Shown here piece by piece: positions 1-64,000 of a DNA stretch of 64,000 nucleotides. The notes below the pieces were generated by a model. It was given only the letters and a program-made list of their open reading frames with translations. It was not told the origin of the DNA and ran no database searches. The stretch lies in the NCBI GenBank assembly GCA_025786725.1, contig JAHLTZ010000009.1, positions 620,001-684,000 of the forward strand. The letters are read 5' to 3'. A program made the translations under genes and the position numbers. Position 1 is the stretch's first letter; each line of letters starts with the position of its first letter. This DNA is from Syncephalis fuscata S228. Its lineage: Eukaryota; Fungi; Zoopagomycota.

Positions 1-360
1 GAAACAAAAACGTTCAGGTGACGTGATGTCAAACAACCTTCATTCGTTTCCTCTTCAAATCATAAATGAAATTGGACTAAAACTGGCCCATTCGATGACG
101 ATTATTACCAGAAATGCAGTTCATGTATATTGTGCATTTAATGCTATATTCTTTTATTTCATTATTCTATTGATGCAAGGGAGAGTATATTTAATTTAGT
201 AAAATAATATAGATTCAAATGAATAATGTGTGTGTGTATGTTTAAAAGAATTGAATTGAAATCCATAAAGATATAACTACCAGAAAAAGAAAATTTATTT
301 ATAAAATACATTATAGTATAATATATATATATAATGGAAATAATATGAATAGATAGAAAA

Positions 361-470
361 TATATGCATACTGGATAATGAATCTACAATGATGAGTAGT
401 TTGATGACTGATGTTACCCAGTTTCATGTTCAATTACGCGAATGCTATCCAATTTAGTCATTTATCCTCC
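361..470. repeat. Diverged copy of the dispersed AT-rich repeat core also found at 50.7, 51.6, 54.5 and 55.0 kb
   Basis: tatatgcatactggataatgaatctacaatgatgagta...ccagtttcatgttcaat...tagtcattt aligns by eye with 51615-51745 (tatatgcatattggataataaatctatgatgatgagta...ctagtttcatgttcaat...tagtcattt) and with 55040-55150. Confidence 0.7.
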
Positions 471-1470
471 AAATAATAATCAATGGCCAATAATTTTTTA
501 ATTAACAAAAATAACTTTAATGATATCATTTGCTGGTAACACCATTGGTGTTTATCTATAAATGCATGTGCAGTGCATTCGAATGAATGTGCGTGTGATA
601 GATTCATTCCTAAGACTCGGTGTCATTATCGTATACATTGGGTGTGCATAGAGATACAAGTTTGCACTCGCACGATATACAAGTTTATTGTATATGACAT
701 AAATTTTAATATAATACGCTACTAATGGGGCGATATTATCCAAAGTGAAACGGCCTGACCGCAGCTATGTTTAGTCATTTACTGCGTACAGTAGCTAGTA
801 ATTAGCTGCAGTCCTCATTAATATTCCGTAAATACAATATAATATTTGTATCGATGATATATCTGTAAGCCAAGATTTCAAGCCATCTCTTTTACATTCT
901 ACCCCGTGTCTCAAACATATAAATACACATTTCTTCTATATGCTAATTATGCATATGACACTTGTACTATCACATTGTTACATCTTTTTGACCCTAAATC
1001 ATTATGCAATGTAATTACTATGAAGCCCAAGAAGATTGATATGTCATATATTACATAGCGATCAGCTATTACACTTACCTTTGACTTGATTAATACTAGT
1101 AGATCTATAGTGCTAAATTATTTCAAGCATCCTGTAATTTCAGCATACCATACTCTAAAACTGGCCATTTACCAGGCCTTTATTCATATGGATACAAAAT
1201 AAGTTATTTGCTGTCATGCGGCTGGCAACAGGATAACAAACACACTGCTATCCCGTTTAGTATCATTGTTGCCCCAGTTGCAGTTTCTGACACGCACAAC
1301 AGGATTATTATCGTTGATCATTAGCTTGTTCATAGTATAATTGGTGCATGGTAGCCATGCCGTGCGCTCTTGATTTGCATCTACTTCTTGAACTCTTCCA
1401 TCAGTCTTTTTGTTTAACACACATCCGCGCATTATTTTACATTTTATTGCTGTTATCTAAAGTTTTTATA

Positions 1471-2462
1471 ATGCCAATCATTAATTATAATGACCCAAGA
1501 TACACAGAATGGATGAATAGCAACATACAAGCACTGGGGGCTCGTATTCATTTGCTTGGTGAAGTGTACATGCTTGATTTCTTTATGGATGCCACTGGCG
1601 ACATTCCAAACAACGCCTTCGAGTATCTGGTGTACAAACCCAAATTATAACGCACATGGTAGTGTTATGTATATTTGCACGCAACTTTATTGTGGCCGGC
1701 AAAATGGTCATATCACGGTCTCGTAGCATTGCATCGTGGTGCTGTTTAGTTCCATCTGTCTCGGGCATTATGTCGGTTTTATTGGCTATACTTATGTATT
1801 TGAATTTAGGCATTAATTGTCGGGCTATGGTATGGTTTTTCATATTCAATGTGTCATTGACAATGCTTGGTAATAGTTCAGTACTTTACAAAAAGTTTAT
1901 TTGATACTCTGTCGAAAAAAATGGATATTATACATTGGTATTCCGGCTATGATGGCACAGCTTGCATTTGTTTTCATTACCATTTATGACAGCTTTATTG
2001 TTTTGGAAGAAGGACTCGGCTGCATGACCTACTATCCTGAATTCATACTATGGTATTGGTTTAGCGTCAACGTGCCAATCAACGTAATATTTTCGACTAT
2101 ATTTTGCCGCGCTGCCTTAAAGCAATATCGTATATTTGGGGCAAAATCATGGAAGAAATTAGCAAGCGATGGAATACAAGCAATGTCTCTGGCTACATTA
2201 TGCAATATTATCGGTCCTATTATTACAATTGTATCCAAGGGTAAAATCAACAGTGACTTGTTTTTTATTGTAGACTGGTAAGCAATGTTACCTAATTGTT
2301 TACATATAGCTTATATAGATATATAGCGTTGTTGTTACAACAATATTAATCAATCATTGCAAAAATACCACTAGGAATATCAATTCTGCCCGCCATCCAA
2401 AAACCAGCCACATGCTCAATATATCTCAAATTGTCACCGCAGTATCTTTAGATCGCCAATAA
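1471..2462 (+). CDS. Orphan 7TM (GPCR-like) family, copy A; two apparent -1 frameshifts
   Basis: ATG at 1471 (MPIINYNDPRY); colinear with copy C at 7651. One base missing at ~1608 (ccaaac) and ~1885 (cttt). GT-AG intron 2278-2326. Exon 2 gives ...DCVVVTTILINHC...HPKTSHMLNISQIVTAVSLDRQ*. Confidence 0.8.
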
Positions 2463-2631
2463 TTTTACGTATTGTTATTTGTATTACTAATAAATTGGAA
2501 ATTTGAATAATTATACTATTATGGTTAATCAGCCATTTGATTAGCATAATTATAATACCTTTTTTACTAAAATTGTTACGCGTCACACTAAATAATTTAG
2601 CAAATTAATTGTAAATAATTAGAGTAAGTAG

Positions 2632-3094
2632 TTTAAATATCGCTTATTAGATAAATTTAAAAAGCGAATGTATAATCCTTTACATTACAAAAAGAAATTG
2701 ATGATTGGCTGTCTCATGCCTAAATTCAATTGGAATTTTATCACTATTTCTTGCTTTGTATATGAAAACATAATGTATGTTTGTAACAAAATGTCTATTA
2801 TAGCCATCAATTACAGCTCTACTCTGTTGGTTGTTATTAAATCATTACCGTTACATATGATTTCTATCACTGCCAGTAAAGCTTCATTGATCTTTACTGC
2901 TTATTGCGGTTCTTTTATTTCTTATTGCTATTTCTATTGTTCTATCTCTTTCTAGTTGTTCTATTCGGTAGTGCATCATACAATAACCTCAAATGTAATA
3001 ATATAAATACACGCATGTTTTAACAATTAATAAAAATTGTTACGCAATTCTAAGACTTTGTTTTTATTTTACACTAGCACGTGTTTTAGTAATG
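2632..3094. repeat. Block X, duplicated in inverted orientation at 29283-29747; diverged partial third copy at ~31930-32075
   Basis: Near-identical reverse-complement match by eye; ORF-track entries 2668..2955(+) and 29424..29681(-) translate almost identically. Confidence 0.85.
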
Positions 3095-3529
3095 CAACGG
3101 CCTTGCTGCATCTTTCGGTTACAACTTTCGCAAATAAAAAGTACTTCAAATATTAACCATATATTTTGGCTACTAGGTATAACTATTCATGTCGAGCTTA
3201 GACATATGTGAAAATCTAAATACAAATTGCATTTGTTGCCAGCTAAGAATTTAGGCGAACTGTTCCAGTTTTTGGTTTAGAATCATTAAAATAAAACGAA
3301 ACATGGTCTGGACAGACTTGCCGCAGCTGTGCACTTGTACTGCTGTTAAATACAAAAGCTTACCAAAAATATAATATACTTTTTTATAGATTGTTTGTCA
3401 ACATTAATGTTGTAATGTTACTGTAGAGCATTATTATTTTTGGTTTCAGCGGTTTATCAACACCAATATTATTTAACTTGTGAATGCTGTCAGATTTGAA
3501 TGGCGTGTAGTGCTGCAGCTAAGGCCGTG

Positions 3530-5033
3530 TAGATACTTGACTAAACATGCATGTGCCCATATCGCCTATCATGCATAAGGTGGTAAAACTGATAGTGATC
3601 TTTACTCGAATATTCCATTGCAAAGTATTCAAATTTATGCTCCCGCATTTTATTACCTAGCCATTTAACTCTATTATTTTTGTTATATACAAAATCAAAA
3701 TGCCGTTTATTAATTATAGCGATCTAAAGCAAACCGAGTGGAAACATGATGCTACAAAGCAATGGGGTATTCCGCTTAATCCACTTGGTGAAATGAGTGT
3801 ACTTGATTTCTTGATGCAAGTCACAGGACATATCAATGAACAACGCATTCGTTTAATGGGCATACAAATTCAAATTGTATTTGCTGTTACAATGATATAT
3901 GTTTTTTCACAAAATATTTATATAGCTGCCAAAATGGCTATGTCGAGACCGCATAGAATGCTTTCATGGTGCTGTTCAATACTTGCTGTTTCTGGTGCTA
4001 TATATAACATAATGTTTATATGTATGCTGACGGGCCATGGCCTTAATTGTAGAATGCTGATATGGTCGGCCGGTGTTTTTAATTCGATAGCAATGGTTTG
4101 CAATAGCCTGATTCTTCTTTTAAAAGTCAATTTGGTTCTTTATTATAAAAAGTGAATTACTTACATCGGTATTCTTCTTGTATTGCCACAGCTAAGCTAT
4201 AGTGGTATTGCGATATACTACAGCTTTGCTTCTTTCAATACCAAATTCGGCTGCGAGGTCTATTATCCACCTATTTTACTTTGGTACTGGCTTGGCGTAA
4301 ATACACCAATCAACATGTTCTTTTCAGCCATTTTCTGTCGTATTGCTTTTAAGCAATACCGTCTATTTGGGTCTGACGCATGGAAACGGCTAGCACGAGA
4401 TGGAATACAGGCGATGTGTCTAGCTATATTAGCCAATCTTGTTTGCTGTGCTGTTATAATTACTAGTTTCGGCAATACTAATCTTGATATACTTTTTCCT
4501 GTTGATTGGTAAGCATCGATAATTAATTATACACATATAACTAAGCTATTTGTAGGATGCTTGTTGCAACTATATTGATTAGACATTGTCAGAGGATGGG
4601 AAACAACGATAATTCTGCATATCGTCCTAAAACAAGTCATATGATTAATTTATCGCAAATCGTCACAGCAAAATAAATAAGTTGATGCATTGGCATGGCA
4701 CATCTATATAGCTTTCTATAATGCAGCTTTTATAATAAGTAATATATCAAAGCAGCCTGATATTACTTTATTAAGTATTGCAACTGCCTATTCATTTATA
4801 GAGCATTTATACAATATACCACACTTTAATATTAATATTGTGATATTGCTATAGCACAGTATTACTCCTAATGTTAAAATTCGATCAATTATTACTTTAT
4901 TTAGCTTCCAATTACTGCCAGATTTGAATGATGTGCGGCCCTGCAGCAGGGATCGGCATATGGTCATTTGAGCGCGTCATGCGCCCACACGGGTTGTTAT
5001 GTATGAAGCACAAAACTTGTAATGGCTTTTGCT
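3530..5033. repeat. Block Y (contains 7TM copy B), duplicated in inverted orientation at ~29810-31315
   Basis: Near-identical reverse-complement match over promoter, CDS, intron and 3' flank. Confidence 0.9.
3700..4676 (+). pseudogene. 7TM family copy B with in-frame TGA (Trp->stop) at 4153-4155
   Basis: Frame continues unchanged after the TGA, and the inverted twin has TGG at this codon (YHKKWITY). Intron 4509-4555; exon 2 gives WMLVATILIRHC...SQIVTAK*. Confidence 0.75.
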
Positions 5034-5499
5034 GATGTCGTAACGATTATTCACGTTTATATTTCTATGTTTCTACTGCTCAAACAGCCTTTTACCTACT
5101 ATATTGTACATGAACCCAACATCTATTCTTATATAAAAATGTTAACAGCTTGCTTATATTGTCACAGCTAGTCTATGATTTTATTATGTAATATTGCAGC
5201 TTTTTATTTTAAAAGTAATTTGCTTGTCCAGTATTTAAATTTATATACACTAACGCTATTTCTGTAATACAAAAGTGTTTGTAAAAAAGGTTTTATTGAT
5301 TTAGCTAATAAAAATAGGATATATACTAATATCTTAATAAGAATTAAATGATTAAACAGCACATTACAGGCCTAAGATTACGCGCTATAGAATAAAACGT
5401 GCAACGTCAGTGTAACAGAATTGTAGAACACACAATATACCAGTTGAAAAAACCGCAAAGGTTTGCCCACCTTTAGCTATTCTGCTTCACTTTTCTATA

Positions 5500-7086
5500 A
5501 TGGCTTCTAGTACCACTAAGCAATACGCAACAAGCAGGCTACTAGCTGTAGTTTACCAACTTCCGCCCACCAAACTTACACAGCTTATTCTACATGTTGG
5601 CTTTACTGCAACGATACAACTAAGCCTGAGCTGTCGCACGTTAAAAGAGAAAATACAAGGCGATGTTATATTGTGGCAGTGCCTTTACCAAGATCGGTTT
5701 TTAAATGGACTGCGCCGAGTTAAAGAATGGGATTTTGTGTATTGGTGTGCCAGAGACCAATTTTTAGCCGATAACATGCCGATAGAGTCAACTGCATTGC
5801 TAGAAAAGCTTGATTGGTATGATGTATATCGTCGACGAATCACCACTGAGCAGAACTGGCGTAGTGGCCACTCAAAACGCATTGTATTTTCATATCCTTG
5901 TGGGTGGAAATATAAAAGAATTTCTCTTAAGCAGCTATCTGCGAATGCTGTGCTGCTTTCCAATTTGTACAAAGGCAACGACGATGAGTCAGGCCATAAC
6001 AGTATAGTAGAAAATAACGATGATTTAAGCAATAATGCCATGCCAAAAAAAGTCAAAAGTAGGTTTCAAGTAAATATTCTAGGAACCACGCCAATACCTT
6101 TGGTTATAAACCAGAATGATATTAAAGATACAGCAGAATCAGAAATGATACCAACTATAAAATCCATAGACTTTTATGATAAGCTTCGTGACGGAAGCTA
6201 TGGATTGACTGATCGATTTGCAATTGTGATCAGCACAGAACTAGATGCAAAGCTCATGAGAGTTTACACTCGCAATGACTTTAAGCTACGATACACGTCA
6301 GAGCTACCATCTGATTTTGTTCTTGAAGCAGTCAACGGACAATGGGCTGTATTCTCGCGTAAAGACTGGGTAAAACGTAAAACCCTTCAAGTAATTGCAT
6401 ATGATTTGGAGAAAAACAAGCAGTACGTTAACGAATTTAAAAAGACTATGAGTGCAATTTGCATTTATGAAGCAACTCGTAGCTATGTGACTATATACGC
6501 TATGTTTAATGATGATTATAATTGCAAGCTTCAGTGGAGCTTGCATCGAGTTTCACAAGATGGATTAATGCAAAAATTACAACAAGGAGAATATGAGATT
6601 GGATATAGATCTAACCGTGTCTTTACCACAACATCAGAGTTTTCACATATAAAAGTTAGCACCAATCCCCAAGGATATGACATTTTCCCCCATCTACACA
6701 CACTTTCATTAACAAAAAAAGACGAGATTGAACTAGATGAAATGCACGGAATACCACTATCAGTTGAAGAAAAGGAAATGAGAGGTGTTATTTACTCTGA
6801 ATTGTTAAAGAAGAAGGACTCTGACCACGAAGTATTGGTTTTTAATAATGGCTTTGATTGGTCATCGGTAGTCAAGTATCAGCATATTATTGGAAATCTT
6901 TTCTTTGTTTTTCAGAAAAATAACGAGAATTTGGATCAGTTACTTGTGGATATGAGCTGTGGAAAAGTTATACGAAAAATTGATGCTGTTAATATAAAGC
7001 ATATATTTTATATTTTAATGACAGGCATCATAATTATTGACGAAAATAGTTTGACGATAGAAACAGTTAACTATGGAGCTATTTAG
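5500..7086 (+). CDS. F-box-like protein with divergent beta-rich C-terminus, 528 aa, intronless
   Basis: N-terminal LP..L..L..L..L.LSCR.L.....D..LW..LY...F pattern, followed by LDWYDVYRRRITTEQNWRSG, which resembles the post-F-box helix (W...Y..R...E.NW..G) of F-box/WD40 proteins. Confidence 0.65.
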   Translation: MASSTTKQYATSRLLAVVYQLPPTKLTQLILHVGFTATIQLSLSCRTLKEKIQGDVILWQCLYQDRFLNGLRRVKEWDFVYWCARDQFLADNMPIESTALLEKLDWYDVYRRRITTEQNWRSGHSKRIVFSYPCGWKYKRISLKQLSANAVLLSNLYKGNDDESGHNSIVENNDDLSNNAMPKKVKSRFQVNILGTTPIPLVINQNDIKDTAESEMIPTIKSIDFYDKLRDGSYGLTDRFAIVISTELDAKLMRVYTRNDFKLRYTSELPSDFVLEAVNGQWAVFSRKDWVKRKTLQVIAYDLEKNKQYVNEFKKTMSAICIYEATRSYVTIYAMFNDDYNCKLQWSLHRVSQDGLMQKLQQGEYEIGYRSNRVFTTTSEFSHIKVSTNPQGYDIFPHLHTLSLTKKDEIELDEMHGIPLSVEEKEMRGVIYSELLKKKDSDHEVLVFNNGFDWSSVVKYQHIIGNLFFVFQKNNENLDQLLVDMSCGKVIRKIDAVNIKHIFYILMTGIIIIDENSLTIETVNYGAI

Positions 7087-7650
7087 ACGAAATTTCTGTT
7101 TTATAATATTTCATATAATAAACTATTTATAGGTGCTAAAAAATAAAATACATAAGCAATTTAAATATTATTTACTGGATAAATCTAATGACGTCTATAA
7201 AAACTATACGCTCATATAGTACACAATGATTGATCAAATCCATGGCTGCAATTTAGTTTAGTCAATCATAGTAGGTTTGTATTATTGAATTATTCCAATT
7301 AGTCCGTAATTTTGCTTTAACGTATTTCAAAGCCGCTCACTTATCAACTTCTTTGTTTTTATGCATGCACAATAAACTATGCTTCTATCACATGGCATAC
7401 GGATAGCACACGTACATTGCGTTATCCAATTTAGTACCACTGTCACCCATGTTTGCATTCTCGATATGTATAACAGGTTTAGCATATCGGGCCGTTGAAT
7501 TTCACGTTATAAGCAAAACCTGGTAGCTGTAGATTAGACTTCTAAATTCCATCTGTTTTTCTGTTATTTCATTAATATTGTTTATTTAACATATACCAAC
7601 ATATTTAGTATTTTATACAATATTAGTGATATCTGTACTACGTATCCATA

Positions 7651-8641
7651 ATGCCAATCGTTGATTACGAAGACCCAGCATATGCTGAATGGGCAAATAG
7701 CAGCGTAAAACAGTGGGAAGTTCGCCTTCATCCGCTTGGCGAAACGTATGTATTTGATTTTTTTATGGAAGCCACCGGTGACATTGACAAACAGCGTCTT
7801 CGACTGTTTGGTATACAAGTTCAAATTGTAATGCATGTTATAGTGCTTTATATATTTGCACGCAACCTTGCTATTGCTCGTAAAATGGTCATGCTACTAC
7901 CTCGTAGTCTGATGTCATGGTGCTGTTTAGCTTCCTCAGCCTCAAGTGTCGTGTCCATCACGATGGCTGTATTTATGTTTGTCAATTTTCCTATTAACTG
8001 TCGAATCATGACATGGCTTTTTATATCCAGTATCTCAATTAATATGATGGGCAATAGCTTAATACTCCTTCAAAAGGTTTATCTGGCACTTTGCCAAAAG
8101 AATTGGATAGTCTATATCAGTATCCCAGTAATAGCAGCGCAATTTGCATTCACTTTTATTTTTACGTATAACAGCTATGTTATATTGGAAGAAAAGGTTG
8201 GCTGCATGAATTATTACCCCCAGTTCGTTCTGTGGTACTGGTTCATAGTTAACGTACCAATCAACGTGATATTTTCGGCAATATTTTGCTACATTGCTTT
8301 AAAGCACTATCGTATACTTGGATCAGAAGTATGGAAGCGGTTGGCACGCGATGGGATACAAGCAATGTCTCTGGCTACGTTATGTAACATTATTGGACCT
8401 ATTATTACAATTGTGCCTATAAGCAAAAGCAACACTGATCTATTTTTTCTTATAGATTGGTAAGTGGAAACAGTTGGTTATTTACATGTAATTTATATAT
8501 ATATATAGGATGGTTGTCACAACAATATTAATTAATCATTGCCAGAATGCTAGTAAAAACATTGATACTGCACACAACCCAAAAACCTACCATATGCTTA
8601 ATATATCCCAAATTGCCACCGTAAAATCATTAGACTATTAA
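7651..8641 (+). CDS. 7TM (GPCR-like) family copy C, intact, ~313 aa
   Basis: Uninterrupted exon 1 7651-8459, intron 8460-8508 (GTAAGT...TAG), exon 2 ends TAA 8639-8641. Seven hydrophobic segments; Cys at the top of TM3 (NCRIM) and in ECL2 (VGCMNYYP). Confidence 0.85.
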
Positions 8642-9401
8642 TAAATAGACCTATTATTATTATTATTATTTATGAAAGAATCATAGAGTATTTTCATATC
8701 TACTCGAGCATGGTTGGCATTTACTATAAATCCCCAGGAAAGTAAAACTTTTTACGCAATCAATTGTAATAATTTAGATAGTTGACGAGTTGATTAAATT
8801 AAATTGCGTTTAAATCATTATTCATAACAAATTATAATACTTTAAATAATTTACAGCAACAATAATATGAAATAACATTTATCTATTTATCATATTTTAT
8901 TGTAAGTAACATGGAATACTATTTAATATCTATTTTGATATTAAAAATAGCGCAGATTAATTAAGACTGATTGATTCAATTAAAGCTGATATGACACTGC
9001 TTCAACAAGCCATTTCTTAGTATTAAAAACTAATCGACGATTTATTGTTTGCGTTATTAATTTTTTTTGCCCCCAGTTTAAAGCTAGGGAGTCAAAATAC
9101 AATAGCTTTATATACTAAATGAATACAAATACTTGCTATTTTATGTGTGGGTAATCAACCAATTCTACTTGACTTGAAAAGTGACTTGATTACAATCATC
9201 CTATAGAACTGAGAAACAGAACGCGCATGTGTGTTTTTACACCTATTTAGACGTTGACAAACTATCTTTGTTTTGTCTTATTTTTATTACAATCTTGTGA
9301 GCTGTTTTTGGTGGATGAAACATTATTGGCAGTTTGCTAGCCTGTAGATCTTTTGCAAATCCTATTCTTTGCATTCCACTAAAACAAAGCTATCCGCCAC
9401 T

Positions 9402-12400
9402 ATGGATCACCACGGAGAACAGAGACGAGGACGTAAGTAGCAGCTTATCGCGATATTAAGCCCAGATACCTGGCTATTGTTTGCAACCAAATTGACAATT
9501 ATTTTAACATACTGGTGCAGATGTTGGTCGTAACGCGCATCGTGAAGATCAGCGACGATCTCACCACGCTAAACCTTATGATCGACGCGGCGGTGGCGGT
9601 GGACGTGCAGGTGGAGGTAAACCACATGAATCGCAACAAGAAGAGAGCGCCGAACAGCGTATATCGTCGTTTCTTATAAGAGTCGGTGATAAGGTCGGTA
9701 TCAGTTTGTACAGATGGTATTTAAATTGACAACCTGTACGACATTTAGGTAAATCAAACGTTTAAAGATAGTATGGAAGCATTGGCCAAAATTGTCGATC
9801 GTGAATATCGTCAACACTCGGAATTGATTCTTAAAACAATGCGGGCCTGGTAAATTTGATGATTATAATATGTGGTGTTTATATTGATTATCTACACATT
9901 TGATAGTATTACCGAATTGCCCATGAAATCGGGTATATATGCCACATTTGTTGGTGTTATTAACCGACGATCACCAGATACAGCTGAATTATTTGTACGT
10001 ATGGCGGCCGATGCTTTACAACAAGCATTAAATCGAGCCAATTGGCGTCAAGTGAAAATACTGGTAAATATAACTGTAATATATATATATATATAATTAA
10101 CTTAAATCTACTATACTAGCTTCGTTTTTTTAGTGAATTATTCAATGCTAATGTGATTTCAAATTCGGAATATACAAAGCTTTTGCGTTGTTTTACCACC
10201 GTATTTGAAGAGCCACAACTACGACGTGTAAGTGTAGTATAATATGGGTATAATAATAATAATAATAATAATAATGTTTATAATAATATATAGGATCGTG
10301 CTGATTGTATTGCCTATATACTTATGGATACTTTAGTATATGTACGTTTAACAATTCTATTCTTTCAATTCATACTAATATCTGTTGATTGACAATTACA
10401 GTCAGCATTGGAATTTAAAAAACGCGCATCCACTGAATTAGATGGTGTACTTTCAGTCTTAGAGGTTTATATTCGGGCTCGTCAACAACAACCAGCCCAT
10501 ACCGATATGTTAAAAGTATTCCAAGGACCTGCTGCACCATATCCACAAGAAGAGGTAAAGAATAAACGTATAAGTAATATAATGATTAACTAATAATTTG
10601 ATAGACCATCTTATTGCTATGGCAACAACTAACACAATTACGGGAAGATAATTGGGAACTGCCTATGCTTCCCAAAGTATACACTATAATGGAGGATTTA
10701 TTAGTAAATAACCGCCAGGTAAATAATAATCTATATCAATTATATTCGACACTGTTATTAAAACTATTTAGCACTCTTTACCGGCTATTAAAATACCAGA
10801 TGATAACTTGAATGTAGTATATCCTATATCTAATCTAGTCTTTCGTCTTTTTGCCGATGATCAGGTATATAAACTGAGGTTATAGCAATATTGTTGATAT
10901 GTTAATCATTATACATTTCTAGTCGGCCGCTTTACCTATTTCTATGCCATCTGGTACAGCCATTGCTCGTCACGTATTACGAGACATTATTGTAGATTTG
11001 CTTGAATTATACGAAGTGAATCGAAAGGAATGTCTCAAGTATTTGGTTAGTCTACGAGAATACTTCCAACCGGCCACCTTCTATATTCCTACTCCAGCAA
11101 AGGAAGGAGGTGCTGAAGGAGATGAAGATACAACTATGCCAGAGATTACATCTGACGTAGGTGGATGGCGTTTAGATGCTATTATTATTGAAGTAAGTGT
11201 TTGTAATAAAGAAATAGATTAATACAAATAACATAACAATATATTAACTATTGTATTATTAATTAGATAGTATTGGGTAAATTGTTTGAATTACCAGCAC
11301 CAGAACAAAAACTCGTGTATTACGGTGTTATTTTAATGGAAATGTGTAAGGTTGTTCCGGATACTTTTCCTTTAGTCATATCCTTTTAATGATTATATAT
11401 ATATACCATTATTATTATTACTAAATAGTAATAACAGGTTTAATAGCTTAACTTAATTTATGTACTTTGGACGTGCCATTAGTTTATTATTCGACAGTGT
11501 TGAACAAATGGACGTTGGTTGTATGTATCGATTATGCGACTTTTTCGTACATCATCTAAGTAATTTTGCATTTCATTGGAATTGGTCGGAATGGTAAGTA
11601 GATAGAAGTGTAGATTAACTACAGTATGTATAGCTTATTATGTATTATGTTAATAGGTCATCGGTATTACAGTTGGATAGAACAAATCCTAAGCGTGTAT
11701 TTGTCCGAGAAACACTTAATAAAACAATCCAGTAAGTATTTACAACTATATAATATAATCTAGTCTACTTACACTGGTTTATAGACTATCCTACTACGAT
11801 CGTATTAAGACAAATTTGCCCGAAGAGATGCTTGTTATGATTCCACCAGTAACACCAGGTCCTCGATTCCGGTTTGGTGGACAGGCTGCTGCCAAAGCGA
11901 GTAAGTCAACTTTTGCCCATCATAGTTATGCTAGTTATTACTTTAAGCTAATTATAGATATTAATAGATCCAGAGCAAGTAGCATTAGCCAATGCACTAT
12001 TAGACAAATTGAGAACACGATCTGAACTTAGCGAGGTTCGTGCGCTCTTGAACGAATTTGTAATTGGTAGTGGAGCGGAAGATGGTGGTGAAGATGCTAA
12101 CGGCGCTACTGTGGATGAAGAACGACAACGACTGGCCCGTGAAGTGCTCTTCCAATGTGTACTATTGATGGGCAGTAAAAGCTTTAGTCATATGATGAAC
12201 ATTACAGAACGGTAATTTAGCTTATTAAGCCATGCTGTATACTGATTATAGTACTTTGTAGCTGTCTTCCTTTATTGAAAGAATACTCGGCCGAAAGTGA
12301 ATCTAAACTTCAAGTAATACGCATTGCTGAAGCATTCTGGTTTGAAAACACTCAGGTTGGCTACTATTAATCCATTAGCTATAATGTATATATTAATCAT

Positions 12401-13201
12401 AGTTTTAAATCTTTTAAAACAGTTTTTTGGAATTATTATGGATCGATTCCTTATTTATCGATTAGTAGATCCCATCAGTGTAGTACAATGGCTATTTGAC
12501 GATAAACATATGCCACACTTTGATCGATTCCACTACTGGGTGATAATGCATCGCATGCTATCCAAGGTGGTTAGTAAAGTGCAGGATACACAGAAGAAAT
12601 TGATTCAAGCTCGAGAGGCACACATTACAAATGAATCACGTCGCATGGTAGATGGTAGGTTGTGATGTATGATAAAGTATGTATACAGTATAGGGTAACT
12701 ATTAAACCAATAGTCATGGATGAAGAATTAGAACAACAGCGCATGGAGAAAGAAGCCATTGCTCAGTTGGAATCTACATACGATGCAGTCACTCGTGAAC
12801 AGAAAGAAGTATTTCTTAGTCTATTCCAGGTAAATTGTTTATTAATAGTTGCTAATAAGAATGCTGATTAATAGTTTAATTAATTGTAGAGCTTCTCAAG
12901 AGTTATTACACTTAAGTTGGCTGAATTTGATCAGCAAGGTGTTGACGCCAACACACAGCCATGGTGTTACTGGACTATGGGATGGATGCGTGATTTTGGA
13001 CGCTACGTAAGTGGTTTACGTATTTTAATAGAAATATACTAATTTATCACTTGTATTTAGTACTACAAGCTAGTAGAGCCTTTAGTACCAACACTTTCAA
13101 GCATTGTATTCACCAGTGAAACAGATCCACGTGTCAACCATATATTTGAACAAATATGTCAATTGATAAATGACCGACGAGAACCACTTCAGCTACAATA
13201 A
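9402..13201 (+). CDS. NCBP1: Nuclear cap-binding complex large subunit CBP80 (MIF4G domains), many introns
   Basis: Spliced exons give CITELPMKSGIYATFVGVIN, EMCKVVPDTFPLVFGRAI, HHLSNFAFHWNWSEW, RLSYYDRI and GSKSFSH, all characteristic CBP80 motifs; stop TAA 13199-13201. Confidence 0.92.
11378..11465 (+). other. U12-type (minor spliceosome) AT-AC intron in CBP80, 88 nt
   Basis: 5' end ATATCCTTTT; branch site CTTAAC at 11447-11452; 3' end ...TGTAC. Removal joins TTT CCT TTA GTC|TTT GGA CGT GCC ATT in frame (FPLV|FGRAI). Confidence 0.88.
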
Positions 13202-13309
13202 TGAGTATGGATGCTTGATAGTGTGGAATGAATAAAATGATTTCACGAGATTTATAAATGATTTATTGTCACAAATAACTAAGAAATGTGGAGTTACGCA
13301 CAAGTGCAT

Positions 13310-14647
13310 TTACCGATCATCGGCTAATAGTAAAGTATTACTGCCGTCGCGTGATTCGGCCAATCGTTCAAGGGCAATGACCATTCGTTCAGTGGCCAGT
13401 GTATTACGTTCAGTTAGTTCAAGTAGTCGGTCAAGGCGTTCCTTTAATCCCTCGCCTAATACACGATCGCGTGCACGTTCTTGAGAAAGCCAGTCCACTG
13501 TTGTTGTATTGTCTATATCAAGTAGATTGCTACTTGATTGGAGCCGGCTACGTTTGAATGGACGTGGATTCGCGCTACTACCTCCACCGGTCCCTTGATG
13601 GCTATTGCCTAGTCGGTGAGAATGCTGCTGCTGATGGTGGTGATGAGTTGGTGACACTACTGATTGTTCTATCAGTGTTTCTGCTTGTGAGGCACTGGCA
13701 TCAGCAGATGGATTGGGTGCACTTAGTAGTTGGAATAGACTATCGAGTGTCCTATCATTCGATTCAACATCTTCATCGTCATCTAGACCGACAGCTGCAC
13801 CGGCCGTAACACGCTGTAAACTTGTTGCATCGCCACCAGCGCCTGCATGATGACCATGATGTGATGGATTAGGAATAGTATCAACATCACCAAGTACATA
13901 GGCAAGCTCGTCGTAAAATGGCCACGAGTCAATAATATCCGGACCATTATACTCGTGGCCGGCGGCCAATGCCACGCGATAAGTACGTTGACGTCTATAT
14001 TCGTTTTTAAGATTACGCCATCGCCAGCGACATTGCTCGGCCGATCGCTCAAATCCAAATTGTCGTAAATGATCGCTAAACATACCAAATAAAAAGCCTT
14101 TGTTATGGGCAGATGACTTTAGATCGTCCAGATGGCTAACGGCAATTTCAATTAGTAGGCGCGTTTCACGTTCGCGCCATAACGAGCGTGAATGACCCGT
14201 CTTGCGCTGTTTAATATCCCTATCGGCTAACAAGTCGCCCATTGTACGGCTCGATGACATATTAAGCAGTGATCGGCCATTGCCGGTAGTAGCAGGTGGT
14301 GCGCTATAAGGTACATGTGATGCTTGAATAACCGCCCGTTGACTTTGTGGTGTGTGTGGTAAATGCTGCGCCGACTGTGATGGTGATGGTTGTTGTTGTT
14401 GTTGCTGCTGCTGCTGTTGTTGTTGTTGTTGCTGTTGTACTTGGCGTTGTTCAGTTAGTATTTGAACATCTTCATCTTCATCAAAATCATCCTCTTCGTG
14501 TTCCATATCATCGTTATTATTAATATTGATATCGTTATCTTTTTCATCATTGCCGTTGCCGCCTCGACCTAGTGCACTTCTATCGTGGTGCTCCACGACA
14601 AGCTGCGTCTGAGAGCGACGGCCTGTAGTCACGTTAAGATTATCCAT
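13310..14647 (-). CDS. Myb/SANT-like (trihelix GT-1 type) DNA-binding protein with polyQ and C-terminal coiled coil
   Basis: WRERETRLLIEI...FGFERSAEQCRWRWRNLKNEYRR...WPFYDELAYVL matches the Myb_DNA-bind_4 pattern; 445-aa single ORF. Confidence 0.85.
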   Translation of the reverse strand: MDNLNVTTGRRSQTQLVVEHHDRSALGRGGNGNDEKDNDININNNDDMEHEEDDFDEDEDVQILTEQRQVQQQQQQQQQQQQQQQQPSPSQSAQHLPHTPQSQRAVIQASHVPYSAPPATTGNGRSLLNMSSSRTMGDLLADRDIKQRKTGHSRSLWRERETRLLIEIAVSHLDDLKSSAHNKGFLFGMFSDHLRQFGFERSAEQCRWRWRNLKNEYRRQRTYRVALAAGHEYNGPDIIDSWPFYDELAYVLGDVDTIPNPSHHGHHAGAGGDATSLQRVTAGAAVGLDDDEDVESNDRTLDSLFQLLSAPNPSADASASQAETLIEQSVVSPTHHHHQQQHSHRLGNSHQGTGGGSSANPRPFKRSRLQSSSNLLDIDNTTTVDWLSQERARDRVLGEGLKERLDRLLELTERNTLATERMVIALERLAESRDGSNTLLLADDR

Positions 14648-15314
14648 ATCTGTGTCACAACCAGTATGGCGTGGCGTATTTTAGTATTAATATTAGTGTG
14701 TTTGTATATAGTTTCTAAGCTACTATCGTGCTAATAGATATCGGCTTTACCTTAACTAGACTTGTTTGATATAGTGTTGAAGCAATACGCTATTTGTATA
14801 TTAGTTGCAAAGACTAATCCGTTATAATCGCGTTCAGAAGTAAAAGCGGTCTTTTTGCTATTGTCAAGGCAATCAGAGCTGGCTCAATTCGTCGGTAAGC
14901 TAATGCTCGGCTTTATCGCCTAGGTGCTAAACAGTAGTGTAGTTGCCGCTCACCTATAGCAAAGCAATAGGACAATTGTAAAATGAACTGGCGTGTTTCT
15001 TATGTAGAAACTGTACTGAACCAAGGAAAAAGAGGTGTGAAAAAAAGGATTCGACCATTTCAATTCGGATCTAAACTGATCTGCAGTCATTGTGAATGGG
15101 TGTCATAATAATAACAGTAATAATTAATTGTAATTACAATTGTAATAAAAGGTCGTTCTTATTTGCCGCAAATGGAACTGGCAAATTAAAACTGTATTCT
15201 TTCTGTTTATTATTATACAAATATATTTGTTTATAACTATTATTAGAAAATTGTTAATAAGTTATTTAGTATAGAGCCAAGCGCAATTAAAGTTTATATT
15301 TATTAAAAAAGGCC

Positions 15315-15460
15315 TTCTAGGCCCTTGTTATGCACTTCTACCGGGCTATTATATTTATCAAAAAGAAAACATTCTAGGCCCTTGTTATGCACTTTTACCG
15401 GGCTATTACATTTATCGAAAAAAACATTCTAGGCCCTTGTTATGTATTTCTACCAGACTA
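15315..15460. repeat. ~2.6 copies of a 55-57 bp tandem repeat upstream of DPBB gene 1
   Basis: ttctaggcccttgttatg(c/t)a starts at 15315, 15372 and 15427. Confidence 0.85.
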
Positions 15461-15602
15461 TAACGTTTGGACAGAAAAGCTAAATCTACTATATAAGCCC
15501 GATGTAAATGCAATTTTATTCAATACTTCATTCACTCAACTACGTTCTTCATCAGTATCAGCTTTACTTTTTTCTTTTACTGCAAACATTCAGCACCTCA
15601 AC

Positions 15603-16004
15603 ATGCATATCGTATCACTTATCTCAATGGCCATTGTCTCAGTCGCTGGGTTAATGGCCGTCAGTGTCGTCTTGGCCGACACTCTTCCTCAAAAATCCGA
15701 AGGCATAGCCAGGATTTATGATCCTTTTGTACCCAGCAGCTGCGGCGCTTCCAATCCACCTACCGCTTTTGTGGCCGGTATTGGGGATTCTTACTTTACT
15801 ACACAAAATCCCAACAAAGACCCATTGTGCGGCAAGTGTATCAAGGTCACTAGTCCATCCGGCAGTGTAAAGGTCCACATCATGGATAAGTGCATGGTCT
15901 GTGGCCGAGATGATGTTGTTTTATCGGAAGCCGCACTCAACGCTATTGGTGGTATTAGAAATAGTACTCTCCTAATCACCTGGGAAGCATCAAATTGTTT
16001 TTAG
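15603..16004 (+). CDS. Secreted RlpA-like double-psi beta-barrel (loosenin/expansin-like) protein 1, 133 aa
   Basis: ATG 15603 with signal peptide MHIVSLISMAIVSVAGLMAV; SCG...NPNKDPLCGKCIKV...GSVKVHIMDKC..C.....LS..A motif set. Confidence 0.85.
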   Translation: MHIVSLISMAIVSVAGLMAVSVVLADTLPQKSEGIARIYDPFVPSSCGASNPPTAFVAGIGDSYFTTQNPNKDPLCGKCIKVTSPSGSVKVHIMDKCMVCGRDDVVLSEAALNAIGGIRNSTLLITWEASNCF

Positions 16005-16019
16005 GCGCTTATTTTACAT

Positions 16020-16697
16020 TTTAGCTAGTTGTCCAACCGTATCAGCAATAACAATAATAATGACACTTTGACTGAATGAATGAATCAAAGTATGTCATTG
16101 CTTAAGCTTTTTCGAGCACAAATATCTGTTATGTCTTTATTTGTTTATAAATAAACAATCAATTCACACGATATAAATGTGCCAATGTGATTTATGAACA
16201 AGTGTATTTATTGTATATTACTATTGCAAGCTACAGAGTAGATAATAGCTGTCAGTGTAAATACAGAATAATCCATGCCAGCTAACTAGTCCGATATATC
16301 AATATAGTCGATGATATGGGCCAAAGGTATTTCATCTAATGATTATAATAAGTAAATAGCTATGTACATGTAAGGATTTTACCTTTACGGATAAGTAGAT
16401 TGGCAAAAGTAAAGCTCTTAGTGCTGGTGTTGTATTTCTTAGTAATATAGGCCCCTTTACTCTGTAAGTATCTTAATAAATCTTCACGATCCTTATCGCT
16501 TGTATTATCCTTTAAAACAACTTCATACGCCATATTGATAGCAATGGAAATAGCACTGTGAATTGACAATAGACAAGAGTTTAAAGTAAATGATGTAGAA
16601 GGATAATAAAAAGATGAATAAATAGACGCAATACGTATTTGTACCACTTGACACGTCATTTTTAATGCACACCGATAGCAGTATAATCTATTAAATT
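16020..16697. repeat. Near-identical direct repeat, second copy at ~17497-18176 (offset ~1479 bp)
   Basis: Sequence from tttagctagtt through gtataatctattaaatt repeats with only a handful of substitutions. Confidence 0.9.
16286..16533 (-). CDS. Small peptidase-inhibitor I9 (subtilisin propeptide/POIA1)-like protein, copy 1, one intron
   Basis: Spliced product MAYEVVLKDNTSDKDREDLLRYLQSKGAYITKKYNTSTKSFTFANLLIRK-DEIPLAHIIDYIDISD* resembles the I9 pattern Y.V.LK....G..IT..Y...KGF.....IDYIE.D; GT...AG intron at ~16336-16382. Confidence 0.5.
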
Positions 16698-17070
16698 ATC
16701 AATAATTATAATAATTGTAATAAAGGTTTACTTTTATTTGTCGCAAATGTAACTGGCAAATTAAAAACTGCATCCCTTTTGTTTCTTACTATAGGGATGT
16801 ATTTGCGCATGGCTATTATTAGAAATTTATTAATAGAGTATTTAGTGTAGGACCATGTATCACCAGAGTTCACGTTTGTCAACAAAAGGCCTCCATAGCT
16901 TCTAATATGTACTTCTATCAGTTTATGACATCATGGTCAGGGAAATTAAATCTACTATATAAACCCGACATAGTTACGGCTCTCATTTAATACTTCATTC
17001 GCTCAATTACGTTCTTCACCTGTATCAAATTTACTTTTCTTGTTTTATTACGAACACTCAGCACTTCAAC

Positions 17071-17481
17071 ATGCATACTCTATCACTTATTTCAATTGCT
17101 ATTGCCTCAGTCGCTGGATTGATGGCCGTCAATGCCGCCTCGGTCAGCAACCTTCGTCTAACCGGCAAACATAGTGGTAGTGCCTCGTTTTATATTCTTA
17201 CGGGAGGATACAGCACCTGTGGTACTATCGAGCAAGGCGGCAGACCCGTGGCCGGTATTTCTCCTTCCTATTTTACTACACCAAATCCCAACAAAGATCC
17301 ATGGTGCTCCAAGTGCGTCAAGGTCACTGGTCCAAAAGGCAGCGTAGTTGTCCATATCGTGGACAAGTGCATGAGCTGTGGTCCAGACGATATCAATTTA
17401 TCGGAAGGCGCATTCAAGGTTATTGGTGACACTGATGATGGTCGTGTCCCAGCCACATGGGAAGAAGCCCCATGCGCTTAG
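17071..17481 (+). CDS. Secreted DPBB (loosenin/expansin-like) protein 2, 136 aa
   Basis: Signal peptide; GSASFY...TCG...NPNKDPWCSKCVKV.GPKGSV.V.IVDKC.SC....NLS.GAF..IG....GRVP.TW. Confidence 0.88.
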   Translation: MHTLSLISIAIASVAGLMAVNAASVSNLRLTGKHSGSASFYILTGGYSTCGTIEQGGRPVAGISPSYFTTPNPNKDPWCSKCVKVTGPKGSVVVHIVDKCMSCGPDDINLSEGAFKVIGDTDDGRVPATWEEAPCA

Positions 17482-17764
17482 GTGGTTTTTCTTCACTTTA
17501 GCTAGTTGTGTCCAACCGTATCAGCAATAACAATAATAATGACACATTGACTGAATGAATGAATCAAAGTATGTCATTGCTTAAGCTTATTTGAGCACAA
17601 ATATCTGTTATGTCTTTATTTGTTTATAAATAAACAATCAATTCACACGATATAAATGTGCCAATGTGATTTATGAACAAGTGTAATTATTGCATATTAC
17701 TATTGCAAGCTACAGAGTAGATAATAGCTGTCAGTGTAAATACAGAATAATCCATGCCAGCTAA

Positions 17765-18012
17765 CTAGTCCGATATATCAATATAGTCGATGATATGGGC
17801 CAAAGGTATTTCATCTAATGATTATAATAAGTAAATAGCTATGTACATGTAAGGATTTTACCTTTACGGATAAGTAGATTGGCAAAAGTAAAGCTCTTAG
17901 TGCTGGTGTTGTATTTCTTAGTAATATAGGCCCCTTTACTCTGTAAGTATCTTAATAAATCTTCACGATCCTTATCGCTTGTATTATCCTTTAAAACAAC
18001 TTCATACGCCAT
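17765..18012 (-). CDS. I9-like small protein, copy 2 (coding sequence identical to copy 1 by eye)
   Basis: Duplicate of 16286-16533 at offset +1479. Confidence 0.5.
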
Positions 18013-19370
18013 ATTGATAGCAATGGAAATAGCACTGTGAATTGACAATAGACAAGAGTTTAAAGTAAATAATATAGAAGGATAATAAAAAGATGAATAA
18101 ATAGACGCAATACGTATTTGTACCACTTGACACGTCATTTTTAATGCACACCGATAGCAGTATAATCTATTAAATTGTCGATTGGTTATTTTACTGTAAA
18201 ATAGGTGAGAATATTTTATTCATGCAGACTGATTGAATTTTGAGTGATTTATGCAGCAACACTCTGCCATGCTAATACTCGGCATTCCATATGATTTTAC
18301 AAGTTTTTAGTATTTGCAAGTTTATTAATAGCAATATTTTATAGACAATTCATTATTGACTTATAGATAATTGCTAGATAATGCTAAAAGATATAGATTA
18401 TTAATTAGTTAATATGACCAGTATAATCAACTCATTCATGTATTATAATAATAAGACTGTTTATAAATAGATTATGATAAATAGATCATAATAAATAAAT
18501 TATAATAAATAAAGGGCAGTATATAGATCAAAGGCAACAAAGTAAATAATGATATGGCCATTGTTTATGATTATAAATAAAATGATAATTGAAGCTGATG
18601 GCAAAGCAGTGTGTACTCGTGTGTGTGCACTTGTGTGAATGAGTGAACGAGTGATAGTAATGAACGCACATTCAAATACTTTTACACCACCACTCTAATC
18701 AACATCGTTTTATTGTTATTGCTGTTATTGTCGCTCTCATATCAATCTTTTTTGACAGTGTCCTATTTTTATCGCTTTTTGTTTGTCGAATTCCTATTAT
18801 TGTATTGCGCCGTTCACGTCAAGTAATGAAACACGATACCACTTTGACCTGTGTCGTGGACATTTACATTATCTTGCACAGCTACTATCGTCACTTTTAA
18901 TAGTTTGCACGCACCTGCATACACACATATACGGTAAGAGGAACAGGGTATAGGGCGAATATGGCGTTTCTTATGGTTGCAGCTTGAAAGGTTTCGATGA
19001 CGACTGCATCGTTAGCCGAGACGGCAGTAGCGTTGAGTGCACCGTGCATAACTAGACGAGTACAAGCAGACGGATAGACGGGCATACTTATAGTGTTATA
19101 GGATGCGATGGCGACCGACGAGTAGCTGCACAAGTACAGTACCGGCTATTGCTACTTATTGCTACTATCAATGCTGCTGCTAGTTACATTGCCAATAGCT
19201 GCACGGCCACACCTATCAACAACAATTCTTGGCACAATAACAACTATAGTGGTAATAGGGACAGCACTGCAATGCGGCGTCTTTGATCTGTTTATTGGCT
19301 ATAATAGCGATTATTATCGATACTAATCATATTCTATTGTGTGTACTTTTGTACTAGTAGTTTCGTGGGC

Positions 19371-22300
19371 ATGTCGCCAGTGGACGATCAAGTAGAGGCT
19401 GTTACCAGCACGGTAGCTATAGCCGATACTATCGCTACTACACCTATCAATACGGAAAGTCAAACAAGCTCAATTGTACTACCAGCCTCGACTTCTACTA
19501 CTACTGCTATGGTGGCCAACGATAGCCAGATTAGCACTAATACACCTTCTATAGGTATTATGGCCATTCCTCATGAGTTTAGCGATTTACAATGTCGCCA
19601 GTTGGAGGAGCTGGCCAGTCTTCATAAGCTCAGCGATTCGGACTTGGAAGGCTATATTACAAGCAATGAAACAGCAACTGGACAACTTTCGGTGGTGCAA
19701 TTACTTCGTCTTTTGTCCGCTGGCTACGACCGTGCTCGTCAAAGTGTAGACGAAAAACAGCATGAGTTGGTTACACTGCATGCGGAATTTGCTCGTCAAC
19801 AAGAGCGTCTTTGGCAACTTGATCGCTCGGTAACACTGCTGCAACGACAAGTGATCACCCGTCGACAGCAAATGAATCGATCGTTATCGGAACAACAGGA
19901 ATTGGCTGTGCAGTCAATCTCTACTGAACAAAGCCAGCTACAACGAGAAATTGATTCACATCCAATACCGCAAATCAAAGTGAAACCAGTTCGACATAAA
20001 ACAAGTTTAAAGCAGGTCGAAGAGACAGAGGATGACATAGACCCGTTAAATGGGCATATAGAGAGCAGTTTATGCTCAGAAGATGATGAACTCGATCGAT
20101 TACCATTCGACGATGTCGATATGAATGAAGCTAGTCATCAGCACCACAAAAGCCGTAATATAGAGTCACGGGATAGATCGAGCCATTTGGACAGGTCTCA
20201 GCTTGATCAAGACTCGTTTCTTAATTCATATAAGCGATGGAGACCACGACGTGGCCGACGGCACAGTTCACTTCATCGTAATGCTCTTCGACGTGATAGT
20301 GGGCCACGAAGTTTTGCCGAAGAGTATGATTCAGATCTTGACGCTGAAGATACAATGTGGTTCTCGTGTGGCTCACCGGCCAGTTCTGGCGATGAACAAG
20401 TGCCAATTGGATCAATGACAAAGTCATCAATGGAAACTGGATCATCAATAGGCGGGATTAGTCTTACAGGTTCGTTATCAAGCGGTGCACTGCCTAGAAA
20501 GTCTTATTTTACCAGTGATAATGGCACAACTCGTCGGCCCATTGCACTGTCTTCTATAGGTCGTCCCTATTCAATGACAGCAACATCAAGTGGTGATCAT
20601 AGTCAGGATCGTTTTAATAAAGGTTATATGCAAAAGGGTAAATCACCAGCATTGCTAGATGAAGCTGCAGAAGCAGATCGACAAGCTACAGTCATATCAC
20701 CACGGGCCCGTAGCTCACTTGAGAAATGGACAGCCGGCTTATTAACATGGCGAATGAGTTCAGCACCATCTATTGCACGTGAATCAGATCTAAATAGCCA
20801 ACAGCAACAAGAAACAGCAGCTATAAATAATCAGCATGCATCTAAACACTTACCGACAACATCAGCATCAACCGAGCATAGTTTGCCAATATCGGTTAAT
20901 GCAGAAACGTTAAAGTCTCGCTTTTTACAAGAACCATTGCTTTCTACATTAAAAGAAGAGCATGCATTAAAAAACAGTATAGCTGTAGCACCTACAGCTG
21001 TCAAAACGGCTATTGCAGCTCCATCACGGTCTCGTTCACCAGTATCCGGTCATTTTAGTATATCTCAGTCTTTATCAGCATCGCCACAATCAACATCGAC
21101 TTCTATCTTAAGTACAGCAGTAGCTGCTGCTGCACAACAACTGGCTATTTCTGGTCGATTAAATCTATCGGCCAAATCAACAGCCACCACCCAAGAACAA
21201 CGACCGCATAGTATAATATCGACAGTAAGCAATGATCATCGTGACTCAACATTAACGGCTATTTCGTCATATGATACTGAATCGATATTTACCGATGCCA
21301 CATCTGCTACTAATACTCATAATACATCAGCACCCGGTGTTCCTTTACACTTTAAAGCAATTGCCATTGCAGCTAAATTGATCAGCGGTGGTCAGTTAAA
21401 TTCAACTGATATTTATAGTAATTCAAAGCGAGGTATTGCTCGTTGGACAGTTGGATTACTGGCTCATCAACCGTTTTCTATTTTTAATGAAGAGCCGCCA
21501 TCATCTTCATCGCGTAAAACATCATCTGCTTCTGTAACAATGAAAGCAGCGGTAGCAGCATCAGCAGCAGCAACAAATAATACAGATTCGAAATATTATG
21601 CAAAAACATTAAATAGTGAAACTAATACAGAAAACACAACTAGTTCCAGCGATACAATTGATATGTTACAATCACGTTCATCGGCACATTCATCTCATAA
21701 AAACAGCTCACGTCGTCGTACTCCACCCACTGCGCTACCATTGATGTCTAGTGGATCGACTACATTGGCCAGTACAGAATTAAGTGGACTATCGCCGGCT
21801 ACAACATCGTTTACCAGTGCCCATGCCATTACAACAGCAATGAATACTGTTCCTAGCGGCAGTGTAAGCGGCAATGGTGGCAATAGTAGCAGTAGCAGTA
21901 TTTGTAATAGTATAGAGCTACCATTATCATCACCGCCTCATTCGCCTACCGTGGCAACTGTACGTGCCTCTTCTTCAGGTACAGTAGTTACACTTCGTGG
22001 GCAGGCCAGCACATCTAGTGCAGGCCAACATGTATTGCATTCAAGTAAAAGCGGAGCAGCACGTGGTCTACTGGCTCAATTGGCTGAACAACACGATACA
22101 ATTCAAGATGCGATTATGGAACGATGGTCAAAGTTTGCACATGCGCCAGAACCAGCATCGCCACTCTCTGCTCCCGCATCTTTACACGTTACAACATCAT
22201 CAGCAAGCATTGCAAGTCCATTAAATGAAGAACTGAATAAACCATCGAAAGAAGACAAAGTGGATATAAAAATAGAAGAGCCAGTGGAAGAGTATGACTA

Positions 22301-23814
22301 TATCAACTGTCTTAATAAGAGTCGTGCCAAACATAGCTATCTGGATAGCCAACAGAGTACAGCCGATACTAATCGTGAACACAATACAGACCATGGTAAT
22401 AAAACGGCCGATATAGTAGATAATGATGCCACTATACGTGTTAAAGGCTCAATGACATCGGCATATTTGCATCGATGCCAACAACACCTATACAACATAT
22501 AGTAATGGAGAATTTGCCAGAAGGCATATTGGCCCGTCGAATACGAAATATGTCTAAAAAGGAACGGAAACCATTAAGGCAGTTGGTACGAGCAGGTGTA
22601 CCGGCACAGTTAAGGTAAGCTTTTGCTAAGCAATTAGTTGTAACAGTTATAATAGTAATAACAACATATAATCTAACTATTTAATTATTTAATTATTATA
22701 GACCACAAGTAAGTAATTAACAATAAAGCAAATGGATTAACTAATCTAATATACAATTATTTATTAGATATGGCTAGAATGTTCTGGCGCCTATGATATT
22801 CGACAGCCAAACTATTACCGACATTTACTTGATAATTATGTTGGACAGACATCAAATTGTATGAATCAAATTGAAATGGTAATACTGTTGATGATAGTGG
22901 TCAATGTAATAAATACTAATATATCATAGGATGTACATCGTACTATGCCGGATAACATTTTCTTTGGCGGTGATGGTCCGGGCGTCTGTAAATTACGTCG
23001 AGTACTAACAGCCTATAGTTGGTAAGTAAAATTAATGTATCTACACTCTAACCAACTGTCTTCAATATAGGCATAATCCTACAATTGGCTATTGTCAAGG
23101 TAAGTAGCAATGTTTTTAAGAAGAAATAGCCATGTCATAATCTATTAACAATTATAATTGATATCGAATATAGGTATGAATGTGATGGCTGCTACATTGT
23201 TATTAGTATTTCCTACTTCAGAAGAGAATGCCTTCTGGATACTTGTTTATTTATTAGAGCATATTATACCTGATGGTTACCATACACACCAATTAATGGC
23301 GGCACAGGCTGATCAGCGTGTACTTGAAGAGTTGTGTCGAGATAGTTCACCTCAGCTGGCTGGGCACTTGAAAGCATGCGGTGTTGATATGGCAGCAGTG
23401 ACTATTAGTTGGTTTCTATCGATATTTGCCGAAAGTATGCCATTAGAAGTAGGTTGACTGGATAGACACCAGTATGATATATTAACCAACCAACGAATTT
23501 ATATATCCATTTATAATATTTAGACTTTATTACGTGTATGGGACATGGTATTGGTTGAAGGTTTTTTGGCACTGTTCCGTATATCAGTGGCGCTGCTTCA
23601 TTTACACGAACGCGATATGCTTAAATTACATAGCACCGCGGCACTGTACGCTTGTTTAAAAGGTGCACCCGCCCGTACTCGACGACCTGAACGTCTACTA
23701 CAACTGGCATTTGGCCGATTAAGATCTGTAGTACGAGATGAAGTGGTTAAAACGCGTCGTGCACATCATACACAAGTATTGTGTGAAGAATATGCTTGTA
23801 TGTCATTGCCTTGA
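19371..23814 (+). CDS. TBC-domain Rab GTPase-activating protein with long Ser-rich/coiled-coil N-terminus
   Basis: After one apparent frameshift (~22.3-22.45 kb) the exons give LRQLVRAGVPAQLRPQIWLECSGA, QIEMDVHRT (IxxDxxR), HNPTIGYCQGMN (YxQ), EENAFW, WFLSIF and LLRVWD. Start codon is uncertain. Confidence 0.85.
22702..22708 (+). other. 7-nt micro-exon (ACCACAA) in the TBC gene
   Basis: Flanked by introns 22615-22701 and 22709-22767; inclusion restores LR-PQ-IWLECSGA in frame. Confidence 0.8.
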
Positions 23815-25295
23815 TTATTGTTTTTGTTTTTTGTATATCATTTGCATTCATTTTTCATTTGCAGTATACGTGGAAATGCTCCATAAACATAAGTAAAACG
23901 ATACTTGTATTGATTATTAATTATGCTGTTTAGTGATATATTTGTATTGCAAAAAGTAATACCTAATTATTATAATGTAAAACTAGTGAATATTTATCTA
24001 TATTAACAATAGTGTTTGTTGTACTATAAATCATTTATTTTATATCATTGTGTTATTGGATTACTAATTAATTACCTACATTGTAGAACTAATGAGTATT
24101 ATAATATAAATCATCTACTTTGTATTGTTGGACTATTGATTACCCGTAAATTAGAAATTACGCGGGTCATAAATATGGCAATTGAACTATTACCGATAGG
24201 AAAGGGGAATAGACATGTCATTGTTGTTTGATTTCGTGCTCAGCAGCTTTGTTTGTTCACATCAATAAACATTTGCCATTGCCAATAATAGATCTAAAAC
24301 GTCAGTTGCTGTATTATCTCCTCATTGGCTATATACTAGTCGAGTAATAGAACTTGGCTTTAATTCGGACTGTGTAAAATGCTCTAAAAATGCGCAGTCA
24401 AATAAATCGATTGGTTATGGGCATGGCAATGCTTAGATGGAGCAGAGACGATCCCATATGCTGTATCCCTTACATTACTGCTTTTAGCATCCGTCTTGTG
24501 ACCGCGTCACTCTCAAATTAGCAATAAAAATTGAGCAATAAACTCAGAAAGGCAGGGCAAATCACCCGAACTGTTTAACCAGGCCATTCTATAGAAGTGT
24601 ATTCTCAGAAATAAATACCACAACGTCCTAAGCGTTTTATCTCCGGTGCCCGTTTTGTCATTGAAGCTCCTATTTACTATTTTTTATGACTTCCATTTAG
24701 GATGCTCTTTCCCAGCACTTCGCCAGCTAATGCTTTTATGCGAACGCCATATTGTTACCGTCCACTATTTTGTCTTGTTTCCTCTTCGCCATATAGTTTT
24801 ATCTAGTATCTTGGGATTTGCTTGGATAGCATTTCGTCCTGGACGTACATCTCTGCTAAAAGTACTTTTCTCCTACGCACGCGTTTTTTATGTTTGCGTA
24901 TTAGCCGTGTTAAATCATCCTACCGATTGCCATTATTCTGGTCCGTTATTAATTAATTATCCTTATATTAAACGGCTATAGTACAGTACTGGAATTGCCT
25001 CCAGTATTTCTACTGCCAAATATCCACCTGTGTGTTTTGTTGATACACAGTTGTGTAGCAATTTGCTTTGTTCAATTATTGTGTTATAAAGACAGTTGCT
25101 GAAGCTAGAACATTTAAATTACAACAACTACCATTGCCGCCCTCCCCTCACTCTGTAAGTGTAAATTAACATTGATTGATGATTGGCTATCAATTTACGT
25201 AATCTAACCAATATGTTGGTAACTTTTACACACAGTAATTCTACCGCTACTGCCTACAAAGCATCTGCGGATTAAATCAGTTTATTAACCAATCA

Positions 25296-28037
25296 ATGTC
25301 ACAGCAAGGATCTACAGGACGAGTACGTAGTCCACCAGGATATAGCGAGATGGATGAATCTCGCCGTACTACCTTTATTCCAGGCACTCCTGGTTGGGAA
25401 CAAGCTAACCAGGAAATGAGCGAATTTAACAATGGCAACCAGTCAGAGATGTATTACGCACAAAGTGCGGGTATTAACTCCGAAGTTGCCGGTGATCCTA
25501 TTCAATCATCAGGCGATTATAATAGCACACTTGCCTCGGCCAATGGTCGATTTTCGCCAAACCAATCGCCGCAACACTATGCGACTGAGTATTCGGATGT
25601 CACTGCCGACTTTAACACCTCAAGCCAACGCCAATACTTGGTCGATGGCCAAAAGGAAAGCAACGGCACGTATACTTACGCCAATGAATACTCGCAGTAC
25701 CTTGACCATCAAACTGCTGATGAAATGGAGATGCCACAATACAGCCAGTTCACTGATGAGAAGCAAAGCCATAATAACTTCAGTCAATTTGGTACTCAAG
25801 GTCCAAGTTTCTTTGATGAGGATTTATCAGGTCCTAATGGCCGCCCTCGTCCCGTTGAAGAAGAGTCGTCCGAGGAAGAAGAAGATGACGATGAAGAGGA
25901 TGATGAAGAAGATGAGAACTCACCGATTGAAATTGTTGCCGCAACTGTCTCGACCTTCGATGACCCGACGTTGCCTAGCTTAACATTCCGTTTCTGGGTC
26001 CTTGGTACGTTCTTTACCGTCCTTGGCGCTGGTGTATCGCAAATATTTTACTTCCGTTCCAATGCCATTATTTTCTCTGTATTCTTTGTACAGCTGATTT
26101 CATATCCAATGGGTATACTTATGGCCATGTCATTGCCACGTCGTCAGTTCAACGTTCTCGGTTGGAGCTTCTCGTTTAATCCCGGGCCATTCAACATGAA
26201 AGAACATATGTTGATTGGTGTATCGGCAAATACGGGCGGTACTGCAGCCTACGCTATTGACATTATTGCCGTGCAACGCTTGTTCTATGGTCGCCATGTT
26301 GGTCCACTTGAGGCAATTCTACTGCTATTGACCACGCAATGTATTGGTTATGGTATGGCCGGTATGCTGCGCCGTTTCCTCGTTACACCTGCCAGTATGA
26401 TTTGGCCATCTAACTTGGTGCAAGTGGCGCTGTACAACACTTTGCATGGCACTGAACCAGCCAATCAAGGTATGAAGCGCCAAACCTTCTTCATGATTGT
26501 GGCCTGTGCAACCTTTGTCTACCAATTGCTGCCATTCTACATCGCTCCAATTCTTTCGTCAATGGCCATTCTTTGCTGGATCGCTCCAAAGAACGGCGTG
26601 GCTCAGCTATTTGGCAGCGGCTACCAAGGTCTTGGTATGCTTAACTTTTCGTTTGATTGGTCGGCCGTCGGCTCATTCGGTCCATTGTACACACCATGGT
26701 GGGCTCAGCTTAACTTCTTCTTCGGTACTATAGTCACTTTGTGGATCGTTGCTCCTATCATGTACTTCAACAATGTATGGGAGGCCAAGCGTTTTGATCT
26801 AGTAACCCCAGAACAATTCGACGAAGATGGTGGTGAATTTGATATTATGCGTGTACTTACCAGCGATTTGGAACTTGACGAGCCTCGATTGGCCGCCTAC
26901 TCTAATTTGCGTATGTCTCCAGTATTTGCCTTAACCTATGGCACTGCCTTCATGATTATTACTGCTACACTTACGCACGTATTCCTTTACTACCGCCACT
27001 CGATCTACCGCCAATTTAAGGCATCCCGTACCGAAAAAGAAGATATCCACACTCGTTTGATGCGTGCCTATCCCGATGTACCCATCAGCTGGTATGCTGG
27101 TATATTTGTTATTATGCTTGTTGCAGCTATCATTGTGTGCGAAGTCTATCCAATCAAACTACCATGGTGGGCACTTCTACTTGCCTTAGCAATCTCGGCA
27201 TACTTGTACTGCCTATTGGTATTATCCAAGCTGTCAGTAACAATCGTGTTGGTTTGAACGTTATTACCGAGCTGATTTGCGGCTACATGTTGCCTGGTCG
27301 TCCAATTGCCAATGTTGCCTTCAAGGTCTATGGCTACATGACTATGTTCCAATGCCTGCTACTCGTTGAAGATATGAAACTTGGACACTACATGAAGATC
27401 CTCCACGCAAAATGTTTATCGTGCAACTGTGGGGCACCATTGTGGGTGCATTAGTCAATTATGGCGTTCTAGAATGGCTCGTTACCTCCAAGTTCGATAT
27501 TCTAAGCGGTAAAACACCCGATCCTAGTGGTCAATGGGAAGCACGTAATACGAAGATTTTCTTCTCTGCTTCTATCATTTGGGGTGTTATGGGACCGGCC
27601 CGTGTATTCGGACAAGGTTCGCCATATGAAGTCTCTTGTGGTTCTTCTTGGTCGGTGCGCTCTTGCCTGTTCCTTTCTACTTGCTCCACAAGAAGTATCC
27701 CAATGGCAAGTGGCATTTGATCAACATTCCAATCATGGGTATTGGTACTTTTGCCGTACCACAGTCGCCCGCCAACTTTATCTTCTCGGGCTTCATTGTG
27801 GCATTTGTCTTCCAGTACTATTTGTACCGTCGCCATCACGGCTGGTGGAAACGATACAATTACGTACTTAGTGCAGCCTTGGATGCTGGCACACAGATTT
27901 GTATCATGTTTGTCGTCGTTGCCTTGTCAGATACACCGTTCCCCGTCTGGATTGGTAACTCACGGCCAAGTGTCGAGATCTGTGATCTTAGCTTGCTTGA
28001 ACGTGAGATGCCGGCACAGGTTGATTTTAGCACGTAA
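25296..28037 (+). CDS. OPT-family oligopeptide/glutathione transporter 1; three apparent -1 frameshifts
   Basis: SPIEIVAATVSTFDDP, TFRFW, NPGPFNMKEH, MIWPSNL, KLGHYMKI, WWKRYNYVLSAALDAG; breaks at ~27198, ~27400 and ~27630. Confidence 0.93.
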
Positions 28038-28652
28038 ATTACGTGAAACAGCCGCAACATTAATGGGAGGATACTTTCTTTATTTACAACTCTTTCGCAG
28101 ATGATTGTACATTGATTGTGGCTACACACAATGTATAATGACTTTGGATTTCCACACTGTATACGCTGAGTTTTGGATACTTACAAACTATACACACTAC
28201 CACTATTACTACACGCTATTTTCCTATTAATACAAATAAACGATTTATTCGTTTTCACTGAAAATACTGCTAATAAAAATGTTGAAATATTACAAATGTT
28301 TTTGAAAGTGCAATTCAATTGCTAGTTTAGCCTTTGCATTGTGGTTGACAATTTTCATTGTTTATTCTATTGAAATCTATGCTGTCATTTTCGTTGTTCT
28401 GTACTATTGATGAGCAATGGCCTTTGCAATCGCAAAACGTATTCATTGTTCTAAAATAGAATACAATGCACAGTTTATTATTTCTATAAGAATTTAATTA
28501 CTTTGTTTTATAAATAGTTTTGTAATATCGTTTTAATATAAATATGCCACATTAAATCGACTTTAGCTTGGAAATAAACAGCATTTCTTGTATTAACTTT
28601 AGCTAAAGCATTTCAGCATCGCTTGCATTTCTTTTAACTAGGCCGTTTCAAC

Positions 28653-29247
28653 ATGTTTGTCGCTTTTTACACTTTTGTTGTATTTGCAGCTTCTACAGTA
28701 GCCGCCTTGCCATTTAACTCGCTAGATGAAGCTTTGGATAGCTTGACCGGCCGTGGTGTTATGGAGCCTTGGATGAATGTTGACAATTCAATTGGCAAGG
28801 ACCTAGCCAGTCTCAGATCATCTGTATCTATGGAGATATTCTACAACAATTTAAAATCATTCGATAAAGCCGTGGTCAATGAGTGTCTAAATGGAAAAGC
28901 AGGACTGTATTTATCCCAATAGATTCTGCCTTCTCACCCAACGTAGACGTTGATGCATCGTCAACTAAGCCAAATGCCCACATGTATCTAAATCATTTTT
29001 ACTGCAGCGAAGGACTTGATATCAACAGTCTAAGGGTAAATTGGAGCTCAACACTGGCATGAAAAACAAGGGTAACTACAATGTAGTTGTCAGACGAGTT
29101 AGCACAGGAGAACTATGGGCAAACTGTGCCAAGGTTATTGGCGAACCCATAGTTTTAAACAAGAACGTTTTCTACATAGTAGATCGTTTTTTCCCTGGTA
29201 GAAGTCAGTTTAGTATAGCCAGAAAGGACTATTGTCAGCCTCGTTAA
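28653..29247 (+). CDS. Putative secreted protein of unknown family (~200 aa if two frameshifts are corrected)
   Basis: Signal peptide MFVAFYTFVVFAASTVAALP; three overlapping open frames (28653-28922, ~28910-29063, ~29020-29247) read as one protein. Confidence 0.45.
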
Positions 29248-29282
29248 TAAAAATTAGATAATAGTAATCAAAATGCCATTGA

Positions 29283-29747
29283 CATTACTAAAAACACGTG
29301 CTAGTGTAAAATGAGAAACAAAAACTTAGAATTGTGTAGCAATTTTTATTAATTGTTAAAACATGCGTGTATTTATATTATTACATTTGAGGTTATTGTA
29401 TGATGCACTACCGAATAGAACAACTAGAAAGAGATAGAACAATAGAAATAGCAATAAGAAATAAAAGAACCGCAATAAGCAGTAAAGATCAATGAAGCTT
29501 TACTGGCAGTGATAGAAATCATATGTAACGGTAATGATTTAATAACAACCAACAGAGTAGAGCTGTAATTGATGGCTATAATAGACATTTTACTACAAAC
29601 ATACATTATGTTTTCATATACAAAGCAAGAAATAGTGATAAAATTCCAACTGAATTTAGGCGTGAGACAGCCAATCATCAATTTCTTTTTGTAATGTAAA
29701 AATTATACATTCGCTCTTTTAAATTTATCTAATAAGCGATATTTAAA
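29283..29747. repeat. Inverted copy of block X (2632-3094)
   Basis: Reverse-complement match. Confidence 0.85.
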
Positions 29748-30169
29748 TTGTTTATGTATTTAACTAACATTTTATTAATCCATTTAACTTTATAGTAACA
29801 GACACAATGGCGGCAAAATCCATTACAAGTTTTGTGCTTCATACATAACAACCCGTGTGGGCGCATGACGCGTTCAAATGACCATATGCCGATACCTGCT
29901 GCAGGGCCGCACATCATTCAAATCTGGCAGTAATTGGAAGCTAAATAAAGTAATAATTGATTGAATTTTAACATTAGGAGTAATACTGTGCTATAGCAAC
30001 ATCACAATATTAATATTAAAGTATGGTGTATTGTATAAATGCTCTATAAATGAATAGGCAATTGCAATACTTAATAAAGTAATATCAGACTGATTTGATA
30101 TATTACTTATTATAAAAGCTGCATTCATAGAAAACTATATAGATGTGCCATGCCAATGCATCAACTTAT

Positions 30170-31143
30170 TTATTTTGCTGTGACGATTTGCGATAAATTA
30201 ATCATATGACTTGTTTTAGGACGATATGCAGAATTATCGTTGTTTCCCATCCTCTGACAATGTCTAATCAATATAGTTGCAACAAGCATCCTACAAATAG
30301 CTTAGTTATATGTGTATAATTAATTATTGTGCTTACCAATCAACAGGAAAAAGTATATCAAGATTAGTATTGCCGAAACTAGTAATTATAACAGCACAGC
30401 AAACAAGATTGGCTAATATAGCTAGACACATCGCCTGTATTCCATCTCGTGCTAGCCGTTTCCATGCATCAGACCCAAATAGACGGTATTGCTTAAAAGC
30501 AATACGACAGAAAATGGCTGAAAAGAACACGTTGATTGGTGTATTTACTCCAAGCCAGTACCAAAGTAAAATAGGTGGATAATAGACCTCGCAGCCGAGT
30601 TTGGTATTGAAAGAAGCAAAGCTGTAGTATATCGCAATACCACTATAGCTTAGCTGTGGCAATACAAGAAGAATACCGATGTAAGTAATCCACTTTTTAT
30701 GATAAAGAACCAAATTGACTTTTAAAAGAAGAATCAGGCTATTGCAAACCATTGCTATCGAATTAAAAACACCGGCCGACCATATCAGCATTCTACAATT
30801 AAGGCCATGGCCCGTCACATACATATAAACATTATGTTATATATAGCACCAGAAACAGCAAGTATTGAACAGCACCATGAAAGCATTCTATGCGGTCTCG
30901 ACATAGCCATTTTGGCAGCTATATAAATATTTTGTGAAAAAACATATATCATTGTAACAGCAAATACAATTTGAATTTGTATGCCCATTAAACGAATGCG
31001 TTGTTCATTGATATGTCCTGTGACTTGCATCAAGAAATCAAGTACACTCATTTCACCAAGTGGATTAAGCGGAATACCCCATTGCTTTGTAGCATTATGT
31101 TCCACTCGGTTTGCTTTAGATCGCTATAATTAATAAACGGCAT
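30170..31143 (-). CDS. 7TM family copy B' (inverted twin of copy B); two apparent -1 frameshifts
   Basis: ATG 31143 (MPFINYSDLKQ); one base missing at ~31101 and ~30818; TGG where copy B has TGA; same terminal intron; stop at 30170. Confidence 0.8.
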
Positions 31144-33096
31144 TTTGATTTTGTATATAACAAAAATAATAGAGTTAAATGGCTAGGTAATAAAATGCGG
31201 GAGCATAAATTTGAATACTTTGCGATGAAACATTCGAGTAAAGGCCATTACCAGTTTTACCACCTTATGCATGATAGGCGATGTGGGCACATGCGTGTTC
31301 AGTCAAGTATGTACATAACATTAACTGCAAAACCCTTGAGCTAAAACACGCAACAGCTACCAGCTAAATAAAAATAGTAATTGATAGATTACTAAGATTA
31401 AAATAATACTATGCTACAGCAACATTGTAGTATTGATGTTAACAAATAATATATAGAAAAGAAGTTCGCTAAGTTTTTGCAAGATATTGCATTCAACAAC
31501 GGCATAGTGGTATGCCTCGCCAACCCACGCAACTCGGGGCATGCTATGCATAGTTTTATTTTTAGTCGCTTTAGGTTGACAATCAAGACCGCTCGCCTGA
31601 ATTCTTAATCTACAATAAACACTTCCTGCAATTAAACACCCACATGTATCTAGCATTAATCTGGCTAGAGAAACTACAGACAACAATAGATATTATTATT
31701 GAAGTACACTTGTTTTATTTGAATCATCTAGTCGAGTCAAATGAATATTTTAAAAAGCAAGCACTATATTGATGTGTGTAACCTAACTTTTATTTACAGC
31801 TACGATACAAAGCAAAAATAAAGCTAGGCACAAGTTGCGTTAAATATCTGTTGTTTATTATATTGCGCGCTTAATGTAGCTATCCATTCTAGTATCATTT
31901 TTATAAATAAAATACATTAGTTAAATACATAAACAATTTGAATATTATTTACTGGATAAATCTAAAAAGCGAATATATAACCAGTTGCATTACGGAGAGA
32001 ACTTGATGACTGGCTGGTTTCTTGTCTAAATTCAATCAAACTTTAGCACATTTCTTGCTTCGTATATGAAAACATGATGTATGTTTTTTGCATCTATCAC
32101 ACTACAATTTCATATCATTTTACAAGTTTGGCATTTTAGTACGGCACGTATTTTACGCTTTGATTTAGTAATCACCATGCTCTCCAATGTTCTATTTTTA
32201 CGCTTGTTACAAATCTAGCTTTCTTAAGCTCACCAACGTAAATAAATTTAATAGAACCATTAGATTTATTGGCCATTCTCTTGGTGGCTTTAGTGATTCG
32301 CCGTGTAGGGGCAGATGGATTGCCTTTCATTAGTGCGCTAAATTACCATTATTAAAATCAATGATCGTTTTTTGCAAGGTGTGGCAAGCTTTTTGAGTGA
32401 CAAAAAATTTATTTAGCTTTTTCGAAAGCAAACAATATAATAAGCAACCTTTTTACGAAATCAGTTATAATGATTTGAATAATTAACAAGGCGACTAATT
32501 TGATTATGTTTAAATCGCTATTTGTCATTTGCACCCACTTCCTATTACACTTTCCACTGCCGCTGCATGTTACAACCGTATAATATTTTATTGTACAATT
32601 ATCCCTAATTATAAATTATTATGTAATACATTTACTATGAAATCCAGGAAAGATCGGTATGTTTTTATAATACACCTAGATTAACTAATATACTTATCTT
32701 CAGCTTAGTTAATTCTAATAACTCTATAATACTTAATCATCTCAATTATTTTGTAATGCTATTTTAATGAATTCTAAAGCCGAATTTATTCGAGGCCTTT
32801 GTTTGTATTAATGCACAACCGACTATTCTGCTATCATGTGGCTCATGAACAGCATGATATATGCACGCTGCTGTTTATTTTAATACTATTATAGCCTCTG
32901 AGCTAGTTTTGAGATGCATAGCAGGTTTATTACTATAGTTCAGTAGACTGTTTATATATAGTCAAAGCCTGTAACTGTAGATTGGGCTCTTGGCTGTATT
33001 TACTCCTTCAATTACTCATTCAAAGCTATTATCAACACAAATTAACATATTTATTATTGTACATCGTATTATTGATACTTATATTACTTGCTCGCA

Positions 33097-34079
33097 ATGC
33101 CAACATTTAACTATACTAGCCAGAGATATGCTGAATGGCTCAACAGCGATATGAGACAATTTGAAAATCGTCTTATCCACTTGATGAAAAGCGCATATTT
33201 GATTATTTTACGGAAGCTTCTGATGACATTGCTAAGCTGCATCTTCGGTTGTTTGGTGCACAAATTCAGATTGTAATGTTTTTATAGCGTCTTTTATCTT
33301 TGGACGCAATGTTATTATTGCTAGCAGAATGACCATATCGCGACCTCGTAATATAATCTCATGGTCTTGCTTAATTCCCTCTGCTTCGGGCATTATAACT
33401 AGTGTGATGTCTTTAGCCATGTTTATTGGATTTTCTACTAATTGTCGAGTTATGATATGGTTCTTTGGAATCAGTTATCACTTACAACGATTGGCAATAG
33501 CTTAATATTGCTTCAAAAGGTTTATTTGGCGCTTTTTCGAAAAAAATGATATTGTATACTAGTGTTCCGCTTATAATAGCACAACTCGCCTATGCATTCA
33601 TTATGATTTGTTGCAACTTTACCACCATAGAGGAAGCAGGTGGCTGTGTAAATTACTATCCTTGGTTTCTTCTTTGGTACTGGTTTAGCGTTAATATATC
33701 AATCAACGTAATATTCTCAGCTATATTTTTCCGTGTTGCTCAAAACAGTATCGTTTATTTGGATCGGATGCATGGAAGAAATTAGCAAGCGATGGAATAC
33801 AGACAATGCTTTTGGCCACACCATGCAGCATTATCTGTTCTACTTTCATCATTACATCTATGGCTAAAATTAACAATAATACATTTTTCATTGTGGAGTG
33901 GTAAGTGGTGCTAGTTAATTATTTACATATAGTTTATACATATCTAGGATGGCCGTTACAACAATACTGGCCAATTAGTGCCGAAATATGGCAAAAGCGT
34001 TAGGTTTGCAAACCAGCCAAGAACCAGCCATATGGTTAATTTATCCGAGATTACCACTGCAAAATCTATAAATTGTTGA
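33097..34079 (+). pseudogene. 7TM family copy D, several -1 breaks plus in-frame TAG at 33976-33978
   Basis: ATG 33097 (MPTFNYTSQRYAEW); colinear with copy C; intron 33901-33947; exon 2 reads WMAVTTILAN*C where other copies have NHC. Confidence 0.7.
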
Positions 34080-34493
34080 TTCATATTCATGTCATTTATT
34101 GTACTAGCGTATACGTACTGTGCGCCATTTGTTTCTAATTTCCAAAAGCTTATGATTTTTGTTATATTGTCGTAAGTTGGCCTTTCAGTCCAACTGATTG
34201 TATGTTTCAAAAATATGCCTCATTTCTATATTTAAAATACACGGGTAACATACGTTTAGTATAAATACCTAGATAACTTTTTTATAGTAAATTATTGGTA
34301 TTCTCGTTTATAATATCTTATAGCTATATAGTTAATCTCATCATAAATAATGTAGCAAATGCAGCAATGCTACCAAAAATAGCTATAGTTTTACTAATTA
34401 AATGATTTATCGACTGTTACAAAACAATTATTTAAATTGGCAATTTAAAAGTTTATTCATAATACAAACATAACTTGCTTAGTCATTAAAGAT

Positions 34494-35474
34494 TTAAGAT
34501 TTTGCGGTGGCAATTTGAGATATATTTAGCATATGGCTAGTTTTTGGATGATGTGCAAAATCGATATTTTTGCTAGTACTTTGACAATGATTGATTAATA
34601 TTGTTGTAACAACAACGCTATATATCTATATAAGCTATATGTAAACAATTAGGTAACATTGCTTACCAGTCTACAATAAAAAACAAGTCAGTATTGATTT
34701 TGTCCTTAGGTACAATTGTAATAATAGGACCGATAATATTGCATAATGTAGCCAGAGACATTGCTTGTATTCCATCGCTTGCTAATTTCTTCCATGATTT
34801 TGCCCCAAATATACGATATTGCTTTAAAGCAACACGGCAAAATATAACCGAAAATATTACATTGATTGGCACACTAACACTAAACCAATACCATAGCGTG
34901 AATTGGGAATAGTAGGTCATGCAGCCGACTTTTTCCTCTAATGCAACAAAGCTGTTATAGATGAGAATGAAGACAAATGTGAACTGCGCTATTACAATTG
35001 GAATACTAATGTATAGTATCCATTTTTGCCGACAAAGCACTAAATAAACTTTTTGGAGAAGTATTAAGCTACTACTAAGCATTGTTAATGACATACTAAA
35101 TGCGACAACCATAGCGTAGATCGACAACTAATTGGTAAACCCATGTACGTAGACATAACCATTAGAACAGATATAATGCCTGAAAGTGAAGGAACCAAGC
35201 AGCACCATGATACCATGCTACGGGGTCGTGATATAATCATTTTACTGGCCATAATAAGATTGTGTACATATATATATAACACTATAGTATATGTTATCAC
35301 TTGAATTTGTATACCATGCAGCCGAAAGCGTTGTATAGCAATGTCACCAGTGGCTTCCACAAGGAAATCAAATATGCGCTTTTCTCCAAGTGGATGGAGG
35401 CGGACTCCGAGTTGCTTTATGTCACTATTGGCCCATTCAGAATACTTTGGGTCACTATAGTCGATCAACAGCAT
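34494..35474 (-). CDS. 7TM family copy E; one apparent -1 frameshift (~35108)
   Basis: ATG 35474 (MLLIDYSDPKYSEW); intron ~34617-34665 identical to that of copy A; exon 2 ends ...QIATAKS*. Confidence 0.8.
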
Positions 35475-36780
35475 TATAGACAAAAATCTGGTAATAATAA
35501 TAATAATAATAAAACGTAAAATAGCGTGTTGCTGTGCGTTAAGTAAAAAGCAAACTGGATAGTCAAGAAGTAAGATAATTCAGAGATATGCTCCACAGCA
35601 GTCATATTCCAGTTATATTACAAACAGACCGATGGACTATGGTAGTAAACCTGTTATGCATGTCGAAAATGCGAGGTGAGCGAATTGATATTAAACTGGA
35701 TAACAGCGTACGTGCACGCAGTTGCAATCCACATGACAGTAAAATGGCCTGTTATGCGCTTGTGCAAATAAAGGCCTCGTTAAAGTCGATTTAGCATACA
35801 TAAAAATCACATTACAAAATAATTGAAATGATTTAGTATCATAAAGCTATCGACATTAACCAAACCAAGTCAAAATGAGTGTATTGAATAGTCACTGTGT
35901 ACCATATGAACATATCGTTACTTTCTAGACGTCATATTGGTTGTAGCGCATAGTAATTTATAGTCAAAGCGGGTAATGGCGGGATAATACAAAAATCCAT
36001 GAAATTGTAACATACTGTGACAGAAACACGCTCTATATCACCGAGACATGAAGCAGAGTACAAAAAACTTGTATCGTTACACGCACTGAAGAGCATAACA
36101 GCAACAAGTCATAGAGACGAATATATTGCGTATGCGTTTATTCAGTCCTACCTGTTAATCAGCTTTATTTTTTTGCTAATAGCTATATTCTTTGTGAATT
36201 TTGATTCAATTTACACAAGCATGCTATACATTTATCGTTAATATACATTCTAAACTATCTAGGTATAATTATGTTTAATAATAATTAAATGCAAATCAAT
36301 TACCAACGCTATAATGTTTCAAGTTTATCACAACGATGGCTGTGGTATATGATTTTAGATAAATGTAAATTTGCAATGCTTTAAAAAACGAGATGATTAG
36401 TGAATATTTATGAAAGTAGTATCAGTGTTAAAAGGTGTATTCATTGATGTACTTTTCATAAATAAATAAAATAAAATCGTATATAATTAACGGTAGATTG
36501 TTGAAAGATATCGCAAAGATCAAACAATCTTACGGCGATAGCAATGAAGAGTCTGAAAGCAAGGATGAGAAATGAAGAACTGAAGGATAAAAATGAGAGA
36601 GAAATGCAAATGAACTAGACAAAATATCAAGAATATGCGTACACTAAAACAGGCCGGCTGTAGTGAGGAATGCACCAACAGCAGGAATAATAATAATAAT
36701 AATAAAAGGAACGGTAGTAACAGCAGCAGTACTTATTAAAATACTAAATATTTGACCGATCAATTGATCATGCCATTGTT

Positions 36781-38948
36781 TTAATCTAGCTTACGTGCTG
36801 CTCCAACACGCGTAATGGTACGTGTTGTGACATTGCCCGTATGCTTGGTCGAGTTATTACCAGTAGCACGTTTGCTAGTGGTTGCTGATAGTGCCAAACC
36901 AGTAGTTGCTGCCGCTGCCGTAGTTAAGAATTTATTACTTGCTGTTTGTGCACCACCATTATTTTGTCTAGAGTTTAAGGTATTACTGCCACTTGGCTTA
37001 CCAGCCGATGAACGTCTTTCTCGCGGTAATCGATGTCGTTGTGTCCATATAGCATCAAAGGCACGTTGACGATCCGCTTCTACTGCATGAGCCGCCTCAC
37101 TTTGGCTAAGCTCGCTTAGGAATCGTGCCATACCAAAATCAATAAACTGCGGTGTAAACGTATAGGATACAGCGGCCGGTGCATCAGGTCGTTGAGAGGT
37201 TATATCACCTGGCTCCATAGTACCGGCTGGCCCATCAGCAAATCCATTGCCACGCCCATTGCTAGATCTACGACCACCAAATAGCGAACGAATGGAATTG
37301 CGTGTAGAGAACATAGCTAATCCTAGACCGCTATTACTACCCTCTTGAGTTGTAGCTGGTGTGATAGGAAAGCCAAAGCCAAATAGTCCATCGCTGTCAC
37401 TGGCACCAGATGTTGATTCGGCATAGGTGTTAGTTGGTCCGCCTAAGCCAGACAGTGGACCTGGTAAACGACGAAGGAAACATGTATACCGTTTCCACCA
37501 AGGAATCTTTGGCTCAACTCTATATCTAATATTGCCTGCATGTACATCACTATGTGCCATACCGCGTCGATGAATAGCCCGAGTCACTGCGTGGCGTGTT
37601 TTAATGGCCAGTTTGCGTAAACGGGCCTCTGAAGTAATCAATCCTTGATCTACCAACTCTTGCGGCTCTAATCCAGCCACATAGTCCATCACAAGTGCAT
37701 CGCGGCCATCGCCCAATGGGACCTCACCTCGAAGCATGCCCATACGACGTAGTGCACGTGCTTCATGTCCTTTTCGATGACCAAATAATCCGGCCCGACG
37801 CATTACCTTCAAGTTCTCTTCTTCTGTAGTATGTGGAAACTTTATGGCTACCAAATCGGATGGATCATCATATTAACACCTAGATAAACGCGGCCAAAGT
37901 GTCCTGGACCTCCAAGAGGCTGGCTGGGATGGTATCTAAAGGTCAACCCATCTGTAACCTTAAGAAACTTTGCCTGAGCATCGTCGGTAACATGTGGCAC
38001 AGCATAAAGAGATTGTGGCCGTGCATGACTAATTGAAGGGCGAGGAGAGTTATTTCGGCTTAGTTGGTTAGTAGCATTGGTTAATGAAGGTCGTCGACTG
38101 CCAGGTGCTGGTGCCATAAGAATGCCACGAATAGGCGATGTTGGTGAACTGGCTGATGCTGCTGCGGCAGCTGGAATAACACTGCCTCGTTTGACTGCTC
38201 CATTGTTGTAGGTAGCGGGTGCTTCTTTGCTAAGTGACCCTTCTATTGCTGTTGTTTTATTACTTTGCCTTAACTTGTGCGCATCAGCTGCACTCCACGA
38301 ATTCTGTCGTGTCAATTTGTGTGCAGATGCTGGTGCTACATCTGTCGACCATCTTACTGAGCGTACTGACGAGGCTGAAGATGAAAAATGACCCGATTGA
38401 CGACGTGATGCGGGTGCACTTGGGTTTTTACGTGTAGCCGCTCGTTCTAATACAATTGAAAACAAATCATGCGACATGATGATATTTGGTAATGCGTTGG
38501 ATGAAGTAGCATTATTGTCATCGCTACTAGAAGTTGAATTTGATTTATCTTTCTCTGTCGTCTTATTGTGCATAGACTGTTATTGATACGGCCGTATCTA
38601 TTGTTAGCGTTACTCAAATATACACTCAATATTACTTACCTTTACACTTGATGGTATTGATGATGTTGTGGAATTTGATGATATGGATGGAGTTATTAAC
38701 GCCGTTTCATTTGAAATAGCTGGCACTTCTGTTTTAGATTCCATTGCTGCATTTGACTGATTGGCAGTTGCACCTTTTGTTGTTGAAGCTATTAACTTGC
38801 CCGTGTTGCTATTTATGTCTTTAATATTGATGGATGTAATAGCTGGTATGGTCTCTGTCATGCTATTTCCATAACGATTCAAAGGTGCCTTTTCTTGGTT
38901 GACGTTTAGCGATAGGTCTGTGTTGGACGATGCCAGCTCTGTAGGCAT
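36781..38948 (-). CDS. Atypical protein-kinase-like protein (RIO/Bud32/Kdo-type minimal fold) with long low-complexity N-terminus
   Basis: LGGPGHFGRVYLG (Gly loop), VAIK, LVMDYVAG, IHRRGMAHSDVHAGNI, FIDFGMA. Probable intron 38577-38639 joins the first two ORFs in frame; -1 break at ~37872. Confidence 0.75.
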
Positions 38949-40047
38949 GACAACTAATATATAAATACTTTAAAGTAGTGCCTCGCTTCTTGTTACGTTA
39001 TTACCGAGTATGCAATAACCGTAAATAATAAATGAATAATGAGACTATGCCTAGTGTATATTATCGTTAATCAATGGACACAATAACAAATATAATAGGA
39101 AATGGAAATAATAATAATAAGAACAATAAAAACAATAAAACGCTAATAATAACAAAAACAAAAGATGATAACACCTTACGATAGTGTTAGAATAGGTAAA
39201 GTCGTTTAAAAGTCGTCGCTGCCGTCTTTGTCTGCGCTCTTTAGCCGCTACTGTTAGTAATCGCGAAAAAGAGCAGAGGCAAAGACTGATTTCGTCCAGG
39301 GCCAGCCGACAGACTATATAGATTAGAAAAGCCGATGATTGAATGTGTGATCGGCTTAGAGCTACACGTCACACGTTTACGAACACACTTAATTATATGC
39401 AGATAAGCAATTTAGTGTGCTAGTAAAAGAAAAGTTAAAAAAGGGATATGTTGCTGTTAGAGATTGTCGTTGAGGTGAAAAGGAAAGACTTAAAGTAAAA
39501 CGACTACTAAAGGCGGGGGAAAGAGGAAAAGAAACGCAGTAAAGTGAGATGCAATGAAACGATCAAGGAAAGAAATAGAGCCGCAAAGTGAAATAACACA
39601 CCGCATATAAGCCAAGGAAAAAGGAGGACAATAAAGCGAGAGTTAGAGTGTGAGAGAGAGAGAAAGTAGGCGAATCTTAGCCAAGGTGGTTGGATACAAG
39701 CGTGCGTTTATCAAATAGGGCACACTTCAACATGGCACGGCTTTTGGTCTTTTCTTGATTCGGAGAAAGAAAAGCCACGCGTTTAAGAATGGATAGGCAG
39801 GTGTGCGCTGTCATGGACAATTACGGCCATCATTGGTCGATGCCAGTATAACAAAAAAACGCATAATGTTACTGTTATTACAACAACAGCTGTTGTCACT
39901 GTTTTACTATTTTAGCCGTTGCAGATCAACGAAAAAGCGTGGAAAAAGTAAATATGCGCAAAATAAAACCTGTTGCATGATTATAGTCTCATTTTTCCGT
40001 AACCGTGACATACTTACATGCGTTGCAACAATCAAAAAGCCGACAAA

Positions 40048-40063
40048 TGTGTGTGCGTGCGTA

Positions 40064-40094
<31 letters not shown>
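40048..40094. repeat. (GT)n microsatellite
   Basis: Interrupted gt dinucleotide run, longest stretch ~40066-40094. Confidence 0.9.
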
Positions 40095-40098
<4 letters not shown>

Positions 40099-41262
40099 TG
40101 AAGATGTGTTTGTGTACAGAATACACCCACTATATATGGCCACTTTTATAATCTATCCAGCTAGCTAGATAAACGCACATGCTTATATGACTTTGCTATT
40201 GATGCAGGCGTGCCAAGAAAAAGGCTTAAGTAAAAGCGTATCATTTAAAACTCAACCCATACTTGTCAGTACAACACCTTTGTGCATATACACACATATA
40301 TATATATAGAAATATGCATAGAAGCATCTAAAGTAGCTGTAACAACAGCAGTAATAGTCTATTTTTACAATAGCTACTATATCATTCCGTATGACTGTCT
40401 TTATGGTAGCGCTATATGTTATAGACAATGACAAAACCAAATGCAACGCTTTCATTACAGGTCAAGACTTCCCTCTTCCTCTCGCTCTCAACAAAGAATA
40501 TATACGTACCTGTACTTTGGTTGTTTGCTGTATATCGATAAGATACTGGCTACTGGCTAGTAAACAATGGATATACGCAATAATCCTATTACTTGTTACT
40601 TATACAACTAACGTATTCTTAATAGGCTATGTGGCAGAGATAATGATATAAACAAGAATAAAACAATAGTACCAGAAAACTAATGACTTCGGTGATAGTA
40701 AAACAAGTTGTGTGTGTGTGTGAAAGAAAGAGAAAACGAAGTTGGATCGTGTGGGCAGTAGTAGAAAACGAGGTCCAACTTATACGAGAATATAAAAACC
40801 GATGGCGTTTTAACGTGCCGACAGTGTTACGAATCATCGTATAAATACTGGTAATAATAAAAATATTCATAATAATAAGGACTATTCTGGACATGGTGAA
40901 GCACGACTGTTTTTCCCGCTACCATGACTCACTTACCTTGCAGACTGGCAGAAATGTTCGGTCAACTGAGTACTATTTTCTTTCCCCAGTGACGTGTGCA
41001 CTACCTGCCGTACTACGGTAACTACAGCATAAACCACGATAGTATGAGACATTATGAGTCGGTGGCTACTAAATAGGCTATGCTATTGATAGCATTCAAA
41101 TCCAGTCGCTATTTTTAATTGTTAATCTTTGTTTATCTTTATTCCAATTCCACTCTATCCTATTAGGTAGATGATCCACGTGTGTAAAGATAAATTGAAA
41201 GGCAAACAATGCAAATATGATTTATTAAGAAAGCTAGTGATTACCACTATGGCCGTGTTGGT

Positions 41263-43290
41263 TCAATGGCGTGTTGGCCATCGTTGAATGATTACCAACA
41301 CTACATTGGATATATCTTCATTGCCTGAAGAAGCAAATGCGTTGAGTAAGGCCTGGGGGGATAATACACCTAATGTAGTGGGATCTAATCCACTGGCTGC
41401 AGCAATTGCTTCTAAATTGCCTAAACTGGCAAATGTAGCATTACTGTTGCTATTATTATTACCGTTGTTGTTGCTATTGTTGTTGTTGTGGTGCTGGCGG
41501 TGGTTGTTTTGATGTGGATGGCCAGTTGGGTTGACATCTTGCGAATGTGGCGATAAGCCTGCTCTATCCGTATTTGTTAATAAATCTTGTGCTTGATTTG
41601 TTGTCGATTCGTTACTGATAGGCAGTGTTGGCGGTGGATGCAGTGCATTTGAAATAGAATGCGTTGTGTTGCTGTAGCAGCGGCTGCCGTTGTGGTCGTT
41701 GGGGCGGCAGCCGTGGTAGGATGGGTGTTGGGATAGCCTGACATGGCTAAATTGGTCAATTGAAGCAAATCGGATGAAGATACAGTGCCAGATGCAGCTA
41801 GTTGCGCTACAGCGGACGGGCTTATTCCTAATTGAGCCACTAGCTGCGCAATCTGCGGTGTCATGTTGATTGAAGACGCGGCTGAATAGCTGGCCGACTC
41901 TGCTGTAGTTTGCAACGATACGGAAGGTGGCACAGCAGAAATGCCCGTTGCCGCTGCTGTTGTTCCTGTCACTGCTGTTGTTGTGGTTGCCATCTATCAT
42001 TCTATTAATAATTGATGGATTAATTACTATATTTATTTATTAGCTTACTTGTGGCGGCATTGTAGTAGCCACATTCATCGGGTAATTCATAGGTAGTCCT
42101 CCATGAGACCCCATCATTATATTTTGAGACATTGTTGCTGTAGATGGCTGTATCTGTGCCTGTGCCTGTGGCTGTGGTGGCTGTAATGGCAGATGATTTG
42201 TCGTTGAAGATGCGCCCATCACCATTGGAGCACCAGAAAGTCGTCCTGGCAATGTTATACCGGTTCCGCCAAATACAAAGGGTGGCAACGGCTGATAAGA
42301 ACCTACGCTGCCAATACCTGCTTGTTGATCCATAACACGTACTACTTTGGTAGCCTCGTTAACTCGCTTCCGCTTTCGTAAATCTCCCGATAAAGCCATA
42401 CTCTGGTCGCTATCAGCATGGCCATGGCCTGTGGTAATGCCTGTCGTTGAATTAAATGCGCGTTCTCGTTCTGCTTGGTGTAATCGTTCAAATGCGTTGC
42501 GGCTTTGTCGTTCCATTTCCGTTCTCCATACTTGCGTCTGTTCTTCTTGAGCCTTTCTGGCCGTTGTAAGCAGTCCATTAATTCGTTCTGACAAGGCTGT
42601 TGGCGCGTTAACACTGATGGGTGCTAACTGTGCATGTGGCACGCTTGGTGCCGGTAAACTGGCCTTGATAATTAAGACTTCGTCTCTTTACAACTAATAG
42701 CTACTTACTTTATCTGGCTTCAAATGATAATCGGCAACACTGGCTAAATAGATTAGATTGGATTGTAGCCGTGCTTGATAGCTAGCCATAGTAAGCATAT
42801 AATATTATTAATAGACTAGTCAATACTTACATGGCATAATCTGGATCTTGAAACCATCCTCTGTTTTGATATTCAACGCATAACCGAATCAACTCCATAT
42901 TAACTTGTAATACCTGTAATAATTTTATTATAATAACAGTTGTAATAGTTGTAATATGTCTATTATTATTATTATTCTATACATTCTTTTTTATACTTAC
43001 AGTTTCAACAACTCGAGGTGAAAGTTCAGCTACAAAACTTGGTCGATCCACTTCATCCGTAACAGCATCATCAACATCTCGTTTAATATTCTTCTTTGGC
43101 TTTTTAGATAAATCACCACCGATACCATCTCTATGATCATCATTTCGGCTGCTGATTCATTGGGCGACATACTAACTTCGAAATCACCCTCGTCTTCCTC
43201 TTCCTCTTCCTCTTCTTCGTCAACTTCGCGATTCTGATTTGGAATCGACTGTGTTGCAAGCAAATGTTGCGATTCGTACATATTCGCCAT
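41263..43290 (-). CDS. SSXT (SS18/SYT, Snf11/GIF-like) domain protein, probable SWI/SNF-associated coactivator, multi-exon
   Basis: Spliced exons at 42.7-42.9 kb give VLQVNMELIRLCVEYQNRGWFQDPDYAIYQARLQSNLIYLASVAD, the SSXT signature; Q/P/G/M-rich tail; -1 break near 41665; C-terminal end uncertain. Confidence 0.8.
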
Positions 43291-43916
43291 CGTTATATTG
43301 TATTCCTATTGATTGTAGTAGGATCGCGGTAAACAACAAAGAATTCTTGACTGAATATTTTGATGAGTTACAGCAGTGCTATAAAAGTAGTATGTTATTG
43401 TTCTTAAGTAACCTTTGAGCCTAGTCAATAACAGCTTGTAACTAATAAGATTACGAACACGCTTTTAATAACTGTACCTATATACTCGTGTAAGTAAAAG
43501 ATAGGTCAATAGGCGACAAAAAAAAGAAAGATGCTGACCGTCAAAAGTTAAAACAATGGCTTAATCATATTTGTGTTAAATGCCATTTCTCAGTAAATAT
43601 GAGTTAATTAAAAAGTACGCGCATTTTATCCCTTAATTACATACTTGTAAATAACCATTTAACATGGATGCGGTCATTTATAATTACACTAAAGTATATC
43701 ATTATACGCCAGTATTATTGTTAAACAATGTTGTTAAATGTAATGTAAAACCTTATCTCAATCACTTTATTTATTATGTGTATGTGAAGATAACGATTAT
43801 CGATCAGTAGTCATCAGTATATAATAATGATAATGGATATCGGCTTTGTTTGCCGGTCATTCCCAACTTGCTTCTTTTCATACTCCCACTAGTGCACATC
43901 GTCTATTGGCTTCATC

Positions 43917-45625
43917 ATGTATTATCGTTCAACGCGTGGCTCGGTAGAAGGCCGCACCTTTGAAGAGGCTGTGCTAGGTGGATTGGCACTTGATGGTGGA
44001 CTATACATCCCCGAGCAAATACCAGCCGTGACCACGGACCAACTTGCGCAATGGCGCCACTTGTCATTTGCTCAGCTGGCAGCCGAACTATTTGCCTTGT
44101 ATGTTGATGACAATGAAATAAGCAAGGCGCAGCTTTTAGACCTTAGCACGCGTAGTTATGCTACTTTCCGTCATGCTGATATTACACCTATTTGCCAACT
44201 AAGCAAAACGAATCGTTTAAGCGTGCTGGAGCTTTTCCATGGGCCAACCTTTGCATTCAAAGATGTAGCACTCCAGTTTTTGGGCAACTTATTCGAGTTC
44301 TTTTTGCAGCGTCGCAACAAGAACAAAGGACCCAGCGATAAAAGAGAACGCATTACTGTGGTAGGTGCCACTAGCGGCGACACGGGCAGGTAAGTAAAGC
44401 TTTGTTTAATTAGTTATAGCTCAGAGTTATATATATATATACTAATAAATTGTAATTAGTGCGGCTATCTATGGTCTACGTGGTAAACAAGATATTTCAG
44501 TTTTTATTCTACATCCACGTGGTCGTGTGTCGCCAGTGCAAGAACGACAAATGACAACGGTGCTAGATACTAATGTGCATAATGTAGCGGTAGAAGGAAC
44601 ATTTGACGATTGCCAGGTAAGTTAATTGTTGCACTAATAATTAGTAATGTTTATTTCATTTCATTAATCATTTTGTAGGATATTGTGAAGCAATTATTTG
44701 CTGATGTCGAGTTCCGTGATCAATATCGTCTTGGTGCTGTAAATAGCATTAACTGGGCGCGTATTCTTGCACAAACTGCCTATTACTTTTATGCCTATTT
44801 TAAAGCTGAAGAACAAGGATTAAAACGTGCAGATGAACAGCTCATTTTCTCAGTGCCTACCGGTAACTTTGGCGATATTCTAGCTGGGTTCTATGCACAA
44901 CGTATGGGGCTGCCTATTCGTTTAATATGTGCAACAAATCAAAATGACATTTTAGATCGATTTTTCCGAACGGGTATCTACAGCAAATCGGCTGAGGGGG
45001 TGGCAGAGACATGGGCCCCTGCGATGGATATCTGTGTTAGTTCTAATTTTGAACGTTTGGCATGGTACTTGGCGCGTGATACTGTTGTGCAAATTGATGG
45101 CCAAGGCCCAGAAGCAGACAAGAAGCGAGATCAAGAAGCTAGCGCTGTAGTGGCTGCATGGTGGACATCACTAAAAAGCCACAACGGATTCCAAGTGGAT
45201 GAAGAGACGGTTGCCAATGCAGCCAAGACCTTTTTATCAGTAATGGTATCGAATGATGAGACACTTGAAACGATTCGTTCATGGTATGAGCGCAGTGCGA
45301 AAGAAAACGGCGCGCCTTACGTGTTGGATCCACACACAGCAGTTGGCGTTAAAGCAGTAGAGAAGCTACGTGCAGAACGATCCGACTGCGACGGGCCAAT
45401 AATTTGTTTATCTACTGCACACCCTGCTAAATTTGACGAGGCGGTGGAAAAGGCTCTTCATCATCCAACGGTAACCACGACATTCTCGCTTGCAATATTC
45501 GTCCTACAGAAATACAAGCACTTGCTAATAAGGAGCAACGCTGTCAGCAAGTACCAGCTGCTGAGAAAGAACTGGTGAAAGCTGTTGTACGTCAAGGATT
45601 AAAGAATGAAGGTGTGCAAGTTTAG
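43917..45625 (+). CDS. THR4: Threonine synthase
   Basis: YYRSTRG, GLALDGGLYIP, ELFHGPTFAFKDVALQ (PLP lysine), GATSGDTG, NSINWARI, VPTGNFGDI, DPHTAV, TAHPAKF; two introns; -1 break near 45475. Confidence 0.95.
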
Positions 45626-47576
45626 GATTTTGTTTTTAATAATAATAAAAGCCAGTAACTTTGCGATTTAACTAGCACTATTCTAATTAAAATATAGATT
45701 ATCTCATTTTTGATAATCAAAATACTATGGTTAATTTGTCTAATAAATTTAATGATTATTATTTAACTCTGCAAGTGTTTTTATAATTGAAACAGTATAT
45801 ACAGATCGGTACAAATGTTTGATGCACTTTGCTGTACCATTTAAGCCCCAAACTATTATGAATAAACTGAGCTATATTTAGAAAAATAAAACGACTATGG
45901 GAGTTAAACAGTTGTAAATGAGCGATTTCAGCATTTATAAACGGTAATTAGGTAAATAGCTAATAATTACTATTTTAAATTAAAAAATAATCCATTTTGA
46001 GTGTTGCTACAGACACGAATAGCTGCGCTAATAGAGCCATCATATTCCAACGAGTGTATTACAATAGCACGTTTGTAAATATACTGATTAAAATCGTCAT
46101 TGTTGTTGCTGTTTTAGTACAATTACCGCGAGACTGGCGCTGCTGATAACACATGGCTGCCTCATTAATAATGCCTTCCTCGTTCTCGTTTCAAAATGCA
46201 TTGTCAAATAGCCCATCCATGTAATTACAAAAACCTGTATTTACTGCACTTCATTTTTACGCATCCAATGATTTGTTTACTAGCTTTATGTAGAATTTTT
46301 CGGATTAATTTGCTTTTTTACCGCCGATCAGTCAATAACACTGTATTTTTGAGCGCCTTAATCGTTTCCCCGCGGCACTTCCGTATGCATTACCATATAT
46401 AGCTAGCAATTATATCATCTTATAGAAATTCAGCAATAAAACTTTTATTCTTGCTTTTTTGGTTATAATAAAATGTAAATGCTTTGGGTGTTGCTGTAGG
46501 ATTTTATAATGAAACGCATGAAGGTATCGGTGGGTCTCCCGATCCAATATTAATCGTCCTACTTGTGATTATTATTTTCGATAACACCAAGTTTGTTCTC
46601 CGTATAACAGCAGAAAGTCTGTTTCAACTGCCACTGAGCTTCGATATTTGCAATATAAATATATACATACATCGATTTAAAGCTTTAAATAATAGCATAC
46701 TACTGTAAGGTGGCATAAACGAGCAACTTTTTAGCTTTAAGGCAGCCACATTTAGGCGGCTGAATGGCGTGACAAGCATAGCAATAAATGTCTCTGAACA
46801 CGATGTGCGCTACATGCACCAATAGCATTACTTACAGCTAAGGCATTTTGTGATTTGATTGGCTATATTGTACATGTGTGCTGTAACAAGGAGTCACATT
46901 GCTCTACAGCCATACAAAATCCTTAGCTGAACTCGGCAAACCCGAATTCAGGGCCATATATAGATCGGTTACAGCTCATTGTACTGGTGGTTGGTTAGAA
47001 GTGCTCTTTGTTTATTGTTCATAGCACAAAGCAATTGGCCTATATTGGAGCAAGATGCCGCCCATAAGGCTATTCATAAACGCCAATTATTAGGACGGAT
47101 TTACTTAAAGAAAAAAAACGCTATTTATCGTTTGTTCATTGTCCTTTTGTCCACATCAACGAGAGAACCCCGTGCCTAAGTTGTACGAATAAAAGCATTG
47201 TTATCATAACCTGTTTCACGCTGCAAAGTCGCATTGAATGTGTAGGGCAGCATACATTGTTAGAACCAGTTGTGTCCAGATTTAGCAGCAGCCATTAATT
47301 GTTCTATTGCTCAATAACCCGTCAAGTGAACAACGACCATACCGGCATTCTATATAAATATCTCATGCCTCAGACGCCAACTCGCCATCCTCGCCTTCAG
47401 CTTCCACTAATACCCTTTTTTAAATCTCTTGAACCAACCAACCCACCTTGATATACTCGTATCTACTGTCGTATTTTTATATCACATTTACTTAAATTAG
47501 TGCACACATACTGTGTTGCTAATAGTTTCCTATTTGATATAGTGCTTGATTCAGTGAATCATTATTCAATTTCACA

Positions 47577-48439
47577 ATGCGTGCCCCACTATTAATTACT
47601 GCCTGCGTTGCAGCTATCCTTAGCTCGCACCATGTTGCCGCCTACGATCGTAATCTGATGTTATGTCTTGTTAATACTGCTCGAGCGGTACGTGGTCTTC
47701 CTGCTTTGGGAGACAGCCCTGAATTAGATCAAGCAGCTCAGGTGCATTGCAACGACTCAGCAAACAGAGGACAACAAGGCCACGCTGGCAGCGATGGCTC
47801 AAACTATGTTGCTCGAATTCTCCGCTTTACCCAAAAATTTTTGAGAAAGGGAGAGAATCTTACATATGGTTTCCCAACAGAGAAAGCAGCTATGGAATCA
47901 TGGATGGGCTCTGCAATACATTATGCAAATATCATGTTATCAGACGCAACTCACATGGGCTCAGCTGTGGCCTATAGCGGCAGCGGCGTTCCATATTATA
48001 CTCAAACCTTTGGTGGAGATGGTCAACAGCATCAATTCCCAGTCTGTCCAAGCTGGAAAGATGCTTTAACCAGTGCTATTAAAGGCTTTGGCCAAAGCAA
48101 CCAGGCACCTAGTCCTGCACCAGTTCAAAAAGCTGACCCTGCACCAGTTGCTCCAGCTGCCCCTGTTGCTCCAGCTGCTCCAGTTCAATATTTTGCTCCA
48201 GCTGCTCCAGCTGCTCCAGTTTACGTTCCTGCTCCAGCTGCTCCAGTTACGTTCCAGCTCCAGTTGCACAACCAGCTCCAGTTGTTCAAACTCCACCTAC
48301 TTCCACCTACTCCAAGGGCTTGCCATTAGACTGGACATGCATTAAGACCTCAAGCAATGGCAACTGCTACCGCTGGAAGAAATGCTGTATAAACGGCCGC
48401 AAATGGTCTTGCACAGAAAAGTGGGTCGGTCAACCATAA
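47577..48439 (+). CDS. Secreted CAP/SCP (PR-1-like) protein with Pro/Ala linker and C-terminal Cys/Trp module
   Basis: Signal peptide; LCLVNTARA.RGLP.L, AAQVH, HAGSDGS, GENL, WMGS..HYANI, YYTQTFG. Correcting the -1 at ~48248 (gttacg vs the preceding repeat gtttacg) extends the ORF to TAA 48437-48439. Confidence 0.85.
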
Positions 48440-48769
48440 AGACTGCCTATTTTAATTATTGTGAATGGTGCTTTGAAAGCACTTTAAATAAAGTATTGTG
48501 ACAATTTTAATAATATTTACATAGCTACATAACATGCAATGAAATACAGTTAAGACTAAGTCTTTATTCAAATACGAGCATCATTTATTAGCGCATAAAA
48601 TTGAGCCGTATTTTATTGAATTTGTAAGTAAAAAATGATAATAAACTAGCTTCCATCATAAAGCAATAAGAAATAGTTGATATAATGTTTACAAAACTAA
48701 AGATAATTATAGATACAGATAACAAATTAGATGAAATCTATTTAATATTGCAACATTTATAAAATATAA

Positions 48770-49678
48770 TCACTTGCTAGCGGCATGTTTTAACGTATCC
48801 AACTGATCACCAATTGACGTTAGTGATTCATAATAATTGCTAAATGTAGCCACCATTCCAGTTAATTGAGCAAGTGCCTCCGTCTAATATACACACACAA
48901 ATTAGATATTATCATTATTATACGCTATTTAAACATCACGCACTCACCATTTTATCATTGAAAACTGGCACATCTTGTAGCCACGTTGTGATATCCGTGT
49001 TAACAGTATACTGACTTAGTGATTTAGCCATTTCTTGGAAAAGCCCAACAAGCGCACTAGTATCCATAGCATGAAGGTAAATTATCACAGTCATACGAAT
49101 AACCAGCAATTACCGTTGTTGAGAGGGTGCCACAAGTAAATGACCTCCAATATACGGCTGCTTAAGCATACCAAGAAACGTAGTGCGCTGATCCAGCAAT
49201 GTACTGAATTGTTCTGTTATTTTCTTCAGCTCAATTACCCGTTGTTCTAAATAAATAGCATGCTCCTAAGTTTCTATACTCGCTGTACAGCTAGTTACTT
49301 TACCAACTGAGATGACGTGAAGTACGTCGGCCGTATCCCTTTGCCATTGATACAAATTCAGTTTACCTTGTAGCTAGTACAGTTCTATAGTCAAGCATAT
49401 TATTTGTATGCGCAACCTACCTCCCATAGCTGTTTTTCCAGTACAATTAGTTCATAGAATGCACCTGCTAGCTGTGTCATGTCATCTGCCTCAACATGTT
49501 CGCGTTTCGCAGCCTTTAATAAAGCAAGACTATTAGGCATACGTCAAAGATGAGACAGTGGAATGCTTACCGGTACTGGAATCTTAAATTCATTTGCTAA
49601 ATGTATAACACGGCTATAGTCTAGTACACGAGTAGACGGTGCGCGTAATGATTTATCGGCACCGCGTCTGGTTGTCAT
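48770..49678 (-). CDS. HAUS2: Augmin complex subunit 2 (HAUS2/AUG2), at least 6 short exons; not in the ORF track
   Basis: Spliced translation LQGKLNLYQWQRDTADVLHVISVEQRVIELKKITEQFSTLLDQRTTFLGMLKQPYIGGHLLVAPSQQR resembles the HAUS2 core as I recall it (KDTADVVH...LLKP / LQQPY); GT-AG introns; stop TGA at 48770. Confidence 0.75.
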
Positions 49679-50169
49679 ATCTGTAGTGCGTATATTATAT
49701 TAAACAAAAGATTTTATTTGGTTAAAAGGCAATATTAAAATTTAGCACTAATAAAGATATCAGCTATTAATGAAATATATTACACTAAACGAGAATTTTT
49801 CATCACTAAATATAATTATTGAATTGAAACTATTGTGCTTTGATTGTTACATTTTTTATTTATTTATTTCACTTTCTTTTTCTTAATACTTTTAAATACG
49901 ATTAAACACTTATTCATCACTATAACATGTATAATATCACATCCAACATTAATAATTTATGTGTAATTATCAATACAATAATGTAATTAATTAGTTATCT
50001 TTATTATTGCTTTAATATATAATATATTGTCCTTCATTTAGTCAGATTGCTATAGGAAAAGTGGCTGTTTAATAAACAACTTTATAATAATTATATTAAT
50101 CTTGATCTTACATCACAAATATGCCCAAAATGCAATAGTAGAATATTAGAAAGTAAAAAGATCATTTAG

Positions 50170-50586
50170 ATGCAATAACAACAATGCGGAACGGTATGAA
50201 ATTGCGATCATATGACCTATTAATATTCGGTCAATCTTTCTACACATGACTAACAACAGCAATGATCAACCTCAAATGTATTAATGAAATCAAATGGTAT
50301 GTTACATTATTTATTCAATCAATTTATTAACAATATTTTAATAAATGTAATATAACTATGCTGTGCATAACGGCATGACTCTGATTGAAACAAATTGTGC
50401 TTTGGGGACAGATGTGGAGCAAAGTAAAATCCAACCATAACCTTTAAATAAATAGTGTAACATATCATTTGATTTTTTAAAACATTCAAGACCAATCATT
50501 ATTGGCTTTGTGTAGGAAGATTAATTGAATATTAATAGAAGCGATATGATCGATTCCATATCATTCCGCAATCGTTGTTGTTGCAT
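50170..50586. mobile_element. MITE/foldback-like element with ~145-bp imperfect inverted arms and ~130-bp spacer
   Basis: 50170-50315 (tgcaataacaacaatgcggaacggtatg...caaatggtatgttacattatttatt) is the reverse complement of 50445-50586, with mismatches; no ORF. Confidence 0.65.
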
Positions 50587-50717
50587 TAATATATACATGC
50601 TATGTACCATTTTATTTTTAGCTTTTAACTTTTAGTACTTGTTAATTGAGTTAAATAAACTGCATCATCATATAAAATATTGTGTGTCATTTAACACTAT
50701 TATACAATTAATTGAAT

Positions 50718-51803
50718 TTATTGCTATTTAGTATGGTTTGAGTACCAAATGACTAATATTTAATAATATGCAATTTATTGAACATGATGATGGGTGGTAA
50801 GTGACATCAATCATCAAATACTCATCATTGTAAAGTTATTATCCAGTATACATATATCATCACAGTATGTGTTATTACTATGTATACCCGTCATTTGCTT
50901 GATCAACATTAAAACATAACTAATTGACAAGCTTTAGTTTATTTATAAATAATCTTAATAAAACAATTCAATTCATATTATATTATTTATTCTACCAATA
51001 TAATTCAGTAAACAAACTAAGTGCGATATTTCAATATTTATTAATAAAAAGCTGGAATCATACCGACAACGGTTATAGACAGCGTATAGCCAATATATAA
51101 TAAAATGATAAGCATTATAATGAATAGGCAATATTGAACGAGATTAGCAATATTCAAGTTATTGAGCATTAGCCTAATGAACGAGATGATTGACATTAGT
51201 CGAACTTTTTTAATATTAAAGCTAGAACTGAACGGACAACTGCAATAGCTAACGCGTATATACTAGACAATAAAACGATATATAATATAAAAATATACGG
51301 TGTTAAATGACGATTAGTTATGTTAAAGTTAATGAGCATATATGCATGATCAATGAGCGGAATTAGCTGAGATTTATTAATAATAAAGCTAGAACAAAAC
51401 AAAAACAGTTTTGAATACAAAAAGACTATGCAAGTATAGAATGATACATAAAATGATGTTAACGTTATAGTGTGTATAATGTAATGAGTGGAATAAGTAC
51501 AGTGTATTGATACATATAAACAATAGAATGTATCTAGTATATCGTAGAATGTTATATAGTAGCGTGGGATAAAATGGGAATGATATGCGTGAATAGAATA
51601 TATATGTGTACTGAGTATATGCATATTGGATAATAAATCTATGATGATGAGTATTTTGGACCCTGATGTGAATTACTCCTAGTTTCATGTTCAATAGAAA
51701 GAAAGTTTAATTTAAAGTGTAAATATTGTTAAATGTAGTCATTTGACCACCAAACAAAACATTAAATAGTTAATAAGAATATTAAGATTTACATATTTTA
51801 TTT
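50718..51803. mobile_element. Putative non-autonomous foldback element 1 (left arm ~50718-50860, right arm ~51615-51803)
   Basis: Left arm caaatgacta...ttgaacatga...aatactcatcat...ttatccagtata is a diverged reverse complement of the right arm; interior is AT-rich and non-coding. Confidence 0.5.
51352..51803. repeat. ~450-bp arm of a near-identical inverted repeat (partner 54476-54928) bracketing the molybdate transporter gene
   Basis: Direct reverse-complement match; spurious ORFs 51389..51694(-) and 54585..54866(+) share the same N-terminal translation. Confidence 0.92.
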
Positions 51804-51856
51804 TATTGCCAATAAAAAAACAGCAATGTTAATAAAAATTTATTTACTACTATAAT

Positions 51857-53384
51857 TTAAGCATTATGCCCGCTAGATGAGCCAACAAACACTTGAACCT
51901 TGTCAGGATCGATCTGTTCTTCACGGTGCCATTGCTTATTATCATGTATATTTAATGCTTTTTCACTATTTTTTGATGAGCCAGACTGTTGATTTGGTAA
52001 TGGTGACTGGGAGTTCTGTGCAGATGTAGTAGTCGATGAATCGGCAGACATTTTTACTCGCTGCACGTATAATAGTAAATGACATGCTATGCCCGATAGA
52101 AAGCCAATACCATCGTGTTTGAATGCTATTAGCATGCCTGCAGACATAATCAACGTGGTGAAGTTGTCTCGTTGTTCCATTTCCGATGCTTCTTTGCGGG
52201 CATAGGTACGTGCAGAGCATGCAAGTTCAGCACCACTAATGAACAACATTACACCAAGAAGTGATTGCGGAAAGCTTCCAAGCAAGCCCGTTAATGTGCC
52301 GCCAAACAGTAGTCCTATTATAATCTTGAATATGCCAAGAAGCATGACACTGGCACCGGATCTAGCACCAAATCGATACTGGCCTGCTAATCCACCAGAG
52401 CCATGGCAATATGGCGTGGAGCCAAAGAAGCAGCCGATTAAATTCATAAGGCCTACCGATATGGCAACTTCACGGGCCGATAATAGTGGACGATCAGGAA
52501 ATAAGTCACCAGCCAAATGAACTAGTGCCACTACTGAATTAAGTGTTGTTAAAGGCAGTTGGCCCAGTCCTGCTTTCAAAAATCCGTTTAAAAATTCGGA
52601 TGGCGTAGGTGCCGATGGTGACGGAAAGTCGGCAAACTGGAACGTTGGCCAATTTGGCGCTTTTGGATAGTTGTTTTTTCGTGCTACGCCGATGTAAACC
52701 AGCGAAAGAATTAACCCCAATACAAAGATGCCAAGTGCTAGCGGAACACGAGGCTGCTGTAGAGGGCAAAGCAAACAAGAGAGCTAATAAAGCCCATTCG
52801 TAGTTGTCCCACCATTGCCAGCGAGAGCCGCCCCACACAAGCTTGTCAAGCCCTGCTGCTGCCTTAATACATAGTGTTATACCAGTACCAAGCTGGATGC
52901 CTTTAACGATACATGGTGGCGTGACTCGGGCCACCCATGTTATTAGGCCCGATGCACCCAGTATAAATACAATGACGCCTACGGAAATACCTGCTCCACT
53001 GACCTCGCCGGCACTAAGGTTCTGAGCTAGAGCTACGGCTGCAATGGCTATTTATACGTTATAAACACATCGTTGTTATAATATTGTGCCAATTATAACC
53101 GTACCTTTCATAGGCTGTACACATACAGGAATACCAAAGCGCCAGCCGCTAATGATATTCCATAACCCACCAAACACCAAAGATGCTGTGATAGATATCT
53201 ATACTGCTATTAGCATATCGTCTTTCAGGCTGTTGTTTTTTAGCTTACCTGCCGGATACAGAGAGTGCCGTAATAATTGGCAATAAAGTGCCCAAGTCGC
53301 CAAAGCCGCCGCTTAGTTCACGCAAAGTGCATGCGTGCTTTATCTGCGACCAGGACTGTGTAAAACGCCTGACCAGTCAACCAT
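51857..53384 (-). CDS. MOT1-family molybdate transporter (MFS_MOT1), two introns, apparent frameshifts
   Basis: ELSGGFGDLGTLLP, VQPMKAIAAVAL, GIQLGTG, GQLPLTTLNSVVAL, SVGLMNLIGCFFGSTPYCHGSGGLAGQYRFGARSG; breaks at ~53366 and ~52765. Confidence 0.9.
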
Positions 53385-54475
53385 ATTGCTTAAATAAAAT
53401 ACTAAACTGAACTGAAAAATAAAAGAAAGAGGTGCGTAATAGTAAAAATAAACATATTTTTCACACTCCAAATATAGCTAGAGATCTAATGACTGGCATT
53501 ACTTTGCATCCCCAGGGCAGCAAATCATTTTACGCAATCGACCATAATAATTCGATTAATTGATTTGTGTTTAAGTGATATTATAATAAATATTAATAAA
53601 TGTAATAACATTATTATTTCCATAAAACAGAATTAAATGTAGCAAACATTGTATTAGTAATACTATTAAATTTAAATAAAACTCACATTTGCTATCCAAA
53701 CAGTCTCCTAAGAGCCTGAATCCGCCCAAAAAAGTCACATTATTGCGCCATATAATATGGCAAGTGAAACTTACAAGGATGGTTGTATATTTTTATTTAA
53801 AAGTTGTTAATCTCCGTTGTGTATTAAATTTTGTATAAAGCTATGTTGTGATCTATTGTATTGTAGTAACTATAGATCACTATTTAGCTAATTCGTTTTG
53901 TATTACTTTAGTAGCTATATAAGCTGTGTGTTTTTTGTATTCGTAATAAGGTGATCAGTTTTATTAAGAATACTAAAGAAACATAGCCTATATGGCTACT
54001 AGTGTAATAAAGTAGATTGTGTCATTATGGTTGGTTCTATATACATATGATTTAAAATGGTATATATACAAGGTGTAGTTTAGAATAGGTATGTTTACAA
54101 GTATTTTATTTAACATTCAATGAATACTGTTGCTTATATACTAAATCTAATGCTTAAAGTTTAGTTGTCAATTATAATATCATGTTCTATGATAATGACA
54201 TTTGTTTATGCATTGATATTCATCCTTCTTATTTTACCAGTGACATTGTTCTATGAATATATTTGGATTTATTGTTTGTTATCTATTTTTCTTATTACAC
54301 TCATTGTTTTACTGATAACATTGTTCTATGAATATATTTGCTTCTATGCTATTAATTTATTTTTATTTTATTTTACCACTTAAGCAATTCCCTTATCTGT
54401 ATTTCAATTTTTTCACTCTTTTATGTACAATGTGATTCACTTTATGACTTGTATATATTACATTATTTATTAATT

Positions 54476-55185
54476 AAATAAAATATGTAAATCTTAATAT
54501 TCTTATTAACTATTTAATGTTTTGTTTGGTGGTCAAATGACTACATTTAACAATATTTACACTTTAAATTAAACTTTCTTTCTATTGAACATGAAACTAG
54601 GAGTAATTCACATCAGGGTCCAAAATACTCATCATCATAGATTTATTATCCAATATGCATATACTCAGTACACATATATATTCTATTCACGCATATCATT
54701 CCCATTTTATCCACGCTACTATATAACATTCTACGATATACTAGATACATTCTATTGTTTATATGTATCAATACACTGTACTTATTCCACTCATTACATT
54801 ATACACACTATAACGTTAACATCATTTTATGTATCATTCTATACTTGCATAGTCTTTTTGTATTGAAAACTGGTTTTATTTTTGTTCTAGCTGTATTATT
54901 AATAAATCTCAACTAATTCCGCTCATTCATTTAGCAAGCTATATGTAATTGAAACCTATAATAATATGATGTATTCAGTATAGCATAAAATAGTATATAA
55001 TGGTATAGGCATACATTGGTAACGATATAAATGAATAGAATATATATACCGGATAATCAATATATGACGATAAGTATTTTAATGCATGATATCGTTTATT
55101 ACCCAGTTTCATAGTCAATTGCACAAATGCTATTAAATTTATTCATTTGACCATTAAATCGCTCTAAATAATTAATAAACTGTTT
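54476..55185. mobile_element. Putative non-autonomous foldback element 2 (left arm from 54476, right arm ~55040-55185)
   Basis: Left arm contains ggtcaaatgactac; right arm ends ...ccagtttcatagtcaat...tcatttgacc, a diverged reverse complement of the left arm. Confidence 0.5.
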
Positions 55186-55439
55186 ATAAAATTAGTATAA
55201 ATAAATCTGAATTGACTATTAATTCAGCAGTCTAAACTTGAGGCACAAATATGTAAAGATAAATTAAATATCTAATGTGTGTTGATCATAGTTTCAAAAA
55301 TGTTAATTCTCATATCAAAACCATGCTTAATGTAAACGCCTTTATTCAAATACATTTTAGTCAATATAATCAATTTATTGCATCTTCAATGGTTTAAGTA
55401 ATTCCGTAAAGCTATTTAAAACGACACAGTCCTTTAGTT

Positions 55440-56125
55440 TTTTACATGTAAATACGATAAACTTTGCATTGCTTGGTAAAATATTTAAGGTAAATATTTG
55501 GCCTTTCCTGCAATGTTTTATTAGCAATAAATTTTTTTAATTGCTCGCAAGATACATGCTCGTAGATAAGACAGTGGGTATATAGCGGTTTAATGATTTT
55601 TTTAATAACAAATAGTCTTGACTGTGTCTTGGATTCTTTTTTAGTATTGAATTGATATAACAACTTCATGATATATACCCTCCCCCCTAGATTGTTTATT
55701 TTATTTTTAACTTCAAGCAGTATTTAAAAAGTATGTAAGCCTTTTGTTACTTTTATATAAGCTACACTCTTGCATTAATGGCATTGGTTTCAGTTGTAGC
55801 TTTTTGGAAGTTTGTCGTACATTTAATAAAGATATCTTTTTCTTGTCATTTTGTATCACCAAGGCCTTCGCGAAGATTTGCTGTATTCCATCCAACTTCC
55901 TTAGTTAATCCGTGTTTTTTGTTTTTCTAAATTATCTATATGTTTTTATCAACTCCGGTAGGTAAATTTCTATCTATCAAACGCACATAAGTGTTAATAC
56001 TAATAATGATTATAATCTATAGCTTACCATCAAACACTACACGTACGACACTACCTATTGGTATACTAGCTAGTATCACGGCCATACAAGCGGCAGAAAT
56101 AACAAAAACACCAAACTTGTTTTAC
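55440..56125 (-). pseudogene. Decayed, probably secreted protein-kinase gene fragment
   Basis: Hydrophobic leader FGVFVISAACMAVILASIP; GT-AG intron ~55976-56027; then fragments DIFIKC....ATTETNA, CLIYEHV and IFYQAMQSLSYLH, with multiple stops; no catalytic loop found. Confidence 0.45.
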
Positions 56126-57473
56126 TGAAAGCGGCGTTTTGTTATCTATATGCGTCGCCCAAAGTAAAAGTTAAAAGATTAAGTTGTGTAATATTCTGAA
56201 AACAGCCACCAATTATTGTAGAATTTATATCCAACTGAGCACAAGACAATTGCAGCTTAAATAGCATTGACTTAGAATGGAATATTGATTGGTTTAGGAT
56301 ATAAATGGTATATCGGAAACATTTGCGTTTAGTATTTCAAAACTCAAACTGTTATTATGTACACTTTTTGTATGTTTTTTGTAATTGTCACATTGTAGGT
56401 ATAAGCTTTACTACAATTTTGCAATACATACAACATGCTTGCGATTTGATCAAAAAAATGTAATATTGTTTAATGATTTAGTCTACAGACAACTCTAGTT
56501 TGTCAAAAATTAGTCAATATAATAAATTTAGCGAATCCATTAAATTGCTAGACAGTCTTTTGGCAATATTCAGTATCCTAAAGATTCAGTTGCATTTTTA
56601 ACCAATCAGTTAGCGTATTGTAGTATGACTACGAATCACATGTAGTACAAAGAAAATAGTGGTATTGTAGTTATTGTAAATTACCATTGCCATAAAACAA
56701 CTTGGAAGCATTTTAGTCGCAACGGTTAGCCTATTTATAGTTTTTCTATACATATAGTTATATTGTAACTCGAGTTTTATCAATATATTGACTAATATTG
56801 ATTGTATGTCGATACCAATATCCTAATGATTCATGTTATGAAGATATCGTTGTTAGTATTATATATGCCAAGCTATTATCCATTTACACTATTTAAATTT
56901 AAAAAAGTATCAAAATTGTTACTTAGATTTATGTATTCTATGCGTGTCATTGTTTGTCAAGCACAATGCTGATGCGTAGCCGTATTTGAATAACGTGATA
57001 ATTGGATTTTTCATTAAAAACAATCAATAACCTTATACACATTGTATTATACGCATAAATTATGAAATTTTATTACAATGGCATTGTCTATATAAATAAA
57101 CGATAAGCAATTATTGCACAGCGTAAATGATAACAAAACATCTATACTTGATTACCATTGCCAATAATAAGCCTTTACTGTTATAGATTAGCTAATTACT
57201 TTTGTGTGAAACTAATGATAGTTCGTTTGCTATGCTAGTTGCTTACCATGTAATATACAGCCGAAATGCTTAACTGCGTAGGTAGTCATTGTAATTAGGT
57301 TGTTAATTAATTTAAAACTACCCGGTCAACGAACTCTATATTAATATATATATCATCACTATGCGAACACTTCCTCGTAACCACGCTATATACACTTTTA
57401 TTGTTATTGTTATTATGCTAATTATCTCAACGCAATAGCTTTTCCATTTTAATACTTGTTTTAAACATCAAAT

Positions 57474-59713
57474 ATGACTAAGACAGAGCAGAATATAGTT
57501 GAAACGTCGCTATTGAGCTCTGGTGGCGATATATCGCCAGATGAAAAGCATTCGCTAAATGAAACCGACACCGACAGTACACTTGATGAAAAACAAGACA
57601 TTTATACGCATGAAAATAAGCCTCTTTATATCAACGAGCATGGAGAAGAGGATTCGCCTTACTTAATAGTACGCGCTACCGTCAGCAACCAGGATGACCC
57701 CTCGCTGCCAACGTTAACCTTTCGTTTCTGGCTAATTGCCATACCATTGACATTTTTGTCTCTATTTTTAATCAAATATTCTGGTTTCGTACCTTTAGCA
57801 TCGGCATATCGAGCATCATTGTACAGTTGATTACTCTACCAATAGGCCGCATACTTCATAAATGGCTACCCGATAAACTGATGGGCTTTGGCAAGTTTCG
57901 ATTTTCGCTTAATCCCGGTCCGTTCAACTCTAAAGAGCACGCGCTTATCATTGTTTGTATAAGCGCAGCTACCTCCGTAGCCTACGCCGTTGACATTATT
58001 GTCATTAAAAAGGTGTTTTACAAGCAGGATACGCCAATCATTGGGTCGATTCTACTTACGCTAACGACACAATGCATCGGCTACGGTCTTGCGGGTGTCT
58101 GTTACAAATATCTTGTACGACCTGCGGCTATGATCTGGCCTTCTAACCTGGTTATGGTTGCGCTATTTCGCACGTTCCACGAAGAAGATACAAGTCCAAG
58201 TAAAGGATCGTCACGCATGCGCTTCTTTCTCCTAGTAACACTTGGCAGTGCTGTTTACTACTTTTTACCGGGCTATCTAATGACCATGCTGTCAAGCATT
58301 TCTATCCTATGTCTAGCAATGCCAAATAATCAATTGGCTAATCAATTGGGATCCTATACAAAAGGACTGGGCCTACTTAGTTTCTCGCTCGATTGGAATG
58401 CCATTTTAAATCCACTTATGACGCCGTTCTGGGCCATTGCCAATACTTTTGTAGGATTTGCACTTATGGCATGGTTAATCTGGCCTTTGGGCTATTATAA
58501 TAACATTTGGGACGCATTGGAATATCCATTCTACGGCTCAAAATTATATACAGATAAAGGCGCTAAATACCCATCGCTCGACCTACTCAATCCTAATCTA
58601 TCGCTTAACGAGGAAAAGTACTCGGCTGTAGGTGCACCTAGAATGACTTTTATGTTTGCCATTACCTACGGTTTGGGATTTGCCGGACTTGCCGCTGTTA
58701 TTATGCATGTAGCACTGCATTATGGTGTCGAGATTGTGCAGCGCTTTCGCGAATCTCGCAGCTCCGACGATGATATCCACGCCAAACTGATGAATCTTTA
58801 TGCTGAAGTACCTCAATGGTGGTATTTAGTTTCACTGGGCATCAGTATAGCACTATCAATTTTCACTTGCGAATATTATGGCACTGATTTACCTTGGTGG
58901 GGCCTATTACTTGCCGTAGGACTGGCTGCGATCTTTCTACTGCCTATTGGTATCATTACAGCCATTTCAAACCAGACACCTGGCCTTAATATCATAACCG
59001 AATTCGTTATTGGCTTTATTATGCCGGGTAAACCAATAGCTAACGTCACGTTTAAAACATATGGCTACATCGGCATGGTACAGGCCATCTCATTTCTAGG
59101 CGATCTCAAGCTAGGCCATTATATGAAGATACCACCACGACATATGTTTACCGCACAAGTTGTAGGTACACTTATTGCCGGCACTGTCAACGTCCTTACA
59201 GCCTACTGGATGTTTGGTCATATGCCCGATGTGTGTACAACACAAGCTTGGTATTGTCGTGGTGCTCACGTCTTTTTTTCAGCATCGGTTATTTGGGGTG
59301 TTATCGGGCCTAATCGTATGTTTGGCACTGAAGGCTACTATTCGGCACTAATGTGGTGCTTCCTTGTCGGTCTACTATTGCCAATACCTTTCTGGCTTAT
59401 TACACGTCGTTATCCAAATAGCTGGGTCAGATTTATTAATATTCCCGTGCTACTTGCTGGCACTGCTGGCATGCCACCTGCCTATCCTGGCATCTATCCT
59501 ATGTACATTCTACTTGGCTTCATTTTCCAATTCTATCTTTTCCGATACCGACAACAATGGTGGGCACGGTACAACTATATTCTATCGGCCGGTCTGGATG
59601 CCGGTGTAGCTATTAGTAGTTTTGCCATTTTCTTCCTGCTAACGCAGAATAATATACAGCTTGATTGGTGGGGCAATCAATCTGATTGTCCATTGTTAGA
59701 AAATACGCTCTAA
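57474..59713 (+). CDS. OPT-family oligopeptide transporter 2; one apparent -1 frameshift (~57755)
   Basis: EDSPYLIVRATVSNQDDP, TFRFW, NPGPFNSKEH, MIWPSNL, DLKLGHYMKIPPR, WWARYNYILSAGLDAG. Confidence 0.94.
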
Positions 59714-60500
59714 TTTCGTTAAGTACATTTTATTTGCATATCAAATCGACATCGTTTTTTGTATTTGCTTGTACACATATCGGACTTAATGACTATGGTT
59801 GCATTTAATGGCTCTGATTTAGTTACTGTACCATACACTACAAATAGACTTTTGCAATAAATAAAAGATACGTTTATATGCACAGTATTTCACATCAATT
59901 TCGGCTTTTAATAAACTGCACTAATGTATATGCTTTATTACTTAAGTTGCCATTTACATTACAACGACCTTCTAATATCCTAAACTAGGCACGTGACTTA
60001 CCTTCTCGCCTCACCAATCATAGACGTCCACGGCGTAAGCATTGTGGCTGGTCGATTGACAACCAGCTATGAACTTCACAAAGACACCGGCCAATCACAC
60101 AGTGGCCATACGCGTACCCCTTAGAACAACTCGCGACGCTCCGCTACTTCATAAGCGCGCTCTCCGCCCCCGTCGAAGCTAATCTTGCACTTATACTACT
60201 CTTCATCTCTTTCATCTCTTTCTACACTTCTCACACACTCAACTGTTCTTCTCACAGTTATCCGCGTATATCTTATCTATTGATAGCAAAATCATAAGAC
60301 AGGCGGTAAGTGTTGCAAAGGGGCGCTGGTTAAGGAGCAGAACGACCATTAAGGAGGTCTGATAGCCACTGACTGAGAATAAGGTGCCTTACATACACTA
60401 TATGCTAACAATCCAGCTATCTATACTATCTTTGTCGAACCATTTAGTTATCCTGATATAAACTTGCAACCGTTTCATTTATTCTACTTGGCCTATTACA

Positions 60501-61725
60501 ATGACTGTTGCTGCTGCCACTGCCTCCGCCAGTACGCCGGCCGATGACAAGAAGCGTGTACAGGCTGCCGTTGCGGCGCATCGGCAAGCTGGCTACAAGT
60601 GCGTCCAGTGCCGTGGTACATTAAAGACCGATAAGACTCTATGCGGTGCCTGCCGTGGTGTCTTTTACTGCAGGTAATGGCGATAAACAAATAAAACGCA
60701 TAGATAGACGCGTGGCAATAATAAACTCCATACTAATACAGTATATGCTTTTTATTAACAGCAAAGAATGCCAAGTTCAGCACTGGCGCTCAAACCATAA
60801 AATTGCCTGTCAATTATACTCGCATATTCTTTCAAAATCCACCACCAAAGATTTGCCATTTACCTTCCCATTGCGTGTAAAGCCATCCAAGTATGATGAA
60901 TGGCTTGCCGGCCGCAACGTGCTCGACAAAGGTCTTTGGCGCCGTGAAGCCGAGGGTGCATCCAAATACGCCTACGGTGAATTGCCAGCCGTTCCAGCCA
61001 AGGAACTCTGGGTACTCCCTGAGGAGGACTTGCCAGCTCCCGTATGCAAATCTTTGGCTAAGGGACAAGCTGAGTCACCTGCCGAGGTGCTTAACAACTG
61101 GGACGACTACTACAAGTTCCGGCAGCTACCTTCAAAGTCCCCTGTTGCCGTCCTTCTATCTCTCCCACTCACTATCTACTACGTCATTACCCAGTGCTTG
61201 TCAGAGAAGGTCCAGAAGCGCAAGGAATTACGTATTCACTTGCTAGGTGCTGAAAAGGAACTTGACCAGCTGCCCATTCTTGCAGAACTGGCCTATCTTT
61301 TGCCAGATACCAAGTTTAATATCACACTTATTGGTCCAAATGTATTGGATGACATGAAGGCCGATGACCCACATCCTAATATTCGCCTTTCATTCCGTCG
61401 TGGCTACTACCACGAATTGTGCCAATTGGACGGAGGTAAGCGTTTGCGTCCAGCTGATCTTGTTGTTGCGCCCGATGCTTCGCTTGAGACAAATGCCAAC
61501 TGGCGTCCAACGGTTCATCTGCTCGTACAACAACACGTGCCTTCCTTCTTTACCGATCGTTGTGAAACCAGTACTTTGAATGCTACACGTCTTTTCGCCA
61601 CAGTCGGTGCACATGAAGCCTTCCCTGTCCGTTTGAATCCATTCCGTTCTCCAGTCTGGCATGAAGCCGAAGTACATGCAATGCCATGCTACGTTAACGG
61701 ATTCTTGCAGGCCATTAACCTGTAA
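60501..61725 (+). CDS. MYND zinc finger + MSS51/ZMYND15-like C-terminal domain protein
   Basis: ATG 60501; spliced CVQC...CGACRGVFYCSKECQVQHWRSNHKIAC (intron ~60674-60761); WDDYY..R.LP..SP.A.LLS.PLT.YY, IHLLGAEKE, NPFRSP. Confidence 0.85.
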
Positions 61726-62404
61726 GAAGTTGTTAATTTGGAAAGTACGAGAAAGAACTACAAACGCAGCAGTTAAACTTTTCTTTTTTATAATACAACA
61801 TCACATCATTCCATTATAATAATAATAGCAATAGTTGTAATAATAATTGTAATTGTAATGATTGTAATTGTAGTAATAATATTAATAGTAGTCGCAACAA
61901 TAATGGTAACAACATTAAAAATAACAATAAAAGCAGTAAAGTAACAATAGCTGTAATAATAACGATCGTAATAATTATAGTAATAATTGCTTGTTTATTT
62001 AACACAATCAAATAGCCAAGACTATAAATATAACTAATATAAATAGTAAAAAAACAATACCACAAATTAACCGGTAAGTACGACTTGTGCATAGCAATTG
62101 TTACCACGCTGTTTAAAACAATCGTTTTATTTAACTGGTAGAAACACTTGGCGGTTAAATATCAGCTCTTTTAATTGACTTTTACTCTACCAAACCTTAA
62201 CATAACCTTGAAGACCATTGCTTTTCCACTTCTATATTAGTGAACCAATTTTGTTTCTTGCCTGTTTACTGTTAGTTATTGCCATTAACTAGTCTATTAG
62301 CCGCACTTTCTATTCAAAATATTAACGCGTCAACTCTAACCTATTCCCTTGAGTATTTATGTACTGTGTATTCCATTAACACTTCAGCCTTTAACTACAA
62401 CAGA

Positions 62405-64000
62405 ATGCCTCGAAATGGCGAGGAAATTCTTACCGAAGCCTTTCATCGGCGAGAATACCGTTATTTAGACGACGAACAAGACTTTAACGATCATCTAGAC
62501 GATGAAACAACCAATGAAGAAGACGAGAACAACCATAATGAAGAAGGCGACGACGAGAACAGTAACAACAGCAACGAGGAAGAAGACAGCCGTGTATTAG
62601 GCCAGTTACACCCGAAGTCACCTTTACTCTTGGCGAATAAGACACAGTCAAATAGTCCACAGCCATTATTGTATAATAATAATAATAATAATAACACTGA
62701 TGTTAATAACACTGGTGTTAGTAACAATGACATGACTCCAATTCAATTTATTGCATTATCAAATGTTACAGAAGAGCAATTATCAAGTGGCCATCATATT
62801 GTTAATCAGTCCGAACAGCCAAATGCGCCCATCAATGGTCATACAAATACAAATGAACTCCATCCAACTATACCTGTTTCTATGGGCCGTTTAAGTCTAG
62901 CATTGGCCGATAACTTGGCAGATACTTATATAGGTAATTTACTTACCAGTGCTGTTTATATCAAATAGTTAGTTAATGTATACATATATAATAGACAGTT
63001 ATAGTGGGCAAATATCAACGATATCCAATGCTCGAAAGCGTCAATCACTGGACTTGTCTAACCAAACAGATAAAACACAGCCTATTGATATGCCAACACA
63101 TTTAAGAGACCAAACATTATCAGATGGAAGAAGCCAATTAAGCCGCAGTCTTAGTCCATCTTTATTAATGTCTGCTACTAATAATAATAATAATAATAAT
63201 GATGATGATGATGTATCATCAAGTAATAGAATGAATGAAATGGCCACAGTATTACTTAGTGATGATGATGAAGAAGCATGTCATTTAAAACAAGGAAAAC
63301 AAATAGCACGATCAAAATCAATTCATCGTCGCTCTGCCAGTTACGGTAATCCATTACAAATATCTACTAACATAGCATCTACATTACACAATATGGCATC
63401 AGTAGACGATACGACAGACACTGCTACACCCACTACACCTACTACACCTACTACACCGCTTAAAACAAAGAAGCCTATGGACAGTAAAACCATGGCTAAA
63501 ATGAAAAGAAAATCTATTGAATTTTCCAATAATCTTACCTGTGTTATTTGCTGTGACTATTATCAACAGCCGGTGCGTCTACGTCGTTGTCGTCATTTAT
63601 TCTGTAGACCATGTATTCTAGCCTCATTGGCCCGTACAAGCACCTGTCCTATTTGTAGAACAAAGACCCGTCAACGTGATTTGGTACCATCAGTACGTAC
63701 AGGCAAACTAGTCGATGCCTACAAGTAAGATGTGATTACGCACCCCGTTGTCGATGGATTGGTCAACGCATAGCACTCGATCAACATTTAAGTGTGGACT
63801 GTCGAGAAGTATTGGTGCCATGTTCAGCGGATCCATTACATCCCGACTGCGCCGATAAATATCCACGTCGTAAAATTAATGCCCATCGACGTATTTGTCG
63901 TTGGCGTATGACACCATGTGCCTTTGGCTGTGGTGAATTATTCTATGATACACGTGCACTTACGCTTCATTGTCAACAACAGTGTTTGAATCGTACAGTG
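62405..64000 (+). CDS. C3HC4 RING E3 ligase followed by TRAF-type zinc fingers; runs off the window
   Basis: CVICCDYYQQPVRLRRCRHLFCRPCI...CPICR. Correcting the -1 at ~63723 gives KVRCDYAPRCRWIGQRIALDQHLSVDC..VPC...C...R....H...C..R.TPCAFGC; intron ~62934-62994. Confidence 0.85.

Follow-up and report, generated by a model that had tools for sequence, protein, structure and literature searches.

Positions 11378-11465 of the 64 kb stretch of Syncephalis fuscata DNA analysed here (the window) very probably constitute a constitutively spliced, U12-dependent AT-AC intron, the eleventh of the CBP80/NCBP1 gene, acquired by inheritance. This assignment is based on the sequence signals of the segment, an exact junction in RNA, three minor snRNAs and two minor-spliceosome-specific proteins encoded in the same genome, and the positional homology of introns in other lineages; from these, we infer that the minor spliceosome removes the segment and which adenosine serves as the branch nucleotide. 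The original prediction, that of a U12-type AT-AC intron in the CBP80 gene of an early-diverging fungus that keeps its minor spliceosome, is accordingly supported by sequence, RNA, machinery and homology. Its implied novelty, however, was overstated, as NCBP1 is already listed among the human U12-intron genes (PMC1874599, Table 1), and a survey of more than 3000 genomes has already reported minor introns in Zoopagomycota (Basidiobolus meristosporus, n ~249) and Glomeromycota (Rhizophagus irregularis, n ~205) (PMC10639083). In the same survey, Rhizopus and Phycomyces are further early-diverging fungi with minor introns, and no convincing ones were found in Ascomycota and Basidiomycota (Dikarya); Syncephalis is not named in its main text or in one of its supplements, and NCBP1 is also without an entry in that supplement (PMC10639083). 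The present case thereby provides a well-documented minor intron for Zoopagales, where individual cases have not been described, with evidence from sequence, RNA, snRNAs, proteins and cross-kingdom homology. Nevertheless, the intron is inherited and already implicit in the public annotation, its class is well known, and the phylum was already recorded as retaining such introns; the understanding of minor splicing is left unchanged.

Intron 11 of the CBP80 gene and its excision

The gene is the CBP80/NCBP1 gene, single-copy in type, of the mould parasite Syncephalis fuscata (Zoopagomycota). Its deposited product, KAI9596951.1 ("MIF4G like-domain-containing protein [Syncephalis fuscata]", 873 aa), was recovered in a search of protein representatives as a 100% match to one window exon; exons were searched singly, and this deposited protein was the sole full-length query. 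When it is walked exactly along the window, 870 of its 873 residues are placed in 20 exons at 9402-13198, and the remaining 3 correspond to split codons. Precomputed domains on the protein comprise PF02854, PF09088 and PF09090. In the exon-by-exon search, Pfam MIF4G_like (PF09088) and MIF4G_like_2 (PF09090) were matched by single exons, and the PDB matches of window exons were CBP80 chains only. The protein thus carries MIF4G, MIF4G_like and MIF4G_like_2 in order, together with full-length similarity to CBP80. The features discussed below are as follows.

9402-13201, forward strand: coding part of the CBP80/NCBP1 gene, with 20 exons, 19 introns and 873 codons plus a TAA stop, equal to the deposited protein KAI9596951.1
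11267-11377, forward strand: exon 11, residues 417-453, ending in DTFPLV; its upstream joint, 11192->11267, is GT..AG
11378-11465, forward strand: intron 11, U12-type AT-AC, 88 nt, phase 0, assigned from sequence signals, a spliced contig joint, a composite motif and same-site U12 introns in orthologues
11378-11386, forward strand: 5' splice site ATATCCTTT, which by inspection can pair with the U11 5' end AAAAAGGGG and the U6atac box AAAAGGAGAGA of the same genome
11387-11389, forward strand: TAA in the frame of the upstream exon, read directly from the sequence
11447-11453, forward strand: branch-site-like CTTAACT (CTTAAC at 11447-11452), with the presumed branch A at 11451, 14 nt from the intron 3' end
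11464-11465, forward strand: 3' terminal AC, from the sequence and the RNA joint
11466-11593, forward strand: exon 12, residues 454-496, starting with FGRAIS and containing a conserved HHLSNFxFxWNW block (PF09088, 50.6 bits)

Intron 11, in phase 0, is alone in its AT-AC ends, the other 18 of the 19 CBP80 introns being GT-AG. The exons on its two sides are collinear, without a gap, with the human CBP80 chain 1h2t (residues 336-370, then 374-414) and with PF09088 (positions 75-106, then 111-152). Directly at the exon boundary, the intron starts with ATATCCTTTT (11378-11387), which conforms to the (A/G)TATCCTT form of a U12-type 5' splice site. Toward its 3' end, the presumed branch site agrees with the TCCTTAAC consensus (TCCTTRAY) at 6 of 8 positions; a TCCTTRAY-like element roughly 10-15 nt from the 3' end is the arrangement of U12-type introns, in which a polypyrimidine tract is not required, and no such tract occurs in intron 11. 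An overlapping and weaker candidate, ACTTAAT, would put the branch nucleotide 9 nt from the intron terminus. Upstream of the FGRAI codons, the nearest AG is at 11445-11446, and the downstream frame contains a TAA at 11454-11456; therefore, the frame cannot be restored by any GT-AG pair. Excision of 11378-11465, on the other hand, gives DTFPLV|FGRAIS. All of the sequence statements made beforehand, concerning the start of the segment, the CTTAAC near its end, the AC terminus, the failure of GT-AG sites to rescue the frame, and FPLV|FGRAI upon excision, hold on reinspection.

The octamer ATATCCTT by itself is not unusual, with 3 matches in the window against 3.24 expected. The composite pattern of the 5' site, CTTAAC, 8-16 nt and AC, which was written after seeing the site, occurs once in the window against 0.02 expected, and 11378-11465 is the sole compact U12-like candidate on both strands of the 64 kb.

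Transcript evidence was obtained from the assembled contigs of a single public run (X1, from 2017, with no recorded library type), which contains half of the sampled words of the region. Since its contigs, compared with window positions 8300-14000, are spliced at every intron, they are RNA-derived. At intron 11, a spliced contig has the joint 11376->11465, skipping 88 bases with one ambiguous base (CA..TA or AT..AC), which is identical to the removal of 11378-11465; the other joints listed are all GT..AG (14 of 14). The anticipated junction, 11377^11466, was thus seen in the spliced contig, with no GT-AG alternative there, and the same junction is present in the deposited protein, so that excision at AT..AC ends is found in both. 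Moreover, the depth in the bin 11356-11546 is 220.4, which equals 103/191 of the 408.8 of the single spliced contig; therefore, the intron is retained in no assembled contig, with the qualification that such contigs drop rare forms and show the junction rather than the retention level, the kinetics or which spliceosome acted. Retention would lead to a stop after three extra codons (I-S-F-stop), because of the TAA at 11387-11389.

It had also been expected that standard gene predictors would mis-model this gene. For S. fuscata this is not the case: the FPLVFGRAI junction is present in KAI9596951.1, which corresponds to the window in each of its exons, so the public model already implies the AT-AC intron. 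For its relatives, the expectation is borne out, as the deposited orthologue models of Syncephalis plumigaleata, Geosiphon, Funneliformis, Acaulospora and Paraglomus are faulty precisely at the intron 11 site. In the S. plumigaleata model (L013:2367-2451), 10 extra residues, ISFIVCLFVY, result from a GT-AG intron nested within the U12 intron; in the models of the other four genera (among P0083, P0016, P0021 and P0090), there are insertions or the upstream exon is missing. Since this intron is wrongly modelled in at least five related fungi, pipelines that annotate genomes of early-diverging fungi should permit AT-AC/U12 introns.

A second CBP80 locus was found by searching the genome with the deposited protein. 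This copy, on contig C27 at 5906-10678 (L096, L097), corresponds to window positions 9383-14152; across 4.7 kb or more, with introns and DNA past the gene included, the two sequences share 99.2-99.4% identity. Given this near-identity, the second locus probably represents either a haplotig, left uncollapsed in the assembly, or a duplication of very recent date. Its AT-AC intron measures 91 nt, owing to one extra ATT unit, and carries one substitution besides, with all signals unchanged. The intron interior at 11395-11422 consists mostly of simple repeats, (TA)n and (ATT)n, and the one-unit difference in the ATT run between the two genome copies makes the intron length polymorphic, with the splice signals fixed.

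The homologous boundary in fungi, Capsaspora and an animal

Orthologous loci were fetched, and the homologous boundary was read in fungi, in Capsaspora and in one animal contig. Four fungi, Syncephalis plumigaleata, Basidiobolus meristosporus, Funneliformis geosporum and Geosiphon pyriformis, have AT-AC U12-type introns of 85-86 nt at exactly this phase-0 position, with ATATCCTTT...AC conserved in all of them; the intron of the Basidiobolus orthologue is the very same as intron 11 of S. fuscata. In a non-human animal genomic contig, reached through the cluster members of P0095, a GT-AG U12-type intron of 472 nt lies at the same boundary (GTATCCTTGA ... CTCCTTGAC, 13 nt, AG). The boundary in this contig reads ...PGV|LAQA..., a homologous phase-0 site, and the product family of the contig matches human CBP80 over its full length with 830 bits. 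The search for a U12-type intron at the homologous codon of animal NCBP1 was thus successful, albeit with the GT-AG subtype, so that the fungal introns (AT-AC, ~85-91 nt) differ from that of the animal contig in both termini and length. In Capsaspora owczarzaki, the intron at this position is of U2 type, GTATGT...CAG (L012:2496-2593), and is a likely example of U12-to-U2 conversion. Finally, no intron is present at the boundary in five fungi, namely Mucor lusitanicus, Podila verticillata, Calcarisporiella thermophila, Batrachochytrium salamandrivorans and Geranomyces variabilis.

The occurrence of a U12 intron at the same phase-0 boundary in Zoopagomycota, Glomeromycota and an animal gives this intron an age of at least the fungus-animal common ancestor; CBP80 intron 11 is therefore inherited and not new. 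The simplest reading of these sequences would be one ancestral minor intron whose later history included a change of subtype, a single type conversion and several losses, all of which are familiar for introns of this kind. Accordingly, the states found at this single NCBP1 site, AT-AC in fungi, GT-AG U12 in the animal, U2-type in Capsaspora and clean loss in five fungi, form a textbook-like display of retention, subtype switching, U12-to-U2 conversion and loss. The mammalian NCBP1 U12 intron has its gene family and spliceosome class in common with intron 11 of S. fuscata, and the invertebrate-like animal contig, as the one point of reference, suggests that it occupies the same codon. With the minor introns of other early-diverging fungi, S. 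fuscata shares the consensus signals, the snRNA set (apart from U4atac, not found here, and with U12 as a candidate) and the pattern of few conserved ancestral sites.

In addition to being a minor intron, intron 11 could be regulatory, with slow, rate-limiting splicing that makes the amount of cap-binding complex depend on how active the minor spliceosome is. This is improbable, although several observations are in line with it: the U12 type has been kept at the site in animals, Zoopagomycota and Glomeromycota, retention would bring the translated frame immediately to the stop at 11387-11389, and the minor intron of mouse Ncbp1, where it has been assayed, shows increased retention when snRNP assembly is impaired (PMC8848931). 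However, no retention signal is seen in the X1 contigs, even if these drop rare forms. Moreover, the intron is lost in the five fungi named above and is U2-type in Capsaspora, and it is therefore dispensable; these repeated clean losses weaken the regulatory idea. No regulated minor splicing was found in Rhizophagus, and the survey favours neutral explanations (PMC10639083). A more far-reaching version, that the CBP80 intron belongs to a small core of U12 introns whose codon position has been preserved from before the fungus-animal split, and persists by coupling the production of the cap-binding complex to minor-spliceosome capacity, is somewhat less likely again. The cap-binding complex exports Sm-class snRNAs, including U11, U12 and U4atac, and minor introns of NCBP2 are known. 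If the coupling were true, it would form a feedback loop within RNA processing, and if the mammalian NCBP1 and NCBP2 minor introns followed the same logic, both cap-binding subunits would be wired alike.

Minor-spliceosome components and the assignment of intron 11

Minor snRNAs and proteins were searched for in the 29.4 Mb assembly to which the window belongs, using Rfam and Pfam models with their cut-offs. U11 was found with 47.5 bits against the Rfam cut-off of 39; it begins with AAAAAGGGG and has an Sm site. U6atac, which contains AAAAGGAGAGA, scored 37.8 bits against a cut-off of 33. A U12 candidate with AUGAGUAAGGA and an Sm-like AAUAUUUGG was matched over its full length, but its 34.6 bits fall short of the cut-off of 53. 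All three are enlarged relative to the Rfam consensus (L002:1501-1682, L003:1501-1660, L001:1501-1672), with a hairpin of ~55 nt in stem-loop I of U11, 39 nt in place of the 12 of the model in U6atac, and two inserts in U12. These large insertions, by which the snRNAs of S. fuscata differ from those of other early-diverging fungi, lower their scores. By inspection, the boxes of U11, U6atac and the U12 candidate pair in the usual way with ATATCCTTTT and CTTAAC(T); where CTTAACT meets GAGUAAGGA of the U12 candidate, the branch A bulges out. Among the proteins specific to the U11/U12 di-snRNP, PDCD7 (PF16021, U11/U12-59K family), for which a search had been proposed, is present with 29.2 bits against the Pfam cut-off of 27, and Ubiquitin_4 (PF18036, 25K family) with 38.1 bits against 22.8; the Pfam models of CCDC84 and the zf-U11-48K finger had no match in the genome.

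Retention of U11, U12, U4atac and U6atac had been predicted for this genome, and the prediction stands for U11 and U6atac; for U12 there is a full-length candidate below the cut-off, and U4atac was not found. The U4atac Rfam model, run with default settings and again at E<=10, gave only a 21-bit match at C309:130080 (L004), which lacks complementarity to U6atac. Patterns complementary to stems I and II of the U6atac of this genome and promoter-anchored patterns likewise yielded no U4atac, one overly loose pattern was uninformative with its 853 matches, and the U4 model detected U4 itself and no U4atac. Several individual loci were rejected: L007 is a coding region; L059 and L060 have good stem I/II complementarity on paper, but an AT-rich unstructured tail, and are also without an snRNA promoter motif, Sm site or Rfam signal; and L100, L104, L105 and L106 have no U4atac features and no Rfam match. 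The missing U4atac is treated as a probable detection failure rather than as absence, and the expansion of the snRNAs may account for its escape from detection.

Following the established U12 pathway, the U11/U12 di-snRNP would recognise the 5' site ATATCCTTT via the 5' end of U11, and the branch site CTTAAC would be recognised via the GUAAGGA box of U12. U6atac would then take the place of U11 at the 5' site, and the A at ~11451 would attack, after which the exons would be joined as 11377^11466. Against the U12 reading stand the undetected U4atac, the U12 score below the gathering threshold, the branch site matching at 6 of 8 positions, phase 0, which is the least common phase among minor introns (PMC10639083), and RNA evidence in the form of contigs from one run. 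Some of these points would suit a U2-dependent AT-AC intron, that is, a member of the rare class removed by the major spliceosome despite its AT-AC ends: such ends alone do not define the spliceosome, U4atac was not found, and the branch site is imperfect. U2-type AT-AC introns, however, are without the TATCCTT box. In intron 11, ATATCCTTT is perfect, is conserved in five fungal orthologues and has its counterpart, GTATCCTT, in the animal; the 5' site is also complementary to the U11 and U6atac of the same genome, and the intron has no polypyrimidine tract but a branch motif at 14 nt from its 3' end. Removal by the major spliceosome is consequently very unlikely, and the U12-dependent reading is preferred. 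An artefact, whether from wrongly assembled or sequenced end bases or from misplaced boundaries of a GT-AG intron, has nothing in its favour other than the one-base ambiguity of the RNA joint (CA..TA or AT..AC) and is effectively refuted by identical ends in two independent assembly copies, ATATCC...AC ends in the sister species and three other genera, the lack of any GT-AG pair that restores the frame, and the identical junction in the deposited protein.

The snRNA genes themselves show a further regularity. The U11, U12, U6atac and U4 genes (L001, L002, L003, L063) have in common, upstream of position 1501 of these loci, a motif, TCCCAYRA, with its 3' end 45-64 nt before the RNA start, and those of U11, U12 and U6atac additionally have an upstream AAATAGG box. 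Genome-wide, TCCCAYRA and AAATAGG were found as a pair at 7 sites, whereas the reversed control gave 1+1; the arrangement resembles a promoter of the snRNA type. Four more loci carry the motif pair and belong to no Rfam family, two of them being duplicates of each other; these may represent small RNA genes missing from the annotation, or coincidental matches.

C328:595183-595216, reverse strand: motif-pair locus L104, TCCCAYRA and AAATAGG
C350:153370-153413: motif-pair locus L105, TCCCAYRA and AAATAGG
C355:7923-7961: motif-pair locus L106, TCCCAYRA and AAATAGG
C361:699261-699299: motif-pair locus L107, TCCCAYRA and AAATAGG, ~15 kb beyond the window end

Lastly, two identical copies of another sequence, at C52:16071-16135 and C90:329010-329074 (L067, L070), contain GUGAUGAUGCUUCGGGGUAUCGUC and later CAUGAUGAG, and resemble small RNAs of the box C/D or U3-like kind.
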